This document shows positions 1 to 64,000 of a stretch of 64,000 nt of DNA, piece by piece. Made by a program: the position numbers and the translations under genes. The DNA comes from Myxococcota bacterium (lineage in GTDB: Bacteria > Myxococcota_A > UBA9160 > SZUA-336), in assembly GCA_965247115.1 (NCBI GenBank), contig CBDFGR010000003.1:1696001-1760000 (forward strand), given 5' to 3'. The notes beneath the pieces were generated by a model. The model searched no databases and was not told the origin of the DNA. It saw only the letters and a list, made by a program, of their open reading frames with translations. How positions within the stretch are numbered: the stretch's first letter is position 1; every line of letters starts with the position of its first letter.

Positions 1-1210
1 GAGCGGAGCTGGTCGAGTGGATGTCCCAGCTCTCGACGCGGACGAGCTGCTTCTCCGGGGTTTTGAGCACGTCGGCGATGATCAGCGGCAGATCAGCGAT
101 GGTCACGGTGTGTTTCTTGTCTCCGAGCTCCACGACGCGCTCGAGTACGAGGTCGCGCTTTTCCGGCTGGAGCTTGATCCCGAGAACCTTGAGATTCTGG
201 TCGAGCGAAGCCTTGCCAGCCATTTTTCCTAGCGCGTAGTGCCTGCGCCGGCCGAAGCGACGCGGCAGTAGCTTGTTCGCGTATAGCTCGGCCTTCCAGT
301 CCCCATCCGCGTGAATGCCCGCCGTCTGGGTGAATACGTCTCGACCGATCACGGGCGAGTTGTCGGCGATCTGCTTGCCCGAGAAAGTCACCACCATCTG
401 ACTGACCGCTGTGAGCTTGCTCTCGTCGACTCGAGTCGTGGCAGAGGTCAGGTCTCGAAGACATGCGACGATCTCGGCGAGGCGTGTGTTCCCGGCCCGC
501 TCCCCCATTCCGTTCACGCTCGTGTGTATCCCACGAGCACCGGACTCGATGGCGGCGAGGCAGTTCGCGTTTGCGAGCCCGTAGTCGTTGTGGCCGTGAA
601 ACTCGAAGTGCAGGTCTGGCCAGGTTCGCGTCATGAGACCCACGTAGCGTGCGGTCTCCTGGGGCGACTGGGACCCCAGCGTATCCGCCAGGTAGATGCG
701 CTTCACTCCGAGACCAGCCAGGTTCTTGACGTGCCCGAACACGTAGTCGAAACCGTCGCGGACGCCGGATGACCAGTCCTCGAGAAACACGTTGACGAGC
801 AGCTCCCGCTCGCCTGCGTAGCGCACTGTCTCCGCGATCCGTTCGAAGTGCTTCTCCGGGGAGATCCGCAGCTGCTCCTCGCAGTGCCGCTGGGAGCCCT
901 TGGTCAGCAAGTTGATGACCCGCCCACCCATCTTCACGATCCAGTCGACGGACGCTTTTCCATCGACAAAGCCGAGGATCTCGACACGGTCCAAGAGGCG
1001 GGACCTGCGCGCCCAGCTCGTGATGCGCTGGACCGCTTGCGCCTCGCCGTCTGAAACCCTGGCGCTGGCGATCTCGATGCGGTCCACCTTCACGTTGCGG
1101 AGCAGAAGCCGCGCGAGCTGGAGCTTTTCCGAAGGTGTGTAGGCCACGTTCGGCGTCTGCTCGCCGTCCCGCAGCGTGGTGTCCATGATCTGTGTCGCGC
1201 GCTCAGCCAA
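1..1210 (-). CDS. cimA: Citramalate synthase (LeuA/CimA family, Leptospira-like), 3' end beyond the window edge
   Basis: Not in ORF track. Manual translation from TTG 1210: MAERATQIMDTTLRDGEQTPNVAYTPSEKLQLARLLLRNVKVDRIEIASARVS, with the DRE-TIM motifs DTTLRDGEQ, FHGHND and GERAGN. Confidence 0.85.
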   Translation of the reverse strand, partial: MAERATQIMDTTLRDGEQTPNVAYTPSEKLQLARLLLRNVKVDRIEIASARVSDGEAQAVQRITSWARRSRLLDRVEILGFVDGKASVDWIVKMGGRVINLLTKGSQRHCEEQLRISPEKHFERIAETVRYAGERELLVNVFLEDWSSGVRDGFDYVFGHVKNLAGLGVKRIYLADTLGSQSPQETARYVGLMTRTWPDLHFEFHGHNDYGLANANCLAAIESGARGIHTSVNGMGERAGNTRLAEIVACLRDLTSATTRVDESKLTAVSQMVVTFSGKQIADNSPVIGRDVFTQTAGIHADGDWKAELYANKLLPRRFGRRRHYALGKMAGKASLDQNLKVLGIKLQPEKRDLVLERVVELGDKKHTVTIADLPLIIADVLKTPEKQLVRVESWDIHSTSSA

Positions 1211-1335
1211 CAGCGCCCCCGATCGTCCTGCAGGAGCTGGATCCTGCGAAATTGGGGTGACCCGCCACACTAGGGGTCAACCCAGCGATGTCAACTTGCA
1301 GAGAGCCGAGAAGCCCAGCGGCTGCCCCCGCCTTC

Positions 1336-2250
1336 CTAGGTAGGAAGCGAGTCGGGCTCACCTTCTTTCGCGGTGCGCTCGTCCGCGACGCGCTTCGCTT
1401 CGAGCAAAGTGGGAACCACCTGGTCGAGCTCTTCCAGCGTCCACAGATGATCCGTCTTGAAGGATCGGATCACGGCGGGCTGCTGCATGATCCCGACCTG
1501 ACCACCCGACACGTGAATGATCTGACCGGTCACGTCCTGGGCAGCAGGCGACGCCAGCCAGGTCACGACGGGCGCGATCTGCTGGGGGCCGACGAGCGGG
1601 TCATCGGGGTTTACCTCGGCGCCGCGACCCTCCATCAGAGCGATGGTCATGCGGGTGGCAGCGCCGGGCGAGATGGTGTTGACGGTGCACTGGTACTTCT
1701 GGAGCTCTAGCGCGAGAACGCGAGTGAAGCCCGCGATCCCCGCCTTGGCGGCAGCGTAGTTCGCCTGTCCGAAGTTGCCGTACAGCCCGGAGACCGAAGA
1801 GAAGTTGATGATCCGACAGCCGGGACGGTTCGTCTCGCGGATGAAGCGCGCAAACGGGGCGGAGCAGCAGAAGTGCCCCTTCAAGTGGACGGCGATGACG
1901 GCGTCCCACTCCGCCTCCGTCATCTTGAAGATCGTCTTGTCACGCAGGATGCCCGCGTTGTTGACCAGGATGTCGCAGCCGTCGAAGTTGTCGATCGCAG
2001 TCTGAAAGAGCGCCTGGCCACCCTCGACAGTGGCGACGGTGTCGTAGTTCGCGACGGCGGTGCCACCGGCGGCTTCGATCTCGGCAACGACTTCGTCAGC
2101 GACGCGTCCCCCACCGGTTCCGTCCACGTCGCCACCGAGGTCGTTGACGATCACGCTCGCCCCCTCGCTGGCGAAGTAGAGCGCCATCTCCCTGCCGATT
2201 CCTCGGCCGGACCCGGTAACGATCGCAATCTTTCCGTCGAGTACGCCCAT
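1336..2250 (-). CDS. SDR-family NAD(P)-dependent oxidoreductase
   Basis: TGSGRGIG, NNAGILRD and YAAAK motifs. Confidence 0.92.
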   Translation of the reverse strand: MGVLDGKIAIVTGSGRGIGREMALYFASEGASVIVNDLGGDVDGTGGGRVADEVVAEIEAAGGTAVANYDTVATVEGGQALFQTAIDNFDGCDILVNNAGILRDKTIFKMTEAEWDAVIAVHLKGHFCCSAPFARFIRETNRPGCRIINFSSVSGLYGNFGQANYAAAKAGIAGFTRVLALELQKYQCTVNTISPGAATRMTIALMEGRGAEVNPDDPLVGPQQIAPVVTWLASPAAQDVTGQIIHVSGGQVGIMQQPAVIRSFKTDHLWTLEELDQVVPTLLEAKRVADERTAKEGEPDSLPT

Positions 2251-2296
2251 GCTGTCCTCCTGGCGAAAGAGGACCGATTGTACCCGAACGGGACTC

Positions 2297-2776
2297 CTAT
2301 CTGTCGGAGCCGGGTCGGCGCCCCTGCCGCGGGTTCTGCGACCTCCCTCTATCGTCGCCGAGAAACCGCTTGATGCGCCGGCGCTGCTCGTCCGGGAGTC
2401 GTTGCCAGCGGCGGTACTGGTCGGTCAGGTCGCGACGCTGCCCCGGTGAGAGCTGACGCCAGCGCTGGAAGTTCTGGTGCAGCCGCTTGCGGCGCTCGGG
2501 TGTGAGCTCCTTCCACTGGCGATAGCTCTGGCGCATCTGCTTGCGCTTCTCGGCGGGGAGACTGCGGAAGCGTTCCATGCGTCGGCGCAGCTCCTGGCGC
2601 TGCTCCGGAGTCGCCTCCTGCAGCTGGCGGTAGCGCCGGCGCAGCTCGTCTCGCTCGTCGGCAGTGAGGCTGTTCCAGAGCTCCACCTTCGCTTCCTGCT
2701 CCGAATCCGCGGCGTAGGCCCGACTCGGGCCCGCTGCCAGGAAAAGCAGACACAGCAGTGCGACGAGGCGCGTCAT
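2297..2776 (-). CDS. Exported DUF3106-like basic helical-repeat protein
   Basis: Signal peptide from ATG 2776; repeats such as WKELTPERRKRL and WRQLSPGQRRDL; lies in the ECF operon. Confidence 0.75.
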   Translation of the reverse strand: MTRLVALLCLLFLAAGPSRAYAADSEQEAKVELWNSLTADERDELRRRYRQLQEATPEQRQELRRRMERFRSLPAEKRKQMRQSYRQWKELTPERRKRLHQNFQRWRQLSPGQRRDLTDQYRRWQRLPDEQRRRIKRFLGDDRGRSQNPRQGRRPGSDR

Positions 2777-3015
2777 GGAGCCTCGCCCCCATCCAGGTCG
2801 GAGGTCGGGATCGGCAGGTTCTCGCCCGGATCCCAGCTCTCGAGCATCTCCAGCTGAATCAGCAGCTCGAGCGCGTCGAGAATCGCGAGGTCCTCCTCGG
2901 AGAGCTCCGTCGCGCTTGTCGGCTCCGTTGCCGCCTCGTCCGCGGATGCGGGCATCGCAGCCAGCAGGCCGAGCACGGCCAGCGGAAGGCTCAGATGTCC
3001 TCGCTTCCATCCCAT
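2773..3015 (-). CDS. Small exported acidic protein (80 aa)
   Basis: MGWKRGHLSLPLAVLGLLAAMPASA signal peptide, then an acidic Leu-rich segment; stop overlaps the next start (ATGA). Confidence 0.65.
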   Translation of the reverse strand: MGWKRGHLSLPLAVLGLLAAMPASADEAATEPTSATELSEEDLAILDALELLIQLEMLESWDPGENLPIPTSDLDGGEAP

Positions 3016-3464
3016 ACCTCGAGTATCTCCAGTAGGTCGAGCAGCTCGAGATCTCCCTCCTGGAAGAGCTCGTAGTTCTCCGCGTCTACGACGATGGGCC
3101 AGTCCGGATCGGGATCCGTCGGTGTGCGAACCAGCAGGGCGATCGCCGCAGCCACGGCCGCTGCACTGCCCAGTCCGAGCGCGACACGAGATCCTGTCAG
3201 CCACTCTGGCAACCCCGCGAGCCAGCGTGGGCGGGATTCGCCCTCGCTGGCGAGCCTGGCCCAGAAGCGGACTGTGAACTCGGGAGAGGGCTCCAGCTGG
3301 GGCAGCGAGGCCAGTACTTCGCTCAGCTGTCGCTGCCGCTGGAGCTCCTGGCTGCAGCCCCCGCACGTTGCGAGATGGCTTTCGAGTGCGGTGCGCAGCG
3401 CCGACTCCAGCTCATGGTCGAGGTAGGCAACCAGATCCTCTCGGTGGTTGCTGCAGGGCGTCAC
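2991..3464 (-). CDS. Anti-sigma factor, zf-HC2 type, single TM
   Basis: C..HLATCGGC zinc motif, TM helix, coupled to the ECF sigma gene. Confidence 0.88.
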   Translation of the reverse strand: MTPCSNHREDLVAYLDHELESALRTALESHLATCGGCSQELQRQRQLSEVLASLPQLEPSPEFTVRFWARLASEGESRPRWLAGLPEWLTGSRVALGLGSAAAVAAAIALLVRTPTDPDPDWPIVVDAENYELFQEGDLELLDLLEILEVWDGSEDI

Positions 3465-4012
3465 TCTGGAATCTCCTTCAACTCGGACAGCAGGTTCTCG
3501 CGCGCCCGGTGAAGCAGGCTCTTCACGCCGGAGACGCTTGCTCCCATGACCTCGCCGATCTCCTGGTAGTCGAGCCCCTGCTCGGAGCGCAGCAGGAGTG
3601 CCGAGCGTTGCCGGTCCGGAAGCTTCGAGAGCGCGGCCTCCAGCGCTTCCCCGAGCTGGCGCGCCGCGATCCTGTCTTCTGCATCCGGCAGCGTGTCCCT
3701 GGGCTCGGGCACGCTGCCCGGGACGAACGGACGCTCTCGCTTGCGGTAGGCCCGGTCGAGGTCGTTCAGGGCCAGGTTGTGCGCGATGCCAAACACCCAG
3801 GTCGAGAACTTCGCCCTCGGCTCGTAGCGTTCGACCGCTGTGTACACACGTACGAACACGTCCTGTGTGAGCTCCTCGGCGCGCTCCCGGTCACGAACCA
3901 TGCGAGCGAGAAAGTTCAACAAGCGCGGGGTGTAGCGCTCAAAAAGGTCCTCGAAGGCCCTTCGGTCTCCCGCCTTGAACGCGAGCATCTGCTGCGCGTC
4001 ATCGTCGATCAT
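3461..4012 (-). CDS. ECF sigma-70 factor
   Basis: AEELTQDVF, FSTWVFGIAHN and region-4 GVKSLLHRAR. Confidence 0.93.
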   Translation of the reverse strand: MIDDDAQQMLAFKAGDRRAFEDLFERYTPRLLNFLARMVRDRERAEELTQDVFVRVYTAVERYEPRAKFSTWVFGIAHNLALNDLDRAYRKRERPFVPGSVPEPRDTLPDAEDRIAARQLGEALEAALSKLPDRQRSALLLRSEQGLDYQEIGEVMGASVSGVKSLLHRARENLLSELKEIPE

Positions 4013-4085
4013 TCAGCGCTGCCTGCGTCGACCCCTCGCTCCAGGTGGAACCGGCGGGGCGCCCTTTGGTTGCGGGGTCACCGTC

Positions 4086-4505
4086 TCAGGCTCCCCCTCG
4101 CTCGAGCCTGGCCCGTAGCGCCTGGCTCATCCGATCGATCTGAATGCGCAGGGGACCGCGGATCGTCAGCTCTGGGACGAGGGTCCGTGTGCGTCCCTGC
4201 ATGCGCAGCTGCACTCGGGTGAGCTCCGTCGCCAGGTTCTCCAGCCGGACCTCGCCAGCCAGAGAACGCCAGATGTTGCCATCACAGATCTTCTGGAAGC
4301 GCAGGCCCTCCGCGTGTCTCGTGAACTGGAAGCGCACGTCTCTGGACTGTCCGAGCGGAGCGGCGGTGCGGGTCTCGCGTGTCCCGTCCGCCCTGGGAGT
4401 CACACTGGTCCCGGGCAGGAGACATTCGATCGTTGCATCGTCGTCGAGTAGCGACGCGACTTCAGACAGTGGCCGGTGGACGTCGAACTCCCTCTCGAAG
4501 TGCAT
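4086..4505 (-). CDS. SRPBCC/CoxG-like protein
   Basis: Size and N-terminal pattern FEREFDVHRPLSEV...CLLPG; strong RBS. Confidence 0.55.
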   Translation of the reverse strand: MHFEREFDVHRPLSEVASLLDDDATIECLLPGTSVTPRADGTRETRTAAPLGQSRDVRFQFTRHAEGLRFQKICDGNIWRSLAGEVRLENLATELTRVQLRMQGRTRTLVPELTIRGPLRIQIDRMSQALRARLERGGA

Positions 4506-4570
4506 CCGCCCCCTCCTCTCGAGCCAGCATAGCAGCCGGGAGTCCGAGGTCCGACTGTTATACTCGCCGC

Positions 4571-6070
4571 TTGTCGCGCCTCTCTGCCGTGTTGCTGCTC
4601 GTCTTCCTTCCGCCCTTTGCGCTCGGGGCGGACCCGTTCCAGGTGGAGCTCTTCGCGACGGAGGGACGCACGGTAAGCGCGGAGATCGCGGACCTGAACG
4701 GGAACGGGCGCGGCGACCTGATGCAGATCGTGTTCGTCGGGTTCCCGCCGGAGGAACGCCGCAGCATCCGCGTGTTCCTGCAGCGCCCCGATGGGAGCTT
4801 CGAGCCTACGCCGAGCTTCGAGCGGCCGCTTCCCGCCGGGAGTGCCGCCTATGATCTCGTCGATCTCGACTCCGAGCCGGGCGTCGAGATCCTCCTGCTG
4901 CGTTCGCGGGGGATCCTGGCGTTTTCTCTGGCCGAACCCAACTCCTCGCAGCGAGAATTCGCGGTGCCCGATGGCGAGACGATCGGGGCCGTCGAGGACG
5001 AGCGTGGTGTCGACCGCCTCAGGCTCGCCTGGCCCGAACTCGGGTCGCCCCCGTGGCTGATCGTCCCACAGCTGAGCTCCGTGACCGTCCTGTCTCCGGA
5101 TGGGGAGCTGAGGGGTCAGCCGCGCGTCGGGGCGCGCGCCAACTACTTTGTGACGCCGCGCCCGGGACCGCTCCTGGTCGAGAGCGACATCCAGCTGTTT
5201 CTCGACGTGCCGAAGCTCTCGGTCGGAGACGTCGACGGGGATGGCGTGTCGGATCTGATCGCCTCGGCCAGGCACGAGGTGCGCGTGTTTCTGCGCCGCG
5301 ACGACGGGGGCTTCCGGACTCTGGCGGATCGCTCGCTTCCACTGGCCCGTGTCTCTGCGCTCGATCACGTGCGGGGTAATGGCGCCGTGCGCGTGGCGGC
5401 CTCGGACCTGAATGGCGACGACCAGCTCGATCTGCTGATCTCGCACCTGAGCGGCAGCGTGTTCGACGCGGCCTTTCGGACCTCGGTCCACCTCAACCGG
5501 GCAGGGGTGTGGAATCTGGAGGAGCCCGACCAGGTGTTCGAGACGGAGGGCTGGGGGACAGACGAGCTCGTAGACCTGGACGGCGACGGCAAGCTGGAGC
5601 TCGTGCGCGTGCGACTGGACCTCAGCGTGCTGGAGATTATCGAGGCTCTCGTGACACGCTCGCTCGACGCGCGGGTCGAGATTTACCGGTCCGGCGCGGA
5701 GTCCGGCTTCGCCACCGAGCCTGCGATGAAGCGCAAGCTCGACCTGGCCCTCGACTTCGAGAGCGGGCGGGCGCGGGGCTTCGTTCCGAATGTGCGCGCG
5801 GACCTGAACGGAGATGGCTATCGCGACCTGCTCAATTCGGGCGCAGGGAAGCGCGTGGAGGTGTTCCTCGGCGGCTCGCGTGATCCGTACTCGCGGCGCG
5901 CTGCGCGGCAATCGTTCGCAACGAACGGCCGAATCCGCTTCGGAGACCTGGAAGGGGACGGGATGGCCGACTTCGTGCTCTACGATCAGCGAGACCAGGA
6001 CGGGCCGCTGCGCCTGGTCCGGAACCTGGGCGTGTTGCCCGGCTCCGTTCAGCGGACCTCCACCCAGTAG
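4571..6070 (+). CDS. Exported FG-GAP/VCBS repeat beta-propeller protein
   Basis: Signal peptide; repeated DLNGNGRGD, DVDGDGVSD, DLNGDDQLD, DLDGDGKLE, DLNGDGYRD; start uncertain (TTG 4571). Confidence 0.8.
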   Translation: MSRLSAVLLLVFLPPFALGADPFQVELFATEGRTVSAEIADLNGNGRGDLMQIVFVGFPPEERRSIRVFLQRPDGSFEPTPSFERPLPAGSAAYDLVDLDSEPGVEILLLRSRGILAFSLAEPNSSQREFAVPDGETIGAVEDERGVDRLRLAWPELGSPPWLIVPQLSSVTVLSPDGELRGQPRVGARANYFVTPRPGPLLVESDIQLFLDVPKLSVGDVDGDGVSDLIASARHEVRVFLRRDDGGFRTLADRSLPLARVSALDHVRGNGAVRVAASDLNGDDQLDLLISHLSGSVFDAAFRTSVHLNRAGVWNLEEPDQVFETEGWGTDELVDLDGDGKLELVRVRLDLSVLEIIEALVTRSLDARVEIYRSGAESGFATEPAMKRKLDLALDFESGRARGFVPNVRADLNGDGYRDLLNSGAGKRVEVFLGGSRDPYSRRAARQSFATNGRIRFGDLEGDGMADFVLYDQRDQDGPLRLVRNLGVLPGSVQRTSTQ

Positions 6071-7749
6071 GGCGGCAGTAGCAGGAGATCGCTTCCGAGG
6101 CGAAGCCAGTCCCAGGTCATGACCTCTGGCAGACGCACGGGGAAGAGCTTGCCGCGCAGCCAGCTGGGAAGCTCGCCGCGGAGCAGCTGCCGAACCTGAT
6201 CGCTCGTCGAGCGTGGGCCAGGAAAGAGAACCCGCTGCGGGTCGACGTCGGCAGGGATGTTCGCCTCTCGCTTGGCGCGCTGCACGGCCGCCCACAGTCC
6301 GCCAAGCTCATCGACGAGCCCGTTCTCGAGCGCGGCGGCGCCCAGCCACACGTGACCTTGGCCGACCTTGTCCACGTCTTGCGCCTGCAGGCCCCGACCC
6401 TCCGCGACGCGCTCCAGGAACTCCGCGTACAGGGTCCGGATCCAATCCGACGTGCGCGCGCGTTGCACGGGAGTCAGCGGCTTGTCGCTACCGGTGATGC
6501 CGGCCAGTGGGCCGCGCGAGATCACCTCGGTCCCAATCTCGAGCTTCTCGTAGAGACCGGAGAACGCGGGTCGGAGGAAATAAATCCCGATCGATCCGGT
6601 AAACGTTGCTGGCTCTGCCAGGATGGCGTCCGCTCCACTCGCGACGTAGTACCCGCCAGAGGCCGCGACCTCTGCCATGGAGACGACGACCGGCTTCCTC
6701 TCTCTCGCGCTCCGGATGGCTCGCCACAGCTGCTCGCTCGCAAGCGACGACCCGCCGGGCGAGTTCACGCGCAGCACAATGGCCCGGACCGCCTCGTCCT
6801 CCGCGGCCTGCTCGATCGCGGCGCCGATCTCGTCGGCCCGCCAGCTCCGGGTCAGCGGGGACCCGCCCGATTGGATGATTGTGCCTTCGCCGAAGATCAG
6901 CGCGATCTGCGGGCCGCTGCGCAGGCCGAGGCGATTCGGGGGGACGCGGAGGTAGTCGGCCCCGGAAATCTCCTCGGACTGCTCGAAGCCCGCCGACTCG
7001 AGCACCTCGTCACGCCCAGCGATGCCATCCGCGAGACCCGCCTGCAGGTACTCCTGGCTCGTCGCTGGCGCCTCGTCGATCAGCGCGACGACGGCCGACG
7101 CTGTGAGGTTCCTGCCCTTGGCGATCCCCGAGGTGATCTGTGCGAAGAGGCCGTCGAAGAGCTCGTTTGTCATCTGCCGGGCGGGCTCACTCATCTCGCT
7201 GGCGGCGAACGTCTCGACCGCTGACTTGTAGTCACCGATGCGGACATATTCGTATCGAACCCCGATCTTCTCGAAGAGCGAGCCGAGGAAGATCGCCTGA
7301 CCGGCGATCCCCGCGAGCGGACCGAGGAACCCCGGCACGACGAAGACCTGGTCGGCGGCCGAGGCCAGGTACAGCTCGCGCGTGGCGTTGAAGTCGGCCA
7401 GGTCGAGGAGCGCGACCACCTGCTTTTTCGCGCTACGAATCCTGAGGACCGCGTCGCGTAGCTCCTGGATGCGCGCGTAGCCGACGTCGAGCGAGCGGAT
7501 GTGGAGCAAGACTGCTGAGATACGCTCGTCGGCGCCGGCCATCTCGAGCAAGAGCAGCATCGTCGGGAGGGCGGGCCCGCGGGCGGTCAGTCGGCTCAAC
7601 GTGTCGACCGGTGGAGCCTCCGCGAGCTGGCCAGCGAGCTCCACCACCAGCACGCTTCCTTCCGGGATGCGCGGGCCGGACTGCCACAGTGCCATTCCGA
7701 TGGCCGCCACCACGACGACCGCGACGCCGCCACCGATGAGCCGCTTCAT
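6049..7749 (-). CDS. sppA: Signal peptide peptidase SppA (long form)
   Basis: GDYKSAVE, RVNSPGGS, AASGGYY, TGSIG; two S49 domains. Confidence 0.93.
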   Translation of the reverse strand: MKRLIGGGVAVVVVAAIGMALWQSGPRIPEGSVLVVELAGQLAEAPPVDTLSRLTARGPALPTMLLLLEMAGADERISAVLLHIRSLDVGYARIQELRDAVLRIRSAKKQVVALLDLADFNATRELYLASAADQVFVVPGFLGPLAGIAGQAIFLGSLFEKIGVRYEYVRIGDYKSAVETFAASEMSEPARQMTNELFDGLFAQITSGIAKGRNLTASAVVALIDEAPATSQEYLQAGLADGIAGRDEVLESAGFEQSEEISGADYLRVPPNRLGLRSGPQIALIFGEGTIIQSGGSPLTRSWRADEIGAAIEQAAEDEAVRAIVLRVNSPGGSSLASEQLWRAIRSARERKPVVVSMAEVAASGGYYVASGADAILAEPATFTGSIGIYFLRPAFSGLYEKLEIGTEVISRGPLAGITGSDKPLTPVQRARTSDWIRTLYAEFLERVAEGRGLQAQDVDKVGQGHVWLGAAALENGLVDELGGLWAAVQRAKREANIPADVDPQRVLFPGPRSTSDQVRQLLRGELPSWLRGKLFPVRLPEVMTWDWLRLGSDLLLLPPYWVEVR

Positions 7750-7767
7750 GAACTCCCCTCCGTTATC

Positions 7768-7813
7768 TGTGGGACCCGGGCCGCGGGCGGCCGCGGCCCA
7801 CCAACCTACGCTC
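7768..7813 (+). repeat. Partial copy of REP-like element A
   Basis: TGTGGGACCC + GGGCCGCGG-GCGG-CCGCGGCCC hairpin + ACCTACGCTC. Confidence 0.8.
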
Positions 7814-7859
7814 CGATGGTATACGCGCGCTTCCGGGGGCTCCAGCCTTGCGCGCCTGC

Positions 7860-8705
7860 CTACGGGATCACCTTCTGCCGGTTCAGCTCCTGCCGCATCC
7901 GGTAGGCGTCATCGGTCAATAGTGTGATCGAGACCCTGCGGTTGCGACTGTCCTCCGGGTCCAGCGGATTGTAGGGCATGCGGTCGGAGTACCCGCGCAC
8001 CTCGAGGAAGCGGCTCTCGTGGATGCCTCCAGCCTCGAAGCCGCGCCGCGCCCGGTTGCTGCGTCCGGTGGAGAGCTCCCAGTTGCTCTGCGCGGAGCTC
8101 GCACCAAAGCCGCGGCCGTCCGTGTGTCCCTCGACCACGACGTAGTTCGGCAGCCGGCTGAGCTCCTTGCCGAGCTCCTGGAGCAGCGTCACCGCCTCGC
8201 TGTGGAGCTCGACACCACCGAGCTCGAACAGCGGCGTTTCCTTGTCCTCGACCAGACTGATCTTCAGCCCCTCGGGTGTCAGGGAGATCTCGATCTGGTC
8301 GCGGTATTTGCTCAAGCTCTCGATGCTGGCGAGCGACTCGCGAATTCGCTCCGCCTGCTCGCGCCAGTACTCCTCCATGCGCCGCGCCCGCTCGCTCTCG
8401 TCCAGGAGCATCTGGTTGCGCTGCTGGTCCTCGAAGATCGCGGTCTCGCCGGAGTTCGTTCCGCTCTCGATCGGCTTCGCCGTGCCTCCCTCGGTGAAGC
8501 CGATGGGATCCTTGAAGTAAGAGGCGACGTTCGCGACGACGTCGTCGCCCGCTCCCAGGATCCAGAGCACGATGAAGAAGGCCATCATGGCCGTCACGAG
8601 GTCGGCATAGGCCACCTTCCAGTTGCCGCCGTGATGTGCGCTGTGGCCCCCGGAGACCCGCTTGATGATGATCGGGGGGTGTCCCCCGTCGAGGTCTTCC
8701 GACAC
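7860..8705 (-). CDS. motB: Flagellar-type stator protein MotB
   Basis: WKVAYADLVTAMMAFF TM with the conserved Asp; OmpA-like domain GHTD...NWELS...RNRRV. Confidence 0.93.
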   Translation of the reverse strand: MSEDLDGGHPPIIIKRVSGGHSAHHGGNWKVAYADLVTAMMAFFIVLWILGAGDDVVANVASYFKDPIGFTEGGTAKPIESGTNSGETAIFEDQQRNQMLLDESERARRMEEYWREQAERIRESLASIESLSKYRDQIEISLTPEGLKISLVEDKETPLFELGGVELHSEAVTLLQELGKELSRLPNYVVVEGHTDGRGFGASSAQSNWELSTGRSNRARRGFEAGGIHESRFLEVRGYSDRMPYNPLDPEDSRNRRVSITLLTDDAYRMRQELNRQKVIP

Positions 8706-8711
8706 CGGGGG

Positions 8712-9572
8712 CTAGCCTTTCTTTACCTCGCGGAGTGCCTCCTCGAGCTCCTCGAAGGAGGGGCGATCCGCGCTGGGAATGCTGCGCCTCCCGATCTCCA
8801 CGGCCATGGGCGGGTTGACGCCAGAGATGGAGGCGAAGAGAACGTGCCGGATGCACGTGTAGTAGTGCTCGTTGGACCTGACGTTGCTCGCCATCGCGGA
8901 CGCGAACGGTCCGGCGAACCCGTAGGCGAGGAAGACCCCCAGGAACGTACCGACGAGGGCGCCGGCCACCTTCATGCCGACGATCGCTGCGCCCTGGTCG
9001 ATCGCTTGCATCGTCAGGATGATGCCGAGCACCGCGGCGACGATCCCCAGCGCGGGGAGGGCGTCGGCGAGTGTCTGAACTGCCTGTGAGGGCTCGAGTG
9101 CCTCGTGGTGCAGAACTTCGAGGTCCCGCTCCATCAGCTCATCCATCGGGTGTGGCTCCAGCACACCCGCGACGAAGAGCTTGAGCGTGTCGCAGAAGAA
9201 CGCCACCGCGTGCTCGTCCTTCGCGAAGGACGTGTACTTGGAGATGATCGTCGACTGCTGCGGGTCGTTTACGTGCCCCTCGAGTGCCAGTACGCCCTCT
9301 CTCCGTGCGAGCTGCATGAGCTCGTAGATCATCTGCAGCATCTCGACGTACTGCATGCGGGTCTTTCCACCGAGCCGTGTCAGCTTGACGAGGTCTTTCA
9401 GGATTCCGCGCAAGACGCGGGGCGGGTTCGCGATGATCAGCGTTCCGATGGACATGCCACCGATGATCAGGTACTCCGACGGCACGTAGAGCAGGATCAG
9501 CTTTCCGTGATGGAGCAGAAAGCCACTTATCATGCACCCGATGACGAGAACGATCCCGATGATGAGCTTCAA
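8712..9572 (-). CDS. motA: Flagellar-type stator protein MotA
   Basis: ARREGVLALE, PALGIVAAVLG, ALVGTFLG, VEIGR; TTG start at 9572 with GGAGG RBS (ATG 9620 is the alternative). Confidence 0.93.
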   Translation of the reverse strand: MKLIIGIVLVIGCMISGFLLHHGKLILLYVPSEYLIIGGMSIGTLIIANPPRVLRGILKDLVKLTRLGGKTRMQYVEMLQMIYELMQLARREGVLALEGHVNDPQQSTIISKYTSFAKDEHAVAFFCDTLKLFVAGVLEPHPMDELMERDLEVLHHEALEPSQAVQTLADALPALGIVAAVLGIILTMQAIDQGAAIVGMKVAGALVGTFLGVFLAYGFAGPFASAMASNVRSNEHYYTCIRHVLFASISGVNPPMAVEIGRRSIPSADRPSFEELEEALREVKKG

Positions 9573-9670
9573 GAGAAGCGCCTCCGGCGAGAGACTCGCA
9601 AGCTGCCTCGTAGAGGCCATCGGATAAACGCGCCTCTTTCTTGCACTACATGCGGGATCCGGGGCCGCGC

Positions 9671-10843
9671 TCAGGTGCGCTGGACGAGACGGAGAAGGGC
9701 GATCTCGCGGGGGCAGTTGAGTCGGATTGGCGGGCCTGCGAGGCCGAGTCCGCGGTTGACGTAGAGGAGCGAGTCGTCGATCTGGAAGAGGCCGCGTGTC
9801 CAGTGGGCGACCAGGCGGGAGAGGTTCTGGTGCTGGGCACCGGGAAAGCTGATCTGGCCGCCATGCGTGTGGCCGGCAAGGGAGACGGGGAAGCCCAGGC
9901 GCGCCGCCTGGCGAAAGAAGCTCGGGCGGTGGACCAGGAGCAGGCGGGTCAGCTCGGCGGGGATCTCTTTTGCTATTCGCTCGAGCTCCGGGCTCTCCGC
10001 GTCGCGCTCGGTCCAGCCGCGCCCCGGATCGTCGATGCCGGCCAGGCAGAGCGGGGCGCCGTCGACCTCGAGCAGCTTCCAGGAATCGCGCAGGAGACGG
10101 ATCGATGTTGCGCGTTCGATGCCGCGCGCGACCTCCTCCGTACCGGTATACACATCATGGTTTCCAAGCACCGCGTAGACGCCGTGGCGGGCACGGAGCG
10201 TCGCCAGCTCCTGGCAGCCCTCTTCGATGAACGTCGGGTTGAAGTCGAAGATGTCTCCCGTGATCACGGTCAGGTCGGGATCGAGCTCGTTTACCCTGCG
10301 CAGAAAACCACGCAGCAGCGGTGCGCGCAGCTGCGGCCCAATGTGAAGATCCGTGATGTGGGCGATGCGCAGGCCCGCAAGCGCCGCGGGCAGGTTCCGG
10401 ATCGGGAGGTCGAGGCGCTCAACGGACACGCGCCGCTGGCCCACCATGTAGCCCCAGAGGATCGAGCCAAAACCGAAGGTCACTGCCAGAGCGCCGCCAC
10501 CGACCAGAGCCGACTCCAGGACCGGCCGACTTTCGAGCGGCGGAAGCAGCCAGAGCAGGGCACCGCCCAGCCCGAACACCACGAACAGCGGCGGTCCGCT
10601 CAAGAGCGCTCCCAGGCTGGAGAGCATCCATACCCGACCGAGCACCAGGGTACGTCTGCGGCCCCGCGCGAAGCCGCGCAGCGAGACGAGCAATGCTGCG
10701 TTCCCGACCGCCAGACCCACCACGCACGCGAGCGCCGCGAGCAGGCTGAGGCCAGCACCGGTCAGCGCAAGGAGCAGCCAGTGAATGGCGAGCGCCTCGG
10801 AGCTGACCACCAGCAGCAGCGCCATCCACAAGTAGTGTTGCAT
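9671..10843 (-). CDS. Membrane-anchored metallophosphoesterase (YkuE-like)
   Basis: DLH, GD, GNHD and GHTHGGQ motifs; N-terminal TM helices. Confidence 0.9.
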   Translation of the reverse strand: MQHYLWMALLLVVSSEALAIHWLLLALTGAGLSLLAALACVVGLAVGNAALLVSLRGFARGRRRTLVLGRVWMLSSLGALLSGPPLFVVFGLGGALLWLLPPLESRPVLESALVGGGALAVTFGFGSILWGYMVGQRRVSVERLDLPIRNLPAALAGLRIAHITDLHIGPQLRAPLLRGFLRRVNELDPDLTVITGDIFDFNPTFIEEGCQELATLRARHGVYAVLGNHDVYTGTEEVARGIERATSIRLLRDSWKLLEVDGAPLCLAGIDDPGRGWTERDAESPELERIAKEIPAELTRLLLVHRPSFFRQAARLGFPVSLAGHTHGGQISFPGAQHQNLSRLVAHWTRGLFQIDDSLLYVNRGLGLAGPPIRLNCPREIALLRLVQRT

Positions 10844-10859
10844 CCGGGCGCAGTCTACC

Positions 10860-11618
10860 TCAGGCCGGAGCGACCAGCTTCCAGCCGTCCCACAGGACGA
10901 GGCGCAGCGCGACCAGCGTGAGCGCGCCCCGGTACAGGAGGTCGAAGGAGCGTTCGTCGACTCGTTCCAGCATGCGACTGCCCACCAGGGTACCGACAAT
11001 GACAGCCAACCACATCGACACCAGGAGCGGCACGTACGCGCCGAACGCGAAGCCAGCGAAGCCGAAGATCAGGGTCTTGGAGATGTGGCCGAGGGTCTGG
11101 GTTGCGGCTTTTGTTCCGACGACACCCTGTCTCGAGAGTCCCAGGTTGAGGAAGAACGGGGCTGCGAGCGGTCCCGTCGCTCCGATGAGCAGACCGAGAA
11201 AGCCGACCACGCCGCCCAGTAGCACGAAGCGCCGTTCGGGCCGGATCTCGTCAGGATGTGTCCCCAGCATGAGCCACGCGGGCCGCCAGGTGGCGGCCAG
11301 GACGAAGAGCCCGATCAGCACTCGCGACGCGATGGGCGGCAGCGCGAAGGCAAGCTGTACTCCGAGGTAGCCCATGGGCAAGAGAAGCAGTGCGAAGCGC
11401 CAGGTGAAGCGCCACTCCACGTGACGTCGCTGGACGATGCTTCGCGACGCGTTCGACACGAGCTGAATCAGGCCGTGCAGTGCGATCGCGGTTACCGGCT
11501 CGAAGAAGAGCACCATCACACTCAGCAGGATGATCCCGCCGGCCATGCCGAGGATTGCCGACAGCACCGAGGACGCGAAGGCCGCCCCGATGAGGACGAA
11601 GAGCTCGGGTGTCTCCAG
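10860..11618 (-). CDS. TauE/SafE-family membrane exporter
   Basis: GMAGG and GATGP repeats, hydrophobic; first TM helix lies upstream of GTG 11567, probable CTG start at 11618. Confidence 0.85.
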   Translation of the reverse strand: METPELFVLIGAAFASSVLSAILGMAGGIILLSVMVLFFEPVTAIALHGLIQLVSNASRSIVQRRHVEWRFTWRFALLLLPMGYLGVQLAFALPPIASRVLIGLFVLAATWRPAWLMLGTHPDEIRPERRFVLLGGVVGFLGLLIGATGPLAAPFFLNLGLSRQGVVGTKAATQTLGHISKTLIFGFAGFAFGAYVPLLVSMWLAVIVGTLVGSRMLERVDERSFDLLYRGALTLVALRLVLWDGWKLVAPA

Positions 11619-11627
11619 CTCCAGACC

Positions 11628-12296
11628 TCAGGGCTGGAGGCGGGCGACTGTCCACTCCCCGCCGTCGAACCCGTCTCCTCGCGCGCTGAGCTCCCTGCAG
11701 AAGAGCGCGCGATCGTGCGCGCGACCCTCTGCCCCGACCCAGAACTCGATGCGTTCGAAGAAGAGCCGGTAGCCGGCCCAGTCCGGCGGGTGCGGGATCT
11801 GCTCGGTCCCCTCTTCCCCAAAGCGTTGCTCCGCGGCTTTCAGCTGCTCGAGGAAGGTCTCGCGCGAGGCAATGGGCTCACTCTGGTGGCTTGCCCACGC
11901 CGCGATCTGCACCGGTCGAGCTCGAGCCGAGAAATAGCCATCGAACTCATCCTCTGGCGAAGGACCCACGGATCCCTCGATGCGGACCTGTCGCTGCAGC
12001 TCGTCCCAATGGAATACCGCCGCGGCCCTGCGGTTCCCCTGTAGGGCGCGGCCTTTGCGGCTCTTGCGGTTCGTGAAGAACACGACGAAGCCGCGACTGG
12101 CATCGTAGCCCCGACACAGCACGACGCGCGCGGAGAGCACGCCGGCGGCGTCGATCGTCGCGAGCGTCATCGAGCCCGGATTGCGCTGAACGCGCTGGTC
12201 GTACGCTTCACTGATCCAGCGCGAAAGCAGCGGAAGCGGCGAGTCGGGCAGGGGGTCGGCCAACGAGGGATCTTCCGGAACGTCGCGATAGCGCAT
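11628..12296 (-). CDS. pdxH: Pyridoxine/pyridoxamine 5'-phosphate oxidase
   Basis: MTLAT, ARVVL, FFTNRKSRK, RQVRIEG, EFWVG...HDR, RLQP. Confidence 0.95.
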   Translation of the reverse strand: MRYRDVPEDPSLADPLPDSPLPLLSRWISEAYDQRVQRNPGSMTLATIDAAGVLSARVVLCRGYDASRGFVVFFTNRKSRKGRALQGNRRAAAVFHWDELQRQVRIEGSVGPSPEDEFDGYFSARARPVQIAAWASHQSEPIASRETFLEQLKAAEQRFGEEGTEQIPHPPDWAGYRLFFERIEFWVGAEGRAHDRALFCRELSARGDGFDGGEWTVARLQP

Positions 12297-12320
12297 CGGT
12301 TGGGCAGTATACTTGCTACC

Positions 12321-12501
12321 TGTGGGACCCGGCGCGCGGGCGTCCGCGCGCCACCCACCTACGCTCGCCTACGGCTCGCTGCGCGCGCCGCTGTCGCGGT
12401 GCTTGCGGGGAGGCGCTAGGTACGGGTCTTCGGCTCGTTGCGCGCCGCTATCGCGGCGCTTGCGGGGAGGGAGCTAGGTGCGCCGTCTTCGGCTCGTTGC
12501 G
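12321..12501 (+). repeat. REP-like element A followed by a ~59-bp tandem repeat (about 2.2 units)
   Basis: TGTGGGACCCGGCGCGCG head; unit CGGCTCG.TGCGCG..CCGCT.TCGCGG.GCTTGCGGGGAGG..GCTAGGT...GTCTT repeated. Confidence 0.8.
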
Positions 12502-12535
12502 GCAGGAGGCGGCGGGCTTGCTAGACTGCCGCGAG

Positions 12536-12853
12536 ATGGCCGAGCTCCGCGAGATCTATCAGAAGGCCTTCGACGCCTTTATTCGGCAGGAATACGACGG
12601 GGCGGTCGAAGGCTACCTAGCTCTGATCGAGGCCGATCCGAGCTTCGTCCTCGCCTATCAGGGACTCGCCGAGGTCTACTCGAGGCAGGACAAGCTCGAC
12701 CTGGCGATCGAGACCATCCAGAAAGCGATCGAGCTGGATCCGAACGAGTCGCTCTACCACACCAGCCTCTCTCGTTTCCTGCAGCGTCAGGGAAAGGTCC
12801 CGGAGGCGGAGGCGGCTGCGGCGGACGCGGCTCGAATCCAGGCAAAACCCTGA
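12536..12853 (+). CDS. Small TPR protein
   Basis: TPR pattern AYQGLAEVY...AIELDPN. Confidence 0.85.
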   Translation: MAELREIYQKAFDAFIRQEYDGAVEGYLALIEADPSFVLAYQGLAEVYSRQDKLDLAIETIQKAIELDPNESLYHTSLSRFLQRQGKVPEAEAAAADAARIQAKP

Positions 12854-12858
12854 GTCTG

Positions 12859-13872
12859 ATGCGGCAGATCGATCTGCGCAGCGACACCGTGACGCGCCCG
12901 AGCGAGGCCATGCTCGACGCGATGGTGCGCGCAGAGGTCGGTGACGACGTCTACGGCGAGGATCCCACAATCAACCGGCTGCAGGAGCTCGCGGCCGAAC
13001 GGCTCGGCAAGGAGGCGGCGCTGTTCGTGCCGAGCGGGACGATGGCGAACCAGGTCGCGCTCGGGGTGCACACGCACCACGGCGACGCGGTGATTGCCGG
13101 GCAAGGCGCCCACATGTTCTTGCACGAGGCGGCCGCGGGAGCTGCGCTCTCGGGCGTGCAGTTTACACTCGTTGGAGCGGATGGGTTCTTCGGCCCGGAG
13201 GATGTGCAGGCTGCCGCCTTCCCCTTGGACCAGCACTTCCCGCGCACGCGTCTCGTGTGTATCGAGAACACGCACAACTCGAGCGGCGGCCGTGTCTTCC
13301 CCCTCCCGCGCGTGCTCGAGGTGGCCGCGGCCGCACGCGAGCGAGACCTGGTGCTACACCTCGACGGGGCCCGCATCTTCAATGTCGAAGTCGCCACGGG
13401 GATCCCTGCAGCGGAATGGGCGGCGCCGTTCGATTCGGTCTCGTTCTGCCTGTCCAAGGGCCTCGGGGCACCGATTGGCTCGCTCGTCTTGGGGACGAGC
13501 GACTTCATTGCGAAGGCGCACAAGCTGCGCAAGATGTTCGGCGGAGGCATGCGCCAGGTCGGCTCCCTTGGCGCGGCAGGGATCTATGCGCTGGAGCACA
13601 ACGTGAAGCGGCTCGCCGAGGATCACGCGAATGCACGACTCCTTGCCGAGGGACTGCGCGCGGCTCCAGGGGTGGAGCTGGTGCGCGAGCCGGAGACGAA
13701 CATGGTGCTGTTTCGCCCGGCCGAGCCGGGCACCTTCTCGGCGCGTATCGCGGAGCGCGGCTTACTCATCAACGCGAACGCACCCGGGGTCATGCGAGCG
13801 GTGACCCACCTCGACGTATCTTGTGATGACGTCGAGACGGCGGCGGAGATCATCCGCGAGGTCTGCACGTGA
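12859..13872 (+). CDS. ltaE: Low-specificity L-threonine aldolase
   Basis: DLRSDTVT, SGTMAN, HLDGARIFN, CLSKGLGAP, GGGMRQ. Confidence 0.95.
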   Translation: MRQIDLRSDTVTRPSEAMLDAMVRAEVGDDVYGEDPTINRLQELAAERLGKEAALFVPSGTMANQVALGVHTHHGDAVIAGQGAHMFLHEAAAGAALSGVQFTLVGADGFFGPEDVQAAAFPLDQHFPRTRLVCIENTHNSSGGRVFPLPRVLEVAAAARERDLVLHLDGARIFNVEVATGIPAAEWAAPFDSVSFCLSKGLGAPIGSLVLGTSDFIAKAHKLRKMFGGGMRQVGSLGAAGIYALEHNVKRLAEDHANARLLAEGLRAAPGVELVREPETNMVLFRPAEPGTFSARIAERGLLINANAPGVMRAVTHLDVSCDDVETAAEIIREVCT

Positions 13873-14291
13873 GTACGGCAAAATCCCAGGGCCTGCGCTT
13901 CGAGTGCACGCAGTGCGGGGAATGCTGCACGAATCGCGGCGAGTACGCGCACGTCTACGTGGGCACTGCCGAGGTCCGCGCACTGGCTCGGTTGCTGGGC
14001 AAGAGCGTGTCGGACTTTCGGCGCGAGCACACCTTTGTGGACGAGTACGGCTGGACCCAGCTAGCCTTCACGGGGGATGGCTGCTGCTTCCTCGACGGGG
14101 TTCGCTGTCGCGTGTACGGAGCGCGTCCGACGCAGTGTCGGACCTTTCCTTTCTGGCGGGATCTCGTGAAGGACGGCGAGTGGACCCAGGAGGCGCGGGA
14201 GCTCTGCGAGGGCGTCGGACGCGGACGTCTCTATGACCTGGATGAGGCGGAGGAGCTGATCGTTGCGTTCGAGAGATCCGATGAGGACTAG
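13869..14291 (+). CDS. YkgJ-family cysteine cluster protein
   Basis: CTQCGECC...CCFL...CRVYGARPTQCRTFPFW. Confidence 0.92.
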   Translation: MSTAKSQGLRFECTQCGECCTNRGEYAHVYVGTAEVRALARLLGKSVSDFRREHTFVDEYGWTQLAFTGDGCCFLDGVRCRVYGARPTQCRTFPFWRDLVKDGEWTQEARELCEGVGRGRLYDLDEAEELIVAFERSDED

Positions 14292-14296
14292 TCACC

Positions 14297-14830
14297 TTGG
14301 GTAGCTCTTATCTGACCAGAGCTCGCTGGACCCGGCGCGACCTGCTGGTTGGCGGAGTCGCGAGCCTTGGTGTGCTCGCACTGCCGACCCGGCCGCGTGC
14401 GCAAGAGCTCTCGGAGCAGACCCGGGCTGCCCTCGAGCAGAGTCCGTTCGTGTACATCTCGCCGCTTCGTTCGGACGGCGCGGAGAGCCGCTGTCACGGC
14501 GAGGTCTGGTTCCACTTCGATCGCGGCTCGGTTCTGATCGTGACGAAAGCGAGCACCTGGAAGAGCCGCGCGCTCTCGGCAGGACTTGATCTCGCGCGGA
14601 TCTGGGTGGGTAACTTCGGTTCCGTGCGGCGTGCCGGTGAGCGCTTCCGGAGTGCGCCCGTCTTCACCGGGAAGGCCGTGAGTGGCAAGGACGATGCTGC
14701 CTTCGAACGCCTGCTCGCCGGCTTCGGCAAGAAGTATCCGGCAGAGTGGGGTAGGTGGGAGCCTCGCTTCCGGCGCGGCTACGCCGACGACTCGCGCGTG
14801 CTGATCCGCTACGAGCCAACGGGCGCGTGA
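14297..14830 (+). CDS. Tat-exported hypothetical protein (possibly split-barrel fold)
   Basis: TRRDLLVGG twin-arginine signal; YISPLRSDG...CHGEVWF. Confidence 0.65.
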   Translation: MGSSYLTRARWTRRDLLVGGVASLGVLALPTRPRAQELSEQTRAALEQSPFVYISPLRSDGAESRCHGEVWFHFDRGSVLIVTKASTWKSRALSAGLDLARIWVGNFGSVRRAGERFRSAPVFTGKAVSGKDDAAFERLLAGFGKKYPAEWGRWEPRFRRGYADDSRVLIRYEPTGA

Positions 14831-16347
14831 GCTCGGTCGAGCTCCCGGTAGCCGATGGCCTCGGCAAGCCGGGCCGCGCTGATCGAGTCCTCTCCGGCGA
14901 GGTCCGCGATGGTTCGGGCCACCCGCATCACCCTGACATAGGCCCGCATGGAGAGCCCGAGCTTCAGCACGGCTTGCTCGAGAAGGGTGAGTGCCCCGTC
15001 GCCGAGCCTGCAGTGGCGCTCGAGGTCGCGCGCAGGCAGGTCCGCGTTCAGCGCATAGGGCTCGCGCGCGTAGCGGTGCGATTGTCGGGTGCGAGCCTCG
15101 GCTACGCGCGCAGCCACGGTACGGCTCGGCTCACTGGAAGCGCCGTGACCTATCATGTGCCGCCAGGGCACGGGCGAGACGAGGACATGCAGGTCGATCC
15201 GATCGAGCAGGGGTCCCGAGAGCCGGACGCGGTAGCGCCTGAGCTGCGACTCGTCGCAGCTGCACTCTCGCTCCGGGTCTCCCCGAAAGCCACAAGGACA
15301 CGGATTCATGGCGGCGATGAGCTGGAAGCGCGCGGGCAGGCGCATGGCTCCCTGAGCGCGGACGAGGCGGACCTCGCCCTCTTCGAGGGGCTGGCGTAGC
15401 GCATCGAGCACTGGCCGCCGAAACTCCGCGAGCTCGTCCAGGAACAGCACGCCGCGATGCGCGAGCGAGATCTCTCCTGGACGCAGCGGGCGTCCGCCCC
15501 CGGCGAGCCCCGCGTCGGACGTGGAGTGGTGGGGCGCTCGGAAGGGTGGGCGCGAGATCAGACTGCCTTCGGGGAGCGTGCCGGCCACGCTGTGAACGCG
15601 AGTGGTCTCCAGGGCCTCCCCGAAGGTGAGGTCCGGTAGCAACCCGGGCAGGCGCCTGGCGAGCAGCGTCTTGCCGCTGCCGGGCGGTCCGATCATGAGC
15701 GCGTTGTGGCGGCCCGCGGCTGCGATCTCCAGGGCCCGCCGGGCGGTCTCCTGGCCATAGACGTCGGCCAGGTCGGGTCCCGCGAGTGGCCCTGGCTCGC
15801 ACGCCCTGGGGAGCTCGTCGCGGGTCATGAGCGGCCCCTCGCCCAGCAGGAACTCGATGACCGCTGTGAAGGTGGGGGCCCCCAGGGCCTCGAGATCCGG
15901 ACAGTGGGACGCCTCGCGCAGGTTCGTCGTGGGAACGACCGCCGCCGAGATCGGTGGTCGGCAGGCGACGCCGAGCATCTCGAGGACGCCGCGCACGGGG
16001 CGGACCGCCCCATCCAGACCGAGCTCGCCCAGGTAGAGCGTGCGCTCCAGCTGCTCGATCGTGCGTCCCTGATGAGCCAGCGCAATCCCGATCGCCAGGG
16101 GCAGATCGAGGGCGGCGCCCGCCTTCGGGAGGTCCGTCGGGGCGAGGTTCACAGTCACCCGACCTGCAGGAAAGTCCAGTCCGGACTGGCGGAAGGCCGA
16201 GCGGACGCGAGCCCGGCTCTCGTTCACGACCCGATCGGGCTGCCCCACAATATTGAACGCGGGCAGCCCGTCTCCGACGTCTACCTCGATGGCGACACGA
16301 ATGCCCTCGATGCCCAGCAAGCTTGCACCGTAGGTGCGGACCAACAT
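14809..16347 (-). CDS. yifB: YifB/ComM-family Mg-chelatase-like AAA+ ATPase
   Basis: VTVNLAP, GPPGSGKT, PFRAPHHS, FLDE, AAMNPCPCG, SGPLLDRID. Confidence 0.93.
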   Translation of the reverse strand: MLVRTYGASLLGIEGIRVAIEVDVGDGLPAFNIVGQPDRVVNESRARVRSAFRQSGLDFPAGRVTVNLAPTDLPKAGAALDLPLAIGIALAHQGRTIEQLERTLYLGELGLDGAVRPVRGVLEMLGVACRPPISAAVVPTTNLREASHCPDLEALGAPTFTAVIEFLLGEGPLMTRDELPRACEPGPLAGPDLADVYGQETARRALEIAAAGRHNALMIGPPGSGKTLLARRLPGLLPDLTFGEALETTRVHSVAGTLPEGSLISRPPFRAPHHSTSDAGLAGGGRPLRPGEISLAHRGVLFLDELAEFRRPVLDALRQPLEEGEVRLVRAQGAMRLPARFQLIAAMNPCPCGFRGDPERECSCDESQLRRYRVRLSGPLLDRIDLHVLVSPVPWRHMIGHGASSEPSRTVAARVAEARTRQSHRYAREPYALNADLPARDLERHCRLGDGALTLLEQAVLKLGLSMRAYVRVMRVARTIADLAGEDSISAARLAEAIGYRELDRAHAPVGS

Positions 16348-16424
16348 GTTGCGTGCCCCTCCCGGTGGCCGATGCGGGCGGGCCGCGTACCCTCCCCTGC
16401 GGGGGTGACGTGGGGGGAACGAAC

Positions 16425-17381
16425 GTGACGGGCTGGGGCTTGATCGTGGCCCTGCTGCTCGCGCTTGGCTGCGGCACGGGAGATCCCGCCGCACAGGCGA
16501 GCAGCGGAGAGAGAGGCTTCGACGGCGAGCGGGCCTTTCGCGATCTCGTGGATCAGGTTCGGATCGGGTCGCGCCCGGCCGGTTCACCGGGCGCTGCGCG
16601 TACGCGCGAGCTGATCCGGGAGCGCCTGCGCCAGGCGGGCTGGCGAACTCGAGATCACGACTTTGTTGCGCAACCACCGACGGGAGAGGCGGTTGCAATG
16701 ACGAACGTGATTGCCGAGAGAGAGGGCGAGCGGGAAGAGCTGATCCTGCTGGGCACGCACTACGACACCAAGCGCATCCCCGGCATCCGCTTTCTCGGTG
16801 CGAACGACGGCGCATCGGGTACGGCGGTCCTGCTCGAGCTGGCGAGAGAGCTGGCCGCACGCCCGTTGCCGTTTGACGTGTGGCTTGTGTTCTTCGATGG
16901 GGAAGAGTCGTTTGGAGAGAACATCACTGCCGGAGACGGACTGTACGGAAGTCGCGCCCTCGCCGAGGCGATGCAGGCCGACGGGAGTTTCGAACGGATC
17001 GCCACGTTGATCCTCGTGGACATGGTGGCGGATGCCGACCTGAACCTCGCTGTGGACCTGAACTCGTCACCCGCCCTGCGTCGGATGCTGGGCGCTGCAA
17101 GTGAGGCGCTTGGCCTGGACTCGATCATCGATACGGGGGTGAACATCCGGCTGATAGACGACCACACTCCGTTTCAGCGCCGCGGCCTGGCAGCGACTCT
17201 AGCCGTCATCGACTTCCAATACGGAGGCGTCGGATCGCCTGGCGCGTACTGGCACACGGCGCTTGACGACCTGGACAAGGTCTCCGCAGAGAGCCTGAAT
17301 AGCGTGGGTCGTCTGCTGGTCGAAACACTGCAGCGAGTAGAGCGCGGTCTCATCGAGGCCGAGCGTGCGCGAGATGGCTAG
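16425..17381 (+). CDS. M28-family metallopeptidase/glutaminyl cyclase-like lipoprotein
   Basis: Lipobox LALGC; THYDTK, GANDGASG, FFDGEE, DMV, DDHTPF, YWHT. Confidence 0.85.
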   Translation: MTGWGLIVALLLALGCGTGDPAAQASSGERGFDGERAFRDLVDQVRIGSRPAGSPGAARTRELIRERLRQAGWRTRDHDFVAQPPTGEAVAMTNVIAEREGEREELILLGTHYDTKRIPGIRFLGANDGASGTAVLLELARELAARPLPFDVWLVFFDGEESFGENITAGDGLYGSRALAEAMQADGSFERIATLILVDMVADADLNLAVDLNSSPALRRMLGAASEALGLDSIIDTGVNIRLIDDHTPFQRRGLAATLAVIDFQYGGVGSPGAYWHTALDDLDKVSAESLNSVGRLLVETLQRVERGLIEAERARDG

Positions 17382-17438
17382 GACGCTATACATCTCCCGC
17401 CCCACACGGGCTGCGCGGAGGCCATGAAGGGAGAGCTG

Positions 17439-18089
17439 ATGCGAATTCGATCCGGGTTAGTTGCGTGCTTGTTGGGTTTTTCGCTCGTCGCATGTCAATC
17501 CCTCGACTCGAACAAGAAGAAGGGGGTCTTGCTGGGCACTCTCGCGGGTGCCGCGGCCGGCGCTGCGATAGGCGGTTCCGACCATCGGGCGGGGGGCGCG
17601 CTGATCGGCGCCGCGACGGGAGCGCTCGCGGGTGGCCTTATCGGAAATTACCTGGACAAGCAGGCTGCGGAGCTCGACGCCATTCCGGGTGCAGAGGTCG
17701 AGAAGCGTGACGACTCGATCCTCGTAAACTTCCAGAGCCAGCTGCTCTTCGACTCGGGCTCTTCGAGCCTGCACCCCGGCGCGTACGACCGACTGCGTTC
17801 ACTCGCGACAACGCTGAACAACTACCCGAAGAGTCACGTGATCATTAAGGGTCACACGGACGGCGAGGGGAGCGAGGGCTTCAACCAGCAGCTGTCCGAG
17901 CAACGCGCCGACCGTGTGAGGAACTTCCTCATCTCGGAAGGAGTCGCACCCTCGCGAATCACCTCGCTCGGGTTCGGCGAGTCCCTACCCGTCGCCACGA
18001 ATGCAACCCGGGAGGGCCGGGCTCAGAATCGTCGTGTTGAGCTCGAGATTCGTCCGGACGACGAGGTCATGCGCGGCAACGCCGGGTAG
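17439..18089 (+). CDS. OmpA-family lipoprotein with glycine zipper (YiaD-like)
   Basis: Lipobox LVAC, Gly-zipper, GHTD...NQQLSEQRA...QNRRVE. Confidence 0.92.
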   Translation: MRIRSGLVACLLGFSLVACQSLDSNKKKGVLLGTLAGAAAGAAIGGSDHRAGGALIGAATGALAGGLIGNYLDKQAAELDAIPGAEVEKRDDSILVNFQSQLLFDSGSSSLHPGAYDRLRSLATTLNNYPKSHVIIKGHTDGEGSEGFNQQLSEQRADRVRNFLISEGVAPSRITSLGFGESLPVATNATREGRAQNRRVELEIRPDDEVMRGNAG

Positions 18090-18115
18090 CAGCTCGTAGG
18101 CTCGGCCCACCCTTT

Positions 18116-19414
18116 ATGCGCCCAGATCCGCGCACGTGGCGGGCGACACCTCGGGCGGCGGTCCTCGCCCTGCTGCTGGGGTGTGCTGCGCCGGCGGCCG
18201 GGTTCGCTGCCGAGGAGGATGGGGTTCGCATCGTGATGGACTCCCCCGCCCCGGACGAGGTCGTTCGGGGCCGGACGGATCTGGCGCCCTTGGCGGGAGT
18301 GGCCACCGCCGGCAATCGTCCGACTCACTTCGACCTCATGCTCGTCATCGATGTCTCCGGCTCCACGCGTTACCCGAGCGGCATCGACGTGGACGGGGAC
18401 GGCTCCCTGGGTCAGCAGAAGGCAGCCTTGGTCTCGATCCTGGACACGGTGAATACCGACCCCGAGGACTCCATCCTCGCTGCGGAGATCGCGGGCGCGC
18501 GGAAGCTCCTGGAGCAGCTGGATCCGGAGCGGGTTCGGGTCGGAGTGATCTCCTTTTCCGGGGAGATCGACCCGGGGAGCGGTCGCCGCCACTCCGTCGA
18601 CCAGGTCGACTCTCTGCTCGAGCACCCCCTCTCTTCGGACTACGAGCGCGTGGCGATTGCCCTCGACGCCGTACAGCTGCGGGGCCCTCACGGCGGGACG
18701 AACATGGAGGCCGGTGTGAAGCGCGCCCTGCGCGAGCTCACGGGGATCGGGGGTGGGGTCTCTGTGCCCCAACCGCACTCCAAGAAGGTGATCCTGCTGA
18801 TGACGGACGGAAAGCCCTCTCTTCCGTTCGGGCGAGCGGATGTGGAGGATCCTGCAGACGTGGAGGCGGTCGTGGCCGCGGCACAGCTGGCCGGCTCAGC
18901 CGGGATCACCATCAACGTCTACGGGCTCGGTCCTGGCGCGATCGACTATCCCCACGCCGCCACTGAGGTGGCGCGCGCGACGGCGGGGTTGTACACACCC
19001 GTCCGTCGCCCTGGCGACATCGTGTCGTTACTCTCTGGCGTCTCGTTCGCGAACGTCGAGGACGTCGTAGCCGTGAACCTCACGCTGAGCGAGTGGACGG
19101 GTCAAGACGATATTCTGCTCCGTCCCGATGGCTCGTTTCGCGGCTTTGTTCCCGTGCGGCCCGGCCTGAATCGGATCCGGGTGTCCGCGCTGGCCTCCGA
19201 TGGCAGGCGCGGATCGACAGAGCTTGACATCATGTTTACACACCAGGACCTCAGTGACGGGGAGCTCGAGGTGGAGCTCGAGCGAATCCGCAGCCGTAGC
19301 CGCGAGCTCCAGCTGCTGATGGAGCGCGACCGCCAGGAGGCCTTCCGCAAGCGCGAGCGGGAACGAACGCTCGACATCGAGGTCGACGGAGGAGAGGGGG
19401 AGAGCCAGCCTTGA
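18116..19414 (+). CDS. Exported VWA-domain protein
   Basis: MIDAS DVSGS...GGTN...MTDG; signal peptide; C-terminal charged coiled coil. Confidence 0.88.
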   Translation: MRPDPRTWRATPRAAVLALLLGCAAPAAGFAAEEDGVRIVMDSPAPDEVVRGRTDLAPLAGVATAGNRPTHFDLMLVIDVSGSTRYPSGIDVDGDGSLGQQKAALVSILDTVNTDPEDSILAAEIAGARKLLEQLDPERVRVGVISFSGEIDPGSGRRHSVDQVDSLLEHPLSSDYERVAIALDAVQLRGPHGGTNMEAGVKRALRELTGIGGGVSVPQPHSKKVILLMTDGKPSLPFGRADVEDPADVEAVVAAAQLAGSAGITINVYGLGPGAIDYPHAATEVARATAGLYTPVRRPGDIVSLLSGVSFANVEDVVAVNLTLSEWTGQDDILLRPDGSFRGFVPVRPGLNRIRVSALASDGRRGSTELDIMFTHQDLSDGELEVELERIRSRSRELQLLMERDRQEAFRKRERERTLDIEVDGGEGESQP

Positions 19415-20205
19415 ACAAGCTGCTAGTTGGATTGCTCAGCATCGCGATAGGCCTCGCCGTGGGGCTTGGTGCAAGTCGCGCCGCAGCACAGGCGGAGACG
19501 CCGCCAAGCGCCGAAGCCGCGACCGACGCGGATGCCGAGGAAGCTGAGGCGGAGGAGGGCGGCCGAACGCTGCGTGACTGGTACGAGCTCGGTGGCTGGA
19601 TCATGCACGTTCTCGTCGCGACCTCGATGCTGGTCTTCTATCTGGTGTTGGAGCGTACGTGGGCGCTTCGGTCGACGGCGGTCATGCCGCGCAAGTTTCT
19701 TGGCCAGATCAACGACCACTCGCGTCAGAGCGAGCTCGGCAAGGTGCTCGAGATCTGCTCGGAGACGGACAACGCGATCGCTCGCGTACTGCGCGCGGGC
19801 CTGATCCACTTCGACCAGGGCCTGGCTCCCATGGAGGATGCGGTCGAGACCGCCGGCACGCACGAGGCGACGGTCCTGCGCCGCAACCTGCCGCTCCTGG
19901 CCGCCATCGGAAACATGGCCACCATGATGGGACTGCTGGGAACGGTCCTCGGCATGATCAACTCCTTCGACCTGATTGCCACGACAGGCACCGGCGACGC
20001 TCGCGTGGTCGCGGGCGGTATCTTCCAGGCGCTCGTAACCACGGCCGCCGGACTCATGGTCGGCCTGATCGCGATCGGCTTCCACTCGTTCCTGCGACGC
20101 CGAGTCGAGGTGATGGAGATCGATCTCGAAGAGAAGTCTTTCCGGCTGCTGGAGGACCTGTGGGTCGGGCGTCAGGCTGGCCCCGAGCCGGTGACGGATG
20201 GCTAG
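19411..20205 (+). CDS. exbB: MotA/TolQ/ExbB proton channel protein
   Basis: ATMMGLLGTVLGMI and ALVTTAAGL; N-terminal signal-like extension. Confidence 0.88.
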   Translation: MNKLLVGLLSIAIGLAVGLGASRAAAQAETPPSAEAATDADAEEAEAEEGGRTLRDWYELGGWIMHVLVATSMLVFYLVLERTWALRSTAVMPRKFLGQINDHSRQSELGKVLEICSETDNAIARVLRAGLIHFDQGLAPMEDAVETAGTHEATVLRRNLPLLAAIGNMATMMGLLGTVLGMINSFDLIATTGTGDARVVAGGIFQALVTTAAGLMVGLIAIGFHSFLRRRVEVMEIDLEEKSFRLLEDLWVGRQAGPEPVTDG

Positions 20206-20208
20206 TCG

Positions 20209-20610
20209 GTGGCGCGCGCGCCGAAAGACGAAGAAGTAACTCTCAGCATGACGCCGCTCATCGACGTCGTGCTACTCCTGCTGATCTTCTACGTGGTGAC
20301 CACCGCCTTCGTCGATCGGGAGATCCAGCTCGAGCTCCCTGAATCGGATGCCTCGGCCATTCCGGAGGACAAGAAGAAGTTCACGGTCGAGATCGGTCAG
20401 AATGGCTCGATTGCCCTGAACGGCAAGTCCATGACGATCGAGCTGCTCGATCGCACCATCGAGGTTGCGGCGGCAGCCGATGACATCCAGTCCGTCGAAA
20501 TCCGCGCCGACCGCAACGTAATCCACGGCCGCGTAGTCCAGGTCCTCGGCGTCGTAAAGAAACACGGCGTGGAGAGCATCGGCATCGCGGTAAAACAAGC
20601 CCAATCGTGA
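20209..20610 (+). CDS. exbD: ExbD/TolR protein
   Basis: MTPLIDVVLLLLIFY with the conserved Asp; IRADRNV. Confidence 0.9.
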   Translation: MARAPKDEEVTLSMTPLIDVVLLLLIFYVVTTAFVDREIQLELPESDASAIPEDKKKFTVEIGQNGSIALNGKSMTIELLDRTIEVAAAADDIQSVEIRADRNVIHGRVVQVLGVVKKHGVESIGIAVKQAQS

Positions 20611-20657
20611 GCTAGAGCGGTCGACGCGCGGCAAATCCCCGCCTCGCACGCCGGAGA

Positions 20658-20759
20658 AGGTCGGGAACGTCCCCCGGAGGACTCCGCTCCTTGCGTGCAC
20701 AGGAGCCGTGCTCACCTCGGGCACCACTACCACAGTCCTCCGGGGGACGTTCCCGACCT
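20658..20759. repeat. Perfect 26-bp inverted repeat enclosing two small hairpins
   Basis: AGGTCGGGAACGTCCCCCGGAGGACT (20658-20683) pairs with 20734-20759. Confidence 0.9.
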
Positions 20760-20775
20760 CCTCCTCCTCGCCGAA

Positions 20776-20879
20776 TGGGCAACCCTGCAAAGCGCCGCGA
20801 ATGCGGCGCGCGCAGCGAAGGCCCCGGGCCTGAGCGGAGGTGGGTGGCGCGCGACCGCTCGCGCGCCGGGTCCCACAAG
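20776..20879 (-). repeat. REP-like element A
   Basis: Reverse complement of CTTGTGGGACCCGG...GCTCAGGCCCGGGGCCTTCGCTGCGCGCG. Confidence 0.9.
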
Positions 20880-20883
20880 GCTC

Positions 20884-22236
20884 TTAGAAGCCGGCGGCTA
20901 CCGGGTTTAGGATCTGCTTGCGGACTAGCTTGCCGTCGCTGTAGTGCGAGGTGACGTCCACGTCGCCGTCCGCGTTGAGGTCCTCTTCTTTCCGTACGAG
21001 GAGGACGTGCGCCGGGTCGGAGCCTTCGTAGAACTCCCAGACGTCCGTCTGGCCGTCCTCGTTGGTATCGAGCTCGGCGCGGATCGGGATCTCACGCTCG
21101 TCGTAGAAGGTCTTGAAGTCCATGCCTCCGTTGAAGTCGCGGTCCTCGAGCTCGAGCGCTCGGCGGCGCGCTGCGTACTCGACCCGGCGATCGATCACGC
21201 CGTCGTTGTTCGTGTCGTGCTCCTCGTAAGCGAGCGTCCCGTTCTCGTAGATGTAGAAGCCGTCCCGGACCCCATCGAAGTCTCGATCCACCTCGACTCG
21301 GCCCCCGACCTCCTGGCCGTATTCCGTCCAGCGATCAGCCACGCCGTCGTGGTTCGTGTCTTCCTCGAGGCCCGCGATCTCCCCGGTCTCGTCGTAGACC
21401 GTCGTGGAGTCGAGGGCTCCGTCGTAGTTCGTGTCTTCGGAACGGGTCAGGAGCTGTCCGGTCTGTCCGTCCATGGCGATCACGATCTCGGGCCGACCAT
21501 CCCGATCTGCGTCCAGAGTCTTGGCGATGCGCGACCCATTGCCCTCGCCGCGCACCTCGGTGTCGAAGATGCTGTCCGGGATCTTCCGCGCCGCAGCCGC
21601 CTGGGGAGCGCTCAACGGATCCGAGTCCCGCTCGGAGGCGGCCAGCGCCTCCTCTTCATCGCGCAGGACCTCGTTGAGCTCCTCCTGGCGGGAGATGGAT
21701 TCGAGGAGCTCCTCCTGACGCCGCAGCTCCTCCTCGATCTCCGACTCGAGCGCGCGCTGGCGTTCGAGCTCATCCTCGACCTCGGCCTCGAGCGCATCGT
21801 CCACGCCGCCTCCACGGCGTCCGCGCGGTCCGTTGCCCCGGCCACTCTCGAACGGCACCTCCCCCGTGACGAGTCCGTACAGGCCGAACACGGCTGCGCC
21901 GACCGCGGCGCCGGTGGCTCCTCCGAGCTGGCCGCCGATGACGGTGCCGACGATCATCCCCTCGACGCCGCTCTCCGCGTGCTTCTGGACCTTGGACGGT
22001 CCACGCTGCGCCTGCTTCGTGCTGGGGTCTTGGGGAATGTCCGCTCCAGGAGCGCCCGTTCCGGGAGCGCCCGCTCCGACGTCACCAGCGACCTCGCCAG
22101 CGTCACCAGCGATGTCCCCAGCAGGGTCTTGAGCACCAGGATCTGCGGGGTTGGGTCCGGAGGTTGCGCAGGCGAGGCCAAGCGCCAGCAGGGCGATGAG
22201 AGGTAGCCTGACGCTCTTTCGGATGGCGGTTCTCAT
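20884..22236 (-). CDS. Lipoprotein with Gly-zipper, acidic coiled coil and C-terminal DxD/NxDG repeats
   Basis: Lipobox LGLAC; GGATGAAVG zipper; about 8 repeats such as DTNYDGALD, DRDFDGVRD, DLNADGDVD. Confidence 0.85.
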   Translation of the reverse strand: MRTAIRKSVRLPLIALLALGLACATSGPNPADPGAQDPAGDIAGDAGEVAGDVGAGAPGTGAPGADIPQDPSTKQAQRGPSKVQKHAESGVEGMIVGTVIGGQLGGATGAAVGAAVFGLYGLVTGEVPFESGRGNGPRGRRGGGVDDALEAEVEDELERQRALESEIEEELRRQEELLESISRQEELNEVLRDEEEALAASERDSDPLSAPQAAAARKIPDSIFDTEVRGEGNGSRIAKTLDADRDGRPEIVIAMDGQTGQLLTRSEDTNYDGALDSTTVYDETGEIAGLEEDTNHDGVADRWTEYGQEVGGRVEVDRDFDGVRDGFYIYENGTLAYEEHDTNNDGVIDRRVEYAARRRALELEDRDFNGGMDFKTFYDEREIPIRAELDTNEDGQTDVWEFYEGSDPAHVLLVRKEEDLNADGDVDVTSHYSDGKLVRKQILNPVAAGF

Positions 22237-22259
22237 GCTCGCTCTCTCGTCATCCCTGC

Positions 22260-25200
22260 CTAGTCCACTAGGGTACCATGCGAGGCAAGCCGCGCCCGCC
22301 TGGCGCCGGTCCAGAACTCGCTGAAATCGCTGCAGAGGATCCGGTCGAAGGCATCCAGCACCGGAAGCGCAGCCGTACCATTCAGGGGCACGACCTCCTC
22401 CGTGGCCAGATCGAAGCGGACGTCGATCTGGCCGTCGAAATCGCTGTCCTCATCCTGTGTCTCTGGCGCCCCGTTCGCGTAGTTCACCCAGACGTCCGGG
22501 ACGCGGTCCGCATTCGTGTCCGCATCGAAGCGGGTCTGGATGCCCTCATCGAACACCTGGCGCTGGTCGCCGTAGCCGTCGCTTGTCGTGTCTTCGACGC
22601 TCGTGACCACCAGACCGGATTCGTAGCGAACAGCGGTGCGCTGAGTGCAGCTGAACTCCGGGATCCCGCCTTGCGCGAAGCGCGTTAGGCGATCCGGGCG
22701 CCCGTTGCAGTTCCGGTCTTCCTCCTGCACCGTGATGCGCTCCCCATCCTCCGCAAAGTGGAACACGATGTTCGGCTTGGCGCAGCGCCCGCGGGCCTCG
22801 GCCTGTAGAGTCCTGCTTCCGTCGCCGTCGTAGTACTCCCAGACGTCGACGATCTCGTTTTTGTTGGTGTCGACTTCCAGACGTGTCAGCTGGCCACCCT
22901 GGAAGAAGCTCCACGTGTCGAACTTGCAGTTTCCATCGGTGTCGCGAATATCCTCCTTGAGTCCGCCACTTGGGTCGAACAGCTGCCGCTGGTCCCGACA
23001 GCCGTCCGCGTTCGTGTCCTCCTCCAGCTCGCTGATGACTCCAGCGCTGAAGCGCGTTACTCGGCTCGGCTCCCCGTCCGCCTCCGGATCTTCGGTCTGC
23101 AGAGCTGGGCGACCTTCCTCGTCGTAGCGCACGACGAGGTCCGGGTAGCCGTCGCTGCTGGTGTCCTCCCGCTTGCGGCTCACGGCCCCACTGCTTGTCA
23201 GGTCCAACCACTGGTCGACCTCGCCGTTTCCGTCGGTGTCGAGCTCCTGGGAGACCTCGATGCCGTTCTGGAGGAAGACCGTGGCATCCAGGTTGCCGTC
23301 CAGGTCGGTGTCCTGCTCGATGCGGAAGGGATCCGTCTGGTCCTTTGCGAAGTAGGCGATCCGGTCGATGTGCGCGTTCGCGTCCGTGTCGCTCTCGATG
23401 CGCACGAGTGAGCCCTTCTCGTAGAACGACGTGGTCTCGAAGCTGTCGTTGCCGTCCAGATCCGACTGCTGCCGGACGAGCACTCCGTCGTCGAAGACGG
23501 AGACCGTGTCCACGCGGCCGTCGCGGTCGGTGTCCTCTCGCTGCGTGTCTCGGACACCCGCTGCAAGCTCCACCTCGGTGTCGAGCTTGCCGTCGAAATC
23601 GGTATCGGACTCCGTGCGGGCGACCTCGCCCTCCTCGTAGCGCGCGAAGTGGTCGTGAGTGCCGTCGAAGTTGCGGTCTTCGCGCTGCTCCGTCTGTACG
23701 CCCGCGGCGTACAGCTTGACCACGTCTGCCACGCTGTCGCCGTTGGTGTCGACTTCCTCCGAGGTCACCTCTCCACCCTCGCCGAAGACGAGCCACTGGT
23801 CCACGCGCCCGTCGCGGTCCACATCCTGCTCCTGGCGCGCGCTCACGCCGCCTTCGAAGAAGGTCACGACCTCGGCACGTCCGTCGGCGTCCTCGTCGCG
23901 CTCCTCCCGGACGCGTTGCTCGCCGGAGGCGTCGTAGAACACCTTCCCCTCAGCATGCCCGTCGCCGTCTGAGTCGAGCTCGACCACCTGCCGCTTTCCG
24001 TCCAGGTACGCGACGGACGCTTCGAAGACGCCGTCGAAATCCTCGTCTGTCCAGTCTCGGACGATCTGCCCCGCGTCGTCGTACTCTGCGCGGAAGTCGA
24101 TCTCCCCGTCGTGGTTGCGGTCCTCGGTAAGACCGACGATCTGGCTGCCGCTGAGCTTCGCAAAGCTGTCGGGCTGACCGTCCCCGTCCGAATCCGTCTC
24201 CTGGGCAACGCGCACTCCGTCTTCGAAGGTGGACCAGGAGTCGACACGGCCATCGCCGTCCAGATCCTCGAGCACGCGCTCGGGCTCACCGGTTTCCGGG
24301 TCGAGGGTGAGCCAGCGATCAGCACTACCGCTCCCCGAGGTATCGAGCTCCTGCTTCTCCAGCACGCCCGCGACGTAGAAGTTCCACAGGTCGACCCTGC
24401 CGTCGAAGTCATCGTCGATCTCCTGGCGGGCCAGCACGCCGTCCTCGAGAGACTCGAAGAAGTCGGGCGTACCGTCTGCGTTGCGATCGTCCTCCCGCCG
24501 CTCCGGTTTCCCCATGAAGAAGCGAATCCTCAGGTTGAGCTGACCGTCTCCGTTCGTGTCCTCGCGCTGCGCCAGCGTCAGCTCTTCGTCGAAGTCGTAC
24601 TCGACGTCGATCCGCCCGTCGAAATCCCGATCCTCTCGCTGCTGGGTCCGGAGGCCGTCCGTGAAGCTCACCCAGGTGTCGAAGTTCCCGTCCTCGTTCG
24701 TGTCGATCTGCCGGCTCGCGATCCCCCCGTCAACGAACTCCTCCACGGCTTCGGCTCGGCCGTCCTCGTCCATATCCACCGAGCGCTTCGCGATGACGTC
24801 GTTCTCGTAGAAGCGCAGCGTGTCGAAGCGGCCGTCGGCATCGGCGTCGACCTCTTCGCGAGCGCGCACCTCGTCGGGGCCGTAGTGCACGACGATCTCG
24901 ATCATCCCGTCACTGTCCGCGTCTCGTTGCTGGCGTGTGCGCTTGCCGGCCTCGAAGAACACCTGTGTCTCACGGGAGCCGTCGAGGTCGACGTCGATCT
25001 CCTCGCGCACGATGGCGTCTCCCTCGTAGTGGGCGATGCGCTCGTAGCTGCCATCGCCATCGCTGTCAGTCTCGGTCCGGACACGGACGCCACGCTCGTA
25101 GACGATCCGCAGGTCAAAGCGCCCATCCCCGGCCGTGTCCTGCTCTTCGAGCTGCTTCGAGCCGTCGGGCCCAAAGGAGGCGCGGCTCTCGGGGCGCCCG

Positions 25201-25694
25201 TTCTCGTTGTCGTCGACGATCAGACTGGCGACCCGGTCGTTCTCGTAGAAGGTCGTCTGGTTCGGTGTTCCGTTGCCGTCGGGATCTCTCTCGAGTCGAA
25301 CGCGGACGCCGCCTTCGAAGTACAGGACGGTGTCCCTGTTTCCGTCGTTGTCGGAGTCCTCGCGCTGGACCTGCAGCTCCTCGTCGTCGCCGAGCTCGAG
25401 CCACAGGTCGATGCGGCCGTCGCGATTCCGGTCCTCTTCCTGGCGGACCTTGTGCTCGCCCTCGAAGAACTGCCACAGGTCGACCTCACCATCGAAGTCC
25501 CGATCCTGCTCGATCCGGGCCGGTTTGCCCTCGAACAGGTGCTCCCACTGGTCGGTGCTTCCGTCGCCGTTCGTGTCCCGCTCGATCCGGATGGGCTGCT
25601 CGTTATCGTCGAAGAAGACGGATATCTGCGCGCCGCCAATCCGGGGGAACGTGAGCAGGCCGAGGATGGTGACGGCGGCGCCGAGCGGCTTCAT
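22260..25694 (-). CDS. Large exported protein (1144 aa) of about 40 tandem ~24-aa DxD/NxDG repeats
   Basis: Signal peptide ending GGA-Q; consensus roughly D-x-[DN]-x-D-G-x-x-D-x-W-x-x-[FY]-x-x-G-x-x-x-R-x-E-x. Confidence 0.88.
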   Translation of the reverse strand: MKPLGAAVTILGLLTFPRIGGAQISVFFDDNEQPIRIERDTNGDGSTDQWEHLFEGKPARIEQDRDFDGEVDLWQFFEGEHKVRQEEDRNRDGRIDLWLELGDDEELQVQREDSDNDGNRDTVLYFEGGVRVRLERDPDGNGTPNQTTFYENDRVASLIVDDNENGRPESRASFGPDGSKQLEEQDTAGDGRFDLRIVYERGVRVRTETDSDGDGSYERIAHYEGDAIVREEIDVDLDGSRETQVFFEAGKRTRQQRDADSDGMIEIVVHYGPDEVRAREEVDADADGRFDTLRFYENDVIAKRSVDMDEDGRAEAVEEFVDGGIASRQIDTNEDGNFDTWVSFTDGLRTQQREDRDFDGRIDVEYDFDEELTLAQREDTNGDGQLNLRIRFFMGKPERREDDRNADGTPDFFESLEDGVLARQEIDDDFDGRVDLWNFYVAGVLEKQELDTSGSGSADRWLTLDPETGEPERVLEDLDGDGRVDSWSTFEDGVRVAQETDSDGDGQPDSFAKLSGSQIVGLTEDRNHDGEIDFRAEYDDAGQIVRDWTDEDFDGVFEASVAYLDGKRQVVELDSDGDGHAEGKVFYDASGEQRVREERDEDADGRAEVVTFFEGGVSARQEQDVDRDGRVDQWLVFGEGGEVTSEEVDTNGDSVADVVKLYAAGVQTEQREDRNFDGTHDHFARYEEGEVARTESDTDFDGKLDTEVELAAGVRDTQREDTDRDGRVDTVSVFDDGVLVRQQSDLDGNDSFETTSFYEKGSLVRIESDTDANAHIDRIAYFAKDQTDPFRIEQDTDLDGNLDATVFLQNGIEVSQELDTDGNGEVDQWLDLTSSGAVSRKREDTSSDGYPDLVVRYDEEGRPALQTEDPEADGEPSRVTRFSAGVISELEEDTNADGCRDQRQLFDPSGGLKEDIRDTDGNCKFDTWSFFQGGQLTRLEVDTNKNEIVDVWEYYDGDGSRTLQAEARGRCAKPNIVFHFAEDGERITVQEEDRNCNGRPDRLTRFAQGGIPEFSCTQRTAVRYESGLVVTSVEDTTSDGYGDQRQVFDEGIQTRFDADTNADRVPDVWVNYANGAPETQDEDSDFDGQIDVRFDLATEEVVPLNGTAALPVLDAFDRILCSDFSEFWTGARRARLASHGTLVD

Positions 25695-25708
25695 GGGGCG
25701 GAGAGTTC

Positions 25709-26755
25709 CTAGTTCGCTTGGACCCTGGTTGTGTTGAAGCTGGCGAGGATCGCTTTGTTGACGATGTACTGGATCTCTGGTGGCGGCGGCGGGAACGGAC
25801 TGGCGTGCCGGAAGGCCTGGACACAGGTCTCGCCGAGGCTCTTGTCGCTGGCGCTGGCGACGGACAAGCTGTGCGCTGATCCCCCCCGGTCGATGCGGAA
25901 GCGCAGTCGCACTTGTCCTCCTCCAACGCTCTGAGGGATGAGCCAGCGGCTGTACACCCTCTCTTCGATCATCTCCAGATACGCGAGACAGGCCGGGTCG
26001 GTTTCACAGCTCTTTTCGACGCCTCCGAGAAACCCGCGGTCGCCCACGCCCTCGAAAGCACGCGTGGAGGTGCCGGACTCGAGGTCGGCTACCCTGGCGC
26101 CCTCGATGTCCCCCTCGATCGCGCTTTGCGAGATCACTCCCCGGTTTACGACCGGCGCGTTGATGTCGGCTGCACGTGCGTTCGTGACGGGTCCGGCCGC
26201 CACGAGCTTCCGCGGTCCTGCGCTGGCTCGCGCTGCAGTCACCTGAGCGACCTTTCCGCTGACGTCCGACACCTGGGCAGGCTGGACACGGGCAGGCGTC
26301 CGGGCGAATGCGCTCACGGCTCTGGTCGCGACGGTGCGCTGCTCCACAGATTTCGGCACCTCGGTGAGCTTGGTTCGCTCGACCTGCACGCGCCGCGTCT
26401 GGTCCAGGACAGAGACCGGCTTCACCTGGACCACCTCGGGCTGGTTGATCTCCTTGAAGCGGCGCACGCTCGCATCGACACGACGCTGGGCCAGCACCTT
26501 GCGTCTCTGCTTTGGCGGCTCGGGCTCGGGCTGCTTCTCGTTGAGCATGCGCACGACGACGACCTCCTCCTCCTCCACGATGGAGCCGAGCAAGGCGTCC
26601 CAGAAGAAGAAGAGAAGACCCAGGTGAAGGGCGATCGACAGGGCGGCAAGACCTCGGTTGCTGCCGTGCTTGCTCGGCGCTAGTGGGTCGTACCTCGGCA
26701 GCGACGCGAGCTGCGCCTCGATCTTCGGACTGCCGTACGTGATGACCTGCTCCAT
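25709..26755 (-). CDS. TonB/TolA-like energy transducer
   Basis: TM with SxxxH (LSIALH), PEPEPPK linker, C-terminal TonB_2-like domain (RWLIP...FRIDRGG...ASPFPPPP). Confidence 0.82.
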   Translation of the reverse strand: MEQVITYGSPKIEAQLASLPRYDPLAPSKHGSNRGLAALSIALHLGLLFFFWDALLGSIVEEEEVVVVRMLNEKQPEPEPPKQRRKVLAQRRVDASVRRFKEINQPEVVQVKPVSVLDQTRRVQVERTKLTEVPKSVEQRTVATRAVSAFARTPARVQPAQVSDVSGKVAQVTAARASAGPRKLVAAGPVTNARAADINAPVVNRGVISQSAIEGDIEGARVADLESGTSTRAFEGVGDRGFLGGVEKSCETDPACLAYLEMIEERVYSRWLIPQSVGGGQVRLRFRIDRGGSAHSLSVASASDKSLGETCVQAFRHASPFPPPPPEIQYIVNKAILASFNTTRVQAN

Positions 26756-26866
26756 CAGACCCTTAGAGCCTCCCCGGACCCACTCTCTTCGGACGTGCCC
26801 GCAAAAACGACACTGCTTTGCAGCGGAGCGACGAACAGGTCGAGCGGCTGCGTCGGGGAGCCCTCA

Positions 26867-26896
26867 AAAATAGGCTCCAGGGAGCCGCCCTGTCAA
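26867..26896 (-). promoter_or_regulatory. Putative sigma70 promoter for the tonB-repeat operon
   Basis: TTGACA-18 nt-TATTTT; the spacer contains the palindrome GGCTCC-N2-GGAGCC. Confidence 0.5.
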
Positions 26897-27045
26897 CCGT
26901 CCTGTAGTTGGTAAGTACCCGTCTTTCCGTAACTTTTCTGGGCAGCTCTGGCGCAAGGCGTCTGGTTGCACGGCTCTTTTCGACCCCTGCTGTTGGCTGA
27001 CCAGGGTACCGCCGCGGCCAGGTCTGCGCCTGCGATGACGTTTGC

Positions 27046-27073
27046 TTGACAGACGTGACGCACCGCGTAAGTT
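27046..27073 (+). promoter_or_regulatory. Putative sigma70 promoter for the patatin gene
   Basis: TTGACA-16 nt-TAAGTT. Confidence 0.4.
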
Positions 27074-27265
27074 GAGCAGGCGTGAGATGGGCCGATCGGG
27101 AGGGCCGCCTGAGCGCCGCTCGCACCCCCTGGCGGGCTTGAGTCGCCCCAGCCCAGGACCGATCTCCTCTGGATGGCAATGCGCATTCGTTAACCGGCCG
27201 AGTCGGTTACCGATGCGCCGACCGAGTTCGCGGAGATGCGGTCCTGGTGCTCCGAAGGAGGCTGA

Positions 27266-28576
27266 GTGGGGCTCACGCTGATTCAGCGAAGCGAGGGCCG
27301 CCGGCTGCCCGCCCATCCCAAGATCGCGCTGGTTCTCGCTGGCGGCGCGGTGAGCGGGGGGGCCTTCAAGGTGGGTGGCCTGAAGGCGCTGGACGAGTTC
27401 CTCGTCAGTCACAAGGTGACCGAGCTCGACATCTATGTCGGCCTCTCGGCCGGGGCGTTCCTGGCGACCTCGCTCTCGGGCGGCATCACACCGGACGAGA
27501 TGATCGAGGCCCTGGAGGGGACCTCGGAGCGGGTCGAGCAGCTGCGGCCAATCGACTTTTACAGCCCCAACATCGGCGAGGCGCTCGGCCGCTCGGCGGT
27601 CTTCTCAGCGCGGCTGGCCGCCTACATCCCCGGTCTCGTTCTGGACCTCGTCTCCGTCTTGCCGGAGCTTCCAGCACGGCTCGGGCCCAGCCTGCAGCGC
27701 GTGATGCGTCAGCCGACCTACACCCACCTCGAGATCTTCCTGATGGAGCTGTTTCAGGAGGTGTCTCCCAAGCGCGAGTTCCCCTCGCTGGCGGCCCTGC
27801 TGCCGGCGGGGATCTTCGACAACGCGCCGCTCGAACGCTGGCTGGCCTCGAACATGGCCCGGGTCGGTATGGCGAACTCCTTTGCCCAGCACTACCGCGA
27901 GACCGGACGCCGCCTGCACATCTCCGCCATGGACCTGGACACCGCGGAGCGCGTCATCTTCGGGCCCGAGAACGATCAGGGCCTGAGCATCTCCGAGGCG
28001 GTTCAGGCCTCGAGCGCGCTACCGGGCTTCTTCAAGCCGGTGCGTCGCGGCGGTGTCGACTATGTGGATGGGGGCGTGCCGCGGACGGCGAACATCGACG
28101 TGGCAGTGGCGCAAGGGGCGGACCTGATCATCTGCTACAACCCCTTCCGGCCCTACCTCAACCGCACGCAGCGGGACGGCTCTACCAGCCGACACTTCTT
28201 GTCGAATCGGGGCTTCACGACGGTCATCAACCAGGTGTTCCGGACCCTGCTTCACAGCCGGCTGGCGCTCAGCCTGCAGACCTACCAGCACGATGCCAGG
28301 TTCCGAGGCGACATCGTGGTGATCGAGGCGAGTGAGACGGACGAGCAGTTCTTCGGGCTGAACCCGCTGACCTTCTGGAAGCGCTTCGACGCGGTGCAGC
28401 ATGGCCTCCACGCCGTGCGCAAGACCCTCCTCGATTCCGGCGATATCCTGAAGCCGATCTTCGAGCGGTACGGGGTGGAGTTCCGCATCCCTCCCGAGCT
28501 CAGAGAGCCCGCCCCGGCCGCGGACGTGGCCTCCCCTCGTCCCTCACTCCGCGTCGTGGAGAGCGCAGCGGGATGA
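27266..28576 (+). CDS. Patatin-like phospholipase
   Basis: LAGGAVSGG, GLSAG and YVDGG motifs. Confidence 0.92.
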   Translation: MGLTLIQRSEGRRLPAHPKIALVLAGGAVSGGAFKVGGLKALDEFLVSHKVTELDIYVGLSAGAFLATSLSGGITPDEMIEALEGTSERVEQLRPIDFYSPNIGEALGRSAVFSARLAAYIPGLVLDLVSVLPELPARLGPSLQRVMRQPTYTHLEIFLMELFQEVSPKREFPSLAALLPAGIFDNAPLERWLASNMARVGMANSFAQHYRETGRRLHISAMDLDTAERVIFGPENDQGLSISEAVQASSALPGFFKPVRRGGVDYVDGGVPRTANIDVAVAQGADLIICYNPFRPYLNRTQRDGSTSRHFLSNRGFTTVINQVFRTLLHSRLALSLQTYQHDARFRGDIVVIEASETDEQFFGLNPLTFWKRFDAVQHGLHAVRKTLLDSGDILKPIFERYGVEFRIPPELREPAPAADVASPRPSLRVVESAAG

Positions 28577-28713
28577 GGGCGGTTCGCGAAACATACTGAA
28601 CTTGAAGGACTTTCGGGAATAGCTTCGCCCCGCCAGTGTTGAGAGGACCGAGGGCACGTGCTAAGGTGGCCCGCACGAGGGCGCCTTTCGAAGACCGGCC
28701 ACCCTGCGCGACC

Positions 28714-29469
28714 ATGTGTACTCTGATCCTCCTACACCGCGTTGTGCCCAGAAATCCGGTCGTCGTTGCGGCGAATCGAGATGAATACCTGTCGCGCGCC
28801 GCGGCGGGCCCAGTGCGCTTCCCTCCGAGGGAGCAGGGCATGCCGGCAGCGGTTGCGCCGCAGGATCTGGAAGCCGGGGGAACCTGGATGGGACTGAACA
28901 GCGACGGTCTGTTCGTTGGGCTGACCAATCGAGCGACCGCCACGGTCAGGACGGACAGGAGGTCGCGCGGGTTGCTCGTACGAGACGCGCTAGAACAGCG
29001 GACGGCCGCGGAGCTCGCCAGCGAGCTGGAGACGGGTCTCGAGGGGACCTATAACTCGTTCCACCTGGTCTACAGCGATGGCAAGGACGCCTTCCTCACT
29101 CAGCTTGAGGACCAGACTGCGGAGACCCGGCAGCTCGAGCCCGGTATCCACGTCGTCTGCAACAGAGGAGAGGATGATCCGGCGTCCAGCAAGGCCAGGG
29201 AAATCCGCCGCGCGCTGGAAGCGAGCCAGCTCGACCAATCCTTCGAGCGGGTGTTCGCGCGCCTGGCGAGCCTGCTTCGGGACCACGACATCGCCCCGAA
29301 TCCGCTCGAGAATCCATGCGTCCATACATCGGAGTTCGGTACCCGCTCCTCGGCGATCCTGAGCAGCGGTGGTCCGAAGCCGGGCTTCTGGTACGCGCCC
29401 GGCCCCCCCTGTGAGAGCAAGTTCGAGAACGTCAGCCACCTGCTGGACCCCGTTCAGTGGGCCAGATGA
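28714..29469 (+). CDS. NRDE/TANGO2-family protein
   Basis: N-terminal MCT, AANRDE, GGTWMG, SRGLLV, FGTRSS. Confidence 0.92.
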   Translation: MCTLILLHRVVPRNPVVVAANRDEYLSRAAAGPVRFPPREQGMPAAVAPQDLEAGGTWMGLNSDGLFVGLTNRATATVRTDRRSRGLLVRDALEQRTAAELASELETGLEGTYNSFHLVYSDGKDAFLTQLEDQTAETRQLEPGIHVVCNRGEDDPASSKAREIRRALEASQLDQSFERVFARLASLLRDHDIAPNPLENPCVHTSEFGTRSSAILSSGGPKPGFWYAPGPPCESKFENVSHLLDPVQWAR

Positions 29470-29807
29470 ATCGAGGGACACGAAAGTTGAAGCGAATCGG
29501 TAGCAATCTCAGACCTGCTGAGCAGAACCCACACCGGAACTTCCGGAACATCATTCGCTACACGGAAGCCGAGGCTCCCAGCAACGAATATCCGAAACGG
29601 ATCGTCTCTCCGCCGCTGCCGAAAACGTGCTGCACCGAGGAGAACCGCGTGCTGATCGGCAACGTGCGTGAAGTCGACGGCTTCAAGTTCTGTTACAAGA
29701 TCTGCAGTGAGTGTGGGCACGCGGTGCGCTTCTTCTACCCGGCCGTGAAGACGAACGACAGGGCGGTGCGCGAGTACCGGGCCTGGAAGAAGTACATGGT
29801 TCAGTGA
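29466..29807 (+). CDS. Small basic Cys-containing hypothetical protein
   Basis: ATGA coupling to NRDE; CC...C-x3-CSECGH. Confidence 0.65.
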   Translation: MNRGTRKLKRIGSNLRPAEQNPHRNFRNIIRYTEAEAPSNEYPKRIVSPPLPKTCCTEENRVLIGNVREVDGFKFCYKICSECGHAVRFFYPAVKTNDRAVREYRAWKKYMVQ

Positions 29808-29811
29808 CGGC

Positions 29812-29979
29812 CTTGTGGGACCTGGTCTTGTGGGACCCGGCCGCGGGCGTCCGCGGCCACCCACCTCCGCTCAGGCCCGGGGCCTTCGCTGCGCGCGCCG
29901 CGGTCCGCGGCGCTTGCATGGGTGCCAAGCGCCGTAGGAGGTTGCCGGCTCTCCACGTGTGAACTTGGGGACGGTCCTT
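29812..29979 (+). repeat. REP-like element A (duplicated head) plus module B
   Basis: CTTGTGGGACC twice, full element to about 29948; GAACTTGGGGACGGTCCTT at 29961-29979. Confidence 0.88.
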
Positions 29980-30001
29980 TGGGGGCTGGGGTGGACTCGG
30001 G

Positions 30002-31141
30002 TTAGTCGGCGGGGTGGAAGGCTTGGGGGTTTCGGAGGAGGGGGTGGGGGGTGAAGATCCACTCCGGCGGCTGCTCGAAGCTCCCGTAGGGCGCGAAGCG
30101 GCGCAGTGCGGCCGCCGTGCGCCTCTCGCTGTCGGCGGGAAGCTCGGTCGAGCCCGGGTCGGCCAGCTCGACTCCGCGCGGATCCAGTCGCACCGGGCGT
30201 AGGGCTGGGAGGTCCAGGCGTTCAAGCTGATGGGCTCGGATCCAGGCCGTGCGCGCGACTCGCGGGTCGAGCTCGAGCCGGATCACATTCACTGTCTCCC
30301 GCCCCCGCACGCTCCAGGAATCGGCGTCGCGCTGGATGTGGCGTCCGACCTTGAAGGCGGCGCCGGCGGCGTGTCGAGCGTCGCGTCGACGGATTCTCGT
30401 GAACTCCCGCTGAATCCGCGTCCAGCTGTGGCGGCGCTGCGCTCGCCCTGTGTCCGGACCGAGATAGCTGCGCAGGAACCGCAGCCTCTCACTGCGAGAT
30501 ACCCCGAGCCCCTTGCGGTGGAGCTTGGCGAGCAGCGTCCAGCGGCGCTCGCCCAGTGGACCGTCGAGAAGCGCGCAGCGCTCGAAGTCGATCAGGACGA
30601 AGTCCGCCCCGTCGCTGACGAGGAAGTTGTTCGGTGACGTGTCGTCCTGGTCGATGCCGGCGTCGTGCAGCTTGCGGGAGAAGCGCGCGAAGGCATCGAG
30701 CAGGGCGCGTCGCCGGTCCACTGCCAGTCCTGGCTCTGCCAGGATCGTCTCCAGGTCTCGGGCCGGGCGTGCCGGGACCACCGAGAAGCTGCGCACCAGG
30801 ACCCCGACGCTGCGCTGTTCGCCGGTCGCGATCGGAGCGGCCACCTCGAAGCCGCGCAGAGCCACCGCGCGAGCGGTCACAGCCTCGCGACGTGCTTTCG
30901 ACGGTCGCAGGAAGTAGCGCAGCCGCGCGAGGGTCCCTGGCAGCGTGAAGACCTTGACGAACAGGTCGGGCTCCTCGGCCCCGAGTCCGACGCGATAGAG
31001 ACGTTTGCGCCCGGCCTGCTCCCGCGCGACACTGCTCGCTCGCCCGAGCACAGCGTCGGGGTCCGCCATCAGGGCGCCGAGGCCCGGGGTCGCACTTCCC
31101 TCGACCCACCAGCGGACTCTCGTCCCCAGTCCGCGCATCAC
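30002..31141 (-). CDS. LPS kinase (Kdo/WaaP/InaA) family protein
   Basis: LFVK, LHDAGIDQDDTSPNNFL, LIDFE, RLRFLRSY. Confidence 0.82.
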   Translation of the reverse strand: MMRGLGTRVRWWVEGSATPGLGALMADPDAVLGRASSVAREQAGRKRLYRVGLGAEEPDLFVKVFTLPGTLARLRYFLRPSKARREAVTARAVALRGFEVAAPIATGEQRSVGVLVRSFSVVPARPARDLETILAEPGLAVDRRRALLDAFARFSRKLHDAGIDQDDTSPNNFLVSDGADFVLIDFERCALLDGPLGERRWTLLAKLHRKGLGVSRSERLRFLRSYLGPDTGRAQRRHSWTRIQREFTRIRRRDARHAAGAAFKVGRHIQRDADSWSVRGRETVNVIRLELDPRVARTAWIRAHQLERLDLPALRPVRLDPRGVELADPGSTELPADSERRTAAALRRFAPYGSFEQPPEWIFTPHPLLRNPQAFHPAD

Positions 31142-31159
31142 GGGCGAAGCCTAGCAAAG

Positions 31160-32455
31160 ATGACACTAGAGACCTTGGACGACGCGACGAGCTATCTCGA
31201 GGGGCTGATCAACCTCGAGCGCCGGCGGGACTTTGACTACGAGAAGCTGGGACTCGGCCGGATCCGTGCGCTGCTCGAGGCGGTCGGTCATCCGGAGCGG
31301 GGCCTCCCTTGCCTTCACATCGCGGGCTCCAAGGGCAAGGGCACGGTCGCCCTGGCGGCGGAGGTGCTGCTCCGTGCAGCGGGGCGGCGCGTCGGGACCT
31401 ATACCTCGCCTCACCTCGAGAGCTGGACGCAGCGCTTTCGCATCGATGGCGCGCCCGTCGCGGTCGAGGCGATGGTGGGCGCGCTGCGCTCGATGATCCC
31501 GGCGGTAGAGAAGCTGCGCCAGGATCCGGAGCTGCGCCCGAGCTTCTTCGACGTGTCGACCGCGCTCGCGCTTGTCCTGTTCCGAAAGCTCCGCGTGGAC
31601 GCAGGAGTCATGGAGGTCGGAATGGGCGGACGCCTGGACTCCACGAACGCAGTCGAGTCGAAGGTCTCCGTGATCACGACCATCCAGCTGGAGCACACAG
31701 AGAAGCTCGGCAAGACCGTGGAGGAGATCTGCGCGGAGAAGGCCGGAATTCTGCGCGCGGGCGTACCGGCAGCACACGGTCCACTGGTGGCCGGCGCATA
31801 CGGCGTGCTCGCTGCTCGCGCTGTTGCGTGCAATACGGAGCTGCATGCCGTCACCGCGCCCCAGGCCGAGCTCGGCCTGGACGGGCTGTCCGTGCAACTC
31901 GAGGACGGTCGGGAGCTGCGGGCGCCCATCCTGGGCCTGCACCAGGCCACCAACCTGGCGCTCGCGGTCCGGGCTTGCGAGCTCTTCGTTGGCCGTCCAT
32001 TTCGAGACCGCGAGCTTGCCGCGCTCGAATCTCTGCAACTTCCCGCCCGCCTGGAGCGCTTCGGCGACACCATTCTGGACTGCGCGCACACGCCCGACTC
32101 CGCGCGGGAGCTGAGACGGACCCTGGGTGCGCTCTGGCCCGGTCGGCCCTGGGTGCTCGTCGTGAGCATTTCAGCGGACAAGGATGCCGCCAGGATTCTC
32201 GCGGAGCTCGCGCCGCCATCCCGCGCGTGCATCGTGACCTCCGCCGAGCCCGTTCGCTCGCTCGCTCCAGAGGTTCTGAACGCTCTCGCGCGCGCCGCGG
32301 GGATCGCTGAGGTCGAGTCGTCTGCGCAACCGGGGGACGCGCTGCAGCGAGCACGGGAGCTCGCGGGGCCCGACGAGCTGGTCGTGCTGACGGGATCCGT
32401 CTACTTCGCGGGTGCGCTGCGGCCGCTCTTGGTGGGAGCCCAGAAGGGCGTGTAG
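31160..32455 (+). CDS. folC: Folylpolyglutamate/dihydrofolate synthase
   Basis: HIAGSKGKGT, YTSPHL, EVGMGGRLDSTN, EKAGI, LDCAHT, TGSVY. Confidence 0.94.
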   Translation: MTLETLDDATSYLEGLINLERRRDFDYEKLGLGRIRALLEAVGHPERGLPCLHIAGSKGKGTVALAAEVLLRAAGRRVGTYTSPHLESWTQRFRIDGAPVAVEAMVGALRSMIPAVEKLRQDPELRPSFFDVSTALALVLFRKLRVDAGVMEVGMGGRLDSTNAVESKVSVITTIQLEHTEKLGKTVEEICAEKAGILRAGVPAAHGPLVAGAYGVLAARAVACNTELHAVTAPQAELGLDGLSVQLEDGRELRAPILGLHQATNLALAVRACELFVGRPFRDRELAALESLQLPARLERFGDTILDCAHTPDSARELRRTLGALWPGRPWVLVVSISADKDAARILAELAPPSRACIVTSAEPVRSLAPEVLNALARAAGIAEVESSAQPGDALQRARELAGPDELVVLTGSVYFAGALRPLLVGAQKGV

Positions 32456-32503
32456 AGTGGCGCTCGCTCGGCGCGGCTGCAGCGGGTTGGAAGGAGCACG
32501 GAC

Positions 32504-33568
32504 GTGGCTTTGATTCGCAAGAAGACCGGGAATTTTCTCGAGGACTTCCGACTCGGTCAGGTCTTTCGCCACAAGGGTGGGCGCACGATCACGGAAGGTC
32601 TCACCGCTCACTTCACGGACTTCTCGTTTACGACGAATCCGCTGCACAAGAACCTGCACTACGCGCAGACCTATGGCTACGATGGAATGCCCGTGTCGCC
32701 CGGACTCGTGATGGCCGTGGCGTTTAGCCAGACGGTAGAGGATGTCTCCGAGAACGCGCGCGCGAACCTCGAGTACATCGACGTGCGCTTCGGCGCGGTC
32801 GCCTACACCGGGGACACGATCGAGACCGAGACCACGGTGCTCGGCGTGCGACCGTCGAGGAGCCGCCCAGAGCTCGGCGTGGTCCACGTGCAGAGCGTGG
32901 CGCGGAAGCAGACCGGTCAGGTTGTGGTCGCGTACCAGCGCAAAGTGCAGGTGTTCAGGCAGGACCTAGAAGCGACGCTCGAGCAAGGGGAGGTCGAGGC
33001 CGCCGACGTCGCGGTCGAGCTCGAGCTCCCTCCCTTCGACCCGAACACGAGCTACGTAGATCTGGCCCACCTGACGAACGCCGATACGTATCTCGAGGAC
33101 TTCACTCCAGGCGATACGATCGAGCACTCCCGCGGCCGGGTCGTAACGGACGAACACGTGTTTCTGACGGGGATGCTCGACAACACCTCGCAGGTGCACT
33201 GCAACCAGACCCTGATCGACCGCGATCCAGATCGTTACCTTGGTGGTCGGATCGTCATCTACGGCGGCATCCCGTTCGCCCTGTGTCTCGGCCTGTCGAG
33301 CGCCGACATCTCGGACAACAGCCTGGGAGACGTCGCCTACAAGACGGGCAGGCACACGGCCCCCATCTTTCCCGGCGACACGGTCTTCGCCTCGACCGAG
33401 ATCACAGGCATCCGTGCCTATCCCGACCGCGACGACCTCGGCATCCTCGAAGCCACTCTCCGCGGCCACAAGTTCGAGCGCAGAGCCGAAGAGGAACAAC
33501 GTACCGAGATCTTCGTGCTCGAGCGCGAGATCGCTGTCAAACGCCGATCGCACTACGCCAAGAGCTGA
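32504..33568 (+). CDS. Double-hotdog MaoC dehydratase (mesaconyl-CoA hydratase-like)
   Basis: Two hotdog halves (FLEDFRLG and YLEDFTPG); TVEDVSENARANLEY. Confidence 0.8.
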   Translation: MALIRKKTGNFLEDFRLGQVFRHKGGRTITEGLTAHFTDFSFTTNPLHKNLHYAQTYGYDGMPVSPGLVMAVAFSQTVEDVSENARANLEYIDVRFGAVAYTGDTIETETTVLGVRPSRSRPELGVVHVQSVARKQTGQVVVAYQRKVQVFRQDLEATLEQGEVEAADVAVELELPPFDPNTSYVDLAHLTNADTYLEDFTPGDTIEHSRGRVVTDEHVFLTGMLDNTSQVHCNQTLIDRDPDRYLGGRIVIYGGIPFALCLGLSSADISDNSLGDVAYKTGRHTAPIFPGDTVFASTEITGIRAYPDRDDLGILEATLRGHKFERRAEEEQRTEIFVLEREIAVKRRSHYAKS

Positions 33569-33580
33569 TACCCTCTCCCG

Positions 33581-34450
33581 GTGATCCGGGAGCTCACTAC
33601 CGCCGATACTGCGGAGGCGCTTGCGCTGCTGCGGGCTCGGCCGCTGCACAACGTCTTTCTCGAGTACGTCGTGTCCATCGGCGGGCTCGGGTGGGCGAAC
33701 CGGCTGCTGGGCTACGAGGTCCGCGATCATATCGAGGCCATCCTGATGATCGGGCCCATCGGCGGGACGGTACTCGAAGTTCGCGACCCCCAGGCGAATG
33801 CACCGCTCGCGGAGGCCGCGAGCCGGCAGGCGCTCCGGCCGCGCCACCTGATCGGCTCGGAGGACGTGACCGAGCCCTTCTGGAGCGAGTACTCCGCGTA
33901 CGCTGCGGACCCCCTCTGGACGCGGCGCGAGCCCGTCTACCTGATCGATGCCAAAGGCCTGGAACGCGCTGGCCTGGCCAGCAAGTGTGGTCGGATCGAG
34001 TCGGCCCGCGAAAGTGACATCGACACGATCGTGGCCCACAGCGCACTCCAGCACTGCGAGGATCTCAAGGACGACCGCCGCGCGATGGACCCCGAGGGTT
34101 TCTTCGAGCGTCATCGGAAAGACGTGCGCGACGGGCGCTGGTGGGTGATCCGGCACAAGGGTCGGATCGCGTTTCAGGTGCACGTCGGAGTGCGGAGTCC
34201 GCACGCCGTACAGATAGGCGGCGTCTTTACACCGCCAGACATGCGCAACGAGGGGCATGCGAAGCGAGGAATGGCCGCCATCTCGGCGCGGCTCCTTGGC
34301 GAGCGGCCGCGCGTGTGTCTGTTCTGCGCGGAGGACAATCTCCCTGCCCGGCGTGTCTATGAATGCGTCGGCTATGCCATGGCACATCAGAACCGCAGCT
34401 GGTTGCTCGACGAGGCCTTCGTATCGGAGCTTCCGCAGGCGTACGCCTGA
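33581..34450 (+). CDS. GNAT-family acetyltransferase
   Basis: QIGGVFTPPDMRNEGHA, NLPARRVYECVGY. Confidence 0.88.
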   Translation: MIRELTTADTAEALALLRARPLHNVFLEYVVSIGGLGWANRLLGYEVRDHIEAILMIGPIGGTVLEVRDPQANAPLAEAASRQALRPRHLIGSEDVTEPFWSEYSAYAADPLWTRREPVYLIDAKGLERAGLASKCGRIESARESDIDTIVAHSALQHCEDLKDDRRAMDPEGFFERHRKDVRDGRWWVIRHKGRIAFQVHVGVRSPHAVQIGGVFTPPDMRNEGHAKRGMAAISARLLGERPRVCLFCAEDNLPARRVYECVGYAMAHQNRSWLLDEAFVSELPQAYA

Positions 34451-34485
34451 GCTCGAGGCAGGCGAGACCAGCGCTGGAGAATACG

Positions 34486-36381
34486 ATGTCGAGCAAGTTC
34501 GAGGAGACCTACCGACGCTCGATCGAAAAGCCCGACGACTTCTGGGCGGAGGCGGCCGAGGAGCTGCACTGGTTCCAGAGGTGGGATCGCGTACTGGATG
34601 ACTCCCGCCCGCCGTTCACGCGCTGGTTCTCCGGTGGCCGCGTCAATACCTGCTACAACGCGGTTGATCGTCACGTTGCCGAGGGACGAGGCGAGCAGGC
34701 CGCTCTGATATGGGACAGCCCGGTCGCGGGAGCAGCGGCGTCGTTGACGTATCGCGAGCTGCAGACTGAGGTGGCCGTTCTGGCGGGCGCCCTGCGCGGT
34801 CTCGGCGTCGAAGCAGGAGATCGCGTGCTCATCTACATGCCGAACGTACCGGAAGCCGCCGTGGCCATGCTGGCCTGCGCGCGCATCGGCGCCGTACACT
34901 CCGTAGTGTTCGGTGGATTTGCATCGAACGAACTCGCCACACGCATCGACGATGCCCGCCCAAAGATCGTGCTCGCCGCCTCCTGCGGTCTGGAGCCCAA
35001 CCGCGTTGTCGAGTACAAACCCTTGCTCGACGGCGCGATCGAGATCGCGACGCACACGCCGGAAGCGTGCGTCTACCTGCAGCGCCCGCAGTGTCCCGCC
35101 GAGCTCGACGCGCCGCGCGACCTCGATTGGACAGACCTGGTTTCCGCCGCAGAGCCTGTGGACTGCGTGTCGCTCCCAGCGACCGACCCGCTCTACATCC
35201 TCTACACGTCGGGGACCACGGGCGTTCCGAAAGGGGTCGTGCGGGACCAGGGCGGCCACATGGTCGCGCTCCACTGGAGCATGAAGAACGTATACGGGCT
35301 GGAGCCGGGCGAGGTCTTCTGGGCGGCGTCCGATGTGGGCTGGGTCGTGGGCCACTCCTACATCGTGTACGCCCCGCTCCTGTACGGCTGCTCGTCAATC
35401 ATGTTCGAGGGCAAGCCGGTCGGCACTCCGGACGCCTCTGCCTACTGGCGCGTCATCTCGGAGAACCGCGTGAAGGTGCTCTTCACCGCGCCCACGGCCT
35501 TTCGTGCGATCAAGCGCGAGGACCCGAACGCCGAGCTCATGAAGGGGCACGACCTCTCGGCGTTTCGCACGCTGTTCCTGGCCGGAGAGCGGGCAGATCC
35601 CGACACCATTCAGTGGGCGGAGGACGCCCTCTCCGTGCCGGTGATCGATCACTGGTGGCAGACGGAGAGCGGCTGGCCCATGGCCGCGAACTGCCTCGGC
35701 ATCGAGCCCTTGCCGGTCAAGCACGGCTCCCCGACGCGCGCCGTACCCGGCTACGACATTGCGGTGCTCGACGAGAGCGGGGAGCCCGTCGCGCCTGGCG
35801 ACACCGGGGCGATCTGCGTTCGGCTCCCGCTCCCGCCCGGCACGTTCCCCACCCTATGGAACAACGACGATGGCTACGTGGACACCTACCTGTCCCGCTA
35901 CGCGGGGTTCTATGAAACCGCCGACGCAGGCTTCATGGACGAGGACGGCTACCTCTGGATCATGAGCCGCACCGACGACATCATCAATGTCGCCGGCCAT
36001 CGCCTTTCGACGGGGGGGATGGAAGAGGTCATCGCCTCCCATCCGGACGTGGCCGAGTGCGCCGTGATCGGCGTCGCGGACTCCCTGAAGGGCCAGATCC
36101 CGCTGGGCCTCGCCGTCCTGAAGGCGGGCGTAGAACGCTCGGAGCTAGAGATCACGAACGAGATCATCGCGCTCGTTCGAGAGAAGATCGGTCCGGTCGC
36201 CGCCTTCAAGCAGGCCACCGTGGTAAAGAACCTGCCGAAGACACGCTCGGGCAAGGTGCTGCGTGGCACCATGCGCAGCATCGCGGACTCCGAGGAGTAC
36301 CGCGTCCCAGCCACGATCGACGACCCCGAGGTCCTGAAAGAGATCGAGCACGCCCTGCAGCTCCTCGGCTACGCGAGCTGA
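34486..36381 (+). CDS. prpE: Propionyl-CoA synthetase
   Basis: YTSGTTGVPKG, DHWWQTE, INVAGHRLSTG, PKTRSGK. Confidence 0.88.
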   Translation: MSSKFEETYRRSIEKPDDFWAEAAEELHWFQRWDRVLDDSRPPFTRWFSGGRVNTCYNAVDRHVAEGRGEQAALIWDSPVAGAAASLTYRELQTEVAVLAGALRGLGVEAGDRVLIYMPNVPEAAVAMLACARIGAVHSVVFGGFASNELATRIDDARPKIVLAASCGLEPNRVVEYKPLLDGAIEIATHTPEACVYLQRPQCPAELDAPRDLDWTDLVSAAEPVDCVSLPATDPLYILYTSGTTGVPKGVVRDQGGHMVALHWSMKNVYGLEPGEVFWAASDVGWVVGHSYIVYAPLLYGCSSIMFEGKPVGTPDASAYWRVISENRVKVLFTAPTAFRAIKREDPNAELMKGHDLSAFRTLFLAGERADPDTIQWAEDALSVPVIDHWWQTESGWPMAANCLGIEPLPVKHGSPTRAVPGYDIAVLDESGEPVAPGDTGAICVRLPLPPGTFPTLWNNDDGYVDTYLSRYAGFYETADAGFMDEDGYLWIMSRTDDIINVAGHRLSTGGMEEVIASHPDVAECAVIGVADSLKGQIPLGLAVLKAGVERSELEITNEIIALVREKIGPVAAFKQATVVKNLPKTRSGKVLRGTMRSIADSEEYRVPATIDDPEVLKEIEHALQLLGYAS

Positions 36382-36401
36382 GACCTCGTCGCGGCGAGGG
36401 G

Positions 36402-37109
36402 TTAGCGGAGTGCGTAGGTGGCTCGCAGGTAACGAACGATGTCGGCGGACTCGAACATTGCCTGGTCCGTGTTCGGGTCGACCAGGTAGGGGACCATCAG
36501 CTTGCCGGAGCGCTTCTCGAAGGCGTCGCGTTGGGCGCTGCCGTTCGCGACGTTGTGCAGCAGGTACGGGAGCTCCAGGCTGGACAGCTCCTCGCGCACG
36601 ATACGAGAGAACGGGGAGGCTTCGTAGCTGTAGAGCTCGAGAGGCGCTTCCGGCTCTCGCGCTGGACGCCGCCAGATGCCGAGGCCCAGTCGGAACATTC
36701 CGCTCAGCATTGAGGAGAGGTCTGTGAGGGGGCCACCGGCGAGAGGCAGGGGGATGCTGCCGTCGCCGTAGGTCTCGAACAGGTAGCGGACGATGTCATC
36801 CGATTCGTACATCTCGCGCCCCGTGTTCGGGTCGAGCAGGTACGGAAACTGTGCCTTGCCGCCGCGCTCGATCAGGCCCGGCCGGAAGCGCGTGCCGTTC
36901 CTGGGGCAGGGGTAGACGCTGGCGTCGAGGTCGAGGATGGAGAGGGCTTCTCGGACCTTGCGGCAATACGGGCAGCCCTCGAAGTCCCAGAGCTCGAGTG
37001 GCTGCTCGGGTCTGGGACCGACCCCGGCCACCTGAGCTCCGGCGCCGAGCCGCAGCAGAGTGGCGGTGACCGAGCTTCCCACGTCGAGCGTGCGCAAAAT
37101 CCCAGGCAT
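36402..37109 (-). CDS. Tandem GST N-terminal/glutaredoxin-like domain protein
   Basis: CPYCRKVRE...YESDDIVRYL and SPFSRIVRE...FESADIVRYL. Confidence 0.9.
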   Translation of the reverse strand: MPGILRTLDVGSSVTATLLRLGAGAQVAGVGPRPEQPLELWDFEGCPYCRKVREALSILDLDASVYPCPRNGTRFRPGLIERGGKAQFPYLLDPNTGREMYESDDIVRYLFETYGDGSIPLPLAGGPLTDLSSMLSGMFRLGLGIWRRPAREPEAPLELYSYEASPFSRIVREELSSLELPYLLHNVANGSAQRDAFEKRSGKLMVPYLVDPNTDQAMFESADIVRYLRATYALR

Positions 37110-37165
37110 CAGATCTCTCCGGGATGTGCGCGCTGGGTGTCGAAGTCGAAGTAGATGATGCGCAT
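37109..37165 (-). pseudogene. 18-aa mini-ORF, probable remnant of a sulfatase N-terminus
   Basis: GAGGAG RBS, MRIIYFDFDTQRAHPGEI*, TGATG overlap with the GST start. Confidence 0.45.
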
Positions 37166-37177
37166 GTCCGCGTCTCC

Positions 37178-39127
37178 TCAGGCCAGCTCCGGGCGATCCC
37201 GATAGTGATCGAGCACCTCGGGGTTTGCCAGCGCGTCCACGTTTCGGACCGGTCGCCCGTGGATCAACTCGCGCACTGCCAGCTCTACGATCTTGCCGCT
37301 CTTGGTCCGCGGGATGTCGGGCACCTGGAGGATCACCGCGGGCACGTGGCGGGGCGAAGCCTCGAGCCGCACCTCCCGGCGAATGCGTGCGCACAGCGTC
37401 TCGTCGAGCTCGAGCCCCTCTCGCAGCCGTACGAAGAGCACGATCCGCATGTCTTCCTGCCACTCCTGCCCCACCGCCAGAGCCTCCAGAACTTCGTCCA
37501 GGTGCTCGACGGGCCGGTAGATCTCCGCCGTGCCGATGCGCACGCCGCCAGGGTTCAAGACCGCGTCGGAGCGGCCGCTGATCACCATGCCGCCGTGCTC
37601 GGTGCGCCGGACCCAGTCCCCGTGGCACCAGGCGCCGGGAAAGCGCTCGAAGTACGCGGCGCGATAGCGCTCCCCGTCGGGGTCGTTCCAGAAGCAGAGG
37701 GGCATAGACGGGAACGGTGCGGTGCAGACGAGCTCGCCGGCCTCGCCCTCGATGGCACGGCCGGTGTCAGAAAAGACCTCGACCTTCATGCCTAGCGCGC
37801 TCGCCTGGATCTCCCCACGCCACACCGGGCTCGTGGGGTCTCCGAGCACGAAGCAGCCGACGATGTCGGTACCGCCAGAAATCGAGGCGAGCCACACGTC
37901 CTCTTTGATCTTCGCGTATACGTAGTCGAAGCTCTCCGGCGCAAGCGGCGAGCCGGTGGAGAGGATCGTGCGCAGACTGCTGAGGTCGTGGCTCTCCCGT
38001 GGCTCTGCGCCAGCTTTGGAGAGCGCGTCGATGTACTTCGCCGAGGTGCCGAAGATGGTCGTGTGCTCGCGCTCGGCCATGTCAAAGAGCGCGTCGCGGC
38101 CCGGCCAGAACGCCGAGCCGTCGTAGAGCAGGAGCGTTGCCTCCGAGGCCAGGCCCGACACGAGCCAGTTCCACATCATCCAGCCGCAGGTCGTGAAGTA
38201 GAACAGCCGATCGTCGCGGCGCAGATCGCAATGCAGCTGGTGCTCGACCAGGTGCTTGAGCAGCGTACCCCCCGTCCGGTGCACGATGCACTTGGGCGTG
38301 CCCGTCGTACCCGAGGAGTAGAGGATGGCGAGCGGCTGGTCGAAGGGGAAGCGCTCGAACGAGGACTCCGCGGCGGGCTCGGAGCGCGCGATCTCGTCGA
38401 AGCGCGGCAGCCCGGCGAGCGGGTCGGATGCCCCAGTGGTGCCTGCGAAGGGCACCACGACCACGTGCTCGACGCTCGGAAGTCCTGCGCGCAGCTGAGC
38501 CACGCGTTCGCGCAGGTCATGGGTCTTGCCGTTGTAGAAGTACCCGTCGACGGCGAACAGGACTTTTGGCTCGATCTGTCCGAATCGATCGAGCACGCCG
38601 CGCACGCCGAAGTCCGGAGAGCACGACGACCAGATGGCCCCGATCGAGGCGCTGGCGAGAAACGCGGCGATGGTCTCGGGAAGATTCGGGAGGTAGCCTG
38701 CGACTCGATCTCCGCGCTGGACCCCCATCTCCCGCAACGCCGCCGCCAGCGACGCGACGCGTCGCTCGAGCTGCAGACACGAGATCGACACGCGCTCTCC
38801 CGGCTCAGACCAAAAGACGAGAGCTTCCGCGTCGTCCCGCCTGCGCAGCAGGTTCTCCGCAAAGCTGAGCGAAGCACCAGGAAAGAAGCGGGCTCCGGGC
38901 AGCTCGTCGCCGGCCACGAGCACCGGGTCGTCTCCAGGGTCGCCGAGGACCTCGCAGAAGTCCCACGCGAGCCGCCAGAATTGCGCCATCGACTCGACGG
39001 ACCAGCGCTGCAGCGCCTGGTAGCTCTCGAAGTGCTGCCCTGTCTCTGCTTCGACGCGCCGCCAGAAGGCGCGCAGCCGGGATCCCTCGACCCGTTCGGG
39101 GGAGGGAGACCAGAGTGGCCGGCTCAC
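37178..39127 (-). CDS. acsA: Acetoacetate-CoA ligase
   Basis: [50 protein letters not shown]. Confidence 0.92.
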
Positions 39128-40152
39128 CTGAGACCGCGGTCCAGCAATTCCTCGGCGATCTGCACCGCGTTCGTGGCCGCGCCCTTGCGGAGGTTGTCGC
39201 CGACGGTCCAGAGCCACAGGCGCTGGCTTGCAAGGTCCCTTCGCACTCGACCCACGAAGATCTCGTCGCGCCCGGCCGCCAGCTCGGGCGTCGGGACGAC
39301 GTTGGAGCCGCAGTCGTCGACGAGCTCCACGCCAGGGAAGGCCGCGAGCGCGTCGCGCGCAGCCTCCACGGACAGGGGGCGCTCCGTCTCGACCAGGACC
39401 GATGCGGAATGGCCGACGGGGACCGGCACGCGCACGCAGGTCATGGTCACGTCGACCTCCGGAAGTGCCATGACCTTGCGGGTCTCGAACAGGAGCTTGA
39501 CCTCTTCGGTCGAGTAGCCATCGTCGCGGAACGACTCGCAGAGCGGCACCACGTTATTCGCGATCCTGGCGGCGAACTGACGCGGAGCCGGAACCTCCGC
39601 CCCGATGTGAATGGCATGTTGCTGAGCTTCGAGCTCTTCGACACCGGGCAGTCCCGCACCGCTCACCGCCTGCAGTGTGGTTACCACAGCGCTCTTTACA
39701 CCAGCCGCCCGGTGCAGTGGCTCCAGCGCCATGACAAAGGGGATCGTGGTGCAGTTTGGAGAGGCGAGGATGCCCTGGTGCTTCTCCACGGCTTCGCCGT
39801 TCACTTCGGGAATCACGAGGGGCACGTCGTCGTGCATGCGCCAGGTTGCCGACTTGTCGATCGCGATCCCCCCGCGCTGCACGACCTCGGGCGCCAGCTC
39901 CCTGGAGAGCTCCCCTGTTGCGGCGAAGAACACGAAGTCCGCGCCGTCGAAGGCTTCGGGTCGCGCGACCTCGACGCGCAGCGGCTCGCCCCGAAAGTGA
40001 ATCTCGCGGCCGGCCGAGCGGTCGCTCGCGAGGGGGCGCAGCTCCGAAATAGGAAAAGCGCGCTCCTCGAGCAGACGCAGGAGTACCTCGCCCACCGCGC
40101 CGGTTGCACCACACACGGCGACAACACGGCCGCGCCCGCTCGACTCCGCCAT
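39124..40152 (-). CDS. asd: Aspartate-semialdehyde dehydrogenase
   Basis: [36 protein letters not shown]. Confidence 0.95.
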
Positions 40153-40274
40153 CTCCAGGCCCTCCGGGCGCAATCGTATCGCCTACCCCTGCTCTTCGCC
40201 AAAGGGAGGTCTCACCTGCGGGCTGCCGCCGGGCGACCGAACGCCCTACCTTCAGGACTGCGGGGGAAGTCATC

Positions 40275-42125
40275 ATGGACGCCGACGAAGAGCGATTCCA
40301 GGCGCGGGAGATCGGGCTCTCGACGCAGCTGAGTCCGCTGCGAAAGACCACAAAGGCCCGATCGGTCCAGGAGCTCACTCGGGAGCAGCTAGAGCACTTC
40401 TGCATCGATCCGGAGAGCCCTCTCGGGGTTCGCCTGCGAGACGTGGTCGAGCACATCTATCATGCGGACGCGGGCCTGAACCACCTGTGGAGCGACACGG
40501 TCCGGGTGCTTGCCGGACTCGAGCGTCGGGACCGGATCGCGTTCTTCAATGCCAAGCGCTTTCTGTGCTTCCAGCTCGCAAAGCTGCTCGATACGCTCCA
40601 GAGCCCGCTGCGAAAGAGCTACCAGTCGCTGGTGCCAAGGCAGACGACTCAGACAGCGAAGGGACCCTACTCGCTGTTCGACAACGTGACCGCGGTGTTC
40701 AGCTCCACGCCGGTCATCACGCGTACCGCAACGTATCTGTACGCTTGCACGGAGTGGATCGACGACGCGTTCCAGGGCAAGGAGCTTCTGCACGAGATCT
40801 ACTCCCGCCTGATGAACCCCACGTCGACGTGCCTGGCAAACCACATCGTTGACCTCGAGGCTGGACCCCTTGCAGGTGAGTACTTCGCCTGGAACTTCAA
40901 CTCCGGAATGGCCGCGATCGATGCCACCCTCGGCCACCTGGTCGGCTACCAGGACATGGTCCTCTCCAGTCGCAACATCTATGGCGGCGCATACCAGCTG
41001 CTGCACGACTGGTACGGCAAGCCGGGCAATCTGGACGTCGCCGTGCACTGGTTCGACGGCTGCACTGCGAATGCCTTCCGCGAGGGCCTCGAACGTGTGC
41101 GTACGGCGTGCCCCGCGCGGCTCGAGCAGGGGAGGCAGATCTTTGTCTACCTCGAGTCGCCCTGCAATCCGCACGGCTACGTGCTTGACGTGCCCGGCAT
41201 CTGTCGCGCCGCGCACGACGAGGGCCTCGAGGTCATCTGTGATGCGACGATCGGAACGCCCATGCTGCAGCCGGTTCTCAGGCGCGAAGATCCGCTCGAG
41301 CGACCGGATTTCGTCCTGCACTCGTATACAAAGGATCTCGTCGGCACGGGTACGACCACGGCGGGGGTGGCGATCGCCCGGAACGAACGCATGTTCATAC
41401 CGAAAGGCGAATCCCTCGAGGGAACGGGGCCCGACGGCGCAGCCCGGATCTACCGCTGGGACGAGACGCTGTTCTGGAACGTCTACTTCGTGAAGGGCGC
41501 GTTTCTCGATTCCGACAAGGCCTTCGAGGTGATCAATGGCATGCGAACACTCGAGGTACGCATGCTCCGAAAGTGCATCAACACGATCGTCCTCGCGCGA
41601 GTGCTGGCCCACCATCCGGATATCAACGTCAAGTGCTCGGCTGTCGAGGGAGACGCGAACGCCGACCTGTGCCGTGAGCACATGTTCCTGGGTCTGGCGC
41701 CCCCGCTGTTCACGTTCGACCTGGAGGGCGATCAAACCACGGCGCCTGCATTCGGGATCCCGGACTTCAAGCGCTTCTTCGACTGCCTGGAGCCCGCCTT
41801 CGGGCTACAGGTGAGTCTCGGTCAGGTGAACACGGTGGTGCTGTGTCCCGCGCTCACCAGCCACTCCGAGCTGGCGGGAGATGCGCTCACAGACGCAGGA
41901 ATCTCCGAGACAACGATTCGCGTCGCCGTGGGTGGCGAGGATCCGCGGACTCTGATCGCGCACTTGATGCGCGCCGCGGAGCTCGCGCTCGAACCGGTGC
42001 GCCCGGGCTTCGTCGCCAGGTTCATGAGCCAGGACGAGATCGACGCGCTCTACCGCGAGGTGTACGTCGACGTGCACACGCGCTACGTGCACGCTCAGCC
42101 CGACATGGAGGCGCTGCTCCTCTGA
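40275..42125 (+). CDS. Cys/Met metabolism PLP-dependent enzyme with long N-terminal extension (616 aa)
   Basis: YSRLMNPT, FNSGMAAI, YGG, LESPCNP, DAT, HSYTK (PLP Lys), VSLG, RVAVG. Confidence 0.85.
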   Translation: MDADEERFQAREIGLSTQLSPLRKTTKARSVQELTREQLEHFCIDPESPLGVRLRDVVEHIYHADAGLNHLWSDTVRVLAGLERRDRIAFFNAKRFLCFQLAKLLDTLQSPLRKSYQSLVPRQTTQTAKGPYSLFDNVTAVFSSTPVITRTATYLYACTEWIDDAFQGKELLHEIYSRLMNPTSTCLANHIVDLEAGPLAGEYFAWNFNSGMAAIDATLGHLVGYQDMVLSSRNIYGGAYQLLHDWYGKPGNLDVAVHWFDGCTANAFREGLERVRTACPARLEQGRQIFVYLESPCNPHGYVLDVPGICRAAHDEGLEVICDATIGTPMLQPVLRREDPLERPDFVLHSYTKDLVGTGTTTAGVAIARNERMFIPKGESLEGTGPDGAARIYRWDETLFWNVYFVKGAFLDSDKAFEVINGMRTLEVRMLRKCINTIVLARVLAHHPDINVKCSAVEGDANADLCREHMFLGLAPPLFTFDLEGDQTTAPAFGIPDFKRFFDCLEPAFGLQVSLGQVNTVVLCPALTSHSELAGDALTDAGISETTIRVAVGGEDPRTLIAHLMRAAELALEPVRPGFVARFMSQDEIDALYREVYVDVHTRYVHAQPDMEALLL

Positions 42126-42211
42126 TCGACCTGGTATCTTGCTGCTAGGGGTGAGCGCCACATCGCAGCGAGACGAGCTCTTGGACTGACTCCTGCGCTA
42201 GCGTATCCGGC

Positions 42212-43714
42212 GTGGGGAATGGCACGAGCGCCGCGGTCGCATCGGGACACCCGGCCGTCACGGAGGCCGCCTGCGAGGTGCTCCAGTCCGGGGGCAACGC
42301 TTTCGATGGCGTCGTGGCGGCGGGCTTCGCGTCTGCCGTTGCGGAGCCCGCACTCACCAGTCTGGGAGGCGGCGGCTTCTGTCTGGCTTGCCCGGCCGGT
42401 GCGCCGGCACTGCTCTTCGATTTTTTCGTCGACAGCCCTGGTCGCGGGCTCGACGCGAGCGCGTTGGAGCCTCACTTCCTGCCGGTGACGGTACGCTTTC
42501 CCGGTGCGGACCAGGTGTTCAACGCCGGTCACGGCTCGGTCGCGGTGCCGGGGAACCTGCGCGGCTACCTGCATCTGCTAGGTCGACTGGGGCGTCTGCC
42601 CCTCCGGGAGGTAATCGCACCCACCATTCGCCTGGCGCGCGACGGGCTGCTCGTGAACGACCGCCAGGCCTACTTTTTCGAGCTCCTTCAGCCGATCATG
42701 GCCCTCACGCCAGCGGGTCGGGCGCTCTACGAGCCGGAAGGCACCACCCTGCGCGCCGGCGAGCGCTTCGCCAACCCGGATCTGGCAGCGTTCCTCGAGG
42801 AGCTGCCGCGTGGCGGCGATCGCGAGCTCTACGAGGGCGGACTCGGCCTTCGGGTTGCGCGCGAGATGCGCGAGGCGCATGGCCTGCTCACGGCGTCGGA
42901 CCTTGCCGCCTACGCCGTGGTGGAGCGGGATCCCTTGGAGGTATCGTACCGGCGGCTGCGCCTCCTGACGACGCCTGCGCCCTCGCTCGGAGGTCCGCTC
43001 TTTGCGTTGGGTCTGCGCCTGCTCGAGACGTGTGACCTCGACGGGATCGCCTTCGACAGCTCGACGTGTCTGGCGACGCTGATCGCGGTCCAGCAGGAGG
43101 TCGAGCGGCGCCGCGGGGAGGAAGAGCTCTCCCCTGGCGCGTTTGGCGAGAGCGTGGCACGAGTGCGCACATCGTCGGGAGGCACAACGCATGTGAGCGT
43201 GTGCGACGCGGAGGGGAACGTGGCCAGCATGTCGACCTCAAACGGCGAGGGCTCGGGCTATCTGGTCCCCGGTACGGGGATCATGCTGAACAACATGCTC
43301 GGCGAGGACGATCTGCACCCCGATGGCTTTCACGCCAGCCCGCCCGGACAACGTGTGGCGTCGATGATGTGTCCGTCTCTCGTGCTCGACGAGCGTGGCA
43401 TCGCCCTCGTCGTCGGGAGCGGCGGCAGCAAGCGGATCCGTAGCACCCTCCTGCAGGTGATCTCGGCCGTGTTCGACTTTGGTATGTCGCTGCGGGACGC
43501 GATCGAGGCGCCACGCGTCCACTGGGACGGCGAGTGCGTCCAGGTCGAGCCCGGCTTCGACGCCGCGGTCATCGAAGAGCTCGCCCGCCGCTGGCCCACG
43601 AACCGCTGGTCCGTGCAAGACGTCTACTTCGGCGGCGCGCACGCCGTCTCCCCGCGCGGCGAAGCCGCCGCCGACCCCCGCCGCGACGGCTCCGCAAAGC
43701 TAATCCGCCCGTAA
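42212..43714 (+). CDS. ggt: Gamma-glutamyltransferase family protein
   Basis: GGNAFD, GGGGF, TTHVSV nucleophile, LNNML, GSGG..RI, ADPRRDG. Confidence 0.9.
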   Translation: MGNGTSAAVASGHPAVTEAACEVLQSGGNAFDGVVAAGFASAVAEPALTSLGGGGFCLACPAGAPALLFDFFVDSPGRGLDASALEPHFLPVTVRFPGADQVFNAGHGSVAVPGNLRGYLHLLGRLGRLPLREVIAPTIRLARDGLLVNDRQAYFFELLQPIMALTPAGRALYEPEGTTLRAGERFANPDLAAFLEELPRGGDRELYEGGLGLRVAREMREAHGLLTASDLAAYAVVERDPLEVSYRRLRLLTTPAPSLGGPLFALGLRLLETCDLDGIAFDSSTCLATLIAVQQEVERRRGEEELSPGAFGESVARVRTSSGGTTHVSVCDAEGNVASMSTSNGEGSGYLVPGTGIMLNNMLGEDDLHPDGFHASPPGQRVASMMCPSLVLDERGIALVVGSGGSKRIRSTLLQVISAVFDFGMSLRDAIEAPRVHWDGECVQVEPGFDAAVIEELARRWPTNRWSVQDVYFGGAHAVSPRGEAAADPRRDGSAKLIRP

Positions 43715-43746
43715 TCCCCGTCCACGGCAAGCGCGCAAGAGCCCCG

Positions 43747-43992
43747 CCTCAGTGACCAGAAGTTCCGACTTCGGCCAAACAAGTAATAATTAAGGACCGT
43801 CCCTAAGTTCTAATTCCCAAACAAGTTCGGATTAAGGACCGTCCGCAAGTTCGGATTCCGAGGAGAACCGGCAACCTCCTCCGGGGCTTGGCAACCTTGC
43901 AAGCGCCGCGGGAGCGGCGCGCGCAGCGAAGGCCTCGGGCCTGAGCGGAGGTGGGTGGCCGCGGCCGCCCGCGGCCGGGTCCCACAAGACTA
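43747..43992 (-). repeat. Composite repeat (element A + two B modules), inverted copy of 54256-54459
   Basis: 43747-43817 is an exact reverse complement of 54389-54459; 43866-43992 matches 54256-54382 with one mismatch seen. Confidence 0.92.
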
Positions 43993-45225
43993 GTACACGA
44001 GCCCGGCGATGGCCCCGGTGAGGAAAGTGGCCAGGGAGCCGGCGATGAGCGCGCGGATCCCGTCTCGGGCAATGTCGTGGCGGCGCTCGGGCGCGATGCC
44101 GCCGAGCCCTCCGATCAGGATTGCCAGCGACCCGAAGTTCGCAAAGCCACAGAGCGCGTAGCTCGCGATGACGACGGAGCGGGGCTCCAGTGTGTCCCGT
44201 ACGTTCGCCAGCAGCTGGTAGCCGAGGAACTCGTTCAGGATCGTCTTGATCCCGAGCATCTCGCCCACCACCGGCGCGTCGGCCCACGGTACTCCAAGCA
44301 GAAACGCGACTGGAGCGAGCAGGAGCCCCAGGATCCGCTCCAAGCTGAGGCCGTCAATCCCGGCCAAACGGCCAGCCCAGGCCAGGCATGCGTCGAGCCC
44401 GTAGATGAGCGCGACGAAGGCGATCAGCATCGCGCCAATGTTGAGGGCCAGCCTCATCCCATCGGCGGCGCCGCTGGCGGCCGCGTCGATCACGTTCACC
44501 GTGTCGCGGGAGATCTCGATCCGCGCGCCGCCGAGCGACGCGGGCACCCCCTCTTCCGGCACCATGATCTTGGCGATCGCCACCGCCGCGGGCGCGGACA
44601 TGAAGCTGGCAGCGATCAGATGGCCGGCGTAGTCCGCCCCGACCAGCCCCATGTACGCGACGAGCACGGAGCCCGCGACCGTGGCGAGTCCCGCCGTCAT
44701 CACGCAGAAGAGCTCGCTGCGGGTGAGGCTCGCGACGTACGGGCGCACAATCAGGGGAGCTTCGGTCATGCCGAGGAACACGTTCGCGATCGTCGCCAGC
44801 GACTCAGCCCCGCTGATCTGCATCGCGCTCCGCAGGCCGCGCGCGAGCCAGTCGACCACTCGTTGCAGGATTCCCAGGTGGTAGAGGACGGAGAAGATGC
44901 TGGCCATGAAGATCACGATGGGAAGCACGCGGATGGCGAAGACGTAGGGCAGCACGACCGGCTCGCCATCGGCGCCCATCACGCGCTCCGGCCAGGTACC
45001 GAACAGGAAGTCGATGCCCACGTCCGCGGCCGCGATGAACCCGGCGGCGGCGGCGTTCACCGCCTCGAAGAAGACCGCTCCCCAGGCCGTGCGCAGCACA
45101 AGGCCCGCGATCAGGAACTGGAGCAGCATGGCCACGACGACGGGCCGCCACGCGATGCGTCGCCAGTTCGTGGAGCCGAGGGTGGCCAGGCCAAGGAGCA
45201 GTGCGATACCGACGAACGCGATCAC
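43990..45225 (-). CDS. nupC: CNT-family nucleoside transporter
   Basis: ANVFLGMTEAP, GLATVAG, NEFLGY, ALCGFANFGS. Confidence 0.93.
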   Translation of the reverse strand: MIAFVGIALLLGLATLGSTNWRRIAWRPVVVAMLLQFLIAGLVLRTAWGAVFFEAVNAAAAGFIAAADVGIDFLFGTWPERVMGADGEPVVLPYVFAIRVLPIVIFMASIFSVLYHLGILQRVVDWLARGLRSAMQISGAESLATIANVFLGMTEAPLIVRPYVASLTRSELFCVMTAGLATVAGSVLVAYMGLVGADYAGHLIAASFMSAPAAVAIAKIMVPEEGVPASLGGARIEISRDTVNVIDAAASGAADGMRLALNIGAMLIAFVALIYGLDACLAWAGRLAGIDGLSLERILGLLLAPVAFLLGVPWADAPVVGEMLGIKTILNEFLGYQLLANVRDTLEPRSVVIASYALCGFANFGSLAILIGGLGGIAPERRHDIARDGIRALIAGSLATFLTGAIAGLVY

Positions 45226-45854
45226 AAGTGTTCCGCGAACGCGCGGGTTGCTGCGATTGGGTCAGACGCATCGGCGATGGCCGAGATGACCGCGGCGGCA
45301 GCCGCACCGGCGCGCGACACCTCCACAGCATTCCCAGCGTCGATCCCGCCGATGGCGACGACCGGACGCCCAGCCTGCTTCACGGCTTCCGCCAGCATGC
45401 CCGGACCGCGGGGCTGCCACTCGCTCCGCTTGGACGCCGTGCCGAAGACGGGACCAAAGCCGATGTAATCGATGGGCCGTTGCCGGCTCTCGCATACCTG
45501 ATCCAGGGTGTGGGTGGAGAGACCGATGAGCAGACGCTCGCGCAGCGCTGCGGGAACTCGCTCCGGTGCGAGGTCGTCCTGCCCGAGGTGCACGCCGTCC
45601 GCCCCGCCGAGGTCGGCAAGATCGAAGCGATCGTTCACGATCAGGAGTGCTCCGGCGCTGCGCGTCCGCTCGACCGCCCAGCGCACGAGTGTCAGGGCGT
45701 CCCGATCTCGCGTGTGCTTGAGCCTGAGCTGTAGCGCGGTCGCGCCCGCGAAGAGCGTGGCCTCGACTACCGAGCGCGGGTCGTGTCGCCAGCGCGGATC
45801 GTCGTCCGCCAGCGGGTAGATGCCCCTCAGGAGCGTGAGGGCAGCATCCTTCAC
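45222..45854 (-). CDS. thiE: Thiamine-phosphate synthase
   Basis: QLRLK, IVNDR, GVHLGQDD, GLSTH, GPVFGTASK, AIGGI. Confidence 0.94.
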   Translation of the reverse strand: MKDAALTLLRGIYPLADDDPRWRHDPRSVVEATLFAGATALQLRLKHTRDRDALTLVRWAVERTRSAGALLIVNDRFDLADLGGADGVHLGQDDLAPERVPAALRERLLIGLSTHTLDQVCESRQRPIDYIGFGPVFGTASKRSEWQPRGPGMLAEAVKQAGRPVVAIGGIDAGNAVEVSRAGAAAAAVISAIADASDPIAATRAFAEHL

Positions 45855-47269
45855 GAGATATCGATCCCGAGCTCCGAGATTTTCTTGCGTAGCGTGTTGC
45901 GATTGATGCCGAGCAGGCTCGCCGCCTGGAGCTGATTGCCGCCGGAGCGGGTCAACGCCTCGCTGATAATCGAGTGCTCGAGTCGCTCCACGAAGCTCCA
46001 GTAGTGGCCGCGCTCTCCCGACTCCGCGCTTGTATCGAGCAGGCGCGCGTAGTCGCGTCGCGCGACCTCTGTCCAGTCCACGCTCTCGGTGCGGAAGAGC
46101 GCCGTTGCACTCTCTATGTCCGCGGGTGTGATGACGTCGCCCGAGGCGAACACGAGCGCGCGCTTGATCACATTTTCGAGCTCTCGCACGTTGCCTGGCC
46201 AGCTGTGGCTCTCGAGCAGCTCGAGAGTGGCCTCGGTTGGCCAGCGTTCGGGCACGTTCAGCTCCCGTGCGAAGCGTCCCACGAAATGATGCACGAGCGG
46301 CGGGATGTCGCCCTCCCGTTCGCGCAGGGGGGCGATCCGGATCGGCACGACGTTCAGCCGAAAGTACAGATCCTCGCGGAATTGCTTTCGTTCAACGCGA
46401 TCCTCCAGATCCTGGTGCGTCGCCGCAAGGATCCGCACGTCGATCGGGATGGGACCCTTGCCTCCGAGCGGCGTCACCTCCTTCTGCTGCAGGACGCGCA
46501 ACAGCTTGGCCTGCAGCTCTTGCGATAGGTCTCCGATCTCGTCCAGCAGCAGGGTCCCGCCCTCGGTCTCGCGGAAGCGGCCGGCTCTGGCCTCGCTCGC
46601 TCCGGTGAACGCGCCGCGCTCGTGTCCAAAGAGCTCCGCCTCGATCAGCTCGCTCGGCAGGGCGGTCATGTTGATGGCGGCGAAGGGAGCCTCGCGCCGT
46701 GCGCTGTGGTAGTGGATGGCGCGCGCCACGAGCTCTTTGCCGGTCCCGCTCTCGCCGAGGATGAGAACGGCGGCGTCGCTGGGCGCGATCCGTCCGATCA
46801 GCTTGTAGGTCTCCAGCATGCTCGTGCTCTGCCCGACGAGCACCTCGCCGCCACGAAACGAGTTCCCCACCTGACGGCGCAGCTCCTGCATCTCGCCCCG
46901 CATGCTTCGAAGTTGCCGCGCCTTCTGGACGAGGCCTTCGACCTGCTTCAGGTCGAACGGCTTCGGCAAGTAGTCGAACGCCCCGCGCTTCATGGCCTCG
47001 ATCGCGGTGTCGAAGGTGTTCATGGCGGTCATGATCACGATGACCGGTCCTCCCGGCTCACGCGCGCGGAGCTCTTCGAGCAGATCGAGACCACTGTCCC
47101 CCGGCATGCGTACATCGAGAAACGCGACGTCGAAGCGTTCCCGGCCGAGACACTCGCGTGCCTGGTCGGCGTCTGCTGCTTCGACCACGCTGTGTCCGGC
47201 GTCCTCGAGCGCCTCGCGCAGCACGAAGCGAATCGACACCTCGTCATCGACGACCAGGATTCGGCTCAC
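45851..47269 (-). CDS. ntrC: Sigma54 response regulator NtrC
   Basis: Receiver domain, GESGTGKE, GAFTGA, WPGNVREL, GINRNTLRKK; paired with NtrB. Confidence 0.85.
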   Translation of the reverse strand: MSRILVVDDEVSIRFVLREALEDAGHSVVEAADADQARECLGRERFDVAFLDVRMPGDSGLDLLEELRAREPGGPVIVIMTAMNTFDTAIEAMKRGAFDYLPKPFDLKQVEGLVQKARQLRSMRGEMQELRRQVGNSFRGGEVLVGQSTSMLETYKLIGRIAPSDAAVLILGESGTGKELVARAIHYHSARREAPFAAINMTALPSELIEAELFGHERGAFTGASEARAGRFRETEGGTLLLDEIGDLSQELQAKLLRVLQQKEVTPLGGKGPIPIDVRILAATHQDLEDRVERKQFREDLYFRLNVVPIRIAPLREREGDIPPLVHHFVGRFARELNVPERWPTEATLELLESHSWPGNVRELENVIKRALVFASGDVITPADIESATALFRTESVDWTEVARRDYARLLDTSAESGERGHYWSFVERLEHSIISEALTRSGGNQLQAASLLGINRNTLRKKISELGIDIS

Positions 47270-48345
47270 GGATGGCTCCGCAGCGGGAGCAGGACGCGTA
47301 CGTGCGCGCCCCCTCCCGGCTCGCTCGACACCTGAATGTGTCCGTCGTGGCGCACAGTCCAGTGCTGCGCGATGGGCAACCCGAGCCCGGTGCCACCGCT
47401 CGTCTGCGTGAAGAACGGCGTGAAGATGTGTGGCAGGTGCTCCGCAGAGATGCCCGGCCCCGTGTCCTCGACGTCGAGTCGCATCATTTGTTCGGGGCGC
47501 TGGCCGGGTGACAGCTGGTAGTTCGTCTCCACCCGGGTGCGCAGGGTGAGGGTGCCCTTGCCGCACATCGCCTGCACGGCGTTGCGCATCAGGTTGAGGA
47601 AGGCCTGAGCCATGCGGTCCGAGTCGATCTCCAGCTCGGGGATGCTGGGGTCGTACTCGCGCCGTACCTCGATCTCGCGCCAGGTCTCGGAGTGGCTATG
47701 GAGCTCGATCAGATTGTCGAGCACGCGGTGTACGTTCGTCGGTCGAAGGGCGAGCTCGCCGCCGCGCGTGAGCTCGGCGAGGTCACCCAGTAGACGGCGC
47801 ATTCGGTCCGTCTCGTCGCGGATCAGCTCGGGGAAGCGCCGCAGATCGTCTGTCCCGAGCTTGCCCAGCAGCAGCTCGGCTGCGCCGCGGATGCCGCTCA
47901 GTGGATTTCCGAGCTCGTGGGCGATGCCCGCCGCCAGGTGCGCGAACAGCTCCGAGCGCGAGCGCTGGTCGACCAGCGCCTCGAGCTCCCGACCGATCGT
48001 TCGGTCGCGCAGGGTCACGACCGCTCCTTCCCCTGTTTCCAGACCGATCGGTGAGGCCGCCAGATCCACGACGAGCGAGCTCGAGCTCAGCCTGGGCCGG
48101 ATCGCACACGCGTGGGAGGACACGGGCCGCTCCGCCCGGAGTGCCTCGGACACGAGCAGGGTCACGGGGTGATCGGCGCCCACGGATTCGGCCAGCGTGC
48201 GCCCCACGCTGAACTCCGAAGACGTGCCCAGGATGCGGCTCGCCTCCCCGTTCTGAAGCTCGATCCTGTCGTTGCCGTGGACCGCGATGATCCCGACGGC
48301 AACGGAGTCCAGGATGGCGTCCAGCCGCTCGTCCTTTTCGGTCAT
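47266..48345 (-). CDS. ntrB: PAS histidine kinase NtrB
   Basis: PAS, AHELGNPL, YDPSIP, NLMRNA, DTGPG, GTGLGL. Confidence 0.85.
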   Translation of the reverse strand: MTEKDERLDAILDSVAVGIIAVHGNDRIELQNGEASRILGTSSEFSVGRTLAESVGADHPVTLLVSEALRAERPVSSHACAIRPRLSSSSLVVDLAASPIGLETGEGAVVTLRDRTIGRELEALVDQRSRSELFAHLAAGIAHELGNPLSGIRGAAELLLGKLGTDDLRRFPELIRDETDRMRRLLGDLAELTRGGELALRPTNVHRVLDNLIELHSHSETWREIEVRREYDPSIPELEIDSDRMAQAFLNLMRNAVQAMCGKGTLTLRTRVETNYQLSPGQRPEQMMRLDVEDTGPGISAEHLPHIFTPFFTQTSGGTGLGLPIAQHWTVRHDGHIQVSSEPGGGAHVRVLLPLRSHP

Positions 48346-48374
48346 ACTTACGCTCGCTCCTGCGGAGCTCCGTA

Positions 48375-48397
48375 GATTGCCTAAGAATTAGGCAATC
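48375..48397. promoter_or_regulatory. Palindromic operator with NtrC-site geometry
   Basis: GATTGCCTAA-GAA-TTAGGCAATC; core TGC-N11-GCA just upstream of ntrB. Confidence 0.65.
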
Positions 48398-48415
48398 CTA
48401 ACTCGAGGGGGACGG

Positions 48416-49672
48416 ATGCGCGAGCCCGAGGTCAAGGCAAGGCGGGTCTCGGTGACGGTGGCCGAAGCCAGAGAGATCATCCTGAGCTCGGTTCAGCCGC
48501 TGGGGCAGGAGACCATCGACCTGTCCGAGGCCGGCGGCCGCGTCCTGGTGGAAGAGGTCAGGGCGGACATACACATCCCTCCCCACGACAACTCCGCCAT
48601 GGACGGCTTTGCCGTCCGCGCGGAGGATGTCCGCACCGTGCCAGCGGAGCTGTCCGTGGTGGAGGACCTTCCAGCGGGACGCCGCAGCCAGAGGAAGCTG
48701 GGACCCGGTGAGGCCGCCCGGATCATGACCGGCGCGGCCGTTCCAGAGGGTGCGGACTCAGTGGTCATGGTGGAGGAGACCGCGAGCGCGGGCAATCGAG
48801 TCACGATCAAGCGCGCGCCGAGCAAGGGCGAGTTCGTGCGGAGAGCGGGGTCTGACGTGGAGCCGGGCTCGCTGATCGCCGAGCCGGGTGCGGTGATCGA
48901 GGCTCCGCTCGCGGGCATGTTGGCGGCCATCGGTCGCACCACGCTCAGTGTGGCGGCGCGGCCCCGAGTCGCGATCATTGCGACCGGGGACGAGCTGGTC
49001 GAGCCCGATCGTCTGCGGGAGGACGGCAGGATCGTGAGCTCCAACTCCTACTCACTGCGCGCGGCGCTACGGGAGCTCGGCGCAGAGCCCGTCTACCTGG
49101 GGATCGCACCGGACGAGCGGGAGCAGATCGAGGCACGCTTTCGGCAGGCGCTGGGCTGCGACGTGGTCGTGTCGACCGGGGGCGTCTCCGTCGGGGATCG
49201 GGATTGGATCAAGGAGGTGCTGGCGGACCTCGGCGGTGCCATGCGGCTGTGGCGCGTGAACATGCGACCCGGTGCTCCGCTCGCGTTCTCCGTCATCGAC
49301 GGCAGGCCAGTCTTCGGTTTGCCGGGCAATCCGGTCTCGACCCTGGTCACCTTCGAGGAGTTCGTGCGCCCGGCCCTGTTGCGCATGATGCGCCACACGA
49401 ATGTGTTCCGCCCCGTGGAGCCCGCGACGCTCGCCGAGACCTACGAGAAGCCGGCCGGTCGCATGCACCTCCTGCGCGTGCGTCTGGAGGACCGCGACGG
49501 TCGCCGCTACGCCGTCTCGACCGGCGACCAGACCTCGAACATCCTGCTCTCCATGGTCCGCGCCGATGGGCTGGCGATCATCCCCGCGGAAGTGGAACGC
49601 GTTCGCGCGGGCACGGAGGTCCCGGTCCAGCTGCTGCGCCGCGACGACCTGCGCGCGGATCCCGGCTTTTGA
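48416..49672 (+). CDS. moeA: Molybdopterin molybdenumtransferase
   Basis: SAMDGFA, IMTGA, TGDEL, TGGVSVGDRD, GLPGNPVS. Confidence 0.95.
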   Translation: MREPEVKARRVSVTVAEAREIILSSVQPLGQETIDLSEAGGRVLVEEVRADIHIPPHDNSAMDGFAVRAEDVRTVPAELSVVEDLPAGRRSQRKLGPGEAARIMTGAAVPEGADSVVMVEETASAGNRVTIKRAPSKGEFVRRAGSDVEPGSLIAEPGAVIEAPLAGMLAAIGRTTLSVAARPRVAIIATGDELVEPDRLREDGRIVSSNSYSLRAALRELGAEPVYLGIAPDEREQIEARFRQALGCDVVVSTGGVSVGDRDWIKEVLADLGGAMRLWRVNMRPGAPLAFSVIDGRPVFGLPGNPVSTLVTFEEFVRPALLRMMRHTNVFRPVEPATLAETYEKPAGRMHLLRVRLEDRDGRRYAVSTGDQTSNILLSMVRADGLAIIPAEVERVRAGTEVPVQLLRRDDLRADPGF

Positions 49673-50187
49673 GGCTTGCCCACGTCGAGGCTGCGATTCT
49701 CACGGGAGGGATGGATCGGAACGACGCACCGCTTCTCGCTCACGTCGTAGAGACGCTCTCGGAGTGCGTCGAGCGGGTGCGCCTGGTGACCAGACCGGGA
49801 GAGTCAGCCCCGCTCGAGCTCGAGTGCATCGAAGATCACTACGCCGAGCGAGCTCCTCTGGTCGGAATCCACGCCGCGCTGGCCGCGTGTGAGAGCGGCG
49901 CGGTGCTGGTCGCGGCCTGCGACCTGCCACCGGTCGATCCGCGCCTGGTCCTGGCCCTCCTGGCGCTGGTCCCCGACGAGGACTCGCACGAGATCGTGGC
50001 CCCCCAGAGCAGCGGCGGCGGTCCGGAGCCCCTGCTGGCCGTCTACCGTCCCACCCTCGTCCCCGAGATCGCCCGCCGGATCGAAGCCGGAGAGCTAGCG
50101 CTCATGCCGTTGCTGCGCGACGCGCGAACCCTCCTCATCCCGAACGCAGACCTCCGCTCCATCGACCCCAGAAAAAGTCAAGATTAA
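49669..50187 (+). pseudogene. mobA: Degenerate/truncated MobA-like nucleotidyltransferase
   Basis: AAILTGG, PLVGIHAAL, ACDLP, EPLLAVY present; SRRMG-DKA and NxNTP motifs absent; stop lies inside repeat module B. Confidence 0.65.
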
Positions 50188-50204
50188 GGACCGTCCCCAA
50201 GTTC
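50186..50204 (+). repeat. Module B copy
   Basis: AAGGACCGTCCCCAAGTTC. Confidence 0.8.
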
Positions 50205-50208
50205 CGAT

Positions 50209-50703
50209 CTAGCGGGGTTTGGTGCGGCGGAGGAGGCGCGAGGTTCGTACTCCAGGGGTCTGGCGCAGGAGGACGAACTCGCCGCCGAGGGACTCGATCA
50301 ATGCTTGCTCGGCTGGTCGGGTGCCGCGGTACTCGCCGCCCTTGCAGACGACGTCGGGCTCGAGCGCGCGGATCAGCTCTACCGGCGTGTCCTCGCCGAA
50401 CAGCACCACGTAGTCGACACACGCCAACCCGGCGAGTAACTCCGCGCGCTGTCGCTCTGGCAGTACGGGCCGCCCCGCTCCCTTGAGCTCCCGCACCCGT
50501 TTGTCGCGGTTCAGACCGATGACGAGCAGGTCGCCGAGGGCGGCGCTCTCCTCGAGTGAGCGCAGGTGTCCCACGTGCAAGATGTCGAAGCAGCCGCTGG
50601 TGAAGATCACCCGCCGGCGCGCGCGACGCTGCACGGCGAGGATCTCGCGCAGCGCCCTACGGCTCTTGATCTTGTCCCGAGCCGGAGTTGTTGTCTTCGC
50701 CAC
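50209..50703 (-). CDS. rfaE2: D-glycero-beta-D-manno-heptose 1-phosphate adenylyltransferase
   Basis: FTSGCFDILHVGH, GLNRD..VRELKG..RP, FGEDTP. Confidence 0.9.
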   Translation of the reverse strand: MAKTTTPARDKIKSRRALREILAVQRRARRRVIFTSGCFDILHVGHLRSLEESAALGDLLVIGLNRDKRVRELKGAGRPVLPERQRAELLAGLACVDYVVLFGEDTPVELIRALEPDVVCKGGEYRGTRPAEQALIESLGGEFVLLRQTPGVRTSRLLRRTKPR

Positions 50704-53242
50704 TCGCGTTGTCCTCTGACTTGTTCCGATTTCCTGGCAACGGGAGGATCTTCATCAGCTGCCCGACGGTCCCTTTGATCGCTCCCCTGAGCACGCCGAA
50801 GGCTGTCTGCAGTGCCCGTGGTGCCAGGATCGTTGCCTTGGGCTCGCTCCACGGACCGGAGATGCGGAAATACGTGGCGAGCAGGTTCTTGTCCGGGCCG
50901 AGCACGATATCGCGCACGACCGGGACCGCACCGAGCAGCTTGTCGAGGTTATGCAGGAAGAGCACTGCGACCACCATGTCGGTGTAGAACTCCTCCGTAC
51001 TCAGGTCGACCTCTCCCGAAGCCAGAATTCGCAGCTCGGGTCCCACCAGCTTGAAGTCGGCGAGCTGCAGCCTGCCCGAGTTGATGCTGACGATGGTATC
51101 GATCGTGTCGTAAGGCAGATCGCGCCCGAGCAGCCCTCGCACCCCGCGTAAAGAGGGCAGGCGCGCCAGTACCAGTGCGGCCGGCAGGTTGCCCACGCTT
51201 CCGTCTTCCAGCTGGATGCTGAGCTCGATGTCCGCCGTGTCGATGAAGCGCCGATCTTCTCGGAGGGCGCCAGCCAGGCGTCCGGCGCCCGCGAGCCTAC
51301 CGGTGAGGCTCCCTTCCGGGAGCCCCAGGTGAGGCTCCAGCCCAGTGGCGTTGCCCCCGTCGAGCTCCAGGTCGAACTCGAAGGCCGCTTGCTCCTCCTC
51401 TGCAAGAGAAAGCCCGCCGCTCCCCGATGTGTTGCCCTCGAGCAACGTCCCGCGCAGGTTGGTGGCACGGACCTCTGCGCCATGGACGCGGACCGTCCCG
51501 CGCAGGTCCGAGACCTGCCACTCGTCGAAGTAGAACTCGTCGGTCTCGAAGCGAGCGCTAAGCCACTCTCGGGGTGGGGTCGGGCGAGTCTCGACCTCGT
51601 GGTCCAGATACGTGATCTGCGCGTCCAGCGCGGCTGCGCCGGGATCCCACACGAGCGCCACCTCCGCCGGTGCTCCGCCGAAGATGCCCACGGTCTTCTC
51701 CAGGACGAGGGTGCGGCCGGGAAAGCGGAGCAGCCCGGTTGCTCCGCGCAGGGGGAACACGAAGGACGGGTAGTGGAGCTCGAGATCTTCGAAGCGGATC
51801 CGTGTCTCCGCCCGCTCCGGAGCTCCCGGTGCGCGGAGCGAACGAACCGCGGCATCGAGTCCCGGAATCGGCGTACCCGGTCCGCGCGGTGTGCGCCGCT
51901 CCTCAGCGGGAAGCCGTACCAGGCGGTGCATCCCGTCGACGGTGAGGTCGATCTGAGGCAGGTGGGTCCCTTCCCGCATCATGCGCAGCTCCCTCACCTC
52001 GAGGGTATTTCCGAGGATGCTGACGTCCCCGGAAATCTGCTCGAGCGGCGCGCTGCCAGGATTGGGAGTGTAGACACCGCCTTCCGCGCGAAGCTGGATG
52101 ACGAGCTCCTGCGGATCGATGCGATCTCTGAAGGCGAGGACGTCAGCGAGACGGTCGAGCGGTGTGTCCACGCGGATGGAGATATTCTCGACCCGGCCGG
52201 CTCCGACTCGCTCCGCGATACGCTTGAACGTGTCATAGCGGAGTCCGAGCAAGCGCAGCGGTTGCAAGCGTGTGGCAGACGCCGACGGCTCGAAGTCCTC
52301 GACCTCCAGGTCCGCCGAGAAATGCGCCTGCGGCCCACTCCTATAGACGACGCTGCCCTGCAGCACCAGGTCGTCGAGCTCCAGCCGCCGGAACTCGAGT
52401 GTGAGCTCGCCGCCGCTGTAGGTGGCGTCCAGGTTGATGCGGTTGTTCTCCGGGACGATCGGAGCACTCAGGTCAGGGAGCTCGAGCTCCAGCCCGCGAA
52501 AAGTGAAAGCGGCCCTGCCGTCGATGCCCTGTCGGCGCACGCCGAGCGCGATCTCGCCGTTGCCGAGACCGCGCGCCTTCACAGCTCCCAAGGGAAGCTC
52601 CGCGACATCAAGCGCCGTGAGTCCACCCTTTAGTGTGAAGTTCGTCATCTGGCCGTCGACGCGCAGATCGAAGCGAGAGATGGCGCGTCCCTCCCGACTC
52701 AGGCGACCCCGAACCTGACCGTGCATGGCGAGCCCGAACGCGCTCCGTCTGGCGGATATCGCCAGCTCGTCGACGACCAGGAGCTCACCATCCTGGCGAG
52801 CCCACTCCACGCGGCCACCGTTCAGGTCCAGGTTGAGCGAGGGGAGCTCCGGGGGCGTGAGCGTCGCCGCCTGTCCACCACCCGTTCGGATCCGCAGGGT
52901 CGGTCCCGTGATGTCCCAATCGAGCGGAACGAGCTGGCCTACAACGACGCGCGGCCAGCTCTGTTCACCACGGGCGTATTCGATCTCGAGCGTCGGAGGC
53001 TGGTCAATGCCGTCCGTTTCGTAGACGCGCAGGCCGCGGACCTCGATGCCCAGCTTCAGTCCCAGGCGCAGCTCGGCCGCGGCGACCTCAACCGGTCGCT
53101 TGAGGATGCGCGAGAGGGTGGCGGCGACGAAGTCCGCCGTCGGCGACTCCAGCTGTCGCACCGCGTGTGCCGATGCGAGTCCAAGGATCAGCAGCAGCAA
53201 CAGCAGTGAAGCGAGCGCGAGAGCGCGCCGTCTGCGCCTCAC
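50657..53242 (-). CDS. AsmA-like/YhdP-like membrane-anchored protein
   Basis: N-terminal TM, beta-rich body, C-terminal VPVVRDIVLG...YFRISGPWSEP; start uncertain. Confidence 0.75.
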   Translation of the reverse strand: MRRRRRALALASLLLLLLILGLASAHAVRQLESPTADFVAATLSRILKRPVEVAAAELRLGLKLGIEVRGLRVYETDGIDQPPTLEIEYARGEQSWPRVVVGQLVPLDWDITGPTLRIRTGGGQAATLTPPELPSLNLDLNGGRVEWARQDGELLVVDELAISARRSAFGLAMHGQVRGRLSREGRAISRFDLRVDGQMTNFTLKGGLTALDVAELPLGAVKARGLGNGEIALGVRRQGIDGRAAFTFRGLELELPDLSAPIVPENNRINLDATYSGGELTLEFRRLELDDLVLQGSVVYRSGPQAHFSADLEVEDFEPSASATRLQPLRLLGLRYDTFKRIAERVGAGRVENISIRVDTPLDRLADVLAFRDRIDPQELVIQLRAEGGVYTPNPGSAPLEQISGDVSILGNTLEVRELRMMREGTHLPQIDLTVDGMHRLVRLPAEERRTPRGPGTPIPGLDAAVRSLRAPGAPERAETRIRFEDLELHYPSFVFPLRGATGLLRFPGRTLVLEKTVGIFGGAPAEVALVWDPGAAALDAQITYLDHEVETRPTPPREWLSARFETDEFYFDEWQVSDLRGTVRVHGAEVRATNLRGTLLEGNTSGSGGLSLAEEEQAAFEFDLELDGGNATGLEPHLGLPEGSLTGRLAGAGRLAGALREDRRFIDTADIELSIQLEDGSVGNLPAALVLARLPSLRGVRGLLGRDLPYDTIDTIVSINSGRLQLADFKLVGPELRILASGEVDLSTEEFYTDMVVAVLFLHNLDKLLGAVPVVRDIVLGPDKNLLATYFRISGPWSEPKATILAPRALQTAFGVLRGAIKGTVGQLMKILPLPGNRNKSEDNASGEDNNSGSGQDQEP

Positions 53243-53438
53243 TTGCAGGAAACCGGCGGGTTCATGTTGGTGAAAGACCTTCGCAAATCGTGCGTGCCTC
53301 TGCCGTGGTCCTGACGATGTGACGGGCATAAGCGCAGGGCCCGCCTAAAGAAACGAACCCTGGGTCCCGATCGTTCCGATGGTTACGAAACGAGGAGCGC
53401 CTAGAGGGAGGCGTCGCAGACGGGAGGAGCTCCACGGA

Positions 53439-53675
53439 ATGGAGCACGAGAACTTCGATCATGGAAGGCCCGCGGCAAGGAAGCGGAACCGGGTCCGGGA
53501 GCTGCGCGAAGACAAGCTCATGACCCAGGCTCAGCTCGCCCGCAAGGCCAAGGTGGCGCTGCGCACGATCCACTCGGTGGAGAAGGGAATGAACTGCCGG
53601 ATGGACACAAAGCGCAAGATCCTGCTCGCGTTGGGGATGCGCTTCGAAGACAAAGACCAGGTGTTCCTCGATTGA
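53439..53675 (+). CDS. XRE-family HTH regulator
   Basis: NRVRELREDKLMTQAQLARKAKVALRTIHSVEKG; GGAGGAG RBS. Confidence 0.88.
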   Translation: MEHENFDHGRPAARKRNRVRELREDKLMTQAQLARKAKVALRTIHSVEKGMNCRMDTKRKILLALGMRFEDKDQVFLD

Positions 53676-53711
53676 GCTCGTAGGCGGCCTCGAGCTGCAC
53701 AGATTTCGAGA

Positions 53712-53748
53712 AAGGCGCGGCACCCAAGGATGCCGCGCCTTCTTCTTT
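53712..53748 (+). terminator. Rho-independent terminator
   Basis: 11-bp stem AAGGCGCGGCA/TGCCGCGCCTT, 8-nt loop, T-rich tail. Confidence 0.7.
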
Positions 53749-53772
53749 CGCGGTGACGCTGGCCGCGTTTCG

Positions 53773-53801
53773 TTGACAGTTCCTCATGCCCTCGATAGCG
53801 T
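53773..53801 (+). promoter_or_regulatory. Sigma70 promoter of fur (likely leaderless)
   Basis: TTGACA-17 nt-TAGCGT, ATG 7 nt downstream. Confidence 0.65.
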
Positions 53802-53808
53802 CGCTCGG

Positions 53809-54258
53809 ATGCCACGGGCTTCCGGTACGCGGGAAGAGGCTCACGGGCGTCTCACCGAGTACCTCTCCCGGCATGGTCTCAAGCACACGCGCCAGCGGGA
53901 CGCGATCCTCGACACGTTCATTGGGGCTCCGGGCCACGTCACGAGCGAGGACCTCTACGAGCGCGTGCGAGGCGAGAACCCCGAGATTGGTGCCGCAACG
54001 GTCTACCGCACGCTCAAGCTCTTCGTGGAGGCGGGTATCGCCAATGCTCACCACTTTCGCGATGGGGTCACCCTCTACGAGCACGAGGGTCGCCATCACG
54101 ATCACCTGATCTGCCTCGGCTGTGGCGAGATCGTCGAGTTCCGCCATCAGGTCGTCGAGGATGGTCTCATCGACGTGGCCGAGCAGCAGGGCTATCGGCT
54201 GACCCAGCACCGCCTCCACCTCTACGGCTACTGTCCGAGCTGCCGGGAAGCTCCTTAG
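53809..54258 (+). CDS. fur: Fur-family metal uptake regulator
   Basis: TRQR, ATVYRTLKL, HHDHLICLGCG, CPSC. Confidence 0.92.
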   Translation: MPRASGTREEAHGRLTEYLSRHGLKHTRQRDAILDTFIGAPGHVTSEDLYERVRGENPEIGAATVYRTLKLFVEAGIANAHHFRDGVTLYEHEGRHHDHLICLGCGEIVEFRHQVVEDGLIDVAEQQGYRLTQHRLHLYGYCPSCREAP

Positions 54259-54753
54259 TCTTGTGGGACCCGGCCGCGGGCGTCCGCGGCCACCCACCTC
54301 CGCTCAGGCCCGAGGCCTTCGCTGCGCGCGCCGCTCCCGCGGCGCTTGCAAGGTTGCCAAGCCCCGGAGGAGGTTGCCGGTTTTTCACGGAATTAGAACT
54401 TAGGGACGGTCCTTAATTATTACTTGTTTGGCCGAAGTCGGAACTTCTGGTCACTGAGGTGGGACTCTCGGCGCATTCGGTCATCTAGGCGTCGCTGCGG
54501 TCGTCTCACGCGGAATAAGTTCGGATTGAGGACCGTCCCTAAGTTCGGGTTTCTTGCCTTCGTCGGCACTCAAGGACCTTTCCCAAGTTCCGGTTCGTGG
54601 GACCAACGCCCTACCTTGCTTGGCAGCCTGCAAGCGCCGCGGAATGCGGCGCGCGCAGCGAAGGGCGAAGCCCTGAGCGGAGGTGGGTGGCGCGCGACCG
54701 CTCGCGCGCCGGGTCCCACAAGGGTGGCCGCGGACGCCCGCGGCCGGGTCCCA
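54256..54753. repeat. BIME-like mosaic: A(+), B(-), spacer, B(+), B'(+), A(-), extra A head
   Basis: A 54256-54382; B at 54396, 54528, 54572; A(-) about 54618-54722; second head 54723-54753. Confidence 0.88.
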
Positions 54754-55374
54754 CTAGACCCGGAGGCGGTTGTCGAGCTCGTTGGTGTCGTCCGGGCGCG
54801 GGGGGAAGCGGGCGGCGAGGATATCGCCGCACTCTCGGATTGCTTCGATCAGGCCCTGGTCGGCCCTCTTCTCGCGAATGGCGGCGAGGATGCGCTTCAC
54901 CAGAGCGTCCCACACGCCTGGCTCGACCTGCGAGTCTATGCCCCTGTCCGCCAGGATCTCCACGCGGTGCTCGAGGAGCGAGGTGTAGATCAGGATTCCG
55001 GTGCGGTCTCGCGTCTCGGTGAGCCCGTTCTCTAGGAACGCGAGGCGGGCGGCGCGATCGACGCGCTCCGCTCGAATCCGTTCCGGGATCAGGTGGCGCA
55101 GGAGCCTCCGGCTTCCCAGCAACCAGGCGCCGAGCACGAAGATCCCGACCTGCACGGGCGGCAGCCAGATCCAGGGATCCAGGTTCAGACCCAACACAAC
55201 TGCTCCCGCGACAAAGGCCAGCACTGCCGCGCCTGCCGCCCTCACGCCTGGGTAGCTATCGCTCCGGTCGACCACCATAGGAACGATCTCTCCCGACGTT
55301 CTGCTCTCAGCCTCGCGGACCGCGGCCTCCACGGCCTGGAACGCCTTCGAATCGAACAGCTCCTCGACACGCAT
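54754..55374 (-). CDS. TPM-domain membrane protein
   Basis: AESRTSGEIV, TRDRTGILIY, ADRGI, NELDN. Confidence 0.9.
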   Translation of the reverse strand: MRVEELFDSKAFQAVEAAVREAESRTSGEIVPMVVDRSDSYPGVRAAGAAVLAFVAGAVVLGLNLDPWIWLPPVQVGIFVLGAWLLGSRRLLRHLIPERIRAERVDRAARLAFLENGLTETRDRTGILIYTSLLEHRVEILADRGIDSQVEPGVWDALVKRILAAIREKRADQGLIEAIRECGDILAARFPPRPDDTNELDNRLRV

Positions 55375-56096
55375 CACCAGCTCCCCGAGGCACCACCGCC
55401 CCCGAATCCGCCACCGCCGCCACTGAAGCCTCCTCCGAAGCCCCCGCCGCCGAACCCCCCACCGATACCCCCGCTGCGCCGACCACCCAGCATCGAGCCG
55501 GCGAGGAAGGGCCAGAAGAAGAGCCCTCGAGTGCCGAAGGCGAACAGAAAAAAGATCAGCCAGATCCAGACCGGAAGCCCTCCGCCTCCGCGACGTTCGC
55601 GGCGCGAACGCTCGGGCAGGGGCAGCACTTCCCCGCTCGCCGCTTGCATGATCGCCTGTGCACCCGTGAGGATGCCGGCTTCGAGATTTCCGGCGCGGAA
55701 CTGCGGAAGGACGTGGTCGCGGATGATGCGGAGCGCGACGGCGTCGGGCACGACGCCCTCGAGGCCATAGCCGACCTCGATCCGCACGTCTCGCTCCTGG
55801 GGCGCGATCGTGAGGATTGCGCCGTTGTCGAGTCCCTTCTGTCCGACCTTCCATGCCTCGGCAATGCGGATCGAGTACTCCTCGATCTCCAGACCCTCCA
55901 GCGATGGAGTGGTGTGCACGACGACCTGGTGACCCGTCTCCCGTTCGTAGTCGGAGAGCGTGCGCTCGAGCCCAGCGCGGCTCTGCGCGGAGAGCACCTC
56001 GGCTCGATCCAGAACGTGCGCGTCGAGCTTCGGAATCTCGAGAGCGCTTGCCTGCTGGGCGAGGAAGAAGAGTGCGGCCAGACACAGGCGGGTCAG
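55374..56096 (-). CDS. TPM-domain protein (YgcG-like) with Gly-rich tail
   Basis: WKVGQKGLDNG, RIEVGYGLEG, GGGFGGGGASGSW; probable CTG start overlapping the lemA stop. Confidence 0.88.
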   Translation of the reverse strand: MTRLCLAALFFLAQQASALEIPKLDAHVLDRAEVLSAQSRAGLERTLSDYERETGHQVVVHTTPSLEGLEIEEYSIRIAEAWKVGQKGLDNGAILTIAPQERDVRIEVGYGLEGVVPDAVALRIIRDHVLPQFRAGNLEAGILTGAQAIMQAASGEVLPLPERSRRERRGGGGLPVWIWLIFFLFAFGTRGLFFWPFLAGSMLGGRRSGGIGGGFGGGGFGGGFSGGGGGFGGGGASGSW

Positions 56097-56680
56097 AACT
56101 GGACCTCTGGTACCTGCTCCGCGCCGCTTCGCGCCTCGAAGGTCGGCTTGGTCTCCGCGCCGATGACACGCGCGGTCAGGTTCGAGGGGAACACCCGCAC
56201 CAGCGTGTTGTACGCGGCGACCTGCTCGATGAAGCGTCGCCGCGCCACGGCGATGCGGTTCTCGGTTCCCTCGATCTGCGCCTGGAGCTCCTGAAAGCGC
56301 GCGACGGCCTGGAGCTCCGGGTAGCGCTCGACCACCACCATGAGCCGCTGCAGCGCGCTCCCCAGCTGGCCTTGAACCTGCTGCAGGCGCTGAAAGGCCG
56401 CGGGATCCTGCAGCACGCTGGAGTCCATCTTCAGACCGGCGGCCTGCGAGCGCGCCTCGATCACCGCCGTGAGGGTCTCCTCCTCGAAGTCTGCTGCCCC
56501 CTTCACGGTGGCCACGAGGTTGGGAATCAGGTCCAAGCGGCGCTGGAACTGGTTCTCCACCTCCGCCCATCCAGCGGTCACAGCTTCATCAGCTCTCTGA
56601 AGGGCGTTGTAGCCGCAGCCGGAGAGCCCCACGACAAGCAGGACCAGCGCGAAAGCCTTTGATCTCTCTAGGGATTTCAT
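56093..56680 (-). CDS. lemA: LemA-family protein
   Basis: SGCGYN, QRRLDLIPNLV, ERYPELQA, EGTENRIAVAR. Confidence 0.95.
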   Translation of the reverse strand: MKSLERSKAFALVLLVVGLSGCGYNALQRADEAVTAGWAEVENQFQRRLDLIPNLVATVKGAADFEEETLTAVIEARSQAAGLKMDSSVLQDPAAFQRLQQVQGQLGSALQRLMVVVERYPELQAVARFQELQAQIEGTENRIAVARRRFIEQVAAYNTLVRVFPSNLTARVIGAETKPTFEARSGAEQVPEVQF

Positions 56681-56735
56681 GTCTTGATGCTAGCTCACCA
56701 GGCCTCAGAGGCGAGCGCTGGGGCCAGACGATAGT

Positions 56736-56755
56736 GCAATTGATTTTCATTCTCA
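56736..56755 (+). promoter_or_regulatory. Putative Fur box upstream of bfd
   Basis: GCAATTGATTTTCATTCTC matches 13/19 of GATAATGATAATCATTATC; an AT-rich island in GC-rich DNA. Confidence 0.7.
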
Positions 56756-56780
56756 GTTCGCGTAGTCTGGCCCGACCCCG

Positions 56781-57005
56781 ATGATCATCTGCTGCTGCAA
56801 CGGCGTGACCGACCGCGAGATTCGACGCTCCGCGCTCAATGGCGCGTCGACCCTCCGCGAGCTCGCCCGTTCGTGTCGCGCCGGAACCGGCTGTGGCGGC
56901 TGCCGCCCGGCCCTCAAGGCGCTGCTCGAGGAAGCTCGGCGAGATGCGGCCGTGGCCCGCCCCGCGCCTCAACACACCCCCCAGCTGGGGCTCGCAGCCT
57001 CATAG
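56781..57005 (+). CDS. bfd: Bacterioferritin-associated [2Fe-2S] ferredoxin
   Basis: MIICCCNGVTDREI...GTGCGGC. Confidence 0.88.
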   Translation: MIICCCNGVTDREIRRSALNGASTLRELARSCRAGTGCGGCRPALKALLEEARRDAAVARPAPQHTPQLGLAAS

Positions 57006-57026
57006 GGTGTCTCGCTGCGCGCGCCG

Positions 57027-58106
57027 CTAGCGCAGCGCTTGCGTTTCTGCCGTTCTGAGAGCTTTCTCTGCCTCGCAGAGTGCCAGCACTATGTGGTAGA
57101 CGCTGGTGGCGTTCATCCAGGGGGTGAGGGGGGCGCCATCGCGGCTGAGGTGTTCTTGCCAGCCGTGGTGGTTGGGATCAACGTAGCGGGAGAAGCAGTA
57201 GTCGAGGGCCTCGCGCAGGGGGCCGATCTCGCCGCGCACGGCGTGGGCCTTGATGCGCTCGGTTTGTGGCCACAGGCGTTTCGTAGCGACGAGTAGCGTG
57301 CCGTCGCATTCGACCTGGTCGAACACGCCGCCGTCCCCATCGATCCCGAAACGACTGGCGAAGTCGAACAGACCGCGCGCCGAGCTGCGGCCGTGGAGCA
57401 GCCAGATCCACTCGAAGTGGTGACCGGGCTCAACGATCCGGCCCTCATCGGAATCGAGCCGCTCCCAGCGCTCGTCGAAATACTCGCCGAGGCTCCCGGA
57501 CTTCTCATCGTAGAAGTGTTCGTGAAAGAGCGTCAGGAGTGGCTCCGTGTGCTCGCTCCAGCCCAGTGCAAGCAGCGCCTCGAGCATGTGCATGTGAGGG
57601 TTCTGGCGGCGCGTACCTCGCCTCACGTTCCAACCCTCGTCGGCTCCCTCAAAGAAGCCGCCATGACGGGGATCGGAAAGTCGCTGCTGCAACACCTCCC
57701 ACGTCGACTCTGCCAGACGCAGCGCCTCGGCTTCGCCGCTCGCGCGGTGGTAGTGCGCCAGCGCGAAGAGCACAAAGGCGTGCGTGTAGAGGTCCTTCGT
57801 GCGGTCCTCGGTCGTCAGGTACCAGCCACCGTGACGGGGATCGACGAAGCGCTCGCGAACGAACTCGAAGCCCCTCGTGGCAACGTCTAGCGCCCAGGGC
57901 TCTTCCAGCGCACTGAAGGCGTAGAGCTGACGCGCTTGAACGAGCAGCCGCTTCCCAGTGTCGGGCACGGGACGCAAATCGGGGCCAAGGCGATTGTGGA
58001 AGCCGCCGTTGGGGTCGACGCCGTGCTCCGCCCAGAGCGGAAGCAACTCCTCTCTGAGGTGACGCCCGATCTCGCTAGAGGAGAGCGCCTGCGTACTCGT
58101 CCTCAT
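57027..58106 (-). CDS. AGE-family sugar epimerase/isomerase
   Basis: VQARQLY, LYTHAF, QNPHMH, EPGHHFEW, RLWPQTE, TSVYHI. Confidence 0.9.
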   Translation of the reverse strand: MRTSTQALSSSEIGRHLREELLPLWAEHGVDPNGGFHNRLGPDLRPVPDTGKRLLVQARQLYAFSALEEPWALDVATRGFEFVRERFVDPRHGGWYLTTEDRTKDLYTHAFVLFALAHYHRASGEAEALRLAESTWEVLQQRLSDPRHGGFFEGADEGWNVRRGTRRQNPHMHMLEALLALGWSEHTEPLLTLFHEHFYDEKSGSLGEYFDERWERLDSDEGRIVEPGHHFEWIWLLHGRSSARGLFDFASRFGIDGDGGVFDQVECDGTLLVATKRLWPQTERIKAHAVRGEIGPLREALDYCFSRYVDPNHHGWQEHLSRDGAPLTPWMNATSVYHIVLALCEAEKALRTAETQALR

Positions 58107-58416
58107 TGAAGCCCACGATCACTGTCTTGCCCGCACGCAGCATGGGACTCCTCAGATTCCCCGTGGGACCGAGCATCGCGCTCACCACGTCCGCCCCCGC
58201 CCGGCCTCCTGGCCGGAACGTCTTCGTGGACTTGCCTTTCGCCACGATGACCCGTGTCGCGTCACGCGCGAGCTTCGCCGCCTCGCTCTTCCCGAGCTTG
58301 CGACTGGCAGGAACGATCTCCCTGGGCTCGAGCCCGTTGGCATCCAAGAACTTGGATGCTCGCCCACAGCTCGTTCACCCGTTGCGGTGGTAGTACCAGT
58401 CGACGCGCTTACCCAT
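58075..58416 (-). CDS. ArsC/Spx-like thioredoxin-fold selenoprotein (Sec14)
   Basis: MGKRVDWYYHRNG-UGA-TSCGRASKFL...LGPTGNLRSP...GFNEDEY; UxxC motif and SECIS-like hairpin; RBS GGGGAGAG. Confidence 0.85.
58341..58377 (-). promoter_or_regulatory. Sec codon and bacterial SECIS-like stem-loop
   Basis: UGA at 58375-58377, then GCAUCCAA-GUUC-UUGGAUGC with the loop 23 nt downstream. Confidence 0.75.
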
Positions 58417-58475
58417 CTCGCTCTCCCCTGGTCGTTTCGTCCGACAGGATATCAGTCTGGTCCCACAAGACTCAC

Positions 58476-59675
58476 TCAGGGCAAGAATTGCTCCGTGTTC
58501 TCCAGTTTGCGGGGCAGGTACTCGTCGATGACGTAGTTCAGGCCCCACATGGCCAAGGCCTGCTGCTCAGCGCGGACGCCCATCTTGACCAGCTGCTCCA
58601 GCGCCTTGCGCCAGCGTGGCTGGCTCTGGAAGAAGGGGTCGTTCTTGAGCGCGTCCTTGGCGCGCTTGACGTCGACGTCCTTCAGCGGGTGGGTCGGAAG
58701 CTCGTAGGTGGTGATGTCGTCCGGCGTCACGCCGAGGAAGCGCGCCTGCGGCACGCAGAAGAACTTGTTGATGTGCGCCGCAGAGCCGGAGCCCACCTTG
58801 ATCGTGCGGTAGATGTTCGCGATCCCGTAGGGATCGCAGTCGACGAAGGCGTAAACAGGCAGCTTCTGATCGTCAGTCAGCCTCCGCACGAAGCGGCGCA
58901 CGGCCCTCGTCGGCACGCCGCCCATCTCGACCAGGATACAGTTTGCGGTCTCCCAGAAGCGATGGGACTGCAGACGTTGGAACATGCCGCCGGTCTCGAT
59001 GAGCAGCACGAAATCTGCGCTCGTCTCGAACTGGAGCTGCTCGACGGACGATGGGACGGAGTAGGCGCCGGTGCCGAAGCGGGTGCAGTCGATCCGCGCG
59101 ACCTGTCCCGTGGAGTCCTCGTCGATCACCACGAGAGGGCCGGAGACGGAGCCCCCATGCTCCTCGGGGAAGAAGCGGAGCTGCTCGCGCGAGATGTTGT
59201 CAACACTGAACAGCGCCTCGATATCGTCCATCGTGGTGTCGGACTCGACCTGCTCGTCGAACTTCGCCTCTGCCCAGTTCTTGGAGATGTAGTAGGCCTC
59301 CCGCTTGGTGGCAAAATCGTTGTTCTGAACCAGGTCCTTGGATAGCGCCATCATCCGCAGGGTTTGCGCGAAGCCCTTCACCGTGTTGACCGAGAGGGTC
59401 CGCACTTTCTTCTGCTTCCCGATCTGCAGGTACCCCCTGCTCGCGCTGTAGGAGACGTTGGAGAGCGCGCGAACCGGCAGGGAGAGGTCGGGCTTGCTGC
59501 CCTTCATGATCGAGCCGTGCACGCGCGAGGCCGTTCCGGTGATCTGGTCGACCGTCTCCTTGTCGCTGGCGTGGACAAGCTGGCCGCCAGCAGCCGACGC
59601 AGCTCCCCCCCGCGCCTTCTTGCGGCTCGTCTTCTTCGCGGCCTTCTTCCGTACGGTCTTCTTCCGCGTCGCCAT
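58476..59675 (-). CDS. top6A: DNA topoisomerase VI subunit A
   Basis: TKREAYY catalytic Tyr region, TOPRIM IETGG and DCDPYG, AEQQAL. Confidence 0.94.
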   Translation of the reverse strand: MATRKKTVRKKAAKKTSRKKARGGAASAAGGQLVHASDKETVDQITGTASRVHGSIMKGSKPDLSLPVRALSNVSYSASRGYLQIGKQKKVRTLSVNTVKGFAQTLRMMALSKDLVQNNDFATKREAYYISKNWAEAKFDEQVESDTTMDDIEALFSVDNISREQLRFFPEEHGGSVSGPLVVIDEDSTGQVARIDCTRFGTGAYSVPSSVEQLQFETSADFVLLIETGGMFQRLQSHRFWETANCILVEMGGVPTRAVRRFVRRLTDDQKLPVYAFVDCDPYGIANIYRTIKVGSGSAAHINKFFCVPQARFLGVTPDDITTYELPTHPLKDVDVKRAKDALKNDPFFQSQPRWRKALEQLVKMGVRAEQQALAMWGLNYVIDEYLPRKLENTEQFLP

Positions 59676-61354
59676 CAGAGCTTCCGGCTCTTCTCCAGTA
59701 CCTGGGTCAGCCTCTCCACCGTCTTGTCGCGCTGCTTGTCAGAGTGCTCGAGGATCTCCTGCAACGCGAGCGCGACCTGGGGAATGTACTTCTGGATGTA
59801 GCTGCGCTTTTTCTCCTCATCTGCCTCGCGGCGCCGGCGCCGGAGGTGGGTCGAGAGTCGGCGGCCGCAGTCTTGCAGCGCGAGCTTGAGCTCCTTGACG
59901 ATCTCCGGGTAGTGCGCGATGGCCTCCTTGGATTCGGAGGTGAACGGCACCCAGACGCTCGCGATGTGCACGATGATCACAATCGGCCCGAGCGGCGGGG
60001 CCCCGCGCGGTTGCTGCAAGCCGTACTTCTTCCAATCGGTGCTCGTGATGGCGCGCGTGATGGCGCAGCCGCCCACCTGGTACTGCAGCGGCACCCGGTT
60101 CGCGTAGCGGTAGACGACGGCGGCGTCGTCGTGGGAAAGGCCGCCGCCGTATGCGAGTGCCGCCTCGACCAGGAAGGGGTTCCCCCGGTAGACGGCCGGC
60201 CGGCGAGATACGGCCGTCGTGAAGTCAGAGGGATGGATCGCATGCAGGGCGCTCTCCAGCAGCTCCTCGCCGACCGGCGCGATGCAGTCCGTCGGAGGCG
60301 CCATGATCTTGGTCGCGGAGATCCCCTTGTGGAGGGACTCCGCCTGCGTGCGATCGAGCTTGCTCGGCCGCGACTTCGGGTCGAGCTGCGCCGCCTTGCA
60401 GATCTCGGCGGCGGTGCGGGTCGACACGCGCGAGAATTCACTGCAGAGAAGGCCAGAGAGGTTTCGGGACTTCGACTCGCGCAAGAGCTGCATCAGGACG
60501 CCGAGCTCCACGCCGTAGGGATGCGACTTGATCTCCGCCGTCTCTGGAGGTAGCTCGGAGGTCACGCGGTCGTAGACGATCACCTCCTCGCCTTTGCCCC
60601 GACCCGGGGGCAGGTAGGTCAGCTTGGCGTGCGGGTTCGCGAGCGAGATCTGGCGCATGTAGGAGTCGACCGAGTGCTGTCCCTTGCGATAGGCCGCCTC
60701 CAGCTCGATCTCCACCTGCGTGCCGTGATCGAGCTCCCACTCGATCTCCTCCTGCTTTCGCACCGCGGGCTGGTTCTTCTGAGTGTCGATGGCGATCTCG
60801 AAGCGGTTCGCGGGCTGGGACTTCGAGATGCGCGAGATCACGCGAACGGCGTGTCCCGTGGTCATCAGGCCGTACATGCCCGCCGCGCTGACCCCTATGC
60901 CCTGCTGTCCCCGGCTCATGCGCAGGCGGTGGAACTTGGAGCCGTAGAGCAGCTTTCCGAAGACCATGGGCACGTTCTTGGCTGGGATACCCGGGCCGTT
61001 GTCGGTGCAGGTCACACGAAAGCGGTCCTCGCGGAGCTGATCGATCTGGACGACGACGTCGGCAGCGATCCTGGCCTCGTCCGCAGCGTCGAGGGAGTTG
61101 TCGACGAGCTCCTTTACGGAGGTGAGCAGCGCCTTGGCAGGGTTATCGAAGCCCAGCAGGTGGCGGTTCTTCGCGAAGAACTCCGAGACGGAGATGTCGC
61201 GCTGCTGGCTCGCGAGCTCCACGGCAGCAGGTCTGCGGGTGGGCTTTCCCCCGGGATCGCTGCGCCGGGGCCTCGGAGTCTTACGCCTGGTCGTGGCCTT
61301 GGCCCCCGCTCTCGAGGCCCTGGCGCGCTTTCGCGCCGCGGCGTTCTTGCTCAT
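59675..61354 (-). CDS. top6B: DNA topoisomerase VI subunit B
   Basis: ISVSEFF, GHKL motifs ELVDNSLDA, DNGPG, RGQQGIG; YANRVPL, VPFTSESKEAI. Confidence 0.94.
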   Translation of the reverse strand: MSKNAAARKRARASRAGAKATTRRKTPRPRRSDPGGKPTRRPAAVELASQQRDISVSEFFAKNRHLLGFDNPAKALLTSVKELVDNSLDAADEARIAADVVVQIDQLREDRFRVTCTDNGPGIPAKNVPMVFGKLLYGSKFHRLRMSRGQQGIGVSAAGMYGLMTTGHAVRVISRISKSQPANRFEIAIDTQKNQPAVRKQEEIEWELDHGTQVEIELEAAYRKGQHSVDSYMRQISLANPHAKLTYLPPGRGKGEEVIVYDRVTSELPPETAEIKSHPYGVELGVLMQLLRESKSRNLSGLLCSEFSRVSTRTAAEICKAAQLDPKSRPSKLDRTQAESLHKGISATKIMAPPTDCIAPVGEELLESALHAIHPSDFTTAVSRRPAVYRGNPFLVEAALAYGGGLSHDDAAVVYRYANRVPLQYQVGGCAITRAITSTDWKKYGLQQPRGAPPLGPIVIIVHIASVWVPFTSESKEAIAHYPEIVKELKLALQDCGRRLSTHLRRRRREADEEKKRSYIQKYIPQVALALQEILEHSDKQRDKTVERLTQVLEKSRKL

Positions 61355-61393
61355 CCGATCCCCACCCCCCCACGAAGGGCGGTGAGGGTAGCG

Positions 61394-61615
61394 TCACACG
61401 ACCTTGACGTCCGCTCCCAGGAACTCGCCCACCAGCGTCACCTTGCCGCTGTTGATCAGGCTCTTGACCGTGGCGATGACCTCCTCCTCGCTCGAGGACG
61501 AGTCGGCGACGGCCGCCACCAGGTCCAGCAGGGTGGTCACGCGCGAGGCGCCCTTTGGGGCCTCTTCGACCTCCAGCGGCTCGAGTTCGGCAAGGTTCTC
61601 TGCGGCCTGGGACAT
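61394..61615 (-). CDS. Small acidic hypothetical protein (73 aa)
   Basis: RBS; TTLLDLVAAV...EVIATVKSLINSGKVTLVG. Confidence 0.7.
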   Translation of the reverse strand: MSQAAENLAELEPLEVEEAPKGASRVTTLLDLVAAVADSSSSEEEVIATVKSLINSGKVTLVGEFLGADVKVV

Positions 61616-61661
61616 GCGCTGGCTCCGTTCCGGACCTCATGGGCCCGCTCCTTACAGACGG

Positions 61662-61678
61662 AGCATCAGCCGTGCCAA
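61662..61678 (-). promoter_or_regulatory. Sigma54 -24/-12 promoter
   Basis: TTGGCACGGCTGATGCT with exact GG-N10-GC spacing. Confidence 0.65.
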
Positions 61679-61825
61679 TTCTGTCCGCTTGCCGACTCCT
61701 GGTCTAACTCTCCGAAAAGAGGGAGATATCTCCTGGCAGCCCGAGAGCCCTGCCGCGGTCGTGTGGACGGAATCCGTCGGTGCGGTGACGAGGATCGTCA
61801 ACCCTCTGGCGCTTCGAGGCGGAGC

Positions 61826-62476
61826 TCACTCGCTCACCAGACGGGGCCGCTCGACCCAGCGAGCGCTTCCGGCCCGATAGAACAGCAGGCGGCGCTGCGT
61901 CACGAGGGAGATCGAGCTGTCACTCGTGGAGACGGTCTCGATCTGCTCCCTAGGGCTGAGCCCGATCTCCACGAAGGCGGTCCGGTCCGAGAGGGCGATA
62001 GCCCGGCGGGAGGTCACCACGGCGCCCAGGTTCGAGTCCGAGAACACCCTCTCCGTGTGCTCGCCCGGACTGAGCACGAGCTCGAGCCAGCTCTTGCTGG
62101 ACGCCGTGAGCGCGACGATCCGGTCGGGGAGCGCCACCAGAGCGACTCGCTCCTCCAGATGGAGTCGCTCGGTCGGGCTCTCGCTGATCCGGTAGCGAAG
62201 CTCCACCCAGTTCGGAGCCCCCGAGCGGAAGCCAAGGAGCCGCGTGCTGGTCGAGGCGACCCCGAGCCGACCTTTGCTGCCGACCGCCACTACCTTCTCC
62301 CCCAGCTCCAGATCGAGCTCGGAGACCGCTCGTCCCTCGGCGTCTACCGCGATCAGCCGCCGCTCCGTCTGCAGGATGTCGACTCGGTCCTCGATCTGGA
62401 CGCCGGGCTGCGCAGGAGCCACTGCGGTCAGGCCCAGGAACAGGGCGAGCGTGGTGCTGAGTCCGCTGGGACGCAT
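61826..62476 (-). CDS. Exported hypothetical protein with ~40-aa beta-repeats
   Basis: Signal peptide APA-Q; repeats ELELGE, ELRYRISE, ELVLSPGE, EIGLSPRE. Confidence 0.7.
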   Translation of the reverse strand: MRPSGLSTTLALFLGLTAVAPAQPGVQIEDRVDILQTERRLIAVDAEGRAVSELDLELGEKVVAVGSKGRLGVASTSTRLLGFRSGAPNWVELRYRISESPTERLHLEERVALVALPDRIVALTASSKSWLELVLSPGEHTERVFSDSNLGAVVTSRRAIALSDRTAFVEIGLSPREQIETVSTSDSSISLVTQRRLLFYRAGSARWVERPRLVSE

Positions 62477-62538
62477 TTGAACTGGCTCCTCGACGTACTA
62501 CCTTGCCTCGCCCGTTCGGGGCAGATCGAGCGAGGACT

Positions 62539-62856
62539 ATGGCATTTACTCGGGTAGCGGCGCTGGACGAGATCCCAGTCGAAGGGGGACTGCGGGTCAG
62601 CCTAGGCGACCTCGAGCTCGGGATCTACCGGATCCAGGGAGAGCTGTTCGCCATGGACAACATCTGCCCCCACGCGGGGACCTCGCTCCACGAGGGCTTC
62701 CTGGAGGGGACCTGCGTGATCTGCCCCGCCCACATGTGGGAGTTCGATCTGCGGACGGGCCTGCCGCCGGGCGTGAGCGAGGGCGCCAGCCTCAGCCGCT
62801 ACGCCGTCGAGCTTCGTGGGCAGGACGTGCTGGTCGACCCGGAGACTCCGCTATAA
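62539..62856 (+). CDS. Rieske [2Fe-2S] ferredoxin
   Basis: CPH...CPAH..EFDLRTG. Confidence 0.92.
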   Translation: MAFTRVAALDEIPVEGGLRVSLGDLELGIYRIQGELFAMDNICPHAGTSLHEGFLEGTCVICPAHMWEFDLRTGLPPGVSEGASLSRYAVELRGQDVLVDPETPL

Positions 62857-62868
62857 GACCAGCCCTTG

Positions 62869-63669
62869 CTAGAAGCTGTCTTTGAGGTGGCGGATGGCTC
62901 CGAGGATGCTTACCTCGTCGGTCGGCGTCCCCGGTAGCTGTTTCTGTACGCTCGCGATGATCTCCGGCGACCGGGCACGCATGAAGGGGTTCGTCTCCCT
63001 CTCCTCGCCCATCGTCGAGGGGACTGTCATCTCCGCGTCGGTCGCATCGTGCCAGTCCTCAGCGGCGTGCGAGCGGATCGCCTGCACGCTCTTCATCTTG
63101 TCTTGCAGCTTTTGGTTGCCGGGCTCGACGCTGAGCGCGAAGCGGATGTTGCTCTCGGTGTACTCGTGACCACAGTAGACCCGCGTGTCGTCCGGCAGGC
63201 GCGAGAGCTTCTCGTTCAGCGCCGTGTGCATCATCTGCGGGTCGCCCTCGAAGAGGCGTCCGCAGCCAGCGGCGAAGAGCGTGTCGCCGGAGAAGACCGC
63301 GCCGGGGAACACGTACGCAATGTGGCCGCTGGTGTGGGCGGGGATGAACAGGATCTCTGCCTCGAGCTCGCCCACCGAGATCGTGTCGCCTTCCTCCAGG
63401 CCGTCGGTGAAGCCCGGGATGCGCTTCGCATCGGAGACGTGCCCGAAGACGGGGGCGCCATAGCGCTCGGCCAGAACGGGATTCGCCGCGCTGTGGTCGG
63501 GGTGGTGGTGGGTCGAGAGCACCTTGGCCACCTTCACGTCCAGCGACTCGACCCGTTCGATCACCGGGTCCGCTTCCGGAGCGTCGACCACTGCGGCCTC
63601 GTTGGTCGCGGGATCGATCACAAGATAGGTGTAGTTGTCGCGAAACGTCGGGATTCGCTCTATGCGCAT
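62869..63669 (-). CDS. gloB: Hydroxyacylglutathione hydrolase
   Basis: DNY, THHHPDH, HTSGH, GDTLFAAGCGR, GHEYT, TNPFMR. Confidence 0.94.
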   Translation of the reverse strand: MRIERIPTFRDNYTYLVIDPATNEAAVVDAPEADPVIERVESLDVKVAKVLSTHHHPDHSAANPVLAERYGAPVFGHVSDAKRIPGFTDGLEEGDTISVGELEAEILFIPAHTSGHIAYVFPGAVFSGDTLFAAGCGRLFEGDPQMMHTALNEKLSRLPDDTRVYCGHEYTESNIRFALSVEPGNQKLQDKMKSVQAIRSHAAEDWHDATDAEMTVPSTMGEERETNPFMRARSPEIIASVQKQLPGTPTDEVSILGAIRHLKDSF

Positions 63670-63705
63670 GGAGCGCAGTCTACCAGCTGGCCGGGAGCCC
63701 TCAGA

Positions 63706-63763
63706 GCTAGAGCAGCGAGAGCTGCTCGCCCTCGGCTAGAGCAGCGAGAGCTGCTCGCCCTCG
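63706..63763. repeat. Exact 29-bp tandem duplication
   Basis: GCTAGAGCAGCGAGAGCTGCTCGCCCTCG at 63706-63734 and 63735-63763. Confidence 0.95.
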
Positions 63764-64000
63764 GGGCGGGGCCGGACCACTGGGGGCGGGCTCTTGTCGA
63801 GAGTCGTGGGCTCCTCGAGCCGGCGACCGGGTGCCGCGTCGCAGATCTGGTTGTAGTCGCACCAGCGGCAGAGCGCGCTCGGGGTCGGGGGAAACTCCTC
63901 CTCCGCCTCCACCTGGTCGATCAGGGAGATCATGTCGGCCTTGAGCTGATCGATCTGTTCGGGGCTGCGCCGCGAACGGATCGTTTTGTTGTGCGAGAGG
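63736..64000 (-). CDS. PD-(D/E)XK RecB/Cas4-like nuclease, C-terminal part only
   Basis: FPPTPSALCRWCDYNQIC Cys cluster; frame open to the window edge. Confidence 0.7.
   Translation of the reverse strand, partial: LSHNKTIRSRRSPEQIDQLKADMISLIDQVEAEEEFPPTPSALCRWCDYNQICDAAPGRRLEEPTTLDKSPPPVVRPRPEGEQLSLL

Follow-up and report, generated by a model that had tools for sequence, protein, structure and literature searches.

The locus

The window analysed here, a stretch of 64,000 nucleotides from the genome of an uncultured member of the Myxococcota, carries two convergent runs of genes at positions 16425..26755, the facing ends of which are separated by 273 bp. Eight genes had been named there in a preliminary description, and scans for open reading frames and protein families recovered all eight. 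The plus-strand genes follow one another in the order M28-OmpA-VWA-ExbB-ExbD (intergenic gaps of 42, 26, -4 and 3 bp), and the minus-strand genes in the order TonB-like protein, repeat protein and repeat lipoprotein (gaps of 14 and 23 bp):

16425..17381, plus strand: M28 lipoprotein, a probable passenger resembling animal-type (type II) glutaminyl cyclases
17424..18089, plus strand: OmpA lipoprotein, accessory; YiaD-family, with a glycine zipper and a peptidoglycan-binding OmpA domain
18116..19414, plus strand: exported VWA protein, second module; VWA domain with intact MIDAS
19411..20205, plus strand: ExbB/TolQ-family motor subunit, core; layout-A type
20209..20610, plus strand: ExbD/TolR-family motor subunit, core; conserved Asp
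20884..22236, minus strand: repeat lipoprotein-like protein, second module; 8 repeat units
22260..25694, minus strand: exported 1,144-aa repeat protein (rod), core; about 44 units with DxDxDG loops
25709..26755, minus strand: TonB/TolA-like transducer of 348 aa, core; one membrane helix and a TonB_C/TonB_2 C-terminal domain
26867..26896, minus strand: sigma-70-like promoter match upstream of the transducer gene; one found against 0.6 expected, which is chance level

Contigs from RNA libraries (four runs of one study), which cannot show transcription, are at most 99% alike to parts of most of these genes.

Neither a TonB-dependent receptor nor tolB is present within 16425-26755, no protein of the cluster matches PD40 or TolB_N in Pfam, and the Pal model reaches 74 bits against a cut-off of 125. 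To that extent the earlier remark that receptor, tolB and pal are missing stands, but it does not extend to the host genome, which elsewhere encodes 18 receptor barrels, a full tolQRAB-pal-cpoB operon and a DUF3450-ExbB-ExbB-ExbD-TonB-TPR operon.

The OmpA lipoprotein belongs to the YiaD family (NF053611, 222.6 bits against a cut-off of 175) and has a lipobox in addition to its glycine zipper and OmpA domain; its gene is present in 26 of 35 VWA loci. The M28 gene is present in 27 of the 35, and its product has the zinc-site motifs. Most of its 45 PDB matches are named glutaminyl cyclases, and the best (7d18, E 4e-47) is titled only Peptidase M28; judged by these matches, it is probably a type II glutaminyl cyclase-like passenger. 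Missing from 8 and 9 of the 35 loci, respectively (some at contig ends), M28 and OmpA were rejected as core components. A GldAFG-like ABC trio, which converges on exbD in many loci of the majority layout, was likewise dropped because the host genome carries only a 31% paralogue.

Distribution and linkage across the class

The transducer gene was found in 177 of 221 genomes of the host class and in 0 of 163 from other classes, and 170 of the 177 carriers have it in single copy. Wherever the contig reaches, the rod gene lies next to the transducer gene in the same orientation, with ExbD-ExbB divergent from the pair in 17 of 20 loci (the other 3 are cut by contig ends). A further set of 40 loci has ExbB and the rod gene on either side of the transducer gene in 40/40, and a called ExbD in 39. 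ExbB, ExbD, the TonB/TolA-like protein and the 1,144-aa repeat protein make up the conserved core. The VWA gene and the repeat lipoprotein gene form a second module, facing each other in 32 of 35 loci.

Throughout most of the class, ExbD-ExbB divergent from TonB-repeat occupies one locus, and VWA facing lipoprotein another. In 17 genomes of the host's own family, a different ExbB-ExbD is placed behind the VWA gene, and in 11 a single contig carries all eight genes in order. Two layouts are observed, and therefore the motor genes came beside these partners in two different arrangements. The eight-gene block is a merger of two loci, specific to one lineage; the single compact unit of the preliminary description gives way, for most of the class, to two separate loci.

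Genus g29 lost both modules, and this co-loss is confined to one lineage. The transducer is present in 1 of 29 of its genomes, 31 genomes hold no full-length VWA orthologue (7 partial matches, best E 8e-34), 4 of 5 genomes tested are without any repeat match, and in the g29 genomes tested neither VWA orthologues nor the TPR lipoprotein family described below were found. The exception, G378, has ExbBD, the transducer and a shortened rod without the first four units, and is without VWA and lipoprotein; it is a single genome and may be in decay. Because G378, as well as G033 and G012 (each missing one of the VWA/lipoprotein pair at the locus), lack VWA and/or lipoprotein, the second module is linked to the core more loosely than the core genes are to one another. 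The co-occurrence check thus has a divided outcome: the parts co-occur across the class and were lost together in g29, but they are not one fixed block. That the parts co-occur, and that the host genome has Tol-Pal and TonB operons apart from them, bears out the proposal of a distinct proton-motor system, which is also conserved.

The motor

The motor residues are intact, as had been suggested: the transmembrane Asp of ExbD (TPLID), the two channel threonines of ExbB (GTV, TTA) and the S-x3-H of the transducer helix are all present, a combination of channel Thr/Asp and transducer motif that characterises Ton-system motors. The ExbB of the locus has a signal-peptide-like N-terminus. Between this layout-A ExbB and the one paired with the same transducer elsewhere in the class, identity is 24-37%. 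The two types separate in quick trees (in one, with a 97-supported branch between them), and an AU test (46/63 rows) did not reject both types as one clade (p 0.18); on these sequences, a motor replacement between the two layouts is probable.

Because 20 GltG-like loci had no ExbB or ExbD nearby, gliding-genome motors for the ExbB tree were taken from five GltG-carrying genomes, with three long-branch rows dropped. The phylogenetic comparison proposed earlier, with AglR, TolQ and ExbB, places both ExbB types outside the TolQ clade (SH-aLRT 99-100, quick trees) and outside the clade (SH-aLRT 99) of divergent two-ExbD motors from gliding-cluster genomes, which, from gene order, is probably AglR. 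The majority-layout ExbB falls within a TolQ-containing superclade (SH-aLRT 97), and the tolQ model scores the locus ExbB at 76 bits against a cut-off of 221. Both layouts have a single ExbD, versus two in the gliding-cluster motors.

The transducer and the question of receptors

In 66 of 66 orthologues the His of the transducer helix is invariant, with a Ser four residues earlier in 41. The linker is conserved and Val-rich (4.9% Pro). The C-terminal domain matches PF03544 (25.5 bits, cut-off 24.6) and PF13103 (23.2 bits, cut-off 22), both marginally; a TonB_C-type domain is common to TolA as well, and the best solved-structure matches are to TonB (E 0.003).

This last match would suit a housekeeping Ton function, in which the arm energises scattered receptors (BtuB-like and others), the rod is a periplasmic adaptor or spacer, and the VWA protein and lipoprotein are mere neighbours. 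Receptor barrels occur in 41 of 41 genomes, and in 11 genomes the TonB_C matches are TolA-like and/or the transducer, with no strong canonical match. Among these are four genomes of 92% completeness or more (G007, G009, G013 and G032, 92-97%) that hold 3-5 receptor barrels, and service to receptors elsewhere, which the preliminary description had named as a refuting case, may therefore be a task of the arm. Genomes without strong canonical TonB also include some with conserved BtuB-like receptors accompanied by ABC permeases, and strong canonical TonB matches are present in g29 (G037, G039), the genus that lost the system. In protein P0005, the rod's repeat is fused ahead of a TonB-dependent receptor's plug, which suggests that the repeat folds on the periplasmic side. 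Yet a family scan of recurring neighbours in the mapped loci (singletons and the 40 further loci aside) returned no receptor, the transducer stays single-copy while receptor counts range from 1 to 31, and it is kept in genomes with canonical TonB operons. Missing canonical TonB may also reflect TolA cross-talk or incomplete assemblies, and a housekeeping role does not account for the co-loss with VWA. We regard the housekeeping function as unlikely, though worth keeping in view.

The repeat protein

The motif D-x-[DN]-x-[DN]-G, strictly matched, occurs 31 times with a 24-residue period in the 1,144-aa protein and 8 times in the lipoprotein, which is not chance. The rod comprises about 44 strongly acidic strand-loop-strand units of 24 aa and ends in a conserved C-x2-F-x2-[FLY]-W helix. 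Its length is 1,011-1,161 aa in a nearly gap-free alignment of 66 orthologues, a set that excludes shorter rods (967 aa in G025, 983 aa in G032, and that of G378). To judge from the motif, the repeats of rod and lipoprotein would bind calcium.

The rod is predicted to be a single-layer beta-sheet (beta-meander) of 89 strands, in a structure model whose pTM of 0.37 does not fix the overall shape. Laid flat, 89 strands would measure about 43 nm; the usual periplasm is narrower, and the rod could therefore be coiled or surface-exposed. The best fold matches of the model are single-layer sheets (CPAP TCP, Z 9.7; OspA, Z 8.8; MORN4, Z 6.6). Z-scores near 8-10 between repeat sheets say nothing of function.

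Foldseek, by comparison, ranks Rhs and teneurin shells at the top (E 1e-22), which would favour a rod that closes like an Rhs shell, or carries lipid in a groove, and that the motor moves. These matches have TM-scores of about 0.1 and an rmsd near 60 A, against a model of such low pTM; the rod has 0 Pfam families, hence no RHS/YD, and no toxin-like tail after the repeats. The sheet has one face of moderate hydrophobicity, but only one position per unit is strongly hydrophobic (89%) and the first strand is mostly Arg/Glu/Gln. The groove was not favoured given this limit of one position per unit, and we consider either form very improbable.

The family NF050087 (Lsa25.6 adhesins) matches the repeats locally, at 122 and 29 bits against a cut-off of 150. 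Repeat protein P0004, presumably Desulfobacterota-like (from Atlas labels), has matches at E<=1e-25 only in genomes of the class among 351 searched. Searching the 50% clusters yielded 123 proteins (E<=1e-30), none of them named, and the repeat clusters found in the Atlas are all without names.

The second module and its shared tail

All 31 VWA sequences compared share the same MIDAS residues, and the VWA domain is predicted to be inserted in a beta-rich, probably Ig-like, domain. The N-termini of the 31 are unconserved and signal-peptide-like, with no conserved His or Asp helix; the C-terminus is a 43-residue helix followed by a conserved terminal strand motif, common to paralogues and a TPR lipoprotein. 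The repeat lipoprotein combines a glycine zipper and an acidic, coiled-coil-like segment with 8 repeat units, the last strand of which is unpaired. Its end is loop-strand-turn-strand (29/30 orthologues), and the rod begins with a complementary strand-turn (42/66). Orthologues in G026, G028, G031 and G040 are without the lipid-anchor Cys and the glycine zipper.

The terminal strand pattern occurs in 8 of the 10 VWA-family loci of the host genome versus 27 of 3,689 proteins overall. Against 4,322 proteins, the top non-self match of a VWA-tail profile is the conserved TPR lipoprotein (20.6 bits; next 6.7), and in that unrelated family 23 of 28 members have the tail above the 99th background percentile. 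The tail might accordingly be read as a client signal for energised sorting or export, recognised by an arm or rod that brings VWA proteins and TPR lipoproteins to their place in the outer membrane or at the surface; neither family was found in the g29 genomes tested. That reading, however, meets with no linked translocon, a tail that could be a plain coiled-coil oligomerisation element, a TPR family present in 25 of 41 genomes and in none of the 6 from family f5 (the core being retained in four of the six), and a core without known client in G378. We think it decidedly unlikely.

The exported VWA family has expanded to 10 loci in the host genome and folds close to pilus-tip adhesins and integrin beta heads, which would befit a surface-motility or retractable-adhesion machine replacing Agl-Glt in the class, its motor dragging VWA adhesins along a rod track. 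The distributions are complementary: GltG-like genes occur in 0 of 38 class genomes and 154 of 163 others (E<=1e-40; rechecked), and the transducer shows the reverse. This complementarity is, however, one class-level contrast, recurring neighbours hold no recognised outer-membrane barrel or cytoplasmic FHA/TPR platform, and other motility exists, since the host genome has flagellar basal-body-like genes, motAB-like pairs and 13 prepilin-motif proteins. A motility machine seems to us unlikely, a little less so than a sorting device.

Proposed mechanism

Drawing on gene content, motor residues, linkage, co-loss and the shared tail, together with the predicted rod fold and VWA architecture, we tentatively propose, as a reading that falls just short of being probable, a third envelope force transducer that acts on an outer-membrane-anchored calcium scaffold docking VWA proteins by a shared C-terminal tail. 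As in Ton and Tol, proton flow through ExbB-ExbD would move the transducer, the C-terminal domain of which would grip a rod strand by beta-strand addition. The strand gripped is probably not the rod's first, because the shortened-rod genome lost that end and kept the transducer. The first strand would instead pair with the unpaired last strand of the lipoprotein, forming one continuous sheet. The repeat lipoprotein would anchor this acidic scaffold in the outer membrane, and exported proteins with the basic helix and strand tail (the adhesin-like VWA family and the TPR lipoprotein) may dock on it. The output could be tension on, or repositioning of, the outer-membrane attachment point, serving surface attachment or envelope tethering. 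A bolder version, to which we give little credence, makes the system a class-specific third TonB/TolA branch, whose motor works a calcium-bound rod-lipoprotein track of about 40 nm and handles VWA adhesins and TPR lipoproteins by the helix-strand handle, as an independent counterpart of Agl-Glt.

To our knowledge, few outputs of ExbBD/TolQR with TonB/TolA are known: receptor unplugging, Pal deposition and gliding. Here, a near-universal, single-copy system of a whole class has a partner unlike receptor, Pal or gliding targets. Within the phylum, its occurrence is the mirror image of that of the gliding machinery, a pattern relevant to how such motors acquire new functions. Natural experiments are available in the two layouts, the probable exchange of motors, the shortened version and the genus from which the system was lost, and short defined segments allow purified-protein binding tests despite the organisms being uncultured.

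Comparison with known systems

No published description of the system was found in the literature covered, which did not extend to subscription papers, preprint supplements or the locus tables of PMC12204202. In predicted fold and in a local repeat match of 122 bits, the rod resembles CPAP TCP, OspA, MORN and Lsa25.6 (NF050087); it differs from these in being far longer, in having a calcium-type loop per hairpin and in being tied to a motor. Membrane-tethered vWA transducers of unknown function are encoded next to tolQ/tolR-like genes (Williams-Jones et al. 2025, PMC12204202). In those systems the vWA protein acts as the transducer and has a membrane helix carrying SHLS or Asp, whereas the VWA protein here has no such helix and a separate TonB-like transducer is present. 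TolA/TonB function is to be judged by gene context (PMC12204202).

The likeness to Agl-Glt noted in the preliminary description extends to the parts list (proton motor, TonB-like domain, VWA with MIDAS, DxDxDG repeats) and goes no further. Agl-Glt belongs to the same phylum, in classes where the present system was not found. The transducer here has no FHA domain, there is one ExbD instead of two, no TPR scaffolds or barrels were recognised, and ExbB lies outside the gliding-genome clade. In the host genome (98% complete), GltG gave FHA-region matches only, and models of CglB, CglD, GltC and the AgmX/PglI tail, which were run without a positive-control genome, gave none over cut-off. The DxDxDG region of CglD is described as a COMP/thrombospondin-type domain, for the most part unstructured, that is fused to VWA (bioRxiv 2023.10.19.562135), whereas here the motif lies in predicted regular beta-hairpins of separate proteins.

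With Ton systems the locus shares the motor and transducer families and a C-terminal domain best matched by TonB structures; it departs from them in having no linked receptor recognised, a linker that is Val-rich rather than Pro-rich, an invariant non-receptor partner, and a canonical TonB operon elsewhere in the host genome. The likeness to Tol-Pal takes in the motor family, the S-x3-H transducer helix, the TolA/TonB C-terminal fold, a soluble periplasmic partner with outer-membrane lipoproteins, and class-wide single-copy retention. In place of the beta-propeller TolB, however, the partner here is a predicted 89-strand repeat sheet, the OmpA-domain lipoprotein is of the YiaD type and optional, and the true tol-pal operon is separate.

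The eight genes and their families

The preliminary description had listed eight open reading frames in two convergent runs and judged the motor residues intact; both statements were confirmed in the window, and family scans assigned the products as follows.

16425–17381, (+), M28 lipoprotein (Peptidase_M28 match)
17424–18089, (+), OmpA protein (YiaD-type, above cut-off)
18116–19414, (+), exported VWA protein (VWA match)
19411–20205, (+), ExbB (MotA_ExbB match)
20209–20610, (+), ExbD (ExbD match)
20884–22236, (-), repeat lipoprotein, here ‘the lipoprotein’
22260–25694, (-), exported 1,144-aa repeat protein, here ‘the rod’
25709–26755, (-), TonB/TolA-like protein, here ‘the transducer’ (marginal TonB_C/TonB_2 matches)

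The rod and the lipoprotein matched no Pfam family, and NF050087 only below its cut-off. A VWA orthologue at locus L098 is 90% identical. Contigs of three RNA-library runs carry a 21-base in-frame deletion (22093–22113) in the flexible N-terminal linker of the lipoprotein. The M28 lipoprotein (16425–17381) is glutaminyl-cyclase-like; Gln directly follows the likely signal-peptidase site in this genome's ExbB, rod and TolB, and, as scored with a crude pattern that lacks a background count, in 33 of the 66 rods. Cys250 of the transducer (25709–26755) is invariant, and a second Cys lies six residues beyond it in the window's gene order (layout A) and near the C-terminus in the majority order of the class (layout B); these sequences suggest that the disulfide partner of Cys250 may have been swapped between layouts.

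A conserved core and a second module

Of 41 genomes, 37 gave a match to the rod and 38 to the transducer. The layout A ExbB was found in 17 genomes, all from the taxonomic family of this genome, and the full layout A order on a single contig in 11. Layout B is divided between two loci: one with ExbD-ExbB divergent from transducer-rod (17 of 20 complete, three cut by contig ends), the other with VWA facing the lipoprotein and adjoining comM. ExbB and the rod flank the transducer in 40/40 further loci, which were chosen by transducer match (one ExbD and one transducer escaped the gene caller). In 32 of 35 loci, a count omitting two paralogue loci, VWA and the lipoprotein face each other; two exceptions are contig ends and one (genome G033) is real. 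OmpA and M28 accompany VWA in 26/35 and 27/35 loci, respectively. Given the two layouts and these OmpA and M28 counts, the core is four genes (ExbB, ExbD, transducer and rod), VWA and the lipoprotein are a second module, and the window is a merger of the two. The earlier reading of one system is borne out in part: its components co-occur across the class, and the eight-gene order itself is the layout A merger.

Beyond the locus, a patatin-like gene, TANGO2 and an unknown gene of 106–116 aa (27266–29807) recur in most class genomes. In many loci of the majority layout (L067–L086, L126–L165), exbD faces a convergent GldAFG-like ABC trio; this genome and the tested genomes of genus g29 seem to hold only a paralogue near tol-pal.

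Distribution and loss

The class under study, which we take to be UBA9160/Vahlivitia, carries the transducer profile in 177 of 221 genomes and 85 of 89 genera, once per genome in 170; at E<=1e-15, with the best ten candidates per genome scored, it matched none of the 163 genomes of other classes. In g29 the transducer was found in 1/29 genomes, the VWA profile gave seven matches, all partial, among 31 genomes, and the repeat match was absent from four of five genomes tested. Because g29 genomes are kin, these absences count as one loss event and no statistic is attached to them. One genome, G378, retains ExbB, ExbD, the transducer and a rod missing units one to four and some from its interior; VWA and the lipoprotein were not found there.

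The rod

Each rod unit comprises a strand, a D-x-[DN]-x-D-G-x-x-[DE] loop, a strand and a turn, and recurs every 24 residues. Conservation of the units is position by position and strongest at residues 420–525, and the mature protein has 292 Asp/Glu versus 120 Lys/Arg. A model from a 32-sequence alignment (pLDDT 87.8, pTM 0.37) has 89 strands and a single short terminal helix. Its top VIA-align matches are single-layer sheets: CPAP TCP (Z 9.7, rmsd 4.4, 170 aligned), GtfA/TarM sheets (Z 9), OspA (Z 8.8) and MORN proteins (Z 6–7). Foldseek placed Rhs and teneurin shells first, yet at a TM of about 0.1, and a rod acting as a shell or lipid groove is highly improbable.

The C-x2-F-x2-[FLY]-W terminus is present in 57 of 66 rods. 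The last unit of the lipoprotein breaks off after its first strand (29/30), and the rod, by a fixed pattern, begins at the second (42/66); the two could therefore be joined into one sheet. A third repeat protein of this genome (G000:C3:110.2–111.4 kb, L095), a lipoprotein by its lipobox, finishes with that strand unpaired, like the lipoprotein of the cluster, and similar matches occur in many class genomes.

The VWA protein and its tail

All 31 VWA sequences compared have D79, S81, S83, T195 and D231, and the MIDAS serines are followed by an inserted DxDxDG loop. In the model, beta-strands flank the VWA domain on both sides and a helix spans 381–423; the nearest folds (TM 0.35–0.43) are a Catenulispora VWA protein, the pilus adhesins PitA/SpaC, ITIH1 and integrin beta heads.

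The VWA family has 10 loci in this genome, eight of them terminating in a short alternating strand motif found in 27 of 3,689 proteins overall; the motif was defined once the VWA ends had been inspected, and the number of paralogues therefore cannot serve as independent evidence. The independent test is a TPR lipoprotein (G000:C3:1890312–1891205, L190), the top non-self protein for a VWA-tail profile allowing a small indel and absent from plain HMM matches; its C-terminus, a basic helix and a strand, is very like the VWA tail. Its orthologues occur in 25/41 genomes, with several copies in G005 and G015, and retain this tail: 23 of 28 orthologue tails score above the 99th percentile and 15 above zero.

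Three near-identical 862-aa lipoprotein-TPR-VWA fusions (G000:C2:1297406, C3:673228, C3:2353927) keep the tail and have DxSxS as MIDAS; two adjoin integrase-like genes. Another VWA paralogue (G000:C3:85909–87090, L094) is split across two frames near an orphan exbD.

The likely target of the transducer

According to PMC12204202, Ton/Tol C-terminal domains bind their targets by strand addition, and it is gene context that tells what the target is. The rod is the likely target because it is the only invariant non-motor neighbour; the transducer C-terminal domain would engage it by strand addition. The likely anchor in the outer membrane is the lipoprotein, and the proteins that carry the tail are likely to be passengers. 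A dedicated transducer-rod system is very probable; the full scaffold model, adding anchor and passengers, is plausible and falls somewhat short of probable. Sorting of clients is distinctly improbable.

This genome has separate tolQRAB-pal-cpoB and DUF3450-ExbB-ExbB-ExbD-TonB-TPR operons, 18 receptor barrels and additional MotA/ExbB genes. That the transducer energises receptors is unlikely. Counting against the scaffold model, receptors are present in 41/41 genomes, 11 of which (four of them 92–97% complete) have no strong canonical TonB match. Among the matches listed, their receptors include BtuB-like genes adjoining ABC permeases; either they are served by the transducer or by TolA, or the scans overlooked TonB genes. 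A motA-motB-like pair (7860–9620), one of three in the genome, lies away from the flagellar-like genes. A TonB-dependent receptor (P0005) bears about six rod-type repeats ahead of its plug domain.

Comparison with known systems

The preliminary description had likened the locus to the Agl-Glt gliding apparatus and proposed ExbB phylogeny as a check. The likeness stops at the parts list: models for CglB, CglD, GltC, GltG and the AgmX tail gave nothing above cut-off in this genome. The DxDxDG region of CglD is described in bioRxiv 2023.10.19.562135 as a mostly unstructured domain of COMP/thrombospondin type fused to VWA. GltG-like genes, all matched below the curated cut-off, were found in 154 of the 163 genomes from other classes versus 0/38 class genomes; of six checked, five have FHA and two TonB_C, and five sit among genes for large exported proteins, clustered in an order resembling gltD-E-F-G (cluster naming is inferred). 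In a 75-row quick tree, neither ExbB type falls within the clade that holds divergent two-ExbD motors of genomes with GltG-like genes. Type B lies inside a TolQ-containing superclade in this tree and type A apart; a single clade of both was not rejected (AU test, p 0.18). Gliding-model scans, GltG-like distribution and ExbB tree together refute Agl-Glt membership but not a functional analogy; motility or retractable adhesion is quite unlikely. According to bioRxiv 2026.07.10.737566, A-motility homologues occur in other classes, and the social and predatory toolkit is often missing from Vahlivitia. In G019, G031, G037 and G039, an ExbB accompanied by a pair of ExbD genes and a 460-aa neighbour (L176, L178–L180) clusters with the two-ExbD motors from genomes that have gliding clusters.

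The system is real and conserved, and apparently undescribed: a literature search, with preprint supplements outside its coverage, found no description of a transducer-rod system. The portion of PMC12204202 used here covers membrane-tethered vWA transducers and PorE rather than this system, in which a TonB/TolA-type force transducer is paired with a new class of partner, the rod.
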